Of a DNA stretch of 64,000 nucleotides, positions 1 to 64,000 are shown piece by piece. The notes under the pieces are model-generated. The model did not search any database. It was not told the DNA's origin and saw only the letters and a list, made by a program, of their open reading frames with translations. Both the position numbers and the translations under genes were made by a program. Location of the stretch: NCBI GenBank assembly GCA_031414535.1, contig JANNVQ010000029.1:96001-160000 (forward strand), read 5' to 3'. The number at the start of each line of letters is the position of its first letter. Within the stretch, counting starts at the first letter, position 1. Source of the stretch: Gemmatimonas sp. GTDB taxonomy: Bacteria > Gemmatimonadota > Gemmatimonadetes > Gemmatimonadales > Gemmatimonadaceae.

Positions 1-740
1 ACGAGTTCCTGCTTGGGTACGGGCAACCCGAGTTGCCCGAGAATCTTATTGGTCTCTTCTTTGTCGCTCGCAAGTTCCACAGCGATATACGAGGTGCGCC
101 CCGTAATCGTCGCTTGGATGCGCTGCTGGTGCCGTCCGTGTCCGAGCTGGATCAGTGACTGGCTATTGAGACGCATCCATGGGATGCCTCGGTCTTCTGC
201 CGCGTGCACCAAGGACGCCGTGCTCGGCCCCAGCGCGCGACGCTGCGCAAAACGAATGAAACTGTCGCGCTGTGCGGTCCAGTCCCAATCGTCCGGCACG
301 ATGCCCGCGGGTGTGACCTCTGCGGGCAGCAGCGAGGCCACAAGACGTAGCGCCAGTTCTCCCGCTTCAAGACCTTCATCGCGCTGTTCGTACTCGTACA
401 CCACGAAGTACACGCCCTCAGTACCAGCCGTGCGCGTCTTGCCAAAGGTGACGGGGATGCCGGCGATGTTCTGTAGCTCGATGGCCACGTGTTCAATCAC
501 GTGCCCGAGCCAGGTGCCTTCGTCCTCCGTCATGCGGCGCACGAATCCGCCGGGCTCACCGTACGAGCAGCCGTGCTCGCGGAGGCCGGGCAGGGCGGCG
601 AGTAATCCGTCTATGAACGGCGCGCCTAGGCGACTCGTCGGCCACTGTTCCAGCGCGCCAAGATCGAGCGTCAGCCGGATGACGGGAAAGTGCGCGTAGA
701 GCGAGGGGCCGACATAAACCGACCGTTCAAGGATTCGCAT
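1..740 (-). CDS. cphA: Cyanophycin synthetase, 5' part (runs off the window's left edge)
   Basis: Not in the ORF track because it is truncated. The minus strand from ATG at 740 reads MRILERSVYVGPSLYAHFPVIRLTLDLGALEQWPT...EHGCSYGEPGGFVRRMTEDEGTWLGHVIEHVAIELQNIAG..VTFGKTR, the typical CphA1 N-domain. It lies directly downstream of cyanophycinase. Confidence 0.93.
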   Translation of the reverse strand, partial: MRILERSVYVGPSLYAHFPVIRLTLDLGALEQWPTSRLGAPFIDGLLAALPGLREHGCSYGEPGGFVRRMTEDEGTWLGHVIEHVAIELQNIAGIPVTFGKTRTAGTEGVYFVVYEYEQRDEGLEAGELALRLVASLLPAEVTPAGIVPDDWDWTAQRDSFIRFAQRRALGPSTASLVHAAEDRGIPWMRLNSQSLIQLGHGRHQQRIQATITGRTSYIAVELASDKEETNKILGQLGLPVPKQEL

Positions 741-755
741 TGCTTGAACTTGCTG

Positions 756-1598
756 CTAAGACTTGCTGACCGCGAGGTCGCCCGCCGAGGCGATGCGCGT
801 GTGGAGGTTGAACGTGGTCCCTCGCACGAGCACGTGCATCGTCAATCCCAGCATCGCCACGGGGTCGTCCGCGCCTGCCCGGTCCATGGAAGAGAACTTC
901 AGCTTTGAAGAGTCCACGATCGTGAGCGTCCCGCTGCCCTCTACTTCAACCGTTTGGTCGGGCGAGATGAACGCGGCCGTGTCCTCATCAATCCCGAGAC
1001 CGATTAGGAAGGGATTGAAGGCCAAGGCCGTGATCAGCCGTCCCAGCCGCCCGCGTTGCGTGAAGTGCTGATCAATCACCACGCGATTGGTGAGTCCAAG
1101 TCCGGGAGCGAGCGTCACAGAGCCTGCGTGCGGCGTGCGATTGTCATCGCCGAACGCAATCATGTGCTCGCTGAGGAAGCTCGCACCCGCGCTGGTGCCG
1201 GCGACGTGCCCGCCGTTCGCGTTGTGCTCGCGCAGGGCCTTGGCCACGGCGGTGCCACCCAAGGTGGTCGCGAGACGCATCTGGTTGCCGCCGGTGATGA
1301 ACACCCCATCACAGGCCTTGATGGCGGCCACACGACTCGGCTCGTCACCATCGCGGCGCGTATCGAAGTCCATCACTTCAACTTCGGCAGCCCCGAGATC
1401 CTTGAAGATGCTGCGGTAGCGATCGCCCGTGTCGGCCAGCTTCGAGGCCGTGGGAATCACCACGAGCTTGGCATCACGTCCGCCACAGAGCTGAACAAAG
1501 CGATCGAGGATGAGCGGATTGTTCTCCTTCTCCTCGCCACCGCCAATGGGGATGATCCATCCACGCGTCGCGCCGTCCGGCGTTTGGGACGGGCTCAC
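756..1598 (-). CDS. cphB: Cyanophycinase (peptidase S51)
   Basis: Motifs IIPIGGGE, IPTAS, FITGGNQ, AGTSAGA (catalytic Ser), IDQHFTQRGRLGRL and GIDEDT. Confidence 0.95.
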   Translation of the reverse strand: MSPSQTPDGATRGWIIPIGGGEEKENNPLILDRFVQLCGGRDAKLVVIPTASKLADTGDRYRSIFKDLGAAEVEVMDFDTRRDGDEPSRVAAIKACDGVFITGGNQMRLATTLGGTAVAKALREHNANGGHVAGTSAGASFLSEHMIAFGDDNRTPHAGSVTLAPGLGLTNRVVIDQHFTQRGRLGRLITALAFNPFLIGLGIDEDTAAFISPDQTVEVEGSGTLTIVDSSKLKFSSMDRAGADDPVAMLGLTMHVLVRGTTFNLHTRIASAGDLAVSKS

Positions 1599-2776
1599 GA
1601 GCGACTCAGGGAAGTGGCGGACTCAAACTGTCCGCCGACGATGTGCGCGCCGTTGCGCAGGTGCCAGCGACCCATGGCCATCACGTCTTGCACTCCTCCC
1701 TTGTCGTCGAGCACCACGAGGTCCGCGTCGGCACCGAGTACGATCTCACCCTTGCGGGCCAATCGCAGCAGCTGCGCTGTATTACTGGTGAATGCCGGCA
1801 ACGCACGTTCGAGCGGTACGCCCAGCTCTAGCAGGCGCCGCAGCGTAAATGCCAACGCCCCCGGTTGCCCAACATCCATCTGCGTCACGCGGCCGTCCGC
1901 ATCGAAGGTCGGCAGGCAGCCGCCACCATCCGAACTGATGGTCACACGCTCCGCCGGTGCGCCAGCATCAAGAAAGCGCATCAGCGCCGCTTCCGCGCTC
2001 CAGGCATCTTCGCCGTCAGCGACGGGAAACGCGGTGATGTCCACCCACGAGCCCTGTTTCGCGAGCGCGATGGCTTCTTCGAACAGCGCCTTGCGACGGT
2101 TCACATGCGTGGGATTGAACACCCGCGGCGGCAATTCCGAGCCGGCGAGCGCTTCTCGGATGGGCTCGAGTCCCCGCACTCCATCGCCCACGTGTAGATG
2201 CACGAGTCCCGCCTTGCCCGTCATCAAGCCGCCCACGTGCGCCTCGCTCGCGAGCCGCAGCAGTTCATCGCGCGTCGGCTGGCTCGAGCGATGGTCGGAG
2301 ATGGCGGTCTTCACGCCGATGATGCACTCGATGTGCGCGATGTCGCCGCGCACGCTGCCGGTGATGGTGACCGGAGGGATGTGATAGCCTGCCGTCCAAT
2401 TCCACGCCGACAGTCCCTGGGCACGAAGCCCGTAGACCGCCGTCACCAACTCGCGCGGATGCCGCGTGGCGTCGTCGGTGCCGAGCAATCCCACGACGCT
2501 GGTCACGCCGCCGCGTGTGAACTGCGAGAGCGCGAGCGGAGGAACCTTGGACTCTGCGCCCGACTCGCCGCCGCCGCCGGTGATGTGGACGTGCGGATCA
2601 ATCAGTCCCGGGATGACGCGCCGGCCGCCAAGGTCTGTGGTCGTGACGTTGAGACCCGAGGGGAGATCTGGGCGCGCGTTCCCCATCCAGACGATGCGAT
2701 CACCCGCCAGCAGGATGTGCTGGATGCCCCGTTTGGCGGGGGCGTAGATGTTGGCGTTGAGGAGCAAGGAAAGCAT
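1595..2776 (-). CDS. iadA: Isoaspartyl dipeptidase (beta-aspartyl peptidase, amidohydrolase)
   Basis: Motifs PGLIDPHVHITGGGGE, GLLGTD, GVKTAISDHRSS (carbamylated Lys), HLHVGDG, PTHVNR and SSDGGGCLP. Overlaps cphB by 4 nt. Confidence 0.95.
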   Translation of the reverse strand: MLSLLLNANIYAPAKRGIQHILLAGDRIVWMGNARPDLPSGLNVTTTDLGGRRVIPGLIDPHVHITGGGGESGAESKVPPLALSQFTRGGVTSVVGLLGTDDATRHPRELVTAVYGLRAQGLSAWNWTAGYHIPPVTITGSVRGDIAHIECIIGVKTAISDHRSSQPTRDELLRLASEAHVGGLMTGKAGLVHLHVGDGVRGLEPIREALAGSELPPRVFNPTHVNRRKALFEEAIALAKQGSWVDITAFPVADGEDAWSAEAALMRFLDAGAPAERVTISSDGGGCLPTFDADGRVTQMDVGQPGALAFTLRRLLELGVPLERALPAFTSNTAQLLRLARKGEIVLGADADLVVLDDKGGVQDVMAMGRWHLRNGAHIVGGQFESATSLSRS

Positions 2777-2794
2777 TGCAACAAAAGTAACTGG

Positions 2795-2877
2795 AAGAGC
2801 GAGGAGCGAAGAGCGACAACGGAAAAGCGAAGTAGTGAAGAGCGAGGGGAGAAGAACAGAAGGGAGGAAGGGGAAGA
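2795..2877. repeat. Left arm of an ~83-bp inverted repeat made of GAAGAGC-like heptamers
   Basis: AAGAGC GAGGAGC GAAGAGC GACAACG GAAAAGC GAAGTAGT GAAGAGC GAGGGGA GAAGAACA GAAGGGAG GAAGGGG AAGA; aligns by hand to the reverse complement of 3307-3388. Confidence 0.9.
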
Positions 2878-2882
2878 GTGAA

Positions 2883-3245
2883 TTAATGGCCGGTGGCGCG
2901 GCGGATGCATGTCACGCAGATGGCGATCAGCTCGTTGCATTCCGCGGCTAAGGCGCGTACTTCGGCGGGGCGGAAGCCGGCGCTCTCGGCCATTTGGAGC
3001 CAGGCCAGGGACTCGCGCAGTTCCTTTACACAGATCTTGAGCTTGTTCACATAGTCCCGCGTGGAGATTGCCTCCTTCGCCTCCGCGTAATTCGCCGCTG
3101 GAGACGTCGCCGAGCGGGCAAGCTGCCGGAAAATGTTCTCTAACGCGAAGTCTCGCGGCGCCCGCCGAATCAGCGCACAAGTCCGCCCCCCAAACAAGAC
3201 CAGCCGCTCCGCTAAAGGAACCCCTCTACGCCCATTATTGCTCAT
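2883..3245 (-). CDS. Four-helix-bundle protein (23S rRNA IVS protein / TIGR02436-like; Avd-related fold)
   Basis: MSNNGRRGVPLAERLVLFG...IFRQLARSATSPAANYAEAKEAISTRDYVNKLKICVKELRESLAWL matches the family pattern QLxRSxTSxxANxxEA...SxxDFxxKLxIxxKExxExxxWL. Start placed at ATG 3245 because the upstream extension in the track (to 3365) is translated repeat DNA. Confidence 0.9.
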   Translation of the reverse strand: MSNNGRRGVPLAERLVLFGGRTCALIRRAPRDFALENIFRQLARSATSPAANYAEAKEAISTRDYVNKLKICVKELRESLAWLQMAESAGFRPAEVRALAAECNELIAICVTCIRRATGH

Positions 3246-3306
3246 CCATGGAGTGTGCATCAACACGCGTAAATTCCATCGCCGAGCCATCCCCACTCGT
3301 TCCATT

Positions 3307-3388
3307 TCTTCCCCTTCATTCCTTCTTCCCTTCACCCCTCGCTCTTCAATACTTCGCTCTTCCATTTCGCTCTTCGCTCCTCGCTCTT
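3307..3388. repeat. Right arm of the inverted repeat around the four-helix-bundle gene
   Basis: Pyrimidine-rich GCTCTTC-type units. Reverse complement: AAGAGC GAGGAGC GAAGAGC GAAATG GAAGAGC GAAGTATT GAAGAGC GAGGGGT GAAGGGAA GAAGGAAT GAAGGGG AAGA. Confidence 0.9.
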
Positions 3389-3400
3389 TAGCTTTCGGCC

Positions 3401-4075
3401 ATGGTTAGCATCCTAGACATCATCGGCCCCGTCATGGTCGGTCCGTCCTCAAGCCACACGGCCGGCGCTTGCCGCCTCGGCCTGGTCGCACGCGACCTCG
3501 TGGCCGGCACGCCGGAGTCAGCGCTCATCGAGCTCCACGGCTCCTTCGCCCGCACCGGCGAAGGTCACGGCACCGACAAGGCCATCGTCGGCGGCCTCCT
3601 CGGCTTCCGCCCCGACGATGAACGCCTCCGCGATGCACTCGTCATCATGGAGAAGGAAGCGCTCCCTTGGCGCTTCGAGAAAACCACGCTTGGTGACGAG
3701 CCCGAGGTGCACCCCAACACCGTGCGCATCACCGTCACGCGTCAGCATCGTCATCACGTCATGCTCGGTGCCTCCCTCGGCGCCGGTCGCATCAAGGTCT
3801 CGCAGATTGACGGCTATCCGGTGGAAGTGGATGGCTCGCATCACACCATCGTGATGGTCGCCGAGGACGTGAAGGGCAGTGTGGCGCGCATCGCGACAAT
3901 GCTCAGCGAGGGTGGCGTGAACATCGCGACGCTGCGGCTCAGTAGAAAGCATCGCGGCGGTGACGCATTCATGGTGATTGAAGTGGACGAGCGGCCCGAA
4001 GACTCCGTGGGCGCTGCACTCAAGGAGCTGTCGTGGGTGAAGTGGGCGCACCGCATTGATAAGGTTGGTGGCTGA
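3401..4075 (+). CDS. sdaAB: L-serine dehydratase, iron-sulfur-dependent, beta subunit (with ACT domain)
   Basis: Motifs DIIGPVMVGPSSSHTAGA, HGSFARTGEGHGTD and HPNTV; C-terminal ACT domain. Confidence 0.95.
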   Translation: MVSILDIIGPVMVGPSSSHTAGACRLGLVARDLVAGTPESALIELHGSFARTGEGHGTDKAIVGGLLGFRPDDERLRDALVIMEKEALPWRFEKTTLGDEPEVHPNTVRITVTRQHRHHVMLGASLGAGRIKVSQIDGYPVEVDGSHHTIVMVAEDVKGSVARIATMLSEGGVNIATLRLSRKHRGGDAFMVIEVDERPEDSVGAALKELSWVKWAHRIDKVGG

Positions 4076-4953
4076 TGTTCACCTCACTTGCCGACGCCAT
4101 TGCGCAGGCCACTGCGGAGAAGAAGTCGCTCGCGCTCTGCGCACTTGAACTTGAATCGCGCGATCAAGGCCGCAGCGTCGAGGACATTCGAGAGGCACTC
4201 GGCCGCGCACTCGCGGTGATGCGGCACGCCATCGAGCAGGGCCTCACGGGCGACATGCGCTCCGCGTCAGGACTTGTGGGCGGCGATGCGGCCAAGCTCA
4301 AGCACGGCCCCGCGGGTCCGCTCTCGGGCACCGTGTTCCGCGAGGTGTTGATGCGTGCGCTCGCGGTGCAGGAAGTAAACGCGGCCATGGGGGTCATCGT
4401 CGCCGCGCCAACCGCCGGTGGCGCCGGCGTCTTACCCGGCGTTCTGCTTGGCCTCGCGGAGAAGCACAAGCTGACTGATGCTCAGTTGGTGGATGCGCTC
4501 GCGACGGCGGGCCTCATTGGAGCGGTGGTGGCGCACCGCGCCTCACTCAGCGGCGCCGAGGGCGGTTGTCAGGCCGAGACTGGTGCCGCAGCCGGAATGG
4601 CCGCTGGTGCTGCGACGGAAATGTTGGGCGGTACGCCAAAGCAGGTAGGCTTCGCGGTGGCACTGGCTCAGCAGGGCACGCTCGGCCTCGTCTGCGATCC
4701 GCTTGGCGGCTTGGTTGAACTGCCCTGCGTGTTCCGCAACGCGACGGGTGCCGCGATCGCTCTCGCCGCGATTGAGATGGCACTCGCGGGTATCGAATTC
4801 GCCATTCCCGCCGACGAGGTGATTGATACCATGGGCGAGATTGGCCGAGAGATGGACGTGCGCTACCGCGAGACGGCTGGTGGTGGGCTCGCCGCCACGC
4901 CGACGGGGCGCCGCTTGGCGAAGGAACGGCTCACCCAGATCAAGCGCGGCTAG
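4075..4953 (+). CDS. sdaAA: L-serine dehydratase alpha subunit
   Basis: Motifs EVNAAMGVIVAAPTAGGAG, SGAEGGCQAE, LGLVCDPLGGLVELPCVFRN and RETAGGGLA. Confidence 0.95.
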   Translation: MFTSLADAIAQATAEKKSLALCALELESRDQGRSVEDIREALGRALAVMRHAIEQGLTGDMRSASGLVGGDAAKLKHGPAGPLSGTVFREVLMRALAVQEVNAAMGVIVAAPTAGGAGVLPGVLLGLAEKHKLTDAQLVDALATAGLIGAVVAHRASLSGAEGGCQAETGAAAGMAAGAATEMLGGTPKQVGFAVALAQQGTLGLVCDPLGGLVELPCVFRNATGAAIALAAIEMALAGIEFAIPADEVIDTMGEIGREMDVRYRETAGGGLAATPTGRRLAKERLTQIKRG

Positions 4954-4970
4954 GGCGGCCTAGGCCGCCC
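4953..4970. terminator. Perfect 18-bp palindrome at the end of sdaAA (possible terminator or binding site)
   Basis: GGGCGGCCTAGGCCGCCC; no U-tract follows. Confidence 0.4.
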
Positions 4971-5082
4971 GATGTAGCTATGGCGGCGGCCGGAGCATTA
5001 GGTAAACGTTGGCACGTTTCCGGTGTCTAATGCCGGACCCATCTGCCAAAGACTGCCTAGACACCCCCTCAGCGGAGTTGGA

Positions 5083-6405
5083 ATGCTCTTGGTTCGTCGC
5101 GCACCCGTACTGCTCGCTGGCCTCGGAATGCTCGCGCTCCTGTCCTCGAGCGCGGCAGCGCAGGGGAGCATTCGCGGCACCCTTATCGACTCATTGCGAG
5201 CCGGCGGCCCAGTCGCCGAAGCGGAAGTCGTGCTCATCGGCGCAAGCAAGAAGGCGGTCACGGGCCGCGGCGGCCGGTTTGAGTTCAGCGATCTCGCCGA
5301 AGGCGATTACACGGTCGCCTACTGGGCGCCCTGGCTCGACTCGCTCGGCCTCCCAGCCATTCAGCGCCAAGTGTCGGTGCGTGGCAGCCGCTCCCAGTCC
5401 GTGGTGCTCTCCACGCCCTCCAACGCCACTATTCAGCGAGCGGTCTGCGGGGACGTGCTTGGTGAGGGGCAGGGCCTCCTCATTGGTGAGCTTCGCGACG
5501 GCGACGGTGCCCCTGCGGAAGGCACTGGCATCTTCGCTCGATGGACGGAGACGGTCGTAGCCGGTCGGGAAGTGGCACAAGGCACGATGGCCGCTGCAGA
5601 CACCGCCGGTGCCGCGGGCTCCTACGTGCTCTGCGGCGTTCCGGTGGAAAGCGAGTTCACGCTGCGGGCCCTTGGCAACGACGGAGTCTCAAGCGGCGAG
5701 TTGCTGGTGCGCACCAAGTCCGCCATCGAGCGCCGAGACGTCATCGTCGGCGCTCGCGGTGTGACCTCGCAGGTGCTCGGGCGCGTGGTCAATCCCGCCG
5801 GTGCACCGATTGCGGGCGCGGCCGTGCTCATTGTCGGAGATTCGACGCAGTCCGTGCGCAGCGATTCCCTCGGGCGCTTCGTGTTGCCGGCCATGCCTCG
5901 ACGCTCCAGCCAGTTGATCGTGCGTGCCCTTGGGTTCACGCCGCTCCTGCGCCCCCTCGATCCCCTTGACGTTCGGGTGGACCTCGAGGACATCCAACTC
6001 GCCGATGCCCCCCGCGAACTCGCCACCGTTACGGTTACGGGCCAGCCCATGACCGCTGCGCAAGCGCAGTTCGAAACGCGGCGGGAGCGCGGCCTGGGTG
6101 TGTTTGTGGACGAGCAGGCGCTCCAACAACTGGGTGTGGTCAGCGCGCAAACGATTGCCACCACCAACCCGCGAGTCTCCGTGCAGCAAACCCCGCGCGG
6201 CCCCACGCTCCGGATGCGACGCGGATCCGATTTCTGCCGTCCACAATTCTTCATTGACGGCAACAACTTCCGGAACATCGAGATTGACGAGGAGAACACG
6301 TTCCTCCGCGTCGCCAAGCGCGTGGAGATGTACACCGCCAACAACGCCCCGCCGCAGTTCAATGACTTTGCTGGCTGCGGCTCAATCGTCATCTGGACCT
6401 ACTGA
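5083..6405 (+). CDS. Secreted protein with carboxypeptidase-regulatory-like beta-sandwich domains and a C-terminal TonB-plug-like segment
   Basis: Signal peptide (MLLVRRAPVLLAGLGMLALLSSSAAA); GxVxxxxGxPxxGAxV beta-sandwich motifs; C-terminus ..CRPQFFIDG..VEMY..CGSIVIWT. ATG 5083 is preceded by GGAG. Confidence 0.65.
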   Translation: MLLVRRAPVLLAGLGMLALLSSSAAAQGSIRGTLIDSLRAGGPVAEAEVVLIGASKKAVTGRGGRFEFSDLAEGDYTVAYWAPWLDSLGLPAIQRQVSVRGSRSQSVVLSTPSNATIQRAVCGDVLGEGQGLLIGELRDGDGAPAEGTGIFARWTETVVAGREVAQGTMAAADTAGAAGSYVLCGVPVESEFTLRALGNDGVSSGELLVRTKSAIERRDVIVGARGVTSQVLGRVVNPAGAPIAGAAVLIVGDSTQSVRSDSLGRFVLPAMPRRSSQLIVRALGFTPLLRPLDPLDVRVDLEDIQLADAPRELATVTVTGQPMTAAQAQFETRRERGLGVFVDEQALQQLGVVSAQTIATTNPRVSVQQTPRGPTLRMRRGSDFCRPQFFIDGNNFRNIEIDEENTFLRVAKRVEMYTANNAPPQFNDFAGCGSIVIWTY

Positions 6406-6416
6406 CCCCGTAGTTC

Positions 6417-6445
6417 CTTCCGACTTCCCTCTTCCGTCATCCGTC
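6417..6445. repeat. Solo heptamer tract (CTTCCGA CTTCCCT CTTCCGT CATCCGT)
   Basis: Four 7-nt units of the same family as the tracts at 10742, 11923 and 23349. Confidence 0.7.
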
Positions 6446-6516
6446 CCCAAGGTGAAACTTTAGCCCACACCCGTCGCGTATCGGTGTGTGAATGCTCACC
6501 CTTGGGGACCCCATCG

Positions 6517-6918
6517 ATGGTCACGCCTGAACAGATTGACGGCTTCCTTGGCCGACTCGCCAGCGAAGGCGCTAGCTACGAAGAAATCGAGCCTGGCCTG
6601 TGGAAGCTCCATCCGGGCGGTGCCCTCGACCTCACCGTCGTCGTGCACCATTCGCCGCCGGTGGTGGTGCTCCGCGTAAAGGTGATGGAATTGCCCGGCA
6701 ACGGCACCGCCGATCGCCTCTGCCGCCGCTTGCTCGAACTCAATGCCACCGACCTGCTCCACGGCTCCTACGGAATTCAGGGGACGGAAATCGTCCTCAC
6801 CGAGGCGCTTGAGCTCTCCCACTTAGATTACGAGGAGTTCCAGGCCTCGTATGAGAGCATCACGCTGTCGCTCGCGGGCCACCTTCGCGAACTCGCCACT
6901 TTCCGTGAGGCCCGATAA
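6517..6918 (+). CDS. CesT/YbjN-like (type III chaperone fold) protein
   Basis: Acidic protein of ~133 aa with RRLLELNATDLLHGSYGI; immediately upstream of pspA. Confidence 0.7.
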   Translation: MVTPEQIDGFLGRLASEGASYEEIEPGLWKLHPGGALDLTVVVHHSPPVVVLRVKVMELPGNGTADRLCRRLLELNATDLLHGSYGIQGTEIVLTEALELSHLDYEEFQASYESITLSLAGHLRELATFREAR

Positions 6919-6920
6919 CC

Positions 6921-7679
6921 ATGGGCATCTTTGACCGTCTTGCCTCGCTGTTGAAGTCCAACATCAACGACCTGATCTCGAAAGCCGAGGATCCGGAGAA
7001 GATGTTAGATCAGATTGTCGTGGACATGCAGAACCAGCTCGCCCGTGCCAAGCAGCAGGTGGCCGCGGCGATTGCCGACGAGAAGCGCCTCAAGGACCAG
7101 TTCGAGTCCGAGTACAAGCAGTCCCAGGATTGGGAAAACAAGGCGATGCTCGCGGTGAAGGAAGGCCGCGACGATCTCGCCAAGCAGGCCCTGCTGCGTC
7201 AGTCGGAGCACTACGAGCACGCGTCCACGCTCGAGGCCACATGGCAGTCGCACGTCATGGAGACCGAGAAGCTCAAGAACTCGCTCCGCGACCTGAACGA
7301 CAAGATTCAGGAAGCCAAGCGTAAGAAGAATCTCCTCCTCGCCCGCCAGCGCCGTGCGCAGGCCCAGGCGAAGATCTCGGAGACGATGTCGTCCATGAGC
7401 GAGAAGAGCGCCTTTGAGGCCTTCGCGCGCATGGAAGAGAAGATCGGCCAGAACGAGCGCATGATCAAAGCCAGCACGGAGATCGACGAGGAATTCTCGG
7501 GCGATCGCCTCGCCGGCGACTTCAAGCGTCTTGAGAAGCAGGTTGGCTCGGCGAACGCCGATCAGCAGCTCACGGCACTCAAGCAGAAGATGGGGTTGCT
7601 CGGGCCGGGAGCGTCGTCGGCTGCGCCGAAGCGGATTGGCAAGGGCGAGATTGTGGACGCGGAGATAGACGACAAGTAG
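6921..7679 (+). CDS. pspA: PspA/IM30 (Vipp1, ESCRT-III superfamily) protein
   Basis: MGIFDRLASLLKSNINDLISKAEDPEKMLDQ..., GRDDLAKQAL, long coiled coil, AFEAFARMEEKI. Confidence 0.92.
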   Translation: MGIFDRLASLLKSNINDLISKAEDPEKMLDQIVVDMQNQLARAKQQVAAAIADEKRLKDQFESEYKQSQDWENKAMLAVKEGRDDLAKQALLRQSEHYEHASTLEATWQSHVMETEKLKNSLRDLNDKIQEAKRKKNLLLARQRRAQAQAKISETMSSMSEKSAFEAFARMEEKIGQNERMIKASTEIDEEFSGDRLAGDFKRLEKQVGSANADQQLTALKQKMGLLGPGASSAAPKRIGKGEIVDAEIDDK

Positions 7680-7762
7680 AAATCTCAGCGCGAGTTGCGA
7701 TTCGATGCCCGGTGCGCGGCGATGATGCCGCTCCCCGGGCTTCGTATTTGTACCGTGTCCCC

Positions 7763-8698
7763 ATGCGTCCCCCACCAACTCTCGAGCTTCGCCAAGTCAC
7801 GCGCCGTTGGCGCACGGGCCTGCTCGGCACCAGCACCGACATCCTCGCGCTCTCGCACGTTTCACTCACGCTACGCGTCGGTGAGCTGATGGCCATCACC
7901 GGCCCCGCGGCCGCAGGCAAATCCACGCTGCTGCTGATTGCCGCTGGCCTCGCGCGTCCCACCGCGGGCGAAGCGCGATGGAACGGCAGCACGGATCACG
8001 CGCCACTCAGGCCGCAGCACCTCAAGTCGCGGCCCTGGGAATACCACTTCCTCACCGTGCGCCAAGCCTTGGCGTTTCACGCGGATGTGCTCTCGCTCGG
8101 CGAGCAGGCACTCCCCGCACCCACTCGCTATCTGCCCTTGATGCATCGCGTGGGGCTGCGCGGAATGTCGCGCGTGCGTCTGGGAGCACTCTCGCCGCTT
8201 GATCAATTGCGCGTGGTCGTCGCACAGGGCCTGCTTGCGCACCCGGAACTCATCTGCCTCGACGAACCCTTTGCCTATTGCTCGCGCGAGCAACGCCGCG
8301 AGGGCGTTGCGCTCTTACAGGGCATTGCCGCGAGCGGGATCGCCGTGATGGTGGCCGGCCGCGACGGGGATGCCTGCGGCGGGCAAGGCACAGCGGACAA
8401 AGTGATTCGTCTCGTGGATGGTCGCGTGGATGGGATCGCGAGGCCGCGGCGCAACGTGTTGGAGTTGGCCGTGCTGAGTCCCGATGACGCCATGGAACGC
8501 CTGCTACCCAAGCTCCCGAGTCTGGCGCGGCGCGGGAGGCGGTTGCGCGTGCCGTTACCGCAGGGAACATCCGCGGAGTTCGTGCTGGCCCTGTGCCGCG
8601 ATGCGGGCGTGGCGGTACGGGCCTCACGCGTCGCCGAGGAAATCGTGCCGCGGGGAAGGCTAACCGAGCCGTTGCCGCTCCCTCACGCGTCCCGGTAG
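7763..8698 (+). CDS. ABC-type ATP-binding domain protein with degenerate motifs
   Basis: Walker A GPAAAGKST and Walker B ICLDEPF are present; the signature is degenerate (LSPLDQLR). Start placed at ATG 7763, behind TACCGT. Confidence 0.7.
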   Translation: MRPPPTLELRQVTRRWRTGLLGTSTDILALSHVSLTLRVGELMAITGPAAAGKSTLLLIAAGLARPTAGEARWNGSTDHAPLRPQHLKSRPWEYHFLTVRQALAFHADVLSLGEQALPAPTRYLPLMHRVGLRGMSRVRLGALSPLDQLRVVVAQGLLAHPELICLDEPFAYCSREQRREGVALLQGIAASGIAVMVAGRDGDACGGQGTADKVIRLVDGRVDGIARPRRNVLELAVLSPDDAMERLLPKLPSLARRGRRLRVPLPQGTSAEFVLALCRDAGVAVRASRVAEEIVPRGRLTEPLPLPHASR

Positions 8699-8707
8699 CT
8701 TTCCCCT

Positions 8708-10120
8708 ATGCCGGATTTCAATCTCTACAACACCATGTCGCGCGCGGTCGAGCCCTTTGTCCCAGAGGATGGGCATACGGTGAAGCTCTACACCTGCGGC
8801 CCGACCGTCTACAACCCGGCGCACCTCGGCAACTTCCGCACCTTCCTTTTCGAGGATTTGTTGCGGCGCGTCATTCGCTTGCGCGGATGGACGGTGGAGC
8901 AGGTGATGAACCTGACGGACGTGGACGACAAGATCATCGTCCGCGCCACGCAGCAGGGCAAGACCATCGGCGAGGTGACAGATCCGATTGTCGAGATCTT
9001 TCACGCGGACCGGAAGTATCTGCGCATTGAGGATGCGGAGCACTATCCGCGCGCCACGGCCTACATCCCGCAGATGATTGCGCTCGTTGAGCGACTGATT
9101 TCCAATGGGGTTGCTTACGTCGCGGAAGACAAGAGTGTGTACTTCGCGATTGATAAGTTCGCGGGCTACGGACGTCTTTCGCGACTAGATACACGTGAAA
9201 TCCAAAGCGGTGCGCGCGTTGCGCAAGACGACTACTCCAAGGAGAACGCGCAGGACTTCGCGTTGTGGAAGTCGGCAAAGGCCGAGGATGAGGCGTGCAA
9301 TGCCGCGTGGGATTCGCCCTGGGGCCGCGGGCGTCCCGGCTGGCATCTCGAGTGCTCGGCGATGGCCATGACCATCCTCGGCGAGACTTTGGACTTGCAC
9401 TGCGGCGGTATTGACCTCGTATTCCCGCATCACGAAGACGAGATCGCGCAGAGTGAGGCGGCCACGGGCAAGGAGTTTGCGCGTTGCTGGGCCCACGGTG
9501 AGTTCCTGCTCACGGACGGCGCCAAGATGGCCAAGCGCGTGGGCAACGTGCAGAACGTGGAAGGCTTACGCGAAGCGGGTATTACAGGAGCCGCGGTGCG
9601 GCACTTCGTGTTTAGCACGCATTATCGCAAGCAATTGAACCTGAGCGGCGACGCGCTCGAGGGTTCAATGGAAGCGGTGCGTCGCATTGGCGACTTCGCG
9701 GAGCGTCTGCGGGCAGCAAAGGGTGGCACGCGGGGCCTTGAGGATGCGGCGGATCGTCTGGAAACGGCGGCGCGCGCGGCCCTGTTCGATGACTTAAACG
9801 CGCCCGAGGCAATGGCCGCCCTGTTTGAGTTCGTGCGCGCGGCCAACAAGGAGCTCGATGCCGGCGGCTCGGACGCGGCGGCGCTGCGTCGGGCGCGCGA
9901 GGTCTTTCAGATGGTAGATCGCGTGTTGGACCTCGTACCCGCCGCCGTTGAGACGGACGCTGAGTTGGCGAGCTGGGTGGACGCGCAGATCCAGGCGCGC
10001 AAGGAAGCGAGGGCGCGTCGTGACTTCGCGGCGGCTGATGCGATTCGGGCGGCGTTGGATGAGAAGGGAATTGTGATTGAGGACGGGCCGGCGGGAACGC
10101 GATGGAAGAAGGCGCGGTAA
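8708..10120 (+). CDS. cysS: Cysteine--tRNA ligase
   Basis: Motifs YTCGPTVY, HLGN (HIGH), TDVDDKII, DFALWK, GRPGWHLECS, HCGGIDLVFPHHEDE and KMAKR (KMSKS). Confidence 0.97.
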   Translation: MPDFNLYNTMSRAVEPFVPEDGHTVKLYTCGPTVYNPAHLGNFRTFLFEDLLRRVIRLRGWTVEQVMNLTDVDDKIIVRATQQGKTIGEVTDPIVEIFHADRKYLRIEDAEHYPRATAYIPQMIALVERLISNGVAYVAEDKSVYFAIDKFAGYGRLSRLDTREIQSGARVAQDDYSKENAQDFALWKSAKAEDEACNAAWDSPWGRGRPGWHLECSAMAMTILGETLDLHCGGIDLVFPHHEDEIAQSEAATGKEFARCWAHGEFLLTDGAKMAKRVGNVQNVEGLREAGITGAAVRHFVFSTHYRKQLNLSGDALEGSMEAVRRIGDFAERLRAAKGGTRGLEDAADRLETAARAALFDDLNAPEAMAALFEFVRAANKELDAGGSDAAALRRAREVFQMVDRVLDLVPAAVETDAELASWVDAQIQARKEARARRDFAAADAIRAALDEKGIVIEDGPAGTRWKKAR

Positions 10121-10193
10121 CTGCGAGGACTTTTGCCCGCGGACTTCCTTCCTCGCTCTGGGCCCCTTATTTTTAGCGTTCTGCGTTCGGTTC

Positions 10194-10266
10194 GCTGACG
10201 TAGCTCAGCTGGTAGAGCACCCGATTTGTAATCGGGCGGTCGCGAGTTCGATTCTCGCCGTCAGCT
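10194..10266 (+). tRNA. tRNA-Thr(TGT)
   Basis: Cloverleaf GCTGACG...CGTCAGC; anticodon arm CCCGA-TTTGTAA-TCGGG; TTCGA T-loop; CCA not encoded. Confidence 0.96.
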
Positions 10267-10297
10267 CTGTGGGCTTGCGGTGGCAGCGCGGGAGTGC

Positions 10298-10379
10298 GGT
10301 GGGATACCCAAGTGGCCAACGGGAGCAGACTGTAAATCTGCCGGCATTGCCTTCGAAGGTTCGAATCCTTCTCCCACCA
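10298..10379 (+). tRNA. tRNA-Tyr(GTA)
   Basis: GGTGGGA...TCCCACC-A; anticodon arm GCAGA-CTGTAAA-TCTGC; long variable arm. Confidence 0.96.
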
Positions 10380-10389
10380 TAGAACAGCG

Positions 10390-10474
10390 GAAGAGCGAAG
10401 AGCGACAAGGGAAGAGCGAAGAGGGGAAGAGCGAGAAGGAGAAGGGGGAAGGGTAGAAATAGAAGTGAGAAGAC
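10390..10474. repeat. Purine-rich GAAGAGC heptamer tract filling the Tyr-Gly tRNA spacer
   Basis: GAAGAGC GAAGAGC GACAAGG GAAGAGC GAAGAGGG GAAGAGC GAGAAGGA GAAGGGG GAAGGGT... Confidence 0.85.
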
Positions 10475-10547
10475 GCGGGAGTAGCTCAGCTGGTAGAGCG
10501 CAAGCCTTCCAAGCTTGATGTCGCGGGTTCGAGCCCCGTCTCCCGCT
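10475..10547 (+). tRNA. tRNA-Gly(TCC)
   Basis: GCGGGAG...CTCCCGC-T; anticodon arm CAAGC-CTTCCAA-GCTTG. Confidence 0.96.
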
Positions 10548-10556
10548 CTGGAAGTA

Positions 10557-10599
10557 GAAGGGTGAAGGGTGAAGGGTGAAGGTTGAAGGTTGGAAGAGG
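10557..10599. repeat. GAAGG(G/T)T heptamer tandem repeat in the Gly-Thr tRNA spacer
   Basis: GAAGGGT x3, GAAGGTT x2, then G GAAGAGG. Confidence 0.88.
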
Positions 10600-10601
10600 T
10601 T

Positions 10602-10674
10602 GCACGCATAGCTCAGTCGGTAGAGCACATCCTTGGTAAGGATGAGGTCACCGGTTCGATCCCGGTTGCGTGCT
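10602..10674 (+). tRNA. tRNA-Thr(GGT)
   Basis: GCACGCA...TGCGTGC-T; anticodon arm CATCC-TTGGTAA-GGATG. Confidence 0.96.
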
Positions 10675-10682
10675 TGATACTG

Positions 10683-10764
10683 GACGGATGACGGACGCTG
10701 AAAGGGCGCGCTGAGCTAAGCTCGGCGCGCCCTTTTCCGTTGCATCCGTCATCCGTCTTCCGTC
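10683..10764 (+). terminator. Intrinsic terminator of the tRNA operon, nested inside GACGGAT/ATCCGTC heptamer arms
   Basis: Stem AAAGGGCGCGCTGAGC-TAA-GCTCGGCGCGCCCTTTT (10701-10736), flanked by GACGGAT GACGGAC on the left and ATCCGTC ATCCGTC TTCCGTC on the right. Confidence 0.8.
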
Positions 10765-10822
10765 CTGCTTCGGGGCACCTTCGGGATTAGCCCGGCGCCG
10801 TAAGCCTCGGATGGCTCAGCAC

Positions 10823-10851
10823 TTGCATCACGCTCTACCTCAGTCTACGTT
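10823..10851 (+). promoter_or_regulatory. Sigma70-type promoter for the rpmG-secE-nusG operon
   Basis: TTGCAT (10823-10828), 17-nt spacer, TACGTT (10846-10851); ~100 nt upstream of rpmG and just after the tRNA terminator. Confidence 0.6.
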
Positions 10852-10948
10852 TCAAGGCTCGCCGCCATGCGCCCAAGTCCGGGGGCAGGGTGGCCTGTCG
10901 CGTCCCGTTGGCGGGACGTCTTGAACGCCCTAATTCAGAGAGTGTCCA

Positions 10949-11101
10949 ATGCCGCGTGACAAGATCATCCTCGCGTGCAGTGAGTGCAAGAATCGCAACT
11001 ACTTCACCACGAAGAACAAGCGCCTGCACCCCGAGCGCGTGGAGTGGAAGAAGTACTGCCCCCGCTGCAACAAGCACATGCTCCATAAGGAGACGAAGTA
11101 A
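10949..11101 (+). CDS. rpmG: 50S ribosomal protein L33 (zinc-binding form)
   Basis: Not in the ORF track (50 aa): [50 protein letters not shown], with two CxxC motifs. Confidence 0.97.
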
Positions 11102-11335
11102 GTGGCCAGCGAGGTCGTGCAGGTCCAGCCGTCTTTGCCTAAGCGCGTCGTGACCTTCTGGAACGACGTGGTGTCGGAGATGCGCAAGGTCACCTGGCCG
11201 GATCGTCCGCAGGTGCAGTCACTCTCCTTGGGCGTGATTGTCATCTCGCTCGCGATTGGCGGCGTGATCTGGTTGCTTGACCTCATCCTGCAGGCCGTGC
11301 TGGTGCGTGGTATTCCTGCGCTCTTCGGGGCCTAA
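11102..11335 (+). CDS. secE: Preprotein translocase subunit SecE
   Basis: EMRKVTWP motif followed by one TM helix; lies between rpmG and nusG. Confidence 0.95.
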   Translation: MASEVVQVQPSLPKRVVTFWNDVVSEMRKVTWPDRPQVQSLSLGVIVISLAIGGVIWLLDLILQAVLVRGIPALFGA

Positions 11336-11337
11336 CC

Positions 11338-11883
11338 GTGACGCATCGCTGGTACGCCGTCCAGACGACCTCTGGGCACGAGAACAAGGTGCGCACGCTG
11401 ATTCAGCGGAAGATTGACGCTGATCCCACGGCGGCCGAGGATAGGCGCATCCGGCAGGCGCTGGTCCCGACTGAGCAGGTGGTCGAGATCAAGAACGGCA
11501 AGAAGGTCACCGTTGATCGCAAGGTCTACCCGGGCTACGTGCTCGTGGAGATGGCCATCAGCGAGGACACGCTACACAACATCAACGCCATTCAGGGCGT
11601 GATCAAGTTTGTTGGCACCAAGGACCGCGAGCCGCAGGCGCTGCGTGAAGATGAAGTGAAGCGCCTGCTAGGTATCGCCGTCGAAGAAGAAGTGGCCACG
11701 CCGAAGGAGGAGATTCCCTTCCTCATCGGTCAGGCCGTCGCGATCACGGACGGACCGTTCACGGACTTTAACGGAACGGTGGAAGATGTGATTGTGGACA
11801 AAGGAAAGGTTCGCGTCAGCGTCAGTCTCTTCGGGAGACCGACGAGTGTGGAGCTGGATTACTTGCAGTTAAAGGGACACTAG
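11338..11883 (+). CDS. nusG: Transcription termination/antitermination factor NusG
   Basis: WYAVQTTSGHENKV, YPGYVLVEM, and KOW domain DGPFTDFNGTV..FGRPTSVEL. Confidence 0.97.
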   Translation: MTHRWYAVQTTSGHENKVRTLIQRKIDADPTAAEDRRIRQALVPTEQVVEIKNGKKVTVDRKVYPGYVLVEMAISEDTLHNINAIQGVIKFVGTKDREPQALREDEVKRLLGIAVEEEVATPKEEIPFLIGQAVAITDGPFTDFNGTVEDVIVDKGKVRVSVSLFGRPTSVELDYLQLKGH

Positions 11884-11946
11884 GACGGAAGACGGATGAC
11901 GGATGCCGCACGCATCTGTTCAGCATCCGTCACCCGTCTGCCGTCC
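11883..11946. repeat. Heptamer-built hairpin directly after the nusG stop codon
   Basis: GGACGGAAGACGGATGACGGATGC ... GCATCCGTCACCCGTCTGCCGTCC, an imperfect 24-bp inverted repeat. Confidence 0.85.
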
Positions 11947-12121
11947 AGTTGAAAAGCAGATGCCTTTGCGCGAGGCAGGTGGACGAGGTCACAGTCTCCA
12001 CTGAGAAGCGCCCCGACGGAAAACCACGACGTCGTTAATCACATTGTGGGAGTCAGCGTGTAACGCCAGCCCGTCGCATCCGACGGTGCCCGTGCACGCT
12101 TCACGTTTTCCAGAGGGTAAG

Positions 12122-12544
12122 ATGGCCAAGAAGGTCACCGGTTTCGTCAAACTGCAGATTCCTGCAGGCAAGGCGAATCCGGCCCCGCCCGTCGGCACCG
12201 CGCTCGGTCCGCAGGGAATCAACATCATGTCGTTCTGCAAAGAGTTCAATGCTCGCACGCAGGGACAGGATGCGATTCTTCCGGTCGAGATCACGATTTT
12301 TGCCGACAAGTCCTTCACGTTCATCCTGAAGACGCCGCCCGCGGCGTTCCTCGTCAAGCGCGAGGCAGGAATCGAGAAGGGCTCCGGTCAGCCCAACCGC
12401 AACAAGGTTGGCTCGATCACCAAGGCGCAGGTCCGGAAGATCGCCGAAATGAAGATGCCCGATCTCAACACCGACAATCTCGAGTCTGCCATGGCGATGG
12501 TTGCCGGCGCTGCTCGTTCTATGGGTGTGGAGGTGAAGGGATGA
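12122..12544 (+). CDS. rplK: 50S ribosomal protein L11
   Basis: [29 protein letters not shown]; true start at ATG 12122, behind GAGG. Confidence 0.97.
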
Positions 12545-13230
12545 AGACGCACGGAAAGAAGTACCGCGCCGCCGCCGAGAAGATTCAGGCCGGCACGCTG
12601 CACACCCCGCAGGCTGCCCTCGAGGCCGTCAAGACGGCTGCGTTCGCCAAGTTCGACGAGTCTGTCGAAGTGGCCGTGCGCTTGGGCGTTGATCCCCGCC
12701 ATGCGGACCAGGTGGTTCGCGGCACGGTGATCATGCCGGCTGGAACGGGCAAGACGGTCCGCGTCCTCGTCATCGCCGTGGGCGAAAAGGCCAACGAAGC
12801 GACGGCCGCCGGAGCCGATTTCGTCGGCACCGAGTTCATCCAGAAGGTGAAGGACGGATGGACGGACTTCGACGTGATGATCGCGACGCCCGACCAGATG
12901 GGTCAGGTCGGTCAGCTGGGCCGCGTGCTCGGCCCCCGCGGTTTGATGCCGAATCCGAAGGCCGGCACCGTGACGTTCAACGTCGCGCAGGCCGTGAAGG
13001 AAACCAAGGCTGGCAAGATCGAGTTCCGTGTTGACAAGGCCGGCAATGTGCAGGCTGCGATCGGCAAGGTCTCGTTTGGCCTCGAAGCCCTGGAGACGAA
13101 CTTCGGCGCGTTCATGGATCAGATCATCCGATCCAAGCCCGCTGCTTCGAAGGGCGTGTACGTCAAGACAGTCGCCGTGAGCTCTACGATGGGCCCCGGC
13201 GTTCGTATCGACACCACTCCGTACCGGTAA
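12541..13230 (+). CDS. rplA: 50S ribosomal protein L1
   Basis: [41 protein letters not shown] and STMGPG. Confidence 0.97.
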
Positions 13231-13236
13231 CCCACG

Positions 13237-13722
13237 ATGAAGCGATCCGACAAGGAACAGCTCGTCGCCGAGCTGAAGGCCAAGCTCGCGGGCGCCGACG
13301 CGGTCTATTACACGGACTTCACCGGTTTGAACGTGAAGTCCATGACGACCCTCCGCCGCCGGTTCCGCAAGGCGGGCGTTGAGTACGTCGTCATTAAGAA
13401 CACCCTCGCGCTGCGCGCGGTCAACGAAGCCGGCTTTGCCGGTCAAGCGTTGAAGGGGCCCACGGGCGTTGTGGTGGCGAAGGATGCCATCTCCGCGGCC
13501 AAGCTCCTCTCCGACTTCGCGAAGGAGAATGACCAGAAGCCCACCATCAAGGGCGGCCTGTGGGAAGGCAAGGCCGTTGATGCGGATACGGTCAAGAAGC
13601 TCGCCTCGATGCCGACGCGCGATGAAGCGCTGTCGATTCTCGTTGGCACGTTCAACAGCGTGCTCTCGATGTTCGCCCTGGCACTCGAAGCAAAGAAGAC
13701 GCAGCTCGAAGGTTCGAACTAA
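13237..13722 (+). CDS. rplJ: 50S ribosomal protein L10
   Basis: DFTGLNV..LRRRFR..VIKNTL and LASMPTRDE; operon position. Confidence 0.95.
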   Translation: MKRSDKEQLVAELKAKLAGADAVYYTDFTGLNVKSMTTLRRRFRKAGVEYVVIKNTLALRAVNEAGFAGQALKGPTGVVVAKDAISAAKLLSDFAKENDQKPTIKGGLWEGKAVDADTVKKLASMPTRDEALSILVGTFNSVLSMFALALEAKKTQLEGSN

Positions 13723-13799
13723 TCCCCCAGGCGTCTGCCTGATCACACACGCCCCAGGTTTTAAAGAACCCTGGGGGAAACTTTTGGAGAATTACACAA

Positions 13800-14183
13800 A
13801 TGGCTAACGCAACTCTCTCTAAGGACGAGATCCTCGAGGCGATCGGCAACATGTCGGTCATCGAGCTTGTTGACCTGATCGATGCGTTTAAGACGAAGTT
13901 CAACGTGACCATCTCCGCTGTCGCCGCTGGCGGCCCTGCGGGTGGCGCACCGGCTGCCGCTGCCGAAGAGAAGACCGAGTTCGACGTGGTCCTCAAGGAA
14001 GCGGGCGGCAAGAAGATTCAGGTCATCAAGGTGGTTCGCGAAATCACCGGCCTGGGCCTGAAGGAAGCGAAGGACCTGGTGGACGGCGCCCCGCAGGTTG
14101 TGAAGGCCGGCGTCTCGAAGGACGAAGCCGCGCAGATCAAGGCCAAGCTCGAGGCCGAAGGCGCTGGCGTCGAGGTCAAGTAA
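13800..14183 (+). CDS. rplL: 50S ribosomal protein L7/L12
   Basis: [39 protein letters not shown]. Confidence 0.97.
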
Positions 14184-14197
14184 GGCGGATGGGTTTA

Positions 14198-14223
14198 CGG
14201 TCCGGGAGTCAAACCCCGGACCG
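14198..14223 (+). terminator. Hairpin between rplL and rpoB (attenuator- or terminator-like)
   Basis: CGGTCCGGG-8 nt-CCCGGACCG; lacks a clear U-tract. Confidence 0.5.
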
Positions 14224-14371
14224 CAACTCACTCCCTCTTACTCGGCCTTTGCAATGCATCTGAAGTTCTTCTCGCTCTACATCTGAAGCTCCTTTCGCCT
14301 CGCCCCTCCCGGTCTTGTCCGGGTGGTGGCGGGGCGGTTTTCGCCTGTTCACGGGCACAGCCCGGGTCGCC

Positions 14372-18943
<4,572 letters not shown>

Positions 18944-18946
18944 CTG

Positions 18947-23269
<4,323 letters not shown>

Positions 23270-23275
23270 GAACAA

Positions 23276-23397
23276 GACGGATGACGGATGACGGACGCCA
23301 AGGGCGGGAAGAGCGAGAGCTCGACCCGCCCTTGGCGCGTTCTTGGGTATCCGTCATCCGTCATCCGTCATGCGTCATGCGTCTTCCGTCTTCCGTC
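23276..23397 (+). terminator. Hairpin after rpoC, nested inside GACGGAT/ATCCGTC heptamer arms
   Basis: GACGGAT GACGGAT GACGGAC, then GCCAAGGGCGGG..GAGC-GAGA-GCTC..CCCGCCCTTGGC, then ATCCGTC x3, ATGCGTC x2, TTCCGTC x2. Confidence 0.8.
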
Positions 23398-23426
23398 CAG
23401 TTTCCCAACGCGTAGATTCGCCTATC

Positions 23427-24104
23427 ATGGCGATTGACTTACGGGAGCGCCCAAGCGACGATGCCGTCACCGGCATCGTTCTGATGAACCTAGCGGTGAT
23501 CGTTGGCGCCCTCGTCAGCGGCGAGGGGCTCGTGATGCTCATGTGGCCGTACTGGATTCAGAGCGTGGTCATTGGCTACTTCAACGTGCGCCGCATTCAG
23601 AAGCTGCAGCGGTTTTCGACCGAAGGCCTGAAGATCAACGGCGCGTACGTGGATCCCACGCCGGGTACGCGACGACAGACCTGGGTGTTCTTCATGATCC
23701 ACTATGGATTTTTCCACGTTGGGTACATGATGTTCCTCTTCGCTTTCTCATCGGGGGGCATGACGGGTGAGAGCGGGGCGGGAGAGCCGACCAGGCTCCC
23801 TAGTGGGCTCGGGGAGTGGAATCGCCTGTGGTTTGTGGTCACGGCAATCGGCTTCCTCATCAGCCATGGACAGTCGCATCGCGAGCATGTGGATGCGGAT
23901 CTGCGCGGCACGCCGAACATCGGGACATTGATGTTCATGCCCTACATCCGCATCGTCCCCATGCATATCACAATCATCGTTGGCGCACTGCTCGGCGATG
24001 GCTTGGGACTGCTGCTCTTTGGCGGGCTAAAGACCGTCGCCGACGTGGCGATGCATAAGGTGGAGCATCATCTACTGCAAAAATCCGGCACCGTGGCTGC
24101 TTAG
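23427..24104 (+). CDS. Membrane protein, DUF6498-like
   Basis: Several TM helices; YWIQSVVIGYFN, FFMIHYGFFH and PYIRIVPMH motifs. The track's N-terminal extension is translated repeat DNA. Confidence 0.6.
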   Translation: MAIDLRERPSDDAVTGIVLMNLAVIVGALVSGEGLVMLMWPYWIQSVVIGYFNVRRIQKLQRFSTEGLKINGAYVDPTPGTRRQTWVFFMIHYGFFHVGYMMFLFAFSSGGMTGESGAGEPTRLPSGLGEWNRLWFVVTAIGFLISHGQSHREHVDADLRGTPNIGTLMFMPYIRIVPMHITIIVGALLGDGLGLLLFGGLKTVADVAMHKVEHHLLQKSGTVAA

Positions 24105-27100
24105 CTGTCGAGGACGCGGCGTACTTCCTGCACCAAGTCGCGGACGCCGTAGGGCTTTGAGATGAAATTCCATTCGCCGTCGGGAGTGAAGCGGTCGGAG
24201 ACGACGTCGGCTGAGTAGCCCGAGGTGAAGAGTATCTTCAGGTGGGGGCGGCGTTTCTTGAGCTCTTCGGCGAGTTCGATGCCTGTCATGCCGGGCATGA
24301 CGAGGTCCGTGAGTACGAGGTCGAGATTCCCCTGATGCGACTCGAGCAGTGCAAGCGCCGCCGGGCCCGAGTCCGCCTCGAGGACGGTGTAGCCAGAGCG
24401 CTCGAGCACGCGCGTCGCCACAAAGCGGATGGACGCCTCGTCCTCGACGACGAGCACGGTTTCTTTGCCTCGCGGCACCCCGCGGGTCGGCGCCGAGGTC
24501 TGCTCGTCGGCGACCTCATCCGTGACCGGGAGGTAGATGCGGAACGTGGTGCCGATGCCGATTTCGCTGTAGCACCAGATGCTACCGCCCGACTGCTTGA
24601 CGATGCCATATACCGTGGAGAGGCCCAGTCCGGTGCCGCGGCCCTGTTCCTTGGTGGTGAAAAAGGGCTCGAAAATCTTGGCCTGGGTAGCCCTGTCCAT
24701 GCCCACTCCGGTGTCGGTAACAACGAGCGTCACGTATGGACCTTCGGTCATCCCCTCGCGGCGTGCGGCGTGTTCTTCGTCGATGGTCGCTTGTCCGGTG
24801 CTGATGGTCAGCGTGCCACCGCGTGGCATGGCGTCGCGCGCGTTCACGCAGAGGTTCATCAGCACCTGTTCCAGCTGACCCGCGTCGGCGAAGATCGCGG
24901 GGACCTTCGGCGCGAGCTTGAGGTCCAGGTGGATGTCCTCTCCAATCACCCGGCTCAGCATCGCGAGGAACTTGGTGACGACGTCGTTGAGATTGAGCAC
25001 TTCACGCTTGAGCACTTGCTGACGGCTGAAGGCGAGCAGCTGCCTGGTCAGGCGTGCCGCCCGCTCACCCGCATTGCGAATCTCTGCGATGTCGTGGCGC
25101 ACGGGATGCTCGGCCGTGAGTTCACCCAGTGCGAGGTCCGCCGAGGTGGTGATGACGGTGAGGAGGTTGTTGAAGTCGTGCGCGACGCCACCTGCGAGAC
25201 GCCCAACGGATTCCATCTTCTGGGAGCGCGTGAGCTGGGATTGCAGTTCCTCACGTTCGTTAAGCGACTTCATGCGCTCGGAGATGTCGCGGGCGATACT
25301 GAGCATCAAGCTGCGCTGACCGATGTCAATCACCGTGAGCGCAACTTCAACCGGTACTTGGTCGCCATCCTTCCGGCGGTACGTGCTTGGGCGGAGCAGG
25401 CCGCCCGCGTTGCGGACAGCGGTGGCCACCGTCGCGAGGCCGCCTTGCGCGCCGATATCCGCCACGATGTCAGCGGGTCCAAGGGCTCGCATTTCCGTTT
25501 CGGTGTACGCGAGCTGGGCGAGGGCGGCGGCGTTGAAGTCAACGAAGAGGCCGGTGGACAGGTCGGAGACGTAGATAGCGTCGGCGGAGCGATCGATGAC
25601 CTGCCGGAACAAGGTGAGTTGTTCGCGCTGTGCGTCCAAGGTTCGCTGGTTGCGGAGCACGGCCACGCCGAACGAGATGTCGCGTCCGAGTTCGGTGGCG
25701 AGCGCGAGTTCCTCGGCGTCGAAGGCGTTTGGCTCGTCGGCGTAGAGCATCAAGCCACCCACCACGTCGTTATTGACCGAGAGCGGAATGGACAGTGACG
25801 ACTGGTAGCCGCGCTCGCTTGCTGCCTTGCGCCAGGGTTCGTAGTTCTGTTCGGACAGAAGGTTCTGGGCGACTTGCGGTTCGCCGCTGCGTAAGCAACG
25901 CCCGGTGGGCCCTCGGCCACGTTCGTTGTCACCCCAGCTAATTGGGTTCTCTCGCAAATAGCCCAGCGCGTTGCCGGCGATGGCCACCGGGAGCACGCTT
26001 TGTTCTTCATCGTGCTGTTTGGCTCCAACCCACGCCATCCGGTAGCCGCCATCTCGGACGGCCACGTCACAAACAATCTGCAAGAGTTCCTGCTCGACCT
26101 CTGCCCGGACGATGGCGTGGTTGACGGCACCGCGCATGCGGAGGACGCGCTCCGAGCGGCGTAGCGAGGCTTCCGTCAGTCGGCGGCGGGTAATGTCCGT
26201 GATGGCGCCGCCCATGCGCGTCGCCCGACCGCGCTCATCTCGTTCGGCCTCCCCTCGCGTGCGAATCCACCGCGGGCTCTCTGTGCTACTGCTCCTGAGC
26301 TTCATCTCAAGGTCGTAGGGCTCGCCGAACTCGAGATGCCGGGCCAGCACGAGCTCGTGCCGTGCAGCATCCGCAGGGTCGAAGTACGACAGCAAATCGG
26401 AGACGCGGTGAATCTTCGCATCAAGGGAGACGCCGACAATCTCCCGCCAGCGCGGAGAGACGAACACCTCCCCGGAACTGAAGTCCCAGTCCCAGAGGCC
26501 GTCCGTGGTGCCGCGAAGCGCACGCGCGTAGCGCGCCTCATTGCGGCGCAGTTCCTCAATGCCGCGTTCGCGGTCGGCGAGGAGGGCGAGTTCGCGCTGC
26601 GTGCGTGCCAGATCCCGTCGGTACCACAGTGCGTAGATGACCGCGGCCACGCCAAGGAGAAAGAGGAGCACCACGAGCGTCGCGCGTAGCGCGGCACGCC
26701 GGATGGGCTCGCGGATCTCCGCTTCATCCACCTTGGCCACGAGCAACCAGCTGGTGCGGGGGATGGCGAGCACGGTTCCGCGCACGGAGACCCCACGGTA
26801 GTCCAGCGCCCCGATGCTGCCGCTCTCCCGTTGCAAGGCCCGAGCGACGAGCGCGGTCGAGTCGCTGCGGGCGACGGTGACCCGAAGTGCAAGGGTGGCC
26901 TCAGTGTTCGGGTCAGAGAGTAGGTGCAGCGAATCGGGCTCCGCTCGCCAGAGCAAGAACTCGCCGGTTCGGTACGCCACTGGCACTTCGCGCATCATGG
27001 GGAAAAGGGCGCGATTGGCGTCCACCACCAGCGCCACCCAGGCGCCTGGAGAGTCGTCGCGACCGGGATTGCGTGGAAGAGGCGCCCAGAACACCATCCG

Positions 27101-28177
27101 CGTCGACGGCCCCACGCGATGCAGATCGTCTACGATGACGCTGTCGGTGGCGGGGAGACGCTCGATCCGCCGCTGCAGGTCCTGTTGCAACTTGTCATCG
27201 AGCGCACCGGCTGCGGCGACGAAGCGCCGCCCCCCGTCATAGAGTGCGATACGCTCGTAGTCACTTTCCTGCTGCAGGGCCACGAGCCAAGCCTGCACGG
27301 CGCGGCGGTCGGCGGCGCTCGCGGTCGGGGTGGCCTGCCGAATGAAGCTCTCGGATGGCTGCATGCGCTTACTGACCGCCCGCGCCGTGAGCATCTGCCC
27401 CCGGTACCACGTCGCAATCTCTCGGGACTTGAGAGTGACAATCGTACCCAGCGTGGTGGTCAGGCGGCGTTCATTACGCGCGACCTCGCCGCGATACCAG
27501 AAGTAGCCGGAGGTGAGCACGATGCCCGAGAGCAGCATCGCGAGCCAGACAAAGGCGCCCTTAGACGGCACGACGCCGGGCCGGGCGCTTGGACTGACGA
27601 GACGCAGCGGCCAGGTATCGGGGCCGAGATCGAGTAGCGCGGCAATGCTACAGACTCCGAGCAAGGTCGCGGTGGGGGCAGCGACCGGAATCATGTCGCC
27701 ACCGTAGAGCAACGGAACGCCCAAGGCGTAGCCCTGCAGGATGACGATGCTGCTCGCCAACACGAGTGACGGAATGATGCCCTGCAGGAGGCGTCGTTCC
27801 TGTGAGCTTCTGAGCAACAGCGCAGTGGCGGTACCGGCCAAAAGGAAGGCCGTGATGAGGCTGACGCGGCCGATGCGAATGCCGCCGCGTACTTCCGATG
27901 TGCCCGAGAGCCAGCGCTCAAACGACAGGTCGTAGCCAATTGACTGCGAGGCGACGAACGCGAGCGAGAGAATGAGCGCTGCGGCGGCGAAGACCTGAGA
28001 GAGCGGGGTAGCTGCCGTTCCATGCGTGCGCCAGCGCACCGTAAGCAGTGCGGTGCCGAGCAGGACGAAGAGCAGTCCGCTTCCTGGGGCCATCGGGACC
28101 TGCCCTGGTCCAAATGTCAGCAGGTTACCGTACCCTGCGATCCAGACCGGGATGGAGGCAGCACCGATGCCCGCCAC
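24101..28177 (-). CDS. Hybrid sensor histidine kinase/response regulator (TM sensor, PAS, GAF, PAS, HisKA, HATPase, REC)
   Basis: QKMESVGRLAGGVAHDFNNLL H-box, NLCVNARDAM, FEPFFTTK..GTGLGL, receiver VLVVEDE..LTDLVMPG, and PAS DGLWDW. Start codon uncertain. Confidence 0.93.
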   Translation of the reverse strand: MAGIGAASIPVWIAGYGNLLTFGPGQVPMAPGSGLLFVLLGTALLTVRWRTHGTAATPLSQVFAAAALILSLAFVASQSIGYDLSFERWLSGTSEVRGGIRIGRVSLITAFLLAGTATALLLRSSQERRLLQGIIPSLVLASSIVILQGYALGVPLLYGGDMIPVAAPTATLLGVCSIAALLDLGPDTWPLRLVSPSARPGVVPSKGAFVWLAMLLSGIVLTSGYFWYRGEVARNERRLTTTLGTIVTLKSREIATWYRGQMLTARAVSKRMQPSESFIRQATPTASAADRRAVQAWLVALQQESDYERIALYDGGRRFVAAAGALDDKLQQDLQRRIERLPATDSVIVDDLHRVGPSTRMVFWAPLPRNPGRDDSPGAWVALVVDANRALFPMMREVPVAYRTGEFLLWRAEPDSLHLLSDPNTEATLALRVTVARSDSTALVARALQRESGSIGALDYRGVSVRGTVLAIPRTSWLLVAKVDEAEIREPIRRAALRATLVVLLFLLGVAAVIYALWYRRDLARTQRELALLADRERGIEELRRNEARYARALRGTTDGLWDWDFSSGEVFVSPRWREIVGVSLDAKIHRVSDLLSYFDPADAARHELVLARHLEFGEPYDLEMKLRSSSTESPRWIRTRGEAERDERGRATRMGGAITDITRRRLTEASLRRSERVLRMRGAVNHAIVRAEVEQELLQIVCDVAVRDGGYRMAWVGAKQHDEEQSVLPVAIAGNALGYLRENPISWGDNERGRGPTGRCLRSGEPQVAQNLLSEQNYEPWRKAASERGYQSSLSIPLSVNNDVVGGLMLYADEPNAFDAEELALATELGRDISFGVAVLRNQRTLDAQREQLTLFRQVIDRSADAIYVSDLSTGLFVDFNAAALAQLAYTETEMRALGPADIVADIGAQGGLATVATAVRNAGGLLRPSTYRRKDGDQVPVEVALTVIDIGQRSLMLSIARDISERMKSLNEREELQSQLTRSQKMESVGRLAGGVAHDFNNLLTVITTSADLALGELTAEHPVRHDIAEIRNAGERAARLTRQLLAFSRQQVLKREVLNLNDVVTKFLAMLSRVIGEDIHLDLKLAPKVPAIFADAGQLEQVLMNLCVNARDAMPRGGTLTISTGQATIDEEHAARREGMTEGPYVTLVVTDTGVGMDRATQAKIFEPFFTTKEQGRGTGLGLSTVYGIVKQSGGSIWCYSEIGIGTTFRIYLPVTDEVADEQTSAPTRGVPRGKETVLVVEDEASIRFVATRVLERSGYTVLEADSGPAALALLESHQGNLDLVLTDLVMPGMTGIELAEELKKRRPHLKILFTSGYSADVVSDRFTPDGEWNFISKPYGVRDLVQEVRRVLDS

Positions 28178-28384
28178 TCCTGCGCCAAGCCACTGGGCTG
28201 CCCGTCGCCAGTTTTTGGTCAGCGCGTCCAGTTCACCCTGGGGTTCGATAGGTGTTCGCCTTGTGGTCGGTTGTGCCCAGATTTCTCATCGAGTATCGGC
28301 TGCCCCTAATCTCGCCCTGCTGCACTGGGCCGGATAGGGGCAGACTGCTAGCGGCCTCCCCGGCCACGGGACACATTCCCAGTC

Positions 28385-29665
28385 ATGCCTGCCATCCCTC
28401 GCCGTGCTGTCTGGAGCTGGATCCTCTACGACCTCGCCAACACCATCTTCTCGATGGGCGTTGTCTCGCTGTACTTCTCGCTGTGGGTGCGCGATGCCGT
28501 GGGTGCCGAACGGGCAGACACGGTATACGGCATCATCACCGCAGTATCGATGGGCATTATCTTCGTGATCTCGCCCCTATTGGGAGCGATGACGGACCGT
28601 GCGGCCCGCCGGATGCCGTTCCTCATCACCAGTACCGTGATTTGCGTGGCGCTCACGGCGGTGCTCGCCCGCGGTGGCTATTGGGTCACGATGCTGGCCT
28701 TTGTGCTGGCTAATGCCGCCTACCAAGCCGGCCTGCAGTTCTACGATGCCTTGCTGCCAGAGGTGACCACCGAGGAGAACCGCGGTCGCATCTCGGGTAT
28801 GGGGGTGGGCATCGGCTACCTCGGCTCATACTTCGCCGTCGGCATTGGCTTCCTGCCGCAGTCATCGGACAAGCCGTTTCTGTTCACGGCCATCGCCATC
28901 GCGTTCTTGGCGCTGAGCATCCCCTGCTTCCTGTTCGTGAAGGAGCGCGGCAATCCCAATCCGCGTCCGGTCTTTGGACTCGCGGTCATCAAGGACAGCA
29001 CGAAGGAAACGTTGCGCACGTTGCGCAGCGGCGGCGAGTATCCGGGATTGATTCGATTCTTGGTGGGCCGCGTGTTCTACACGGACGCCATCAACACCGT
29101 GATCAGCATCATGTCCCTCTACACCGTGAATGTGGTGGTGCAGTCTGGCCTGCCCACGTCCGAGGGCGAAACGAAGGCACGTTTCATCATGCTCGCGGCC
29201 ATCTCCTTCGCCGTGATTGGTGGATTCGTGTGGGGCCATCTCGTTGATAAGCTCGGACCCAAGCGCACGCTTGACTACGTGCTCTGGCTCTGGGTCGCGA
29301 CGTTTCTCGGCGCCGCGTCCGTCGGTTTGTTGGGCCTCCCGTGGCAGACCTTGTTCTTGGTGGCGTCAATGGCCGGTGTAGCACTCGGCGGCATCTGGAG
29401 CGCGGATCGGCCACTCATGCTACGCCTGACGCCCCCGGATCGCATCGGCGAGTTCTATGGCCTGTACGGGATGGTGGGGCGGTTTAGCGCGATCACGGGC
29501 CCCGTGATATGGGCCTTCGTCGCTTGGCTCTGCATCGGCAAGCTGGGCATGTCGCCGGCCAAGGGTCAGGGTATCGGCGTCCTGGTGTTGCTGAGCTTCA
29601 TTTTTGTGGCGCGGGCGATTCTTGGGCCGGTGACGGATACGCCACGGGAATGGAAGAAGACGTGA
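28385..29665 (+). CDS. MFS transporter (UMF1/Atg22-like family)
   Basis: WSWILYDLAN, SPLLGAMTD, FYDALLP..RGRISGMG and GEFYGLY; about 12 TM helices. Confidence 0.88.
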   Translation: MPAIPRRAVWSWILYDLANTIFSMGVVSLYFSLWVRDAVGAERADTVYGIITAVSMGIIFVISPLLGAMTDRAARRMPFLITSTVICVALTAVLARGGYWVTMLAFVLANAAYQAGLQFYDALLPEVTTEENRGRISGMGVGIGYLGSYFAVGIGFLPQSSDKPFLFTAIAIAFLALSIPCFLFVKERGNPNPRPVFGLAVIKDSTKETLRTLRSGGEYPGLIRFLVGRVFYTDAINTVISIMSLYTVNVVVQSGLPTSEGETKARFIMLAAISFAVIGGFVWGHLVDKLGPKRTLDYVLWLWVATFLGAASVGLLGLPWQTLFLVASMAGVALGGIWSADRPLMLRLTPPDRIGEFYGLYGMVGRFSAITGPVIWAFVAWLCIGKLGMSPAKGQGIGVLVLLSFIFVARAILGPVTDTPREWKKT

Positions 29666-29723
29666 GAGGTAAGAGGTGAGACGTGAGAGCCTACCTCGCG
29701 TCACCTCTCATGTCTCATGTCTC
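29662..29723. repeat. Heptamer-built inverted repeat between convergent genes (possible bidirectional terminator)
   Basis: GTGAGAG GTAAGAG GTGAGAC GTGAGAG ... CTCGCGT CACCTCT CATGTCT CATGTCT CA. Confidence 0.75.
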
Positions 29724-29724
29724 A

Positions 29725-30261
29725 TTACGGTGCAATAACCTCATACCCCTGCGTCGCCAGAATCGCGTGCGCGGTGCCCGCCGTTGTCGCGACCTTCACA
29801 AAGGGCAATAGCTCGGCACGCGGCACGTTGCGGTTGATCAGGGCCTGACCGCAGACGATGATCTGCACGCCGGCCTCGTGGAGCGCGGTGAGCAGTGCGA
29901 TGCTGCCGTTGTCCGCGCCAGTGCGCGTCTTGTAGGCGGCGTTGTTCATGAGCGAGGGCGTTGCTGTGCCGTGCACGATGATGGCGAGCTTGACGTTGCT
30001 GCGCGAGACGCCGTTGGCGTCCATCAAGCGGAAGAAATTCGCCGGCGTCCGAAATCCATCAGCAATGCCGCTCGGCTGCTCAGGAGCGACCGTCACGTGC
30101 CACGCCATCTTATACACGAGGTCCCGTGGCGCCGCAAAATCCGGATCAGTGATGGCGGGCGTGCCGCCAATCTGGCGAATCAATGCTTCGCCGGTCTGCG
30201 CGGAGACTTGCAGGGGCGCGACGAGCAGCGCAGCGACGCAGAGCAGTTTGGTGCGAATCAT
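29725..30261 (-). CDS. Exported DsrE-family protein
   Basis: Signal peptide MIRTKLLCVAALLVAPLQVSA; AIIVHGTA and GVQIIVCGQAL motifs. Confidence 0.75.
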   Translation of the reverse strand: MIRTKLLCVAALLVAPLQVSAQTGEALIRQIGGTPAITDPDFAAPRDLVYKMAWHVTVAPEQPSGIADGFRTPANFFRLMDANGVSRSNVKLAIIVHGTATPSLMNNAAYKTRTGADNGSIALLTALHEAGVQIIVCGQALINRNVPRAELLPFVKVATTAGTAHAILATQGYEVIAP

Positions 30262-30299
30262 CGGTGAGGTCCGGTGTGGGTGACGTTGCAAGCTAGCGC

Positions 30300-31394
30300 T
30301 TACGGCGGCGACCAGCGAAGGCGAGCTGCGGTTGGCGCCTTGAGACTGCCGAGCCAAAGCCAGCCTTCGGTCTCAAGCGCCGAGGTGAGTGAGGGGAGCT
30401 TGCCGCTGGGGTCCTGCAGGTCGGCGACCACGCGCCAGGTGGAGTCCACGGCGACAAGGTGCCCGTAGTTCTTGGGGCCGGGTCTGAGCGCGGCGGGTAA
30501 CCGTAGCAAGACTTTACGCAGCATCGGCTTGTCGGCCATCCAATCAGCGATGCCGCTGCGCGGGGACACCAAGGCAATCCAATAGCGACCGTTGAGACCG
30601 CGTCGCAGGTTGTCCGGAAAGCCAGGAAGGTCGGTCACCACGGCTTGCATGGCGCCGCGCGCCACACCACTGCGTTCGATGCGCAGCACACGATAGTTGC
30701 CCATCTCATTTACGAGCAGGGCAGCACCATCGTGGGTCACGGCAATGCCATTGGGGAAGACCAAGCCGCCAGCAATCTCGGAGGTGGCCCCGCTGGCTGG
30801 ATCGTACTCAATCACCCGACCGTTGCCGCGATGCTCCACGACCTCAAGGATGCTGGCGTCCAAGGCATCGTACTTGGGCCAGTAGAACTTTGTCGACGCA
30901 TCGGTGAAGTAGACACGGCCATCCGGGGCAACATCCACATCATCCGCGAAGCGGATGGGACGTCCTGCGGCCTCCGTGGCCATTACGAGCACGGCGGCGC
31001 TCGGGGAGACCGTCAGGAGGCCGCGGCGGCCATCGGCCACCCAGAGCGTACCGCTGGAATCGAAGGCCATCCCAAGTGGACGCCCTCCGGTGTTGGCCCA
31101 GCGTTGCGGGTTTTGGCCCGTGGAGTCTAGGCGGAGAATCCAGCCGCTGTACGTGGAGAGGTAGAGGCGCCCCTCGCGGTCCCTCGCGATGGCCTCGGGG
31201 CCGATGTCCTCGCCGATAGGCAAGAGCTCCATCGGGCTCAACTTCTCGTTTGCCTCAAACACACCCGTGTAGCGAGGATTGTGCGGGGCCTCCCAGCCCA
31301 CGGGGGCGATGGGCACCGGCCAGGCTAGTAGGTAAGCCAAGAGCAGCAGGAAGAGGCCGCCGAGGACCGCCTGCGCTTTTCGGGGACGGGTCAT
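30300..31394 (-). CDS. SMP-30/gluconolactonase / strictosidine-synthase-like six-bladed propeller
   Basis: GPEAIA, TGGRPLG, FADDVDV, YFTDAS, FPNGIA and LPGFPDN; N-terminal anchor. Confidence 0.9.
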   Translation of the reverse strand: MTRPRKAQAVLGGLFLLLLAYLLAWPVPIAPVGWEAPHNPRYTGVFEANEKLSPMELLPIGEDIGPEAIARDREGRLYLSTYSGWILRLDSTGQNPQRWANTGGRPLGMAFDSSGTLWVADGRRGLLTVSPSAAVLVMATEAAGRPIRFADDVDVAPDGRVYFTDASTKFYWPKYDALDASILEVVEHRGNGRVIEYDPASGATSEIAGGLVFPNGIAVTHDGAALLVNEMGNYRVLRIERSGVARGAMQAVVTDLPGFPDNLRRGLNGRYWIALVSPRSGIADWMADKPMLRKVLLRLPAALRPGPKNYGHLVAVDSTWRVVADLQDPSGKLPSLTSALETEGWLWLGSLKAPTAARLRWSPP

Positions 31395-31440
31395 AGTTTG
31401 AATGTAGCGCCAATTTTCACCGTCAAATCAGGGCTTCCCC

Positions 31441-33228
31441 GTGCTGAATCGCCGAGACCTCGCATTCCTCCTCTATGAACTTCTTGGCGCCGACGAACTG
31501 GCGGCGCGTACACGATTCAAGGACCAAGGCCGCGAGGTCTACGACGCGGTGCTCGACACCGCCGAGGGCGTAGCGCGGGACTTTTACGCCCCCAATCGCA
31601 AGGCCAACGATCAGCAGGAGCCAGAGGTCCGAGACGGCCAGGTCGTCCTACAACCCGGCGTGAAGCCGGCCTGGGATGCTACGGCGGAATCGGGTATCAT
31701 AGCGGCGACTCATGATGAGGCGCGCGGTGGATTGCAGCTGCCACACGTGATCGCCGGCGCGGCCATCGCACATTTGGAAGCGGCCAACATCGGCACTGCG
31801 AGTTACCCGATGCTGACCGCCGGCGCGTCCAACCTCATCAACGCCTTTGGCGCTGAAGATCAGAAGCAGCGTTGGCTGCCACCGATGCTCACAGGGCGCT
31901 TCTCCGGCACGATGGCACTCACCGAGCCCGATGCTGGATCTTCGCTCTCGGACATTCGCACCAAGGCCATTCCTCAGTCCAACGGCACGTATCACATCGA
32001 GGGAACGAAGATCTGGATCTCCGGTGGCGAACACGAGCTCACAGAGAACATCGTGCACCTCGTCTTAGCGCGCATCGCAGGCGCACCGGCGGGCACCAAG
32101 GGCATCTCGCTGTTCATCGTGCCGCGCAAGAAGGTGTCGGCCAGTGGCAGCTCCGGCGACACCAACCACGTGACGCTCGGCGGACTCATTCACAAGATGG
32201 GATGGCGCGGCACCACGAGCACTCTGCTCAACTTCGGCGAACGTGGTGAATGCGTGGGCGAGCTGGTGGGTGAGCCGCATCACGGGCTGGCCTACATGTT
32301 CCATATGATGAACGAAGCGCGCATCGGTGTGGGGCGCGCGGCCACGGCGATGGGATGCTCCGCGTACGCGTCGGCGCTCGAGTACGCGCAGCAACGTAAG
32401 CAGGGACGTTTGCCCGGTGAGAAGGATCCAAAGCGTCCGCCGGTGGCCATCATCGAGCACGCCGATGTGCGACGTATGTTGCTGACCGCCAAGACTGCCG
32501 CCGAAGGCTCGCTGCATCTCGTGCTGCTGTGTTCACGCTTGGTGGATGAGCAGGAGACTGCGCCGGACGAGGCGGCCCGCGCCCGCGCCACGCGCTTGCT
32601 TGAAGTGCTGACGCCAATTGCCAAGACGTGGCCGAGCGTGTACTGCCAGGAGGGCATCTCCGCCGCCGTGCAGGTGATGGGCGGCTACGGCTACGCGCGC
32701 GAGTACGATGTGGAGCAACTGTATCGCGATAATCGCCTGAATCAGATTCACGAAGGCACCAACGGCATTCAGGCGCTGGATCTCTTGGGTCGCAAGGTGA
32801 TGCAGGAGCAGGGCGAGTGCTTCAAGGTTTTGCTGAGCGAACTCCAGCAGCTAGCTGCTGGCGCCAACTCGGTTGCGCTCGCACCGCTTGCTGCGCAGTT
32901 GAAGGACGCGAGCGCCAAGATGGCCGGGGTGACGCAGTCGCTAGCGAAGGGAATCATGGCTGAACCCACACGTGGGCTCGCAAACGCTACGGCGTACTTG
33001 GAGATGGTGTCGCGCGTGGTGTACGCGGCGTTGTGGCTGCGGCAGGCCGTGGTGGCCGAGGCAGCTATGGCGAGCGGTGCGCAGGGCGGGGATGTGGCGT
33101 TCTACGAGGGCAAGCTACAGGCCGCGAAGTTCTACTTTGGATTTGAATTACCCAAGTACGAGACGGACGCGGCGCTGTTGCTGCGCAATGATGCGGCGGC
33201 GCTCGAGATGAAGACGGAGTGGTTCTAG
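31441..33228 (+). CDS. Acyl-CoA dehydrogenase (long form)
   Basis: GTMALTEPDAGSSL, GTKIWISGG, KGISLFIVP, MFHMMNEARIGVG, GGYGY and IHEGTNGIQ. Confidence 0.95.
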   Translation: MLNRRDLAFLLYELLGADELAARTRFKDQGREVYDAVLDTAEGVARDFYAPNRKANDQQEPEVRDGQVVLQPGVKPAWDATAESGIIAATHDEARGGLQLPHVIAGAAIAHLEAANIGTASYPMLTAGASNLINAFGAEDQKQRWLPPMLTGRFSGTMALTEPDAGSSLSDIRTKAIPQSNGTYHIEGTKIWISGGEHELTENIVHLVLARIAGAPAGTKGISLFIVPRKKVSASGSSGDTNHVTLGGLIHKMGWRGTTSTLLNFGERGECVGELVGEPHHGLAYMFHMMNEARIGVGRAATAMGCSAYASALEYAQQRKQGRLPGEKDPKRPPVAIIEHADVRRMLLTAKTAAEGSLHLVLLCSRLVDEQETAPDEAARARATRLLEVLTPIAKTWPSVYCQEGISAAVQVMGGYGYAREYDVEQLYRDNRLNQIHEGTNGIQALDLLGRKVMQEQGECFKVLLSELQQLAAGANSVALAPLAAQLKDASAKMAGVTQSLAKGIMAEPTRGLANATAYLEMVSRVVYAALWLRQAVVAEAAMASGAQGGDVAFYEGKLQAAKFYFGFELPKYETDAALLLRNDAAALEMKTEWF

Positions 33229-33244
33229 GCGAGCAGGCTCGGCC

Positions 33245-33958
33245 TTAGGGGCAGCTCGCTGGAATCACGAGTTGCTCGCGGGGGCCGAGGAAGGAGCCGA
33301 CCAGAGCACCGATTATCGCGTTGCCAATCACGATGCCCGGCAGGTCGCCGGGCGGCAGCTCAGGGTCGAACATTCCTCCAACCAGTCCGATCCCGCCTAC
33401 GATACTGCCTCCGATGATAGCTCCACGCTTTCGATTGCGGGCGCCTCTGGCTGTGATGGGTGTGCTAGGCGTGCGACCGTCTACGTGACGCCAACCTTCG
33501 CAGCCCATCGTGCCGTTGGACACTGGCGCCCATCGCTCTGACGCGGTCGCAAAGCCGACGCCGGCGCCGACAACCGCTCCAACGGGAGGCAGCACGAAGT
33601 ACAGCAGCGTCTCCAATCCCTCGCCTTGGAATTCAGGCACGGAGGCCATCAGGACAATCGTGGCGAGGCCCCCAATGAGTGCCCCACGCCCCATCCCGCG
33701 AGCGCTGTTGTAGCCGCTTGATTGTTGTAGGGCGATGTCGGCCCTGCGCATGCGGATGGCCGTGCCCGTATTGGCGAATCCCATGGTCAGTGAATCGGCA
33801 CCGGCTTCCCGCACATAGCCGTACGCCCAAGGGCCGTCTGGGCCGGAGAGCTTGGCGCGGATGCGCTTGCCTGCGAGGAGATCAACGGGGCGTTCATACT
33901 GGCACTCGGCCAGGCTCGGGGCGAGCAAAAGAATGAAGGCAGCGAGTAGGCGTTTCAT
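33245..33958 (-). CDS. Hypothetical exported/membrane protein with glycine-zipper-like helices
   Basis: Signal peptide followed by two GAxIGG..GAxVG hydrophobic hairpins. Confidence 0.6.
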   Translation of the reverse strand: MKRLLAAFILLLAPSLAECQYERPVDLLAGKRIRAKLSGPDGPWAYGYVREAGADSLTMGFANTGTAIRMRRADIALQQSSGYNSARGMGRGALIGGLATIVLMASVPEFQGEGLETLLYFVLPPVGAVVGAGVGFATASERWAPVSNGTMGCEGWRHVDGRTPSTPITARGARNRKRGAIIGGSIVGGIGLVGGMFDPELPPGDLPGIVIGNAIIGALVGSFLGPREQLVIPASCP

Positions 33959-34050
33959 GTCTCAACGATAGCGCCAGAACAACGCTGGCGCGTTGCCGGG
34001 CGTAGGGCAAAAGGCTAGTATCTCGATTCCCACCTTCAGCCCCCCGACCG

Positions 34051-36090
34051 ATGTCGCTTCGCCGCCGGACGTTCTTCGCCGCCGCGTTTCTCGTGCTCGC
34101 CGCGGTTCCCGCTGCGGTCCCCTCGCTGCTCCGCGCGCAGACGCGACCCGGACCAGACCGCCTCACGATTGCCGACTATATGGCCTGGGAGGACGTGGGG
34201 AACCCGCGCCTCTCGCCAGACGGCACGAAGATCATCTATACCAAGAGCTGGATTGATGCGATTAACGATCGCCGCAAGTCCGCGCTCTGGATCATGGATG
34301 CCGACGGCTCACGTCAGCGATTTCTGACTGAGGGCTCGGAGGCCATCTGGTCACCGGACGGCACTCGCATCGCGTATCTGAAGGCCGGTGAACCGACGGG
34401 CAATCAGCTCTACGTGCGGTGGATGGACGCCGAGGGCGCCACGTCGCAGATCACGCGTTTGACCGAGAGCCCGAGCAACATCGCGTGGTCGCCTGATGGG
34501 AAGAGCCTCGCGTTCCAAGCGTTGGTCACGGAGCGCAACAACTGGCCGCTCGAACTTCCGGCGGCGCCACCGGGGGCCAAGTGGACCGAAGCGCCGCGCG
34601 TGGTGCAGTCCGTGCGCTACCGCTCGGACCGCCAAGGATTCTTGCCCGATGGATTTGTGCACCTCTTTGTGGTATCCGCCGATGGTGGCGCTCCGCGTCA
34701 GGTCACGGAGGGCGATTGGAACCACAACTTTGCTGAGTGGACGACGGACGGACGCGGCTTGCTACTCACGGCCAATCGCGTGGCGGATTGGGAGTACAGC
34801 TGGCGGCAGTCAGATATCTATCGCGCAGATGTCGCGACGCGCACCATCACGCGTCTGACCACGCGCAACGGGCCGGATAACAATCCCGTGCCCTCGCCCG
34901 ACGGAAAGTTCATCGCCTACACGGGCTTCGACAGCACCGACGCCACCTGGCAGGATGCCGCGCTCTACGTGATGAATGTGGACGGCAGCGGCGCGCGCGT
35001 ACTGACGGCGCAACTCGACCGCTCGCCCGCGTCGCTGATGTGGGATGCGCAGTCTCGCGGTATCTATTTTCAGGCTGAGGACCGTGGTGCGAGGCAGCTT
35101 CATTACGTGACGCTGCAGGGCCAGCACCGCGCCGTCACGTCCGGTGCGCATATGCTCAACGTCACCGACGTCAGCCGTAGCGGTGTGATGGTAGGCACGC
35201 GTACCACGGCAAGCGAACCGAACAACATCGTGCGCTTCGATCCGCGCACGCCGCAGACCATCGCTACGCTCACCAACGTGAACGGCGATCTACTCGCGGG
35301 CAAGAAGCTCGCCAGCGTCGAGGAGATTTGGTACACCTCGGTGGATGGATTCCGCATCCAAGGTTGGATCGTGAAGCCGCCCGACTTTGATCCCAGCAAG
35401 AAGTATCCGCTGATGCTGGAGATTCACGGTGGTCCGCACGCGATGTATAACGTGGGCTTCAGCTTTGCGCGTCAGGACCACGCGGCGCACGGTTACGTCA
35501 CGCTCTACACCAATCCGCGCGGCAGCACCGGCTACGGCTCGGCGTTTGGCAACGCCATCAAGAACGCCTACCCAGGCAAGGACTACGACGATCTTATGGC
35601 CGGCGTGGACTCCCTGCTCGGCCGCGGTTACATCGACCAGAACAAGCTGTATGTGTACGGCTGCTCGGGCGGTGGCGTGCTGACGAGCTGGATTGTGGGT
35701 CACACGAATCGCTTTGCCGCCGCCAGCGCCAACTGCCCGGTGACCAACTGGTTCAGCTTCGTGGGTATCACCGACGGCAGCACCTGGTATCGCAACTTCG
35801 AGAAGTTCCCGTGGGAAGATCCCAGCGAGCACATTCGCCGCTCGCCGCTGATGTACGTGGGCAACGTGCGCACCCCGACGATGCTGATGACGGGCGTGAA
35901 CGATCTACGGACGCCGATGGCGCAGACGGAGGAGTATTACCAGGCGCTCAAGATGATGCGCGTGCCGACGGCGATGGTGCGGTTCAACAATGAGTGGCAC
36001 GGCACCAGTTCGACCCCATCGAACTTTCTGCGCACACAGGCGTTTTTGCGCAGTTGGTTTGCTCGTTATCCGCAGCCACCGCGGATGTAG
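34051..36090 (+). CDS. S9-family peptidase (acylaminoacyl / dipeptidyl aminopeptidase-like)
   Basis: Propeller repeats (WSPDG), IHGGPH, NPRGSTGYG, nucleophile GCSGGG, DLRTP and EWHG. Signal peptide has an RRTF (Tat-like) motif. Confidence 0.93.
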   Translation: MSLRRRTFFAAAFLVLAAVPAAVPSLLRAQTRPGPDRLTIADYMAWEDVGNPRLSPDGTKIIYTKSWIDAINDRRKSALWIMDADGSRQRFLTEGSEAIWSPDGTRIAYLKAGEPTGNQLYVRWMDAEGATSQITRLTESPSNIAWSPDGKSLAFQALVTERNNWPLELPAAPPGAKWTEAPRVVQSVRYRSDRQGFLPDGFVHLFVVSADGGAPRQVTEGDWNHNFAEWTTDGRGLLLTANRVADWEYSWRQSDIYRADVATRTITRLTTRNGPDNNPVPSPDGKFIAYTGFDSTDATWQDAALYVMNVDGSGARVLTAQLDRSPASLMWDAQSRGIYFQAEDRGARQLHYVTLQGQHRAVTSGAHMLNVTDVSRSGVMVGTRTTASEPNNIVRFDPRTPQTIATLTNVNGDLLAGKKLASVEEIWYTSVDGFRIQGWIVKPPDFDPSKKYPLMLEIHGGPHAMYNVGFSFARQDHAAHGYVTLYTNPRGSTGYGSAFGNAIKNAYPGKDYDDLMAGVDSLLGRGYIDQNKLYVYGCSGGGVLTSWIVGHTNRFAAASANCPVTNWFSFVGITDGSTWYRNFEKFPWEDPSEHIRRSPLMYVGNVRTPTMLMTGVNDLRTPMAQTEEYYQALKMMRVPTAMVRFNNEWHGTSSTPSNFLRTQAFLRSWFARYPQPPRM

Positions 36091-36127
36091 CGTTACGGGC
36101 GTGTACTGAGAAAACGGACTGCGCTCG

Positions 36128-36631
36128 TCAGCGGATCTCGAAGGAGACCGTCGGCGAGCGCAGTTGCTGTTGGCTCCTAATCGCGTCCAGCAGTGCGTAG
36201 GCGCGATACTGGCCTGGGATGAGCGAGGCACCATTGCGGTCGTCGGTGGCCGTGGCTCCGCGCACTACGTATGAGCGTGTTACGAGCCCGCGGGCCGGCA
36301 CGGTGAGAGAGGTCAGGGCCTGTGTGCAGCCCCATCCTCCGGCCGATGGGTATCGCATCGCGCCCGATGCGGTCTCGATGTAGGGCAGAATCTGGCAACC
36401 AGAGCCGAAGCTAATCTCCACGACAGTCGCATTGTCGTTGTGCAGTTGCATCGTGATCGTGGCGGAATCGCCGACGAGTATGACCGTAGTGTCCAGCGAG
36501 ACTCCGAGTCGCAAGCCATCAAGTTCCAACACCTGCCGCGGGGGCGTGACCTCGGCAGGCAGAGGATCGGCACAACTGGTTCCAAGCAGCACGCCGGCGG
36601 CAATGGTGGTCAACTTTGCGGTACGCAGCAT
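36128..36631 (-). CDS. Lipoprotein with a BsuPI-like (proteinase-inhibitor-type) Ig domain
   Basis: Lipobox LLGTSC; ISFGSGCQ, CTQALTSLTV and PGQYRAYA motifs. Confidence 0.55.
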   Translation of the reverse strand: MLRTAKLTTIAAGVLLGTSCADPLPAEVTPPRQVLELDGLRLGVSLDTTVILVGDSATITMQLHNDNATVVEISFGSGCQILPYIETASGAMRYPSAGGWGCTQALTSLTVPARGLVTRSYVVRGATATDDRNGASLIPGQYRAYALLDAIRSQQQLRSPTVSFEIR

Positions 36632-36686
36632 CGTAGCTCCGAGTGGAGAGTGAGGTCTATACCCCGCTTGTGCACTCCACGTCACG

Positions 36687-39600
36687 CTAGGGCGCATTGA
36701 CCGTTACCGTTCCAGTCGCGCCGCCAACCACCGCGAATCCGGGAGCCGCGGCACTCACCGTGCTCGCCCCCACTGCCAGAGGCCGGATAGCCACGCCACC
36801 AGTCGCCACCGACGATGGTGAACTGTTCTGCCCCGGCGAGATGGTCACCGTAGCCGATGCGCTATTTGTCGTCGACGTGATCAGCGGTAGCGCTGCGATG
36901 TTGCTGCTGGTGAGCGTCACTGTGAGTGCGGTGCCGCCAGTCCGAATGGCCTGCAACTGGGACAGCGCTGTGCCACCGGCATTGAGGTTTCCAGTGCGTA
37001 CTACAAAGGCACGGTCCGCAACACCTGCTGTGATTGTTGTGCCAAGGCTAAACAGTTCCAGCGTGGGTTGCACCACCGTCGCTGTTGCTGTCCCATCAAT
37101 GAATCCTGCGGCACGTGCTGAGATCTGCACAGATCCTGTTTGTCCCTCCACGCCAGCAATCACATAGGAGAATGCTCCGGCACCATCGGCAATCGGAATG
37201 ATGATGGAGTCCGTCGCCACCTCGTTCGCAAAGCGCGCTACTCGCAGCACCCCGGGGTTCGAACTCTTCACGATGACGTTCACGCCGCCGTGGTTTGCCG
37301 CGCCTAGGCTACCCGATGCGCCAGAACCAGTCTGCAAGCCAGAGCCGACGCTGGTGGGAGTTCCAAGCGTGATGCCCGGCGTCGTCACCGTAACGGTGGT
37401 CCCAACGGTACTCGAGCCTTGACGTGCGCCCGGTGCAGTCGCCGAAAGCACCGTGCTGCCAGTCGTGATGGGACGGAAGAAGACACCTGTAGGATTGACA
37501 CCAGCCGTTTGCTGCGCACCCGCGAGGATGTTGACTACTTGTGTATCGGCGGCCACGCCATTGATCACCAGCTTACCAACGTTCCCATTGCTGGTGGCGA
37601 AGGTGACGGGATACGGCGGCGCTCCCGCGCGACGCGGTCCCGTATTGATGATCGTCCCACCGGTTGGTGATCCGGGTGTGCCGATGATGACCACGAACGC
37701 GTCGTCGGGTGTCAACGTCGTGATGGACGACAGTACGCTGTTGAACTCAATAACAGGCTGCCAGATGAAGTACGTGGCATTTCGCGAAGTCCAGCCCGGC
37801 GCCGAGGCCGTGACCACCACGGTATCAGGGGGAACGTCGAGCATCTGAATGACCACACTTGCCGTCGACTGTCCAGCGGGGACAGTCACGACCAACGTAT
37901 CACTGCCCACCGTTGCGGCGTTGGGGGAGAAGAGCAACAGATTGGGATCGGCCGCTCGTAGGGTGACGGGCAAGCCACCGACGGGTGCCGGCGCATTGAG
38001 AGAAATTGTCGCGCTTCTTGCGAGGCCGCTGCCGAGCGCGAAGGCGGTGAGGCCCGAGATGCTGGGTTGCGATACCGTCACCGACCGCGTTGACTGGGCC
38101 ACTTCACGCGTGAGGTCGCTGTTCGCGCGGATGGTGGTTACGCCTGCGCCAAGCGAGCGGAAGGCGACGCCACCCTGCGCCACGCTAAAGCCCGTGGTGC
38201 GATCGCCCGCCGGAATGTTAATGCGGACAGAGTCAGCAACCCGCGCCGTCGTGACAAGGGTTCCCACGCCGGCAGAATCCGTGATGACATTCACGTCAAG
38301 GCTCGCCGCGCCAAACCGCACGAAGTCGGCAAAGTTGATATTGGCGCCCGTCGGACTGTTCGGTGTGCCCACAGACACCGTGAACACATCATCAGACGAG
38401 CTCGTGGTGCCGGTGGCCAACAGATCGCCGTTGATCACAATCACCGGATCAACGATTCCCATCACCGCACTGCTCGATACGTAGCCGGGCGCCGTGAAAG
38501 TGAGCGTGAGTGAATCGAGTGCTGGGCCAGCCGTCTCGAGCACCTGCACACTGAAGTTCGCCGAGCTGCTGCCGACGCTCGCGGCTATCACGACCGAGTC
38601 AGCCGAGCCAAGTGTGGTGGTGTTCGGCGAGAGCAAGACCAATCCCGGACGAGAGGGCTTCACGGTAATTGGAAGCGGATTCCCGACCACGGAATTGGAG
38701 AGCGAAACGGATACCGTTCGCATCAAACCGCGCCCAATCGGTGAAGTCAGGCCAAGGCCACCAGCGCCGGTGATAGAGGACTGCGCAATAGTGACGATTC
38801 GCGAGTTGCCCGCGAGAGGGCGCAACGATGAGCTCAGAGCGCGAACCGTCGTGACACCCGCGGCAGTGCTGCGAATGGCCACACCGCCCGACGCGACCGA
38901 GGTTGGTGAGTCGAACGCCCCCGGTGAAATCGTCACGGTCACAGAGTCCGCTGTGAGGGACGTGGTCACGAGGCTAGCCACTGCGGTACTGTCGTTCACG
39001 ACGGTGAACACCAGCGGCGCTGCGCCTGCTCGCACTTCATCAAGAGTGTTGAAGCCGGTGGACGTAACTGATGCGGGAGTTCCAACACGTACTTGGAAGG
39101 GATCGTCAGCCTGGGCCGTCGTGCGAGGGGAGAAAAGCCCGGTGATTTCGAAGACTGGCTGAAGAATGAGAATCCTGTTCGTGTCGGGCGCGTAGCCTGG
39201 CGCCGTGACGATGACGTTCACGGAATCGTTCAGCAATCCCTCGAGCGCTTGCACCACATAGTTCGCCGTCGTCGAACCGTTCACTAATGGGAAGTCAACG
39301 AACCCAGAGCCTTGGGTCGTGGATGTCGCCGAGACCAAGAGCTTGGCGGGATCACTGCTGGTCACACGAACCGTCGTTCCACCGTGCGCAGCAAACCCGA
39401 GGGTAAACGACTGTAGCCGCTGCAATCCTGAGCCAAGCGTTACGCCGACTGCGGTGATGGTCGGCGTAGCGCCCACGTTGGCTGTCGTGCTGTCGCCGAC
39501 AAAGCCCTGTGGACCCGTCGCGCGCAGAAGCGTGGAACAAGGGAATGTCGTGCCACTGCCCCTCGCTACGGTTACCGCGACGCTGGTAAGTCCCGCGCCG

Positions 39601-42017
39601 ATCGTTGCGCTCGCTGGCACAGCGGCGCAAAGCGGATTCACGGCCACGAGTGATACGGCAATGCCGCCAGCGGGTGCGGGGATGGGGTTTCCGCCGCTCG
39701 TGAGACGCACCGTGATGGGCGCGCTGAAGCTCTCGTTCAGTGCCACAGACGTCTGCTGAATATCCACCGACGCCGTGACGTTCACCGTCGTCGTAGCGGG
39801 CGCATAGTTGGGATGAGTCGCAATGATGGTCGTACTGCCAATCTGCAGCCCTTGCACCGTCCCGTTCTGCGTACTGGCGCCAGAGAGGACCACCACTGGG
39901 TTCGGCGAAACCGATGCAATCGACGGCGACGTCACGGTGAGTGTGACACCCACGCCACCAGCCGGCGCCGGCGTTGATAGCTGCACTGGAAGCGAAGCGG
40001 GGCCATCCAGTGGTGCGTTCAACGTCGGCGGCAGCGAGATCAAGTTGAGCGACACTGGCACATTAAGCGTGTCCGGATCCCAACCTGCTGCGGTGGCGCG
40101 CACGCGAGCCACGCCCACTGCCACGCCAGTCACATCAATGGTCGCGAGCGTATCACCGGCTGCAATCGTGACTGAGCTCGGCGGTCCCACGGTGAGATAC
40201 TGCGCGCTGTCGGAGATGACGGTCACCACAAGTCCATTCACTGGTGCGGGCTGGCCGAGCTCCACCGCCAGTTGGCCCGTGCGCTGGAATCCGATGACGT
40301 TGGACGCAATGATGCTCAGGTTGATCACCGGCGCGAGCGCGATGCCCGTGGCTGTAATTGTCACCGGCGCCACGCCAGCGACCGTCGCGGTGATGGACTG
40401 CGCGCCTGCCGTCGTGCCCAGAGTCCAGGAGCCAAGCGAGGCGAGGCCTGCGGCATCCGTGGTATCGACTGTGCCTGCCAAGGTTCCGCCGCCACTGGCC
40501 ACCGCGAAGGTCACCACTCGGTTGGGCACGGGATTGTCTGCAGCGTCCGCGACGCGCACGACGATCGGCAATGCGAGCGCGGTGCCGACGTTCGCCGACT
40601 GACCACTGCCGCTCTGCGCGGCGATGGCTGCCGGCGCGCCGGCGGACACGACGATGGCATCGGAGGTGTCTGGCGTGAGCCCGAAAGCCGACGCCGTAAA
40701 GCGGTAGCTGCCGACCTTGGATGGCGTCAGCGAAGGGAAGGTCGCGATGCCGTTGACGGCCGAGATCCCGTTCGGTCCCAGGATGCTGCCATTGAGCGGC
40801 AACTCAATCACGTTCAGCAGGACATTCGATGAGAAGTTCGTTGCGACCGCGCCCGTGCTATCGCGCGCCTGTACAACCACGGGTGTGGCGAACACTTCCC
40901 CCGATACGGCGGTCGTGGGCTGCTGCGTAATCACAAGCCGCGAGGCAGGGAGCAGCGAGGCCGTGACGTTGGCCGCGAGGTTGAGGTCCGTCACACCCGC
41001 GCTCGTGAAGCGCAGCGCCTGCGCCGTCGCTCCAACTAGCGCGCTCAAGGTCCAGCGCACCGCGACGCGGCCATCAGCGTTGGTCACGAGCGAAGAATCG
41101 TTCGTCGTACCGCCGCCGGTGATGGCCACGTTGATAGTCGCGCCGGAGATCGGGAGACCATCGGTGGCGAGGAGCCGCACGACCACGGAGTCGCCGAGCG
41201 TGCTGCCGGCAGTTCCAGTGATGGTGCCTGTCCCAACGCGGGAGAGCGTCGCCGGCTTCGGCGCGATGACGATGACACCGGTGTCTGCCGCGGACCCTGC
41301 CGCGAGCGCCACCCGCACGCGCGCGATGCCGCGGGATGGCAGGGTAAGCCCCGTTCCTGCGCCGATGCCGCCGAGCGCAGCGCGCGAGGAATCAAGCGCG
41401 AAAAAGAGCACAGGAGCATTTGCGACTGTAGCGCCCTGGCCATCTTTCGCCGTGGCCGTGAACGTAAAAGGCGCACCTGCCTCGAGCCGGATGGTGTCGG
41501 GCAGGATCTGCACGCCCGTGGCCGACGCACCAGGGCCGGTGTACGTGAGCGTGATTGGCGTAGGCTGCGGCGGTGGCTCGCCGCGTCCCAGCTGCCGAGC
41601 GAGCACGGACTCTGGGCCGCCGCGGAAGACGGTATCGCCAGCGGCGTTGATGTACTGCAACGAGAGCTCCAGCTCTTCTCCCTCGGCTGGTGCGTTTGCC
41701 GAGAGCTGCACATTCAGCGAAACTTGGAGCTCGGCGACCTCAGACGAAGCAGGAAACACCCGGGCCAGCGCCACCGCGCCGTTTGAGCGCGTGAGGATCA
41801 CGCGCACGCTGGTGTAGGGCACCACCGAGCCCGCACCCTCCTCTACGCTGGCAAGCTCCCCAGGGAACGTCGAGACAAAAGACAGTCCCTCAGCGAATCG
41901 CAGGCCGCCGTTTGGACCCGTGATCTCCCGGCCGCAACTGAGCAGCGACAAGAACAGGGCGGCGCCAGCGGCAGCGAATCGGCGGGCAGAGGCCCGGAGG
42001 ACCGGAGGACGAGTCAT
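36687..42017 (-). CDS. Giant (1776-aa) surface lipoprotein with tandem Ig-like domains
   Basis: Lipobox LSLLSC; Ala/Thr/Val/Gly-rich beta-sandwich repeats (Big_1-like segments VTNADGR, TTDAAGLA); four ~233-aa C-terminal repeats. Confidence 0.8.
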   Translation of the reverse strand: MTRPPVLRASARRFAAAGAALFLSLLSCGREITGPNGGLRFAEGLSFVSTFPGELASVEEGAGSVVPYTSVRVILTRSNGAVALARVFPASSEVAELQVSLNVQLSANAPAEGEELELSLQYINAAGDTVFRGGPESVLARQLGRGEPPPQPTPITLTYTGPGASATGVQILPDTIRLEAGAPFTFTATAKDGQGATVANAPVLFFALDSSRAALGGIGAGTGLTLPSRGIARVRVALAAGSAADTGVIVIAPKPATLSRVGTGTITGTAGSTLGDSVVVRLLATDGLPISGATINVAITGGGTTNDSSLVTNADGRVAVRWTLSALVGATAQALRFTSAGVTDLNLAANVTASLLPASRLVITQQPTTAVSGEVFATPVVVQARDSTGAVATNFSSNVLLNVIELPLNGSILGPNGISAVNGIATFPSLTPSKVGSYRFTASAFGLTPDTSDAIVVSAGAPAAIAAQSGSGQSANVGTALALPIVVRVADAADNPVPNRVVTFAVASGGGTLAGTVDTTDAAGLASLGSWTLGTTAGAQSITATVAGVAPVTITATGIALAPVINLSIIASNVIGFQRTGQLAVELGQPAPVNGLVVTVISDSAQYLTVGPPSSVTIAAGDTLATIDVTGVAVGVARVRATAAGWDPDTLNVPVSLNLISLPPTLNAPLDGPASLPVQLSTPAPAGGVGVTLTVTSPSIASVSPNPVVVLSGASTQNGTVQGLQIGSTTIIATHPNYAPATTTVNVTASVDIQQTSVALNESFSAPITVRLTSGGNPIPAPAGGIAVSLVAVNPLCAAVPASATIGAGLTSVAVTVARGSGTTFPCSTLLRATGPQGFVGDSTTANVGATPTITAVGVTLGSGLQRLQSFTLGFAAHGGTTVRVTSSDPAKLLVSATSTTQGSGFVDFPLVNGSTTANYVVQALEGLLNDSVNVIVTAPGYAPDTNRILILQPVFEITGLFSPRTTAQADDPFQVRVGTPASVTSTGFNTLDEVRAGAAPLVFTVVNDSTAVASLVTTSLTADSVTVTISPGAFDSPTSVASGGVAIRSTAAGVTTVRALSSSLRPLAGNSRIVTIAQSSITGAGGLGLTSPIGRGLMRTVSVSLSNSVVGNPLPITVKPSRPGLVLLSPNTTTLGSADSVVIAASVGSSSANFSVQVLETAGPALDSLTLTFTAPGYVSSSAVMGIVDPVIVINGDLLATGTTSSSDDVFTVSVGTPNSPTGANINFADFVRFGAASLDVNVITDSAGVGTLVTTARVADSVRINIPAGDRTTGFSVAQGGVAFRSLGAGVTTIRANSDLTREVAQSTRSVTVSQPSISGLTAFALGSGLARSATISLNAPAPVGGLPVTLRAADPNLLLFSPNAATVGSDTLVVTVPAGQSTASVVIQMLDVPPDTVVVTASAPGWTSRNATYFIWQPVIEFNSVLSSITTLTPDDAFVVIIGTPGSPTGGTIINTGPRRAGAPPYPVTFATSNGNVGKLVINGVAADTQVVNILAGAQQTAGVNPTGVFFRPITTGSTVLSATAPGARQGSSTVGTTVTVTTPGITLGTPTSVGSGLQTGSGASGSLGAANHGGVNVIVKSSNPGVLRVARFANEVATDSIIIPIADGAGAFSYVIAGVEGQTGSVQISARAAGFIDGTATATVVQPTLELFSLGTTITAGVADRAFVVRTGNLNAGGTALSQLQAIRTGGTALTVTLTSSNIAALPLITSTTNSASATVTISPGQNSSPSSVATGGVAIRPLAVGASTVSAAAPGFAVVGGATGTVTVNAP

Positions 42018-42163
42018 CCAATGACTTTACGACTTGGCGCAGAAGCTGACTAGAGGGTACGTCCTCGAGGACTGTGACCTAGTGCACAGAAATCATTCGG
42101 TACCACCTCGCGGAGGCGGGACCCAGCGGCCACATTTCCCGCTCAGCAAGCCCGCCGCTCCCC

Positions 42164-44659
42164 GTGTTCGACCCCGCCCGAGTGACCGACCTCCGCATCC
42201 AACTGCAGTCCACGCTCGGCGACGGCTACACCCTCGAACGAGAGCTCGGCGGCGGCGGCATGTCACGCGTGTTCGTGGCTCGCGACAATGCGCTCGGGCG
42301 CGAGGTTGTGGTGAAGGTGCTTGCCCCCGAGCTTTCGGCCGAAGTGAGCCTTGAGCGCTTCGCTCGCGAAATCGCGACGGCGGCACGCTTGCAGCAAGCG
42401 AACATCGTGCCCGTGCTCGCCTCGGGTGCCTCGGCTGGCCTCCCCTACTACACCATGCCCTTTGTGAAGGGCGAGTCGCTGCGTGCGCTGCTCGCGCGCG
42501 GCACTGTGTTATCGCTACACGATCGTCTCAATGTGCTGCGTGATGTGGCGCGGGCACTCGGCTACGCGCACGGCGAAGGCGTGGTGCACCGCGACATCAA
42601 GCCAGACAACATTCTGCTTTCGGCGGGCACCGCCGTGGTGACCGACTTTGGTATCGCGAAGGCCATCAGCGCGGCGCGCACGCACGATGGCTCGTCAGCG
42701 GCCAACGACGGGACGCTCACGCAGGCCGGGAGTAGCATCGGGACGCCAGCGTATATGGCGCCTGAGCAGGCGGTGGGCGAGGCCGTGGACCATCGCGCCG
42801 ACATTTACGCTTGGGGGGTGGTGGCGTACGAACTGCTGAGCGGCGCGCATCCCTTTGCGGGGAAGAGTGGTGCTTCGCAGTTGATTGCGGCGCATCTGGC
42901 GGAGATGCCAGTGTCGCTTGAGCTGCGCGCGCCTGAGCTGCCGCGTGAGGTGGCCACGTTGGTGATGCAGTGTTTGGCGAAGAAGCCGAGTGAGCGGCCG
43001 GCCGCGGCCAACATTTTGCTCGAGCGCCTTGCCGCCGTTACGACGCCGAGCGCTGGGCGGCCCGCTGAGCGTTCCGGTGCTTCCGCCAGCGCATCGAGTC
43101 AGCGTAGCATAGGCATCGGGGCGCTGATTCTGATTGCTGCTGCCGTAGCGTTCTGGTTCGTGAAGGGGCGCGATGCAAACGGAGATGCGAGTGCCAGTGC
43201 GACTGCAACCGCCCAGTCGGAAACACTCTCGTCGCTGGCCGTGCTGCCCTTCGTAAACACCAGCGGCGACGCGCAGGATGAGTACTTCAGCGACGGCCTC
43301 ACCGACGAACTCTCGCACGCTTTGTCAAAGCTCCCGGGCCTGCGCCTGGCCGGGCGCTCGTCGAGTTTCTCGTTCAAGGGCAAGACCATTCCCGCCTCTG
43401 AAGTAGGCGAGGCTCTCGGCGTAGGCGCCATCGTTGAAGGCACCGTGCGTCGCGCTGGCGATCGCATTCGTTTGACCGCGCAGCTCACGAGCACGCGCGA
43501 TGGGCAGGTGCTGTGGAGTGATGCCTTCGAGCGCACGGGCGCGGATGTGTTCGCGGTGCAGGATGCGTTCACGAGCGCCATCGTGGCCGCACTCACTCCG
43601 CGCCTCGCTCAGGCCGCGGGCGCGCGCACGACTTCAACGGATCCGTCGAATGTCACCGCGCGCGGGACCACTGATGCGTTGGCGTACGATCTGTATCTGA
43701 AGGGGCGATACTACTGGGCGCAGCGCGGCGCAGGCCCGCTCGATAGCGCGGTGAAGTATCTCGAGGCGGCCGTAGAGCGTGACGCTACGTTCGCACGCGG
43801 CTGGTCAGCGCTCGCGCTGGCTTACGTGATTCGTCCTAACTTCAATACCGACGTCGATTTCGCTCTCTCTGACGCGAAGGTGGACGTCGCGGCGCGGCGG
43901 GCGCTCGCCATTGATTCCACCAGTGCGGATGCTCACGCCGCTCTCGGCTTTCGCGCCATTCGCCGATTCGACTTTGCGCTGGCTGCGGCCTCGCTGGAGG
44001 CCGCGCGCCGGCTCGAGCCGGGCAGCGCCATCGCCGCACACTGGTCGGCCATCTACTATCACGCCGTGGGCGATACGATTCACGCAGAGGAGCAGATGGA
44101 GCGTGCCGTCACACTTGATCCGCTCTCGGCCACCACGCTCAACACGCGCGCCCGCATGCTCACCGAGCGGCGGCAGCTCGCGCGGGCCCGCGAAACGGAC
44201 GCTCAAGCGGCGTCTCTCAGCGCATCATTCACGAACTACCGCGTGTCATCGCTGATCTGGTCGGGATTGGCGGATAGCGCGTTTCGCTCGACGCGGCGCA
44301 TCCCCGCGTCTGATCGGTCCCGAAGCCGATTCGGCAACGCCATCATGGCCGCGGCGGCTGCTGGTCAATGGGACGTCGCGCGCGCGCTGCAACGGGAGAT
44401 TAGCGCGGGAGGTGATGGAGTGCGATCGATTGATCGTGCGGCCGCGGCGCTCGTGTTTGGTGATCGCGCGGCGGCTGCCGCCTTGTTCATTGACAACCTC
44501 GAGAACGACGGCGGGCTCGCGAACATGGCGTTCTCCGTCTGCTATCTGCCGTACGACGCCATTCGCGCCGAGCCGGCGTGGAAGGCGTTTCTTGCAAAGC
44601 ACCAGATGAAGGAGTGCCCGTACACTTCGCCCTGGCCGATTGGAGTGGCGCCCCGGTGA
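42164..44659 (+). CDS. Ser/Thr protein kinase 1 (kinase-TM-TolB_N-like-TPR)
   Basis: LGGGGMSRV, VVVK, HRDIKPDN, DFGIAK and GTPAYMAPE; TM helix; SLAVLPF..EYFSDGLTDEL; TPR repeats. Confidence 0.93.
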   Translation: MFDPARVTDLRIQLQSTLGDGYTLERELGGGGMSRVFVARDNALGREVVVKVLAPELSAEVSLERFAREIATAARLQQANIVPVLASGASAGLPYYTMPFVKGESLRALLARGTVLSLHDRLNVLRDVARALGYAHGEGVVHRDIKPDNILLSAGTAVVTDFGIAKAISAARTHDGSSAANDGTLTQAGSSIGTPAYMAPEQAVGEAVDHRADIYAWGVVAYELLSGAHPFAGKSGASQLIAAHLAEMPVSLELRAPELPREVATLVMQCLAKKPSERPAAANILLERLAAVTTPSAGRPAERSGASASASSQRSIGIGALILIAAAVAFWFVKGRDANGDASASATATAQSETLSSLAVLPFVNTSGDAQDEYFSDGLTDELSHALSKLPGLRLAGRSSSFSFKGKTIPASEVGEALGVGAIVEGTVRRAGDRIRLTAQLTSTRDGQVLWSDAFERTGADVFAVQDAFTSAIVAALTPRLAQAAGARTTSTDPSNVTARGTTDALAYDLYLKGRYYWAQRGAGPLDSAVKYLEAAVERDATFARGWSALALAYVIRPNFNTDVDFALSDAKVDVAARRALAIDSTSADAHAALGFRAIRRFDFALAAASLEAARRLEPGSAIAAHWSAIYYHAVGDTIHAEEQMERAVTLDPLSATTLNTRARMLTERRQLARARETDAQAASLSASFTNYRVSSLIWSGLADSAFRSTRRIPASDRSRSRFGNAIMAAAAAGQWDVARALQREISAGGDGVRSIDRAAAALVFGDRAAAAALFIDNLENDGGLANMAFSVCYLPYDAIRAEPAWKAFLAKHQMKECPYTSPWPIGVAPR

Positions 44660-46890
44660 CACACGTCATGCAGCGTTTCACAGGCGCTCTTGGCAACCGC
44701 TACCGCATCGTGCGCGAGCTGGGCCAAGGCGGCATGGCCACCGTCTACCTCGCGCGCGACGTAAAGCACGAGCGCGACGTCGCCATCAAGGTGCTTCGCG
44801 ATGATGTCGCGGCCTCCGTAGGCCGCGACCGCTTCCTGCGCGAGATTCAACTCGCCGCCAAGCTGACTCACCCGCACATCCTGCCCCTGTACGACTCGGG
44901 CGACGCCGACGGCGCGTTGTTTTACGTGATGCCCGTGGTGCAGGGCTCCTCGCTGCGCGAGCGACTGATCGCCGAGCCGCAACTGCCTTTGGCGGAGGCC
45001 GTGCGCATTGCCAGCGAAGTGGCCGGCGCGCTCGACCACGCGCACCGACTCGGCATTATTCATCGCGACATCAAGCCCGAGAACATCCTGCTGCAGAACG
45101 GGCACGTCCTCGTGGCCGACTTCGGCATCGGCAAGGCACTAAGCGACGCGCCCGGCAACACGCTCACGCAGGTGGGAATGAGCGTGGGCACGCCGGCCTA
45201 CATGAGTCCCGAGCAGGCAGTCGGTGAGGAAGTGGATGGCCGCAGTGATCTCTACAGCTTGGGCTGCGTGTTGTACGAGATGATCGTCGGCGAACAACCG
45301 TTCACTGGGCCCACGGTACAAGCGGTGATTGCGAAGCGGTTTGTGCAAACGCCAGTCGAGGTGGCGGCGCTGCGCGAAGGGGTTCCAGGACCGGTCTCAC
45401 GCACGGTGCAGCGGGCGCTCGCGCGGGTGGCGGTGGACCGACACGAGAGCGCAGCACTCTTCATCACGGCGCTGAACGAGCGCGAGGACAGTACGGCAAC
45501 GCTCGCCACACCGGCGCAATCGCTCGCGATTCTGCCGTTCGAGAACCTGAGCGCGGATCCGGACAATCAGTACTTCGCCGACGGAATCGCCGACGACATT
45601 CTCGATGCGCTGGTGCAGATTGACGGATTGCACGTGGCCGCTCGCGCCTCGGCCTTTTCGTTTCGCGGCAAACAGGACGCGCTGGCGGAGATTGGGCGCG
45701 CGTTAAACGTGGCCACGGTGCTGCAGGGAAGCCTGCGTCGCTCAGGCAATCGCATGCGTCTCGCCGTGCAGTTGATCTCCGTGCGCGATGGCTATCATCT
45801 CTGGTCGGAACGCTTCGATCGTGAACTGGTGGATGTGTTCGCGGTGCAGGACGAGATCGCCGCGGCGATCGCCGAGAAATTGCGCGTCACGTTTGTGGCG
45901 CCGGCGCAACCGGTCGGCAAGGCGACCACCGCTGAGATTGAAGCGTTTGAACTGGTGGCCAAGGGGCGTGCGCTGCTGGCGTTGCGCGGCGCGAGCATGC
46001 TGGAGGCGCGGACCTGTCTTGAGCGCGCCATCGAACTGGACCCGCAGAACGCGGACGCCTTCGCCGCGCTGGGCGAGACACTGCGCAGCTTCGTGACCTA
46101 CGGAGTGATGCCCGTGGCCGAGGGGCGCCCGCTCGCGAAGGCGGCACTCACGCGAGCGCTGGAGCTCGCGCCTGACAGTGCCAGCACGATGGGCGCGTTG
46201 GGGAATGTCAGTTTCTCTCTCGACCACGATACGGACGCCGCGTTCGTCTGGTGGGAGCGGGCGCTGGCGCTCCAGCCGCGGCTCTCGGAGGTCCGCGTCC
46301 TCTATGCGATGAACGGCCTGATCCTGATACGTCACGACGACACCCGTGGCATCGCGGAGCTGGCGCGCGCCGTGCACGATGATCCGCGCAGCGTCTTCTG
46401 TGCGTGCCTCCACGCCAACGGGCTCATCGCGACCGGTCGACCTGCCGATGCGATTGCGGAGATTGAGCGCGCCGTTGCACTGGCGCCCACTGCCTTTCTG
46501 CCGCTCTATCTTCGCGTCTTTATCCGGGCGTGGGCCGGCGACGTTGACGGTGCCCTGGCGGCGGTGAAGCGGGCATCCGCGGTCGTCGGCCGCAGCGCGT
46601 ATGTGTTGGCTGGCGCGCCGAGCGCGTATGTGCAGCGCGGCGAGCGGGCGCTAGCCGAGGCGGTCTACGTCGAACTGCAGGCGCGCGCCCAGACCGAAGA
46701 AGTGTCGCGGTTCATCCTCTCGTTCGCGGCAGACGCACTCGGTCGCACCGACGAGGCGATTGCGTATGCCATCGAGTCGGTGGAGCGATGTGACAACCAG
46801 GGGCCGTATTGGACACGCGACGCCTTCTTCAGTGATGCACTGCGCGCGCACCCGCGGTATCCGGAACTGCTGAAGGCGATTGGCTTGTGA
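44656..46890 (+). CDS. Ser/Thr protein kinase 2 (kinase-TolB_N-like-TPR; no obvious TM)
   Basis: GQGGMATV, HRDIKPEN, DFG, SLAILPFEN..YFADGIA. Its GTG overlaps the previous stop codon (GTGA). Confidence 0.92.
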   Translation: MTHVMQRFTGALGNRYRIVRELGQGGMATVYLARDVKHERDVAIKVLRDDVAASVGRDRFLREIQLAAKLTHPHILPLYDSGDADGALFYVMPVVQGSSLRERLIAEPQLPLAEAVRIASEVAGALDHAHRLGIIHRDIKPENILLQNGHVLVADFGIGKALSDAPGNTLTQVGMSVGTPAYMSPEQAVGEEVDGRSDLYSLGCVLYEMIVGEQPFTGPTVQAVIAKRFVQTPVEVAALREGVPGPVSRTVQRALARVAVDRHESAALFITALNEREDSTATLATPAQSLAILPFENLSADPDNQYFADGIADDILDALVQIDGLHVAARASAFSFRGKQDALAEIGRALNVATVLQGSLRRSGNRMRLAVQLISVRDGYHLWSERFDRELVDVFAVQDEIAAAIAEKLRVTFVAPAQPVGKATTAEIEAFELVAKGRALLALRGASMLEARTCLERAIELDPQNADAFAALGETLRSFVTYGVMPVAEGRPLAKAALTRALELAPDSASTMGALGNVSFSLDHDTDAAFVWWERALALQPRLSEVRVLYAMNGLILIRHDDTRGIAELARAVHDDPRSVFCACLHANGLIATGRPADAIAEIERAVALAPTAFLPLYLRVFIRAWAGDVDGALAAVKRASAVVGRSAYVLAGAPSAYVQRGERALAEAVYVELQARAQTEEVSRFILSFAADALGRTDEAIAYAIESVERCDNQGPYWTRDAFFSDALRAHPRYPELLKAIGL

Positions 46891-46912
46891 ACGACCACAC
46901 GAAATCCATCGT

Positions 46913-49570
46913 ATGAATGCAACGCAGGAACGTCTCGCGGCGGCCCTTGCCGACCGCTACCGCATCGAGCGTGAGCTCGGCGCCGGCGGGATGGCCACCG
47001 TCTACTTGGCGCACGACCTTAAGCACGATCGCGATGTAGCCATCAAGGTGTTGCACCCGGATCTCGGCGCCGCGCTCGGCGGTGAGCGCTTCTTAGCCGA
47101 GATCCGCACGACGGCGCGCTTGCAGCATCCGCATATCCTCCCGCTGCTCGACAGCGGTGAGGCGGATGCGCTGCTCTACTACGTGATGCCGCTCGTGACC
47201 GGCGAGACGCTGCGCGCGCGGCTCGAGCGCGAGAAGCAACTGCCGATCGCCGAAGCCGTGCGCATCGCGCGCGAAGTGGCGAGCGCGCTCGACTACGCGC
47301 ATCGGCAGCACGTGATTCACCGCGACATCAAGCCGGAGAACATCCTCCTGCATGATGGTAGCGCACTCGTCGCCGACTTTGGCATCGCCCTCGCGGTGCA
47401 GAGTGCGGGCGGCGCGCGCATGACGCAAACGGGACTCTCGCTTGGCACGCCGCAGTACATGAGCCCAGAGCAGGCGATGGGCGAGCGCGCCATTGATGCG
47501 CGCAGCGACATCTATGCGCTCGGTGCCGTGACCTACGAGATGCTCGCCGGGGATGCGCCATTCACCGGCAGCAGCGTGCAGGCCATCGTGGCCAAGGTGC
47601 TCAACAGCGAGCCCGAACGACTGTCGATGCTGCGGAAGACCATTCCGCCGCACGTCGAAGCGGCGGTGCTCACCGCGCTGGCCAAGTTGCCGGCCGATCG
47701 GTTTGCGAGTGCGGCCGAGTTTGCCGCGGCGCTGGCGACGGCGAATGGGTCGCCGGTCAGCGGTGCCACGACAGCGCCGGCACCGGGCCGCGCGCGGCGT
47801 ACGACGGCCGCGATACTGCTGAGCGCGGCCATGCTCATCGCCATCACCGCCGCTGCGACGTGGATGCTGGCGAGGCCGAGTGGAAACGGTGCAGCGCCCT
47901 CCGAAGTGGTGACGCGATTCACCATCGAAGGCACGAGCAACGTGACGTTGCAGAACCGCCTATTTGCGCTCTCCCCCGATGGCCGCACCTTGGTGATGTG
48001 GCAGTTCACCGCCAACCTCAGAAACCGACTGTTCCTGCGCCAGCTCGACCAGCTGGACATGACGCCTCTTGCCGGGGGCAGCAACGGAGCCGATCCGACG
48101 TTCTCGCCCGACGGTCGCTGGATCGCCTTTGTGGGGGAACGCCAGCTCTTCAAGGTGGCCGTGTCCGGCGGCGATCCGATTCGCGTTGCCACGCTGCCGC
48201 TGCAGCCCCAGGGCATCACGTGGACGACTGGTGGCGACATCGTGTACGCCGTGCAGTCCGACTCGCTGTTCGCGGTGAAGGAAACGGGCGGGGTACCCCG
48301 CGCGATTGCCGCGGCGCCGGCGGGCGCCGTGGCGCGTTGGCCCATTGCGCTGGCACAGTCGAACGTGGTGCTTTTCACGGCTAACTCCCGTACGGGCGAC
48401 TCTGTGCGTGTGCTCGCGCTTTCTCTCGCGGACGGAACAGTCAGCGACGTGGGAACCGATGCCTATATGGTGGTGGGAGTTGCCCGCGGCCATCTGGTGT
48501 ATCTGAGTCGCACCGGTGAGATCTTTGCCGCGCCATTCAACGTGCGTACGAACACCGTCACGGGCCGCGGCGAACTGATGGGCGGCGGCGTGAAGATGAC
48601 CCCCAGTGGCACGGGACTGGGCTACGCGGTGATGTCAGCGTCGGGTGACTTGGTGTACATCAATGAGAAATCCGCTGGGCTGCTGACGTATCGCGATCCG
48701 CAGGGCCGACTCGCACCGGCACTGCCGGACACGCTGGCCTTTGAGCACCCGCGCTTCTCACCCGACGCTCGTCGCCTCGTGGTGACGGTGAGCGATAGTG
48801 CCACGCGACGTGGCACGCTCAGCCTGCTCGACCGTTCCAACGGATTCTTCACGCCACTTGCCGGACAGGACCGACAGGCTGGACGTGATCGCGCCGAGTG
48901 GACACCCGATGGTCGGAGCATACTCTTCCGCTCGCTCACCGACTCGTTGCGGAGCGCGATGCTGCGCTCGGCCGATGGCAGTGGTACCGATACGCTACTC
49001 TTGCGGGCGAGAAGCGTCGTGTACGAAGTGGTGATGGCACCCGATGGCCAGACGATTCTTGGCCGTGTCCAGAACGACGCGGCCGATCGCGCCCAGGGTG
49101 TGTTCTGGTGGACACGCGGTGACAGCACGCTGCGCTCGTTGCCGCACGTGACGACGGATGGTGGCACGATGACCGGTGCCCGTCTCTCGCCCGATGGAAA
49201 ATGGATCGCGATGAGCGCGGACGCCGAAAGACACGTGTACGTCGCGCCCTTCCCGGGCCCCGGCCCCCAGGTGCGTATCGACCGCGCCGGTGGTGGCCCG
49301 CCGGTGTGGGCGCGCGACGGTCGCAGCCTCTACTACGTCACGCCGAGCGGCCTGGTGGCCACGACCCTCGATCTCTCGGCGGGGGTTAAGGTGGGCAGCA
49401 CGCTAACACTACTCGGCCCCGAGTTCGTGTCCAACGATGTCACGCATGCACCCTTCGACGTGGGGCCCGATGGCACGATCGTGTTCGTGCGGCAGACGCG
49501 ATTCCCGAGGCTGGTGGTGGTGCGCAACTTCGCGGCGGAGATTGGGCGCGCTCAGGCGGCGGGGAAGTAG
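46913..49570 (+). CDS. Ser/Thr protein kinase 3 (kinase-TM-PD40/TolB-like beta-propellers)
   Basis: Hanks kinase motifs intact; TM helix; repeated (F/W)SPDG blades. Confidence 0.93.
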   Translation: MNATQERLAAALADRYRIERELGAGGMATVYLAHDLKHDRDVAIKVLHPDLGAALGGERFLAEIRTTARLQHPHILPLLDSGEADALLYYVMPLVTGETLRARLEREKQLPIAEAVRIAREVASALDYAHRQHVIHRDIKPENILLHDGSALVADFGIALAVQSAGGARMTQTGLSLGTPQYMSPEQAMGERAIDARSDIYALGAVTYEMLAGDAPFTGSSVQAIVAKVLNSEPERLSMLRKTIPPHVEAAVLTALAKLPADRFASAAEFAAALATANGSPVSGATTAPAPGRARRTTAAILLSAAMLIAITAAATWMLARPSGNGAAPSEVVTRFTIEGTSNVTLQNRLFALSPDGRTLVMWQFTANLRNRLFLRQLDQLDMTPLAGGSNGADPTFSPDGRWIAFVGERQLFKVAVSGGDPIRVATLPLQPQGITWTTGGDIVYAVQSDSLFAVKETGGVPRAIAAAPAGAVARWPIALAQSNVVLFTANSRTGDSVRVLALSLADGTVSDVGTDAYMVVGVARGHLVYLSRTGEIFAAPFNVRTNTVTGRGELMGGGVKMTPSGTGLGYAVMSASGDLVYINEKSAGLLTYRDPQGRLAPALPDTLAFEHPRFSPDARRLVVTVSDSATRRGTLSLLDRSNGFFTPLAGQDRQAGRDRAEWTPDGRSILFRSLTDSLRSAMLRSADGSGTDTLLLRARSVVYEVVMAPDGQTILGRVQNDAADRAQGVFWWTRGDSTLRSLPHVTTDGGTMTGARLSPDGKWIAMSADAERHVYVAPFPGPGPQVRIDRAGGGPPVWARDGRSLYYVTPSGLVATTLDLSAGVKVGSTLTLLGPEFVSNDVTHAPFDVGPDGTIVFVRQTRFPRLVVVRNFAAEIGRAQAAGK

Positions 49571-49596
49571 GGGATGCGCCGTCACGAACATCGCGC

Positions 49597-50007
49597 CTAC
49601 GGCACCAACGACACCAAGCGGTTCTGTGCCGTGCGCACCGCGCCGAAATGACGCCGGTCGGTGGTGAGGATCTCGCGCGCATCGAGTCGTTCGGCAACGG
49701 CAATCACCGTCGCATCAACGAAGCCCAAGGGGAAGTTGAGATACGTACGCATCAGCTCCGAAGCACGAATCACGTCGTCCGACTCCACCGGCTCGATGAT
49801 CAACTCGCCGTCCGCCACCGATTGCACGAAGGCCTGCTCCGCCTGCGCACTGATGCGCGTTTGCAGCAAGTAGCACACTTCTGGTAGCACGGTGACCGGC
49901 ACGCGCACCTGACGCGCCTGCGCGGTCCACCACGCGGTGACTCGCTCGTGCCACGCGTCACTACGATCGATCAACGCATACAGGGGACCGGTGTCGGCGA
50001 TGACCAT
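49597..50007 (-). CDS. vapC: PIN-domain (VapC-type) toxin
   Basis: IADTGPLYA, TVLPEV, LGFVDA and ILTTDRRHF provide the acidic PIN residues. Confidence 0.9.
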   Translation of the reverse strand: MVIADTGPLYALIDRSDAWHERVTAWWTAQARQVRVPVTVLPEVCYLLQTRISAQAEQAFVQSVADGELIIEPVESDDVIRASELMRTYLNFPLGFVDATVIAVAERLDAREILTTDRRHFGAVRTAQNRLVSLVP

Positions 50008-50255
50008 CAGCCGTGCGGATCTTTCCAGAGCAGGGTGTCCACCTGCTCTGATGTATTGCTCACGCCACTCGCAAACTGCCCGGCGATGGAGGGCAACGGC
50101 GACGGCGCGCCCGGAGCGGCGAGATACATCGCCACGGCCTCGCGAACCAGAGACGCCGTACTCACGCCCGTGCGCTGCGCGACTCGATGCAACTGGAGCA
50201 TCATTTGGTCATCGAAGAACACCGTGGTGCGTTTCATGACATATATATGGCGCAT
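50007..50255 (-). CDS. Ribbon-helix-helix (CopG-like) antitoxin
   Basis: MKRTTVFFDD..LHRVAQRTGVSTASLVREAV; its stop overlaps the toxin ATG. Start is 50255 or 50237. Confidence 0.85.
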   Translation of the reverse strand: MRHIYVMKRTTVFFDDQMMLQLHRVAQRTGVSTASLVREAVAMYLAAPGAPSPLPSIAGQFASGVSNTSEQVDTLLWKDPHG

Positions 50256-50309
50256 ATGCGCATCATAGTCAAGGCTGCGATGATGTGCGAATCTTACTCG
50301 CCATTTTAA

Positions 50310-50333
50310 GACTATAGTCATTGACTATAGTCA
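50310..50333. promoter_or_regulatory. Tandem palindromic operator (GACTATAGTC x2) upstream of the Phd/YefM-VapC promoter
   Basis: GACTATAGTC at 50310-50319 and TGACTATAGTCA at 50322-50333; -10 element TATACT at 50341-50346. Confidence 0.75.
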
Positions 50334-50352
50334 TGAGTTATATACTTATATA

Positions 50353-50610
50353 ATGCCCACCAAGCCCACTGAGACCATCGCCATCTCCGAGTTCAAGGCC
50401 ACCTGCCTGGCCGTCCTCGAACGCGTACGCCGCACCGGCGCGTCCATCGTTGTCACCAAGCGCGGCGAGCCGATTGCTGAGATCAACCCGCCTTCGCCGG
50501 CGAGCACCGGTGAGCAGTGGCTCGGGTCGATGAGCGGCACCGCCACGATGGCGGACGATCTGATTGCGCCCGCCAGTGCCTCCACCGACTGGGACGCGCT
50601 CGGCACGTGA
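50353..50610 (+). CDS. Phd/YefM-family antitoxin
   Basis: IAISEFKATCLAVLERV..IVVTKRGEPIAEI. Confidence 0.92.
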   Translation: MPTKPTETIAISEFKATCLAVLERVRRTGASIVVTKRGEPIAEINPPSPASTGEQWLGSMSGTATMADDLIAPASASTDWDALGT

Positions 50611-51005
50611 AGAAGCTCTTACTCGATACCCACATCTGGCTTTGGGCACTGCTAGATCCCGCCCGCCTCTCACCGGCGGTCCGAGCCGAACTTGCGTCCG
50701 CCGAGAACGAGATTTGGCTCTCACCAATCAGTGTGTGGGAAGCGATATTGCTCGCCGAGCGCGGGCGTGTGCGCGTTGACACGACGCCCGCGGAGTGGGT
50801 GGCGCGTATGGTGAGCGCACTCCCGCGACGCGAAGCGCCGCTGACGCACGACATCGCGGTCGCCAGTCGGCTGCTTACGCTCGTGCACGAGGATCCGGCG
50901 GATCGGTTCCTCGCGGCGACGGCGCAGGTGCTGGGTCTCACGCTGGTCACCGCCGACGCGCGGCTCATTGCATCCACGGAGTTTGCAGTAATGGCGAATC
51001 GATGA
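50607..51005 (+). CDS. vapC: PIN-domain (VapC-type) toxin
   Basis: MKKLLLDTHIWLW, SPISVWE, HEDPADRFL and LVTAD. Its GTG overlaps the antitoxin stop codon. Confidence 0.92.
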   Translation: MKKLLLDTHIWLWALLDPARLSPAVRAELASAENEIWLSPISVWEAILLAERGRVRVDTTPAEWVARMVSALPRREAPLTHDIAVASRLLTLVHEDPADRFLAATAQVLGLTLVTADARLIASTEFAVMANR

Positions 51006-53671
51006 CCGACGTTCAATCGCGCCTCGCGGCGGCGCTGGCTGACCGGTATCGCATTGAGCGTGAACTCGGCCAAGGCGGGATGGCCACGGTCTATCTCGCG
51101 CGCGACCTCAAGCACGACCGTCAAGTCGCGTTGAAGGTCCTGCGCCCAGAACTCTCGGCAGTGATCGGCGCCGAGCGTTTCTTGGTGGAGATCAAGACGA
51201 CGGCGAACCTGCAACATCCGCACATCCTCGCGCTCTACGACTCGGGCCAGGTGGACGGCACTGTTTTTTACGTGATGCCCTTTGTGGCAGGCGAATCGCT
51301 GCGCGACCGACTCGCGCGCGAGAAGCAGTTGCCCGTCGCCGATGCGCTGCGCATCGCGTCAGAGATTGCGAGCGCGCTCGACTATGCGCATCGGCAGGGC
51401 GTGATCCATCGCGACATCAAGCCGGAGAACATCCTGCTGCACGATGGCCGCGCTCTTGTGGCCGACTTCGGCATCGCGCTGGCCGCGAGCCGCGGCGATG
51501 GCAGCTCGCGGATGACCGAGACGGGAATGAGCCTCGGCACGCCGCACTACATGAGCCCCGAGCAGGCACTCGGCGAGAGGAACCTCGATGCGCGCTCGGA
51601 TGTGTACGCGCTTGGTTGCGTATTGCACGAGATGCTCGCGGGCGAGCCGCCGTTCACGGGGCCCAATGCGCAGGCGGTGATTGCGCGGGTGATGAACTCC
51701 GCACCCGAGCCGGTGACGGCGCTGCGGAAGTCGGTGCCGGATGCGGTGGCCGATGCGATTCTCACGGCGCTGGAGAAGTTGCCGGCGGATCGGTTCGCGA
51801 GCGCGGCGGAGTTCGCGGCGGCATTGAGTGCCGATGGCGCGTCGGGTGCGCACCATACGTCGAGGACGCGCGCGCGTGCATCTGCTAAGACATCGAGAGG
51901 CTCGCGCGTGCTTTGGCCGGCCGCTTTTGTTGTTGCTGCGGTTGCGGCGGCGTGGGGTTGGATGCGCCCGAGCGAATCGGTGGAGTACCCGCCTTCGCGC
52001 CTTGCGATTCCAGCGCCTGGGCTGGGAGGGGGCAACGCAACTCTGCAGAGGATCATCGACATCTCGCCGGACGGGCGCACGCTGATCTACGTCGATGCCG
52101 CCGAAGCCGGCTCTCGTCTCGTGCGCCGGCGTCTCGAGAGCGCGGAGGCGACGCTGCTCACGGCAATTCCGACGGACTTCGCCGGCCCGGTGATCTCGCG
52201 CGACGCACGAGAGCTCGTGGCGACGCACATGGGGCTCTCCCAGATGTTCCGCTTCCCGATTGACGGGGGGAGCGGGAAGCCGCTTCCGCGCGAACTCGCC
52301 TGGTCGAACTACCTCACGTGGGGGGACGATGGATCACTCTGGACAACCCCGCAGAGCGATCGCGCGCGAGGAATCGTACGAATCGCACCGACCGACGAAG
52401 TCAGCTACCTATTCGACACTACGCTCGTCGGCTACAGCCTGCAGGACATTCTCCCAGGCGACCGCTACGGCCTCGCGGTGCGCAATCCTCTTGGCACCGC
52501 CTTCGGACCGGCGTCCGTCGTGGACCTCAAGAGCGGCGAGACTACGCCACTGCTCAGTGTGGACGTGGTGGAGATTCGATACACGCAGGGCCTGCTCGTC
52601 TACGTGCTCAATAGCGGCTCGCTTGAGGCCGTGCGATTCGACCCGCGCACACGGCGCACGAGTGGATCGCCGTTTGTGATTGCCTCCGATGTCTCACTCA
52701 CGGGTGGTGGACAAGCGCAGTTCGCGGTGGCCGACAATGGCACCGTCGTCTACGTGCCAGACAGTCCGCGATCGCTGGTGCTCGTTGACCGCGCTGGCAT
52801 TGCGCGCGTGGCTTTCAGTGAGGGGCGGAACTTCCACATTCCGCGATTCGCACCAGATGGTCGTCGCCTGCTCATCGATTTCACGACCGCCGACGGTCGC
52901 GACGTCTGGCAGCTCGACTTCGCGAGCGGCGCCATGTCGCGGGTGACCTTTGATCGCGACGGACACGATGCAACGTGGGAGCCGGATGGACAGCATCTGA
53001 CCTACGCCTCGGCCAACCGCGCTGGGGGGGCGCTGACGATATACCGGACTGCCGTGGGCCAGTCGGGGCAGGTGGACTCACTCTTCTCAAATGGCGCGGT
53101 CTCCTACACGGGCATATGGCTCCCAGACCGCAGCGCACTCGTAACCGTCGGCACCAGTCTCGCGGGTGACTCACGCTCCGACATCGCCATCGTGCGCAAT
53201 GGCGGGCGAGGCCCGGTGGAACTGTTGGTCGCGACACGATTCGAGGAACACTTCCCCTCGGTATCACCCGATGGCCGCTGGCTCGCCTACGTGTCGGACA
53301 AGTCAGGAACCTCAGACGTCTTCGTGCGGCCGCTTGACCGCGACGGCGAGGAGATTCGTGTCTCGCTCGCCGGCGGGAGCGAGCCGATGTGGGGCCCGGA
53401 TGGGCGCGAACTGTTTTATCGCGAGCCGGTGACGAAAGGCGTGATGCTCACGGCGGCGACACTCAGCCTCGCCCCGGCGCTCGCGGTGACGGCGCGCAAG
53501 CAGTTGTTCGACGTCACGCAGATGTCCACCACCGCGCCGCACTCGAACTACGATGTCTCGCCGGACGGTCGCAGCTTCGCGATGGTACGGCAGAATCCTT
53601 CGACGCGCATAATGGTGATTCAGAATCTTCCAGCGCTGGTGCAGCAGATGGAACGCGGGGAGCAGCGGTGA
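51002..53671 (+). CDS. Ser/Thr protein kinase 4 (kinase-TM-beta-propellers)
   Basis: MTDVQSRLAAALADRYRIERELGQGGMATV, HRDIKPEN, DFG. Its ATG overlaps the vapC stop codon (ATGA). Confidence 0.93.
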   Translation: MTDVQSRLAAALADRYRIERELGQGGMATVYLARDLKHDRQVALKVLRPELSAVIGAERFLVEIKTTANLQHPHILALYDSGQVDGTVFYVMPFVAGESLRDRLAREKQLPVADALRIASEIASALDYAHRQGVIHRDIKPENILLHDGRALVADFGIALAASRGDGSSRMTETGMSLGTPHYMSPEQALGERNLDARSDVYALGCVLHEMLAGEPPFTGPNAQAVIARVMNSAPEPVTALRKSVPDAVADAILTALEKLPADRFASAAEFAAALSADGASGAHHTSRTRARASAKTSRGSRVLWPAAFVVAAVAAAWGWMRPSESVEYPPSRLAIPAPGLGGGNATLQRIIDISPDGRTLIYVDAAEAGSRLVRRRLESAEATLLTAIPTDFAGPVISRDARELVATHMGLSQMFRFPIDGGSGKPLPRELAWSNYLTWGDDGSLWTTPQSDRARGIVRIAPTDEVSYLFDTTLVGYSLQDILPGDRYGLAVRNPLGTAFGPASVVDLKSGETTPLLSVDVVEIRYTQGLLVYVLNSGSLEAVRFDPRTRRTSGSPFVIASDVSLTGGGQAQFAVADNGTVVYVPDSPRSLVLVDRAGIARVAFSEGRNFHIPRFAPDGRRLLIDFTTADGRDVWQLDFASGAMSRVTFDRDGHDATWEPDGQHLTYASANRAGGALTIYRTAVGQSGQVDSLFSNGAVSYTGIWLPDRSALVTVGTSLAGDSRSDIAIVRNGGRGPVELLVATRFEEHFPSVSPDGRWLAYVSDKSGTSDVFVRPLDRDGEEIRVSLAGGSEPMWGPDGRELFYREPVTKGVMLTAATLSLAPALAVTARKQLFDVTQMSTTAPHSNYDVSPDGRSFAMVRQNPSTRIMVIQNLPALVQQMERGEQR

Positions 53672-56304
53672 CCGATGTGGTGAATCGACTCACGGCTGCC
53701 CTTGCGGACCGGTATCGCATTGAGCGCGAGCTGGGGCAGGGCGGGATGGCCACGGTGTATCTCGCACACGACCTCAAGCACGATCGCTTGGTTGCCGTGA
53801 AGGTGTTGAAGCCAGAGCTGGCGGCCGTGCTCGGCGCCGAGCGGTTCGTTGTGGAGATCAAGACCACGGCGAGCATGAGCCATCCGCACATCTTGCCGCT
53901 GTTCGACAGCGGCGCGGCGGACGGCTTCCTCTTCTATGTGATGCCGTTCATCGAAGGCGAGACGCTGCGCGACAAGCTGAACCGCGAGACGCAGCTCGGC
54001 ATCGATGATTCCGTGCGCATCGCGCGCGAAGTGTTGGACGCGCTCGAGTACGCGCACTCGCGCGGCGTGATCCATCGCGACATCAAGCCGGAGAACATCC
54101 TGATGCAGGGTGGCCGGCCGATGATCGCGGACTTCGGCATCGCGCTGGCCGTGTCAGCTGCAGCGGGCGGCCGCATGACGGAAACGGGACTCAGCTTGGG
54201 CACACCGCACTACATGAGCCCCGAGCAAGCGACAGCCGAGAAGGAGATCAGCGGACGCAGCGACGTGTATTCGCTGGCGAGCGTGCTCTACGAGATGCTC
54301 GCCGGCCAGCCGCCGCACCTCGGTGGCAGTGCGCAGCAAATCATTATGAAGATCATCACCGAGCCGGCCGAAGCGGTGACAAAGTATCGGAAGTCTGTGC
54401 CCGCACACGTGGCGGCGGCGGTGGCGACTGCGCTCGAGAAGTTGCCTGCTGATCGATTCGCGACGGCGAGGGCATTCGCTGACGCATTGCAGTCAACCAC
54501 GTACACCCGTGCGGGCGGTCACAGCTTCGCTGCTAGCGCGACGACACCGGACTGGCGCGCCAAGGCGGCCGTTCCGGCGCTCGCGCTCTCGGCCTTGCTG
54601 CTCGCGGTCGTGGTTTGGGGGGCGACGCGCCAAGTGGAACTTCCGCTCGTGGCGCGCTATGAGATTGCTCTCGGTTGGTTGGCCTCCGGTGAGCTTGCGA
54701 ATATGCAGATTTCGCCCGACGGCTCCGAGTTAGTCACGGTGCGCCACTCGGAGGGACGCACGAGTCTTTTTGTGCGCCGCCGAGACCAACTGGAGCCGGT
54801 GGAGTTGGTTGGTACGGAAGGAGCAGGCAATCCCTCGTACTCGCCAGACGGCAGCAAGATCGCGTATATGAACGGCTCCGGCATCTACGTCTTCGACCGT
54901 GCCGCCGGACTCTCAACGCTGCTCACCGACTCGCTGGTCGGTGTACCCGGTGTCGCTTGGGGCTCCGACGGCTACGTGTACTACGACAGCCGCGGGGTGG
55001 GACCGTTACTGCGCGTGCGTGAAACAGGAGGCGCACCGGAGGCAGTCTCGACGCTCGACACCGCCGCGAAAGAGTTGCAACACGTGTGGCCCGACCCGCT
55101 GCCAAACGGGAAGGGCGTGCTGATGGTGATCAATCGCGGTGGTCCCGGCCAGGGCGCGTCCGACACCGATGGAATTGCGGTGCTCGACCTGCGTACGGGC
55201 ACGCATCGCGAACTCTTCCGGGGTGTCTTCGCGCGCTATGCGACGAGTGGGCACCTGTTGTACGTGACGCGTGAAGGTGACCTGATCGCCGCTCCGTTTG
55301 ACCAAGGTCGCCTCGAGGTCACAGGGACGGGCGTCGTCGTCGCGAAGGGGGTTGCCGTGCGCACCGGCGGCACCGGTGCGGTCGATCTCTCGATCTCTCG
55401 CACGGGCACGCTCTGGTATGCGATTGGCGGACGCGGCTCCGCTCAACGGGAGGCGCTGTGGGCGACGCGGGACGGCAGCGTGGGCGCGATGCGTCCGGAG
55501 CTGGTGGGCAACCTCCTCGATGTCGCGATCTCGCCTGACGGCAGGCGACTTGCCTACATCTCACGCGTCAACGACGGTGGGCGCATCTGGGTCCAAGACC
55601 TCGCGAATGGAAACCGCGAGCGACTCACCTTGGAGCAGAGCTTTTCGGAACTCGCATGGAACCGGGATGGGCGCACGCTGATTGGCGGCACTGCGGGGGG
55701 GGTGCTGCACAGGGTGATGGCCGACGGCAGCGCACCGGCCACGGCTCTCGCCAGCGTCACGCGAACCGCCCAGAACGTGCAGTGGACTCCCGACGGGAAA
55801 GGTTTGACCTACGCCATTCGCAATGGCACGGACGTCGAGATTATGTCGTTCCGTCCGGGAAGCGACACTGCGCCCGTCGCATTAGTGCGCACGCCCGGCG
55901 TGAATCGAGCGCCGTCAGTGTCACCGGATGGGAAGTGGCTGCTCTTCCAGTCGGCGCGCTCCGGTGTGAGTCAGATTTTCGTGCGCCAGTTTGCGGGCAC
56001 GGCGGGCGCGCTTCGTCAAGTATCGTCGGGCAACGGGTTCGACCCCGTGTGGTCGAAGGACGGTCGCGAGATCTTTTATCGAACGCTCTACGACTCGCTC
56101 GTGTCGGTGCCGGTACTACCTGGTCCCTCGTTCGCCGTGGGAACTGAGCGTGTGCTCTTCTCCACGCGCGGCGTCACGGATTGGGATGTTATGCCGGATG
56201 GTCGCCGCTTCCTGCTGGTGCGCGAGCGCGAGGCCGCGGAGCCTAAGCGGCTGATCGTTATTGAGAACTTCCACGAAGAGTTAAAGGCGAGGGTGCCTCA
56301 ATGA
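53668..56304 (+). CDS. Ser/Thr protein kinase 5 (kinase-TM-beta-propellers)
   Basis: Same architecture as kinase 4; GTGA overlap with the previous gene. Confidence 0.93.
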   Translation: MTDVVNRLTAALADRYRIERELGQGGMATVYLAHDLKHDRLVAVKVLKPELAAVLGAERFVVEIKTTASMSHPHILPLFDSGAADGFLFYVMPFIEGETLRDKLNRETQLGIDDSVRIAREVLDALEYAHSRGVIHRDIKPENILMQGGRPMIADFGIALAVSAAAGGRMTETGLSLGTPHYMSPEQATAEKEISGRSDVYSLASVLYEMLAGQPPHLGGSAQQIIMKIITEPAEAVTKYRKSVPAHVAAAVATALEKLPADRFATARAFADALQSTTYTRAGGHSFAASATTPDWRAKAAVPALALSALLLAVVVWGATRQVELPLVARYEIALGWLASGELANMQISPDGSELVTVRHSEGRTSLFVRRRDQLEPVELVGTEGAGNPSYSPDGSKIAYMNGSGIYVFDRAAGLSTLLTDSLVGVPGVAWGSDGYVYYDSRGVGPLLRVRETGGAPEAVSTLDTAAKELQHVWPDPLPNGKGVLMVINRGGPGQGASDTDGIAVLDLRTGTHRELFRGVFARYATSGHLLYVTREGDLIAAPFDQGRLEVTGTGVVVAKGVAVRTGGTGAVDLSISRTGTLWYAIGGRGSAQREALWATRDGSVGAMRPELVGNLLDVAISPDGRRLAYISRVNDGGRIWVQDLANGNRERLTLEQSFSELAWNRDGRTLIGGTAGGVLHRVMADGSAPATALASVTRTAQNVQWTPDGKGLTYAIRNGTDVEIMSFRPGSDTAPVALVRTPGVNRAPSVSPDGKWLLFQSARSGVSQIFVRQFAGTAGALRQVSSGNGFDPVWSKDGREIFYRTLYDSLVSVPVLPGPSFAVGTERVLFSTRGVTDWDVMPDGRRFLLVREREAAEPKRLIVIENFHEELKARVPQ

Positions 56305-58973
56305 GCGGAATCGCAGAGCGGTTGTCGGCAGCTCTCGCCGACCGCTACCGCATCGAGCGCGAGCTTGGCCAGGGCGGTATGGCGACGGTGTATCTCGCTG
56401 AGGATCTCAAGCACAAACGTCGCGTCGCGGTGAAGGTCCTGAAGCCCGAGCTCGCCGCCGTGCTCGGCGCCGAGCGCTTCGTGCAGGAGATCACGACGAC
56501 AGCCGCGCTCCAGCATCCGCACATCTTGCCGCTGTTTGACAGTGGCGAGGCGGACGGCTTCCTGTACTACGTGATGCCGTTCATCGACGGCGAAACGCTA
56601 CGAGGCAAGCTCGACCGCGAAACACAGCTTGGCGTGGACGAAGCCGTGCGTATCGCGAGTGACGTGGCGAGCGCGCTGCATTACGCGCACACGCACGGCG
56701 TGATCCATCGCGACATCAAGCCGGAGAACATCCTGCTGCACGATGGCCGGCCGATGGTGGCGGACTTCGGCATCGCGCTCGCAGTCTCAGCCGCAGCGGG
56801 CGGACGCATGACGGAGACGGGCTTAAGCCTCGGCACGCCGCACTATATGTCGCCAGAGCAAGCGACGGCCGAGAAGGAGATCACGGCGAAGAGCGACGTG
56901 TACTCGCTAGGGTCCGTGCTCTATGAGATGCTCACGGGCAACCCGCCGCACGTCGGCGCGAGCGCGCAGCAAATCATTATGAAGATCATCACCACGCCGG
57001 CCGAGCTGGTGACGGTGCATCGCAAGGCAGTGCCTGCGAATGTGGTGGCGGCGGTGGCGACTTCACTGGAGAAGCTGCCGGCCGATCGCTTCGAGAGTGC
57101 GAAGGCCTTCGCCGAGGCACTGAAGAATCCGTCGTATACAACGACGCTCACCGGAGCGGAGGTCGGCGCGTTTGGTGCACAGCGCGGAGTTTCCTCGCGG
57201 CTATTCGCAGCTGTAGGTGCGCTCGCGGCCCTCGCGCTCATTGCCGCGGCCTGGGGCTGGAGCCGTGCCGCCTCGCCAGTGCCGCCTCAGGTGATCCGCT
57301 ATGTGGACGCGGAACTGACCGATAGTCTGCGGGCGACCACGCTCTTCCCCTCCATCGCAATCTCGCCGGACGGGCGTCGCATCGTGTTCGGCGGTGGAGG
57401 ACGGCTCTACCTGCGCGACCGCGACCAGATGACGGTCGTAGCACTGCCTGGCACGGAGCGCGGCATCACACCGGCATTCTCGCCGGATGGGCGGCGCATC
57501 GCCTTCTGCATTCTTAACGCCTCGGCCAACTGTTCGTTGCGCGTGGTCTCGCTGTCCGGCGGGCCTCCGACGACGCTCACGGATGGCGGAGGAGCTAGGG
57601 CCGCATGGGGGCCCGACGGGACCTTCTACCTCTCAGGCAGTGGCTCCGCCGGTCTTCTCCGCCTGCCGGAGACTGGAGGAACGCCGACCCCCTTCACCAT
57701 CCTCGACACGGCGGCCGGAGAGTTGCGGCACGTCGGGCCCGACGCGTTGCCCAACGGTAAGGGTGTGCTCTTCGTCGTCGAACGTGGCGCCGGGGAGGGC
57801 GAGATCGCCGTAGCAGAGTCCGAGACGGGAACGCACCGTCGACTCGGCTTGAGCGGCATCAAGGTGCGGTACGCTTCGGGGCACATTCTCTTCGTAACCA
57901 CCGACGGCACTCTGATGGTCGCCCCGTTCGACCAAGGTCGAATGGCCGTCACCGGCGAGGCCCGCGCCATCGACGAGGGGGGCAGCGTCCAGAATCTGGG
58001 CTCCGATCTCGCCATCTCTTCCACTGGGACCCTGATGTACGCGAAGGGCACCCGCGCCGCCGGTAGGGATCAGGCGGTGTGGATGGAGAGCGACGGGAGA
58101 GAGCGACCCGGGGACCTGTGGACGGCGGACTTCGCCGACCTGGCGTTGTCGCCGGATGGATCGCGTTTGGTGGTGGGCATCCGCGTGAATGGCATCGTGA
58201 CGCTCTGGGTGCGTCAGGGCGAGCGCGGTCAACTTGCGCGGCTCACGCTTGCCGCCGACGGCAGCTGCGTGGAGCCGGCGTGGACGCCGGACGGCCGCTC
58301 CGTCGCGTACATATGCAGGACGGGACCGAGGACTGCAGTGTACCAGCGCCGCGCGGACGGGAGTATGCCGGCGGAGCTGCTCTTCGAGTGGAAGCGGCCC
58401 CTGCCGCCCAGCGACATCGCGTGGACCCCTGACGGACGTACCCTAATCGTGCAGCTGCCCACGCCGGAGGGTGCTGAGTTGTTCAGGATACGCCCTGGGG
58501 TGGACAGCATTCCTGTCCCGCTGCTGGCGACGCGGCTCTTCGGCCGCGCCCCCGCCGTCTCTCCTGATGGTCGCTGGCTCGCGTACTCGAGCAACGAATC
58601 GGAGCGAGGGGAGGTGTACGTCCGTCCCTTTCCCGACCCGAGCGGCTCCCGCACACTGGTATCCACTTCCGGTGGTGTCGATCCCGGCTGGTCGCCGTCG
58701 GGGCGAGAGCTGCTGTTCACGCGGCGTGCAGCGAGCGCCGACGCGGAGGAGATGGTCTCGGTCGCGGTGAATGCGGGAGGGGCAGACTTGAGCGTTGGCC
58801 CGGAGCGGGTCTTATTCACTGCGGCGCGACTCTCCTATTGGGGACGGAGGCCGGACGGCAAGCAATTCGTCATCGTGCGTCCGACCGTCGCCGCTGCACG
58901 AAGCGACGTCAAGGTGGTGGTGGTGGAGAACTGGTTTGCGGAATTGGGTGCGTTTGCTAAGGAGCGGCCGTGA
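56301..58973 (+). CDS. Ser/Thr protein kinase 6 (kinase-TM-beta-propellers)
   Basis: Same architecture; ATGA overlap with the previous gene. Confidence 0.93.
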   Translation: MSGIAERLSAALADRYRIERELGQGGMATVYLAEDLKHKRRVAVKVLKPELAAVLGAERFVQEITTTAALQHPHILPLFDSGEADGFLYYVMPFIDGETLRGKLDRETQLGVDEAVRIASDVASALHYAHTHGVIHRDIKPENILLHDGRPMVADFGIALAVSAAAGGRMTETGLSLGTPHYMSPEQATAEKEITAKSDVYSLGSVLYEMLTGNPPHVGASAQQIIMKIITTPAELVTVHRKAVPANVVAAVATSLEKLPADRFESAKAFAEALKNPSYTTTLTGAEVGAFGAQRGVSSRLFAAVGALAALALIAAAWGWSRAASPVPPQVIRYVDAELTDSLRATTLFPSIAISPDGRRIVFGGGGRLYLRDRDQMTVVALPGTERGITPAFSPDGRRIAFCILNASANCSLRVVSLSGGPPTTLTDGGGARAAWGPDGTFYLSGSGSAGLLRLPETGGTPTPFTILDTAAGELRHVGPDALPNGKGVLFVVERGAGEGEIAVAESETGTHRRLGLSGIKVRYASGHILFVTTDGTLMVAPFDQGRMAVTGEARAIDEGGSVQNLGSDLAISSTGTLMYAKGTRAAGRDQAVWMESDGRERPGDLWTADFADLALSPDGSRLVVGIRVNGIVTLWVRQGERGQLARLTLAADGSCVEPAWTPDGRSVAYICRTGPRTAVYQRRADGSMPAELLFEWKRPLPPSDIAWTPDGRTLIVQLPTPEGAELFRIRPGVDSIPVPLLATRLFGRAPAVSPDGRWLAYSSNESERGEVYVRPFPDPSGSRTLVSTSGGVDPGWSPSGRELLFTRRAASADAEEMVSVAVNAGGADLSVGPERVLFTAARLSYWGRRPDGKQFVIVRPTVAAARSDVKVVVVENWFAELGAFAKERP

Positions 58974-61615
58974 GTGCACAGGATGTGAAACCGCGCTTGA
59001 CCGCGGCGCTCGCCGACCGGTATCGCATTGAGCGCGAGCTGGGGCAGGGCGGGATGGCCACGGTGTATCTCGCCGAAGACCTCAAGCACAAGCGTCGCGT
59101 CGCGGTGAAGGTCTTAAAGCCCGAACTCGCCGCCGTACTCGGCGCCGAGCGCTTCGTGCAGGAGATTACGACCACGGCGGCGCTGCAGCATCCGCACATC
59201 CTGCCGCTGTTCGATTCCGGCGAGGCGGACGGCTTCCTGTACTATGTGATGCCGTTCATCGACGGCGAGACGCTAAGAGGCAAGCTCGATCGCGAAACGC
59301 AGCTCGGCGTGGACGAATCGGTGCGCATCGCGAGTGACGTGGCGAGTGCGCTGCACTACGCGCACACGCACGGTGTCATTCATCGCGACATCAAGCCGGA
59401 GAACATCCTGTTGCACGATGGTCGGCCGATGGTGGCGGACTTCGGCATCGCGCTCGCGGTTTCAGCTGCAGCGGGCGGGCGAATGACGGAGACGGGCTTA
59501 AGCCTCGGCACGCCGCACTATATGTCGCCCGAGCAAGCGACCGCCGAGAAGGAGATCACGGCGCGTAGCGACGTCTACTCGATCGGCTCCGTGCTCTACG
59601 AGATGCTCAGCGGCAACCCGCCACACACTGGGTCGAGCGCGCAGCAGATCATTATGAAGATCATCACCGCTGCGGCCGAGCCCGTGACGCTCTACCGCAA
59701 GTCGGTGCCGGCGAACGTCGCGGCCGCGGTGGCGAAGTCGCTGGAGAAGCTCCCCGCGGATCGCTTCGCGAGCGCGAAGGAGTTTTCCGACGCGCTGGGC
59801 AATCCTGCATTCGGCGCTGGCGCGTCATCTGGCGCGGTTTCCGCTTCAGGTGCGCCCACATCGCGCCGTCGTCTTCAGTTGGGGCTCGCCGCCATCGCCT
59901 TGGTGGCGCTCACCGCGCTGGTGACCTGGACACTCGCCGCGCCGCGTGACAACGGCGGCGAGAGCGTGCACTTGGCCTTCTCGACGGCGCCGGGCCAGCC
60001 GCTCGGCATTGTCTCGGGTCGCAACGTCGCGATTTCTCCGGATGGGCGGACCATTGTCTACGCGACCGACGACTCCACTGGGCGCGGCGGCTTGCTCGTG
60101 CGTCGGCTCGACGACCTCCGTCACACGCAGATTCCCGACGTGGTCGACCCCCTCTTTCCAGCCTTCTCGCTCGATGGCACCTCAATTGCCTATTTGGAAG
60201 GTCGCCAGCTCAAGCGGGTCGAGCTCGCAGGCGGGACGCCAACCACGCTGGCGGATATCGCGGGCACCTTTCAGGGTGCCGCGTGGACCGCGGATGGCAT
60301 CGTGGTGTCGATCAACGGCGTGTTGTCGCTCGTGCCAAGCACGGGAGGGACTCCGGTCCCGCTGCTTCCTGGTGACTCCCTGCGCGGGTACTGGCCGGTG
60401 ACCCTCTCTGGAGGGACGACCATCGCGTTCCAAATCGGGCTGACGTCTCTGGGCCCAATCAAGCTGCTCGACATACGGAAGCGCCGCGCGACGACATTGG
60501 CTGTTACCGGGGCACCAGTGGGCGTAATGGATGGCCGCTTCATTTTCTTCAGAAACAGCGCGTTGTGGGCGGTGTCTTTCGACGAAGCAGGACCTAGCGT
60601 GTCGGGGGTGGAACGCGAGGTGCTCCCGGAAGTGCGATTCTCAGTCCTCAGCCAAGCGAAGGCGGCGGTATCGTCCAGCGGATCCCTCGTCTACGTGTCG
60701 GGGGTGAGTCGCCGGCAAATGGTGCTGATGGATATGCGCGTCAATATGCGAGGCGTGGCTCAACCCTTGTCGATTCCGATTTCTCGCATGCAGTCACCGC
60801 GGTTCTCTCCGGACGGACGACGGGTGATGGCACATATCGCGGCATCTGGGCGCGAGGATGTTTGGATTTACGATTTGGCGTCGGGCACGTCGCAACGGAT
60901 GACGTTCGACGGTACAGAGAACATGCGCTCGGAATGGTCGCCGGATGGCACGCGTATTCTCTATCGAAGCATTCGCGGGGATCCGAACGTCACCTTCTGG
61001 TGGCAGCCGTCCGACGGAAGTGGAAGTGCGTCCGAACTCGCGGCCTTCGCTGGACGTGACTTATGGCAGGCCGTGCTCACGCCGGACGGAGAGACAGTGG
61101 TCTTTCGCACGGGGACGCTCGGCCAGGCAGATATCTTTTACCGTCGACTGACGGGCGACACGGTGACCAAGCCGATTGCCAACACCAGATTTGACGAAGT
61201 CGGACCGCGACTCTCGCCTGACGGAAAATGGGTCGCGTATACGACGGACGCCTCTGGCACGAGTGAGGTCGTGGTCCGGCCATTCCCAGGCCCCGGTGCT
61301 CCGATTGCGGTCTCGGCGGCGGGAGGCGCGACACCTGTTTGGACGCGTGACGGGCGCCGCATCATCTATGCGGTCGGTACGCAGATGATGGAAGCGACTG
61401 TCACTACGAGCCCCACGTTCGCCGTCACTTCGCGCCGTGCGCTCTTCCAGGGAGATTTCTACTTCAACCCGGCGCACGCGATGTTCGATGTGTCACCCGA
61501 CGGGAACTCGCTCCTGATGCTGCGGAACGACCCGAGCAGCGCCGAGCAGATTGTGGTGATTCACAATTGGCAGGCGGAGCTCAGGGCGAAAGCGAAAGCG
61601 GGGGGCACTCCCTGA
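58970..61615 (+). CDS. Ser/Thr protein kinase 7 (kinase-TM-beta-propellers)
   Basis: Same architecture; GTGA overlap with the previous gene. Confidence 0.93.
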   Translation: MSAQDVKPRLTAALADRYRIERELGQGGMATVYLAEDLKHKRRVAVKVLKPELAAVLGAERFVQEITTTAALQHPHILPLFDSGEADGFLYYVMPFIDGETLRGKLDRETQLGVDESVRIASDVASALHYAHTHGVIHRDIKPENILLHDGRPMVADFGIALAVSAAAGGRMTETGLSLGTPHYMSPEQATAEKEITARSDVYSIGSVLYEMLSGNPPHTGSSAQQIIMKIITAAAEPVTLYRKSVPANVAAAVAKSLEKLPADRFASAKEFSDALGNPAFGAGASSGAVSASGAPTSRRRLQLGLAAIALVALTALVTWTLAAPRDNGGESVHLAFSTAPGQPLGIVSGRNVAISPDGRTIVYATDDSTGRGGLLVRRLDDLRHTQIPDVVDPLFPAFSLDGTSIAYLEGRQLKRVELAGGTPTTLADIAGTFQGAAWTADGIVVSINGVLSLVPSTGGTPVPLLPGDSLRGYWPVTLSGGTTIAFQIGLTSLGPIKLLDIRKRRATTLAVTGAPVGVMDGRFIFFRNSALWAVSFDEAGPSVSGVEREVLPEVRFSVLSQAKAAVSSSGSLVYVSGVSRRQMVLMDMRVNMRGVAQPLSIPISRMQSPRFSPDGRRVMAHIAASGREDVWIYDLASGTSQRMTFDGTENMRSEWSPDGTRILYRSIRGDPNVTFWWQPSDGSGSASELAAFAGRDLWQAVLTPDGETVVFRTGTLGQADIFYRRLTGDTVTKPIANTRFDEVGPRLSPDGKWVAYTTDASGTSEVVVRPFPGPGAPIAVSAAGGATPVWTRDGRRIIYAVGTQMMEATVTTSPTFAVTSRRALFQGDFYFNPAHAMFDVSPDGNSLLMLRNDPSSAEQIVVIHNWQAELRAKAKAGGTP

Positions 61616-61640
61616 TGCCCGCAACAAAGGTGGAGGCGAT

Positions 61641-64000
61641 TTGACGCAGTCCGTGAGTGAGCGGCTCAGTGCCGCGCTTTCTGATCGGTATCGCATTGAG
61701 CGCGAGCTCGGCCAAGGCGGAATGGCCACCGTGTATCTCGCCGAGGACCTCAAGCACAAGCGTCGCGTCGCTGTCAAGGTGCTCAAGCCGGAACTCGCCG
61801 CCGTCCTCGGCGCCGAGCGTTTCGTGGTGGAGATCACGACGACAGCCGCGCTCCAACATCCGCACATCTTGCCGCTGTTTGATTCCGGCGAAGCTGACGG
61901 CTTCCTGTACTATGTGATGCCGTTCATCGACGGCGAAACGCTACGAGGCAAGCTCGATCGCGAAACGCAGCTGAGCGTGGACGAGAGCGTACGCATCGCC
62001 AGTGACGTGGCGAGCGCGCTGCACTACGCGCACACGCAGGGCGTAATCCATCGCGACATCAAGCCCGAGAACATCCTGCTGCACGATGGTCGCCCGATGG
62101 TGGCGGACTTTGGCATCGCGCTCGCGGTTTCAGCGGCGGCTGGTGGGCGGATGACGGAGACGGGCCTCAGCCTCGGCACGCCGCACTATATGTCGCCCGA
62201 ACAAGCGACGGCCGAGAAGGAGATCACGGCCAAGAGCGACGTGTACTCGCTCGGTTCCGTGCTCTACGAAATGCTCACGGGCAACCCGCCGCACGTGGGC
62301 GCGAGCGCGCAGCAGATCATTATGAAGATCATCACCACGCCAGCTGAGTTGGTGACGGTGCATCGCAAGGCGGTGCCGGCGCACGTGGCTGATGCTGTGG
62401 CGAAGTCATTGGAAAAGTTGCCGGCCGACCGGTTCTCAAGCGCGAAGGCGTTTGCAGAGGCGCTCGCAAACTCAGCGTTCCGTTCAGCCACCATTGGAGT
62501 GACGGTCGCCACGTCTTCGCAGACGTCCGGCAGTTGGCGCACCGCAGCGCTCGCGCTCGGCGCCGTCGCAGTGGTCACAACTTCGATTGCGCTGATGGGT
62601 GGAACCGGCGGAAGTGGAGAGTCGCGCGACGTTGGGCTCTTGCCGACCGCACCGATGCGAATGCAAAACACCAAGCGGAACTTCGCCGTTTCGCACGATG
62701 GCACTTTCATCGTGTACGAGGCACGACTTGGGGAGTCGTCTCAACTCTGGTATCAGAGTCTCATCGACTCCGTGTCGCGCGCCATCACCGGGACGGAAGG
62801 CGCTGTTGGCGCTCCACGTATCTCACCCGACGATCGACGCATCGCCTTTGAGAGCGAAGGAGAGGTAAAGATCATCAGCGTGGACGGCGGCACCGCAACA
62901 GTGGCGGTGCGCGCCGAGGATCTCACCGGCGGCGGATGGCTCGCGAATGGGCAGATCTTCTTCGGCGCGGACGACGGGCGAGTGATGCGCTGGGTGGACG
63001 CCGAGACGGGTCCGGCGCGCACCGAACGCATCGGGCTCTGTATCCATCCCCAGTTAATGGAAGGACGGAATCGGATTCTCTGCGGAGGGGGATCGACGAA
63101 GGTCGCCTACGCGGTCGATCCCGCCCGCCCCGATGAACGGCTCTTCCTCCGTCGGTCTGCTGAAGCTGCGACCGCTGGCCCACCACTCGTGCTCGGCTCT
63201 GATTTCCGCATCGTGGACGGTGAGTATCTCGTCTATATGTCCATTGATGGCACGATAATGGGCGCTCGGTTCGAGGATATCGATTCACTTATCGTAGGTC
63301 GCTCGGTGCCGCTTGTCTCCGGTGTGCGTCGCAGCGCATACTCGGCGTCCGGGCACTTCGATATTACCGACAACGGCACCCTCGTGTTTGTGCCGGGCAT
63401 TAACGCAGAGGTCGGACGCCTCGTGCAGTGGTCGCGTGAGCAGGGCATCGTGCCGCTGCGCGTGGACGAAGGCGCGCACCTGCGATTCACGCCGAGTCCA
63501 GACGGCACGCGGTTGGGAACGGTCGTTGAGGGAATTCAGGAACAGGAACTCCGCATCTATGACCTGCGCACCGGGACGCACGAGACGGTTGACCAGGGCT
63601 ATTACCTCGGCGGGCCGCGATGGAGTCCCGATGGACGCAGCATCGCTTATCTGAAGCGGGAGTACGCGACCCCAACGCAGGAGAAGGTGCTCCTGCGTCG
63701 GCTTGAATCTCCGGAGCCACCGCGCGTTCTCATCAGCGGAGACTATCGCGCGAATGAACCCTCGTCCTTCCTGGCCGATGATTTTCTTTTGTTGGGCGTG
63801 AGCATCAGTCAAGGCAGGAACGTGATTGTTGATCCCACGTCCAATCCCGTTGGCATCGATACGCTGCCGCTGAGCAGCTTCTTCATCTCGCTGTCGCCCG
63901 ACCGCAAATGGATTGCGTATCAACCCCAAGGGGCGATTGGCGTCACTCTTCAGCCGTGGCCGGCGCTTGACCGCCGATATCAGGTTGACCCGCTCGGTGC
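61641..64000 (+). CDS. Ser/Thr protein kinase 8 (runs off the window's right edge)
   Basis: Not in the ORF track because it is truncated. TTG at 61641, after GGAGG, reads MTQSVSERLSAALSDRYRIERELGQGGMATV..HRDIKPEN..DFG, then a TM helix and SPDG-type blades. Confidence 0.9.
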   Translation, partial: MTQSVSERLSAALSDRYRIERELGQGGMATVYLAEDLKHKRRVAVKVLKPELAAVLGAERFVVEITTTAALQHPHILPLFDSGEADGFLYYVMPFIDGETLRGKLDRETQLSVDESVRIASDVASALHYAHTQGVIHRDIKPENILLHDGRPMVADFGIALAVSAAAGGRMTETGLSLGTPHYMSPEQATAEKEITAKSDVYSLGSVLYEMLTGNPPHVGASAQQIIMKIITTPAELVTVHRKAVPAHVADAVAKSLEKLPADRFSSAKAFAEALANSAFRSATIGVTVATSSQTSGSWRTAALALGAVAVVTTSIALMGGTGGSGESRDVGLLPTAPMRMQNTKRNFAVSHDGTFIVYEARLGESSQLWYQSLIDSVSRAITGTEGAVGAPRISPDDRRIAFESEGEVKIISVDGGTATVAVRAEDLTGGGWLANGQIFFGADDGRVMRWVDAETGPARTERIGLCIHPQLMEGRNRILCGGGSTKVAYAVDPARPDERLFLRRSAEAATAGPPLVLGSDFRIVDGEYLVYMSIDGTIMGARFEDIDSLIVGRSVPLVSGVRRSAYSASGHFDITDNGTLVFVPGINAEVGRLVQWSREQGIVPLRVDEGAHLRFTPSPDGTRLGTVVEGIQEQELRIYDLRTGTHETVDQGYYLGGPRWSPDGRSIAYLKREYATPTQEKVLLRRLESPEPPRVLISGDYRANEPSSFLADDFLLLGVSISQGRNVIVDPTSNPVGIDTLPLSSFFISLSPDRKWIAYQPQGAIGVTLQPWPALDRRYQVDPLG

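Follow-up and report, generated by a model that had tools for sequence, protein, structure and literature searches.

A four-helix-bundle gene between heptamer-built inverted arms, and its possible part in a family of dispersed hairpins in a Gemmatimonas genome

In the REPIN-RAYT system, one gene is flanked by inverted repeats, and hairpin copies without the gene, which match the flanks of the resident gene, occur scattered over the genome; the RAYT gene encodes a Y1 transposase. Another arrangement is described for Coxiella burnetii's intervening sequence (IVS), which has a 28-bp stem, with GACAGAT heptamers before the S23p ORF, and undergoes RNase III cleavage; the account of this IVS also cites the old idea of a mobile element with an ORF that aids its mobility (PMC4990558). 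Intergenic heptamers were described by Rehm et al. 2015 in Xanthomonas (GGGAATC) and Nostoc (GGGGAYT). Each Xanthomonas genome carries 70-75 convergent inverted heptamer pairs, with the G-rich strand just after stop codons, and the length and sequence of the arrays vary between close relatives (PMC4692102). MacGregor 2015 reported TAACTGA direct repeats in Beggiatoaceae and cyanobacteria, which are plentiful intergenic heptamer arrays of unexplained origin (PMC4679880). The S23p ORF belongs to PF05635/TIGR02436, a very widespread family of small proteins, related to Avd, whose function is unexplained. In the main text of PMC4692102 the terms "helix bundle", "23S" and "intervening sequence" have no occurrence, nor has a four-helix-bundle gene in that of PMC4679880; our searches of main texts yielded no paper that links the PF05635 family to heptamer repeats.

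The window analyzed in this work is a stretch of 64,000 nt (G000:C29:96001-160000) from a Gemmatimonas genome of 3.70 Mb and 64% G+C, named G000 below. It contains a cassette of 594 bp (2795-3388), flanked by iadA (1595-2776, minus strand) and sdaAB (3401-4075, plus strand), and not located in a 23S rRNA helix as the IVS elements are. Arms and hairpins are given here without strand. The left arm (2795-2877), purine-rich on the plus strand and composed of GAAGAGC-type heptamers, begins at a distance of 18 nt from the start codon of iadA (2776); the right arm (3307-3388) is its reverse complement at 73 of 83 positions. Two inverted-repeat blocks, 2818-2877/3307-3366 (60 nt, 85% complementary) and 2795-2816/3367-3388 (22 nt, 100%), are fused by one gap into these 83-nt arms, whose outer 22 nt are identical. 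TRF detected a period of 7 on both sides, at 2794-2845 (7.3 copies, unit GAAGAGC) and at 3339-3388 (7.1 copies). The first-pass annotation had considered the arms a true inverted repeat, in which irregular variant units keep the same order on both sides; our alignment agrees, and the same order is also found in dispersed copies of the arm.

The gene (2883-3245, minus strand, stop codon 2883-2885) encodes 120 aa from M41, and a spacer of 61 nt (3246-3306, minus strand) separates its start codon from the right arm. As in IVS elements, terminal complementary sequences form a stem and an S23p-family ORF occupies the loop; the design called "ORF in a long stem", known from the ORF-bearing 23S rRNA IVS and proposed earlier for this locus, is thus found here between protein genes. 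The flank-alignment score of the cassette is 113-115, and 300 random intervals of the same size from the genome gave a 99th percentile of 30 and a maximum of 36. A chance juxtaposition of gene and arms was rejected on these control scores and on shuffles. One scan of the cassette for promoters and terminators returned a single promoter-like match (3263 to 3234), which is doubtful and overlaps the start codon, and no terminator.

The ORF 2883-3365 (minus strand) matches PF05635 with 41.7 bits (cut-off 33.8), and its portion from M41 (2886-3245) matches TIGR02436 with 69.8 bits (cut-off 24). The likely start is near 3245, since orthologues begin there, though the listed ORF extends to 3365. The predicted model (pLDDT 92.3) presents four helices, at residues 11-27, 33-57, 62-88 and 93-118. 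In Foldseek it resembles 2rld (TM 0.79-0.87), which was also matched in a profile search at 1.2e-9, and 2gsc (TM 0.79-0.86). Avd (4dwl, 8ube) is reached with TM 0.72-0.78 at a sequence identity of about 15%, in keeping with the structural relation given in the first-pass annotation. The structures 2rld and 2gsc have five chains each, and a homopentameric ring was stated for the S23p family by Lin et al. 2006, as quoted in PMC4990558. By likeness to 2gsc, 2rld and Avd, the protein would form a basic pentameric ring; it is predicted to recognize its cognate heptamer array, and such a basic helical-bundle protein would be the likely array-binding factor. The protein is under purifying selection, with dN/dS of 0.13-0.33 in 21 of 21 pairs (dS 0.5-2.6).

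Folding of both strands, which had been suggested as a check, gave structures far better than shuffles (z of -11.8 for the minus and -11.2 for the plus strand). The minus-strand RNA fold, of -316 kcal/mol, would fit a module that acts at the RNA level, where the arms pair in transcripts as an RNase III-type stem, the hairpins serve as transcript-boundary or mRNA-stabilizing elements and the protein binds the stems. We judge this alternative unlikely, although it could coexist with a DNA-level reading. It has in its favor the architecture shared with the RNase III-excised intervening sequences of Coxiella and Leptospira (PMC4990558) and the Avd-like fold, Avd being part of an RNA-protein complex (8ube). 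The substitutions in the arms argue the other way. Selection for an RNA stem on the ORF-sense strand had been read from four of five transitions forming G-U pairs on the minus strand, a count that is right for the 83-nt arms; over 109 alignment columns of the same cassette the G-U-compatible transitions are 5 versus 3, which has no significance alone. When the tally was taken over the 42 of 46 genus cassettes with an arm score of at least 30, it gave 45 sense versus 43 antisense G-U-compatible transitions, with 12 cassettes leaning one way and 11 the other, and the 100 transversion mismatches exceeded the transitions. On the gene-sense strand G-U is thus not above A-C, and the claim of selection on that strand is not sustained.

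The gene sdaAB was located in 23 of the 41 relatives. Directly upstream of it, G007, G012 and G018 present a four-helix-bundle gene of 70-73% identity between long complementary arms (81/100, 77/85 and 39/46 matches, respectively), and a cassette occupies the same place in G044 and G045, that is, in five congeners besides G000. In G007, G018 and G045 the cassette lies between uvrA and sdaAB, and iadA is the left neighbor in G000 only. The four-helix-bundle gene of G045 is antisense to both of its neighbors, uvrA and sdaAB, an orientation that speaks against the RNA-level module. Empty-site alleles, which the first-pass annotation had recommended looking for, occur in congeners: in L015, L021, L022 and L023 the uvrA stop directly meets a TTAGCTT box. 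Gene and arms behave as a single unit that congeners either have or lack upstream of sdaAB. Comparison by eye of filled with empty sites, at both sdaAB and nusG, showed strongly diverged flanks and no visible target-site duplication.

The TTAGCTT box of the window (3388-3394, plus strand, read by eye) lies 6 nt 5' of the sdaAB ATG (3401). Congeners keep it whether or not they have the cassette, and, by eye, it marks the right-hand limit of the insertion. The box is found 6-7 nt 5' of the sdaAB ATG in nearly all congeners (window 3388-3401, loci L004-L024), leaves no space for a Shine-Dalgarno sequence and resembles a -10 element, as for a leaderless mRNA; the uvrA stop codon of L015 falls within the box. 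On the other side of the cassette, a contig about 88% alike, from another sample, covers window positions 2397-3194, with iadA and the left part of the cassette, so the junction between them is present in a related strain too. Joints in metagenome contigs that skip 455-519 nt between the arms were considered as an empty allele and discarded; they are most simply gene-less copies from elsewhere.

Within cassettes, the complementarity of the two arms is 0.82-0.98 (mean 0.905), versus a mean same-arm identity between species of 0.79, a value inflated by low complexity. The inner motifs are species-specific and common only to both arms of each cassette. As the arms are complementary within cassettes yet divergent between species, with motifs shared by both arms, they undergo concerted evolution, and the co-variation of arms that the earlier reading called for is observed. 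In G018, the gene (L012 2284-2625) has a stop 8 codons before the usual end and arms of 41-46 nt; this cassette copy may be decaying.

The arms of the cassette belong to a larger set of repeats. The G000 genome has 475 period-7 TRF rows, whose main unit kinds are ACGGATG (240) with AAGACGG (46), and AAGAGCG (35) with AGCGAGG (8). The 83-nt cassette arm matches 42 places in the genome over its full length, with 77-90% identity; two of these are the cassette's own arms, and the 40 others correspond to about 20 gene-less hairpins. Fifteen of these hairpins were folded; they are 154-227 nt long and consist of two arms of some 80 nt joined by a very small loop, and the position of the gene in the cassette is exactly that of the loop in the gene-less hairpins. 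Non-periodic variant units common to hairpins and cassette arms indicate copies of one element and not independent microsatellites. No copy contains a gene remnant, so that derivation by deletion is deduced solely from the distribution. The right arm of the cassette is the nearest to the family consensus (95.1%, rank 1 of 31; left arm 90.2%) in a comparison biased by the use of the cassette's own arm as the query with which arms were gathered. MITE-like and REPIN-RAYT systems are marked by palindromic copies, scattered and without the gene, that share homology with a single gene's flanks, a feature present here as well; the genome has no match to PF01797 (Y1/RAYT transposase), and the gene between the arms is PF05635. 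The four-helix-bundle gene is the likely parent of the GAAGAGC-type hairpin family.

Among local array pairs of the genome, 88 are purine-then-pyrimidine and 1 has the opposite order, in orientation classes that are rough, and one quarter of the local pairs begin at most 2 nt from a stop codon; the ORF-based gene calls cover 43% of the genome, and such distances are lower-quartile figures. The genome thus presents what Rehm et al. 2015 described for heptamer repeats: period-7 intergenic arrays, convergent pairs and proximity to stop codons. Hairpins that adjoin stop codons and lengthen terminator stems would also suit the RNA-level module, and a purine arm that is 5' on either strand is a pattern that a single-strand constraint would preserve. 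Three further arrays of the window belong to the types discussed here: a GAAGAGC-type array, purine-rich only, between tRNA genes (10390-10473, plus strand; 85% to the cassette arm over 54 nt); GACGGAT arms around an intrinsic-terminator-like hairpin, 3' of a tRNA (10683-10765); and a GACGGAT hairpin (11884-11942) whose first base is the last base of the nusG stop codon. Arrays of other units in the window are (GAAGGGT)n between tRNA genes (10557-10589), GACGGAT/ATCCGTC (23276-23397) and AGAGGTG/TCTCATG (29658-29725).

The genome has two PF05635 genes, both between arms. The second (C27, 131 aa) has arms of 27 nt, 96% complementary, built from the second heptamer family, GACGGAT, so the inspection of other TIGR02436/PF05635 flanks proposed in the first-pass annotation yielded a paralogue with heptamer arms. 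Both genes are flanked by solitary purine-then-pyrimidine arrays, with a distance of 545 nt in one case and 547 nt in the other. Genome-wide, no more than four purine-then-pyrimidine pairs have a spacing of 250-700 nt, and two of them contain the PF05635 genes; from the classification of solitary arrays only this spacing list was used, some local hairpins being mis-assigned in its classes. The remaining two mid-range pairs contain a SelW-like gene and recX. These two genes lie in GACGGAT arms (recX in G000:C32:3828-4566, the SelW-like gene in G000:C10:57782-58099), and their start codons are inside the purine array, in the last GACGGATG unit. Heptamer arms in the genome also enclose tRNAs and terminators. 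The paralogue has a bidirectional terminator-like hairpin within its arms (L001 1360-1394), so its mRNA would probably stop before the distal arm; here, and at 10683-10765, the distal arm may stay untranscribed, which weighs against pairing of the arms in RNA.

The association extends to the genus. PF05635 was found in 34 of the 41 genomes. Among the 30 best loci, 26 score at least 30 and 17 surpass the highest control score (36); a purine-rich left arm is found in 28, regardless of the gene strand, with units that vary among genomes. Of the further, lower-scoring PF05635 genes, the 12 retrieved all have arms (scores 31-184), and in total 42 of the 46 PF05635 genes of the genus are placed between purine-left, pyrimidine-right inverted arms. 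The genes group into classes, and every class has a particular arm type that is conserved along with the gene; the arms of the class of the window gene always begin GAGGAGCGAGGAGCGA-like. A wider sample comprised 67 relatives of this class from several phyla, including Gemmatimonadota, Chloroflexota, Planctomycetota, Verrucomicrobiota, Beggiatoaceae and Desulfobacterota, 62 of them with enough flank. From these, 48 score at least 30, 38 of the 48 with a period of 7, and 54 of 61 relatives outscore all 20 shuffles.

Dispersed copies follow the gene in several genomes. The arm of G000 has 42 matches in its own genome and 0-2 in four congeners; that of G044 has 38 in G044 and that of G012 has 20 in G012, and for these three arms the best and the full-length matches are always within the own genome. 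Such species-specific arms, common to a cassette and its dispersed copies, would require DNA-level copying even if the RNA-level module were true. The arm of G007 has no gene-less copies in G007, where it matches its own two arms only; elsewhere it has one weak partial match each in G000 and G004. Counts of dimer patterns, on both strands of the 41 genomes, gave for GACGGAT (up to one mismatch allowed) 581 in G000, 366 in G023, 353 in G017 and 76 in G004; for GAGACKT 398 in G012, 252 in G004, 239 in G023 and 73 in G017, with 11 in G000; and for RAGATGT 100 in G045, 79 in G053, 69 in G049 and 65 in G010. A best gene with GAGACKT arms occurs in just those four genomes that have at least 73 GAGACKT matches.

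The correspondence has exceptions. GACGGAT arms were predicted on the second PF05635 genes of G017 and G023, and this failed: despite abundant GACGGAT arrays, the PF05635 genes of these genomes have GAGACKT, GGGAGAG or GAGGAGC arms. G051, which is 98% complete and has no PF05635 match, still has, in 160 kb, two or more heptamer arrays that are real, and G008, in which the gene is present, has one or two in 120 kb. The density of period-7 arrays, per 100 kb, is 3.1 in G051, 9.2 in G048 and 1.7 in G008, part of these being GC-rich noise. Arrays without a matching gene in G017, G023 and G051 are what would be seen if there were no functional link, that is, if replication slippage or conversion by the host made and homogenized hairpins at structure-prone intergenic sites and four-helix-bundle genes merely inserted or persisted in the loops. 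The unrelated genes, tRNAs and terminators inside arms fit this explanation, as does the slippage hypothesis for heptamers quoted in Rehm et al. 2015 (PMC4692102). We consider it very unlikely. It does not account for the placement of genes between arms in 42 of 46 cases within the genus and in 48 of 62 from the wider sample of phyla, for the only two PF05635 genes of the genome occupying two of its four mid-range arm pairs, for an arm type proper to each gene class and conserved with it, or for the gain or loss of the cassette as a unit.

Orthologous sites are informative about how the arrays change. At the nusG site, inspected by eye in 27 genomes, a purine-then-pyrimidine hairpin stands straight after the stop codon in 16; four others show just a short purine array, and six lack both. 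No fewer than eight units are in use there, such as GACGGAT, GAGACKT, GAAGGMT, TCAGGTR and GAGATGK, and the unit agrees with the arms of the best PF05635 gene of the same genome in 7 of 12 assessable cases and disagrees in 5. Around a conserved terminator between a tRNA gene and rpmG, the surrounding units likewise differ among genomes, and G023 has a decayed GACGGAT pair at this site. Orthologous sites written in different heptamers indicate that the sites are reused and the heptamer is replaced. In the tRNA-rpmG spacer of G006 (L152), about nine GCAGTTG/GTAGTTG heptamers lie beside a second arm pair around the terminator, so that two array types are present. Downstream of nusG, a strongly conserved leader of about 150 nt precedes rplK (window 11960-12118, L136-L165) and reads GATGCCCTTGCGCGGGGCAG...GTGGGAGTCAGCG...; this is probably the leader of the L11 operon, and hairpins insert just 5' of it.

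The Avd-like fold (TM 0.72-0.78) raises also the idea of a retro-element-like origin, in which the arrays would be synthesized on a template in a telomerase-like manner, by a reverse transcriptase that has the Avd-like protein for its cofactor. A short fixed unit and a purine-rich 5' arm on both strands would fit the extension of two facing 3' ends, an argument made by inference only. This origin is highly improbable. A diversity-generating retroelement would have its reverse transcriptase next to the gene, with template and variable repeats; the sole reverse transcriptase of the genome is retron-like, lies on another contig (C9) beside an HTH gene and falls below all family cut-offs. In addition, the two arms and the dispersed copies share one order of the variant units, which fits copying of the whole element and not independent synthesis. 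That reverse transcriptase has 288 aa, resembles retron-St85 (G000:C9:45871-46395; L135 1288-2154, minus strand) and neighbors a 100-aa HTH-like gene; it is probably a defense retron, and it has no link to the heptamer system.

The reading that we prefer, tentatively and at somewhat less than an even chance, is that a transposase-less cassette of gene plus arms seeds and maintains the dispersed hairpin family at the DNA level. A transposase-less cassette tied to heptamer arms was among the possibilities offered at the outset, and it stands as the best reading. The cassette would be the one gene-bearing copy among about 20 long hairpin repeats. The four-helix-bundle protein, predicted to bind the 7-base arms, would likely help in their copying or upkeep at the DNA level; host replication or repair enzymes, together with the protein, would install an arm pair, accompanied by the gene or not, around terminators and immediately after stop codons, and conversion would homogenize existing arrays. 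Gene-less hairpins would then be non-autonomous derivatives of the cassette, and the 23S rRNA intervening sequences would be the same cassette landed in rRNA.

A wider version of this proposal seems possible, if somewhat doubtful: PF05635 proteins may be sequence-specific writers and keepers of bacterial heptamer repeats, each allele setting its own 7-base unit and, without a transposase of its own, driving the installation and overwriting of purine-then-pyrimidine hairpins at stop codons and terminators genome-wide, the ORF-bearing 23S IVS being a cassette landed in rRNA. If true, it would join the excess of 7-base repeats in bacteria, the origin of the ORF-bearing 23S IVS and the function of PF05635/TIGR02436. 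A gene tied to cognate dispersed repeats without a recognizable transposase, and sites rewritten in species-specific units, would together point to an undescribed way of propagating DNA repeats. The hairpins are also relevant for annotation, as they are found at housekeeping genes, by stop codons, terminators and promoters.

Compared with the described systems, the cassette resembles REPIN-RAYT in having a single gene with inverted flanks that match dispersed gene-less hairpins, and differs from it in that the gene encodes a 120-aa helical bundle without a known catalytic site. The protein shares the four-helix-bundle fold with the nucleic-acid-associated Avd (PDB 4dwl, 8ube), but its gene has neither an adjacent reverse transcriptase nor a template/variable repeat pair. 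Relatives of the window gene were found in Thioploca, Parabeggiatoa and Marithrix; the TAACTGA arrays are intergenic heptamers like those of G000 and, unlike them, mostly direct and not inverted (PMC4679880). The 23S IVS of Coxiella and Leptospira have an ORF of the same family in the loop of a terminal complementary stem, and in Coxiella heptamers also adjoin the ORF and the IVS is suspected to be selfish or mobile (PMC4990558). In contrast to the IVS, the cassette of the window lies between protein genes, has a stem of 83 bp instead of 28 bp and is accompanied by about 20 gene-less copies; purifying selection acts on its gene, and in Coxiella the ORF is in decay (PMC4990558). The arrays of G000 share with those of Rehm et al. 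2015 the intergenic 7-nt units, the convergent pairs and the placement at stop codons (PMC4692102). The main text of that study names no associated gene, whereas the arrays of G000 are tied to PF05635 cassettes.
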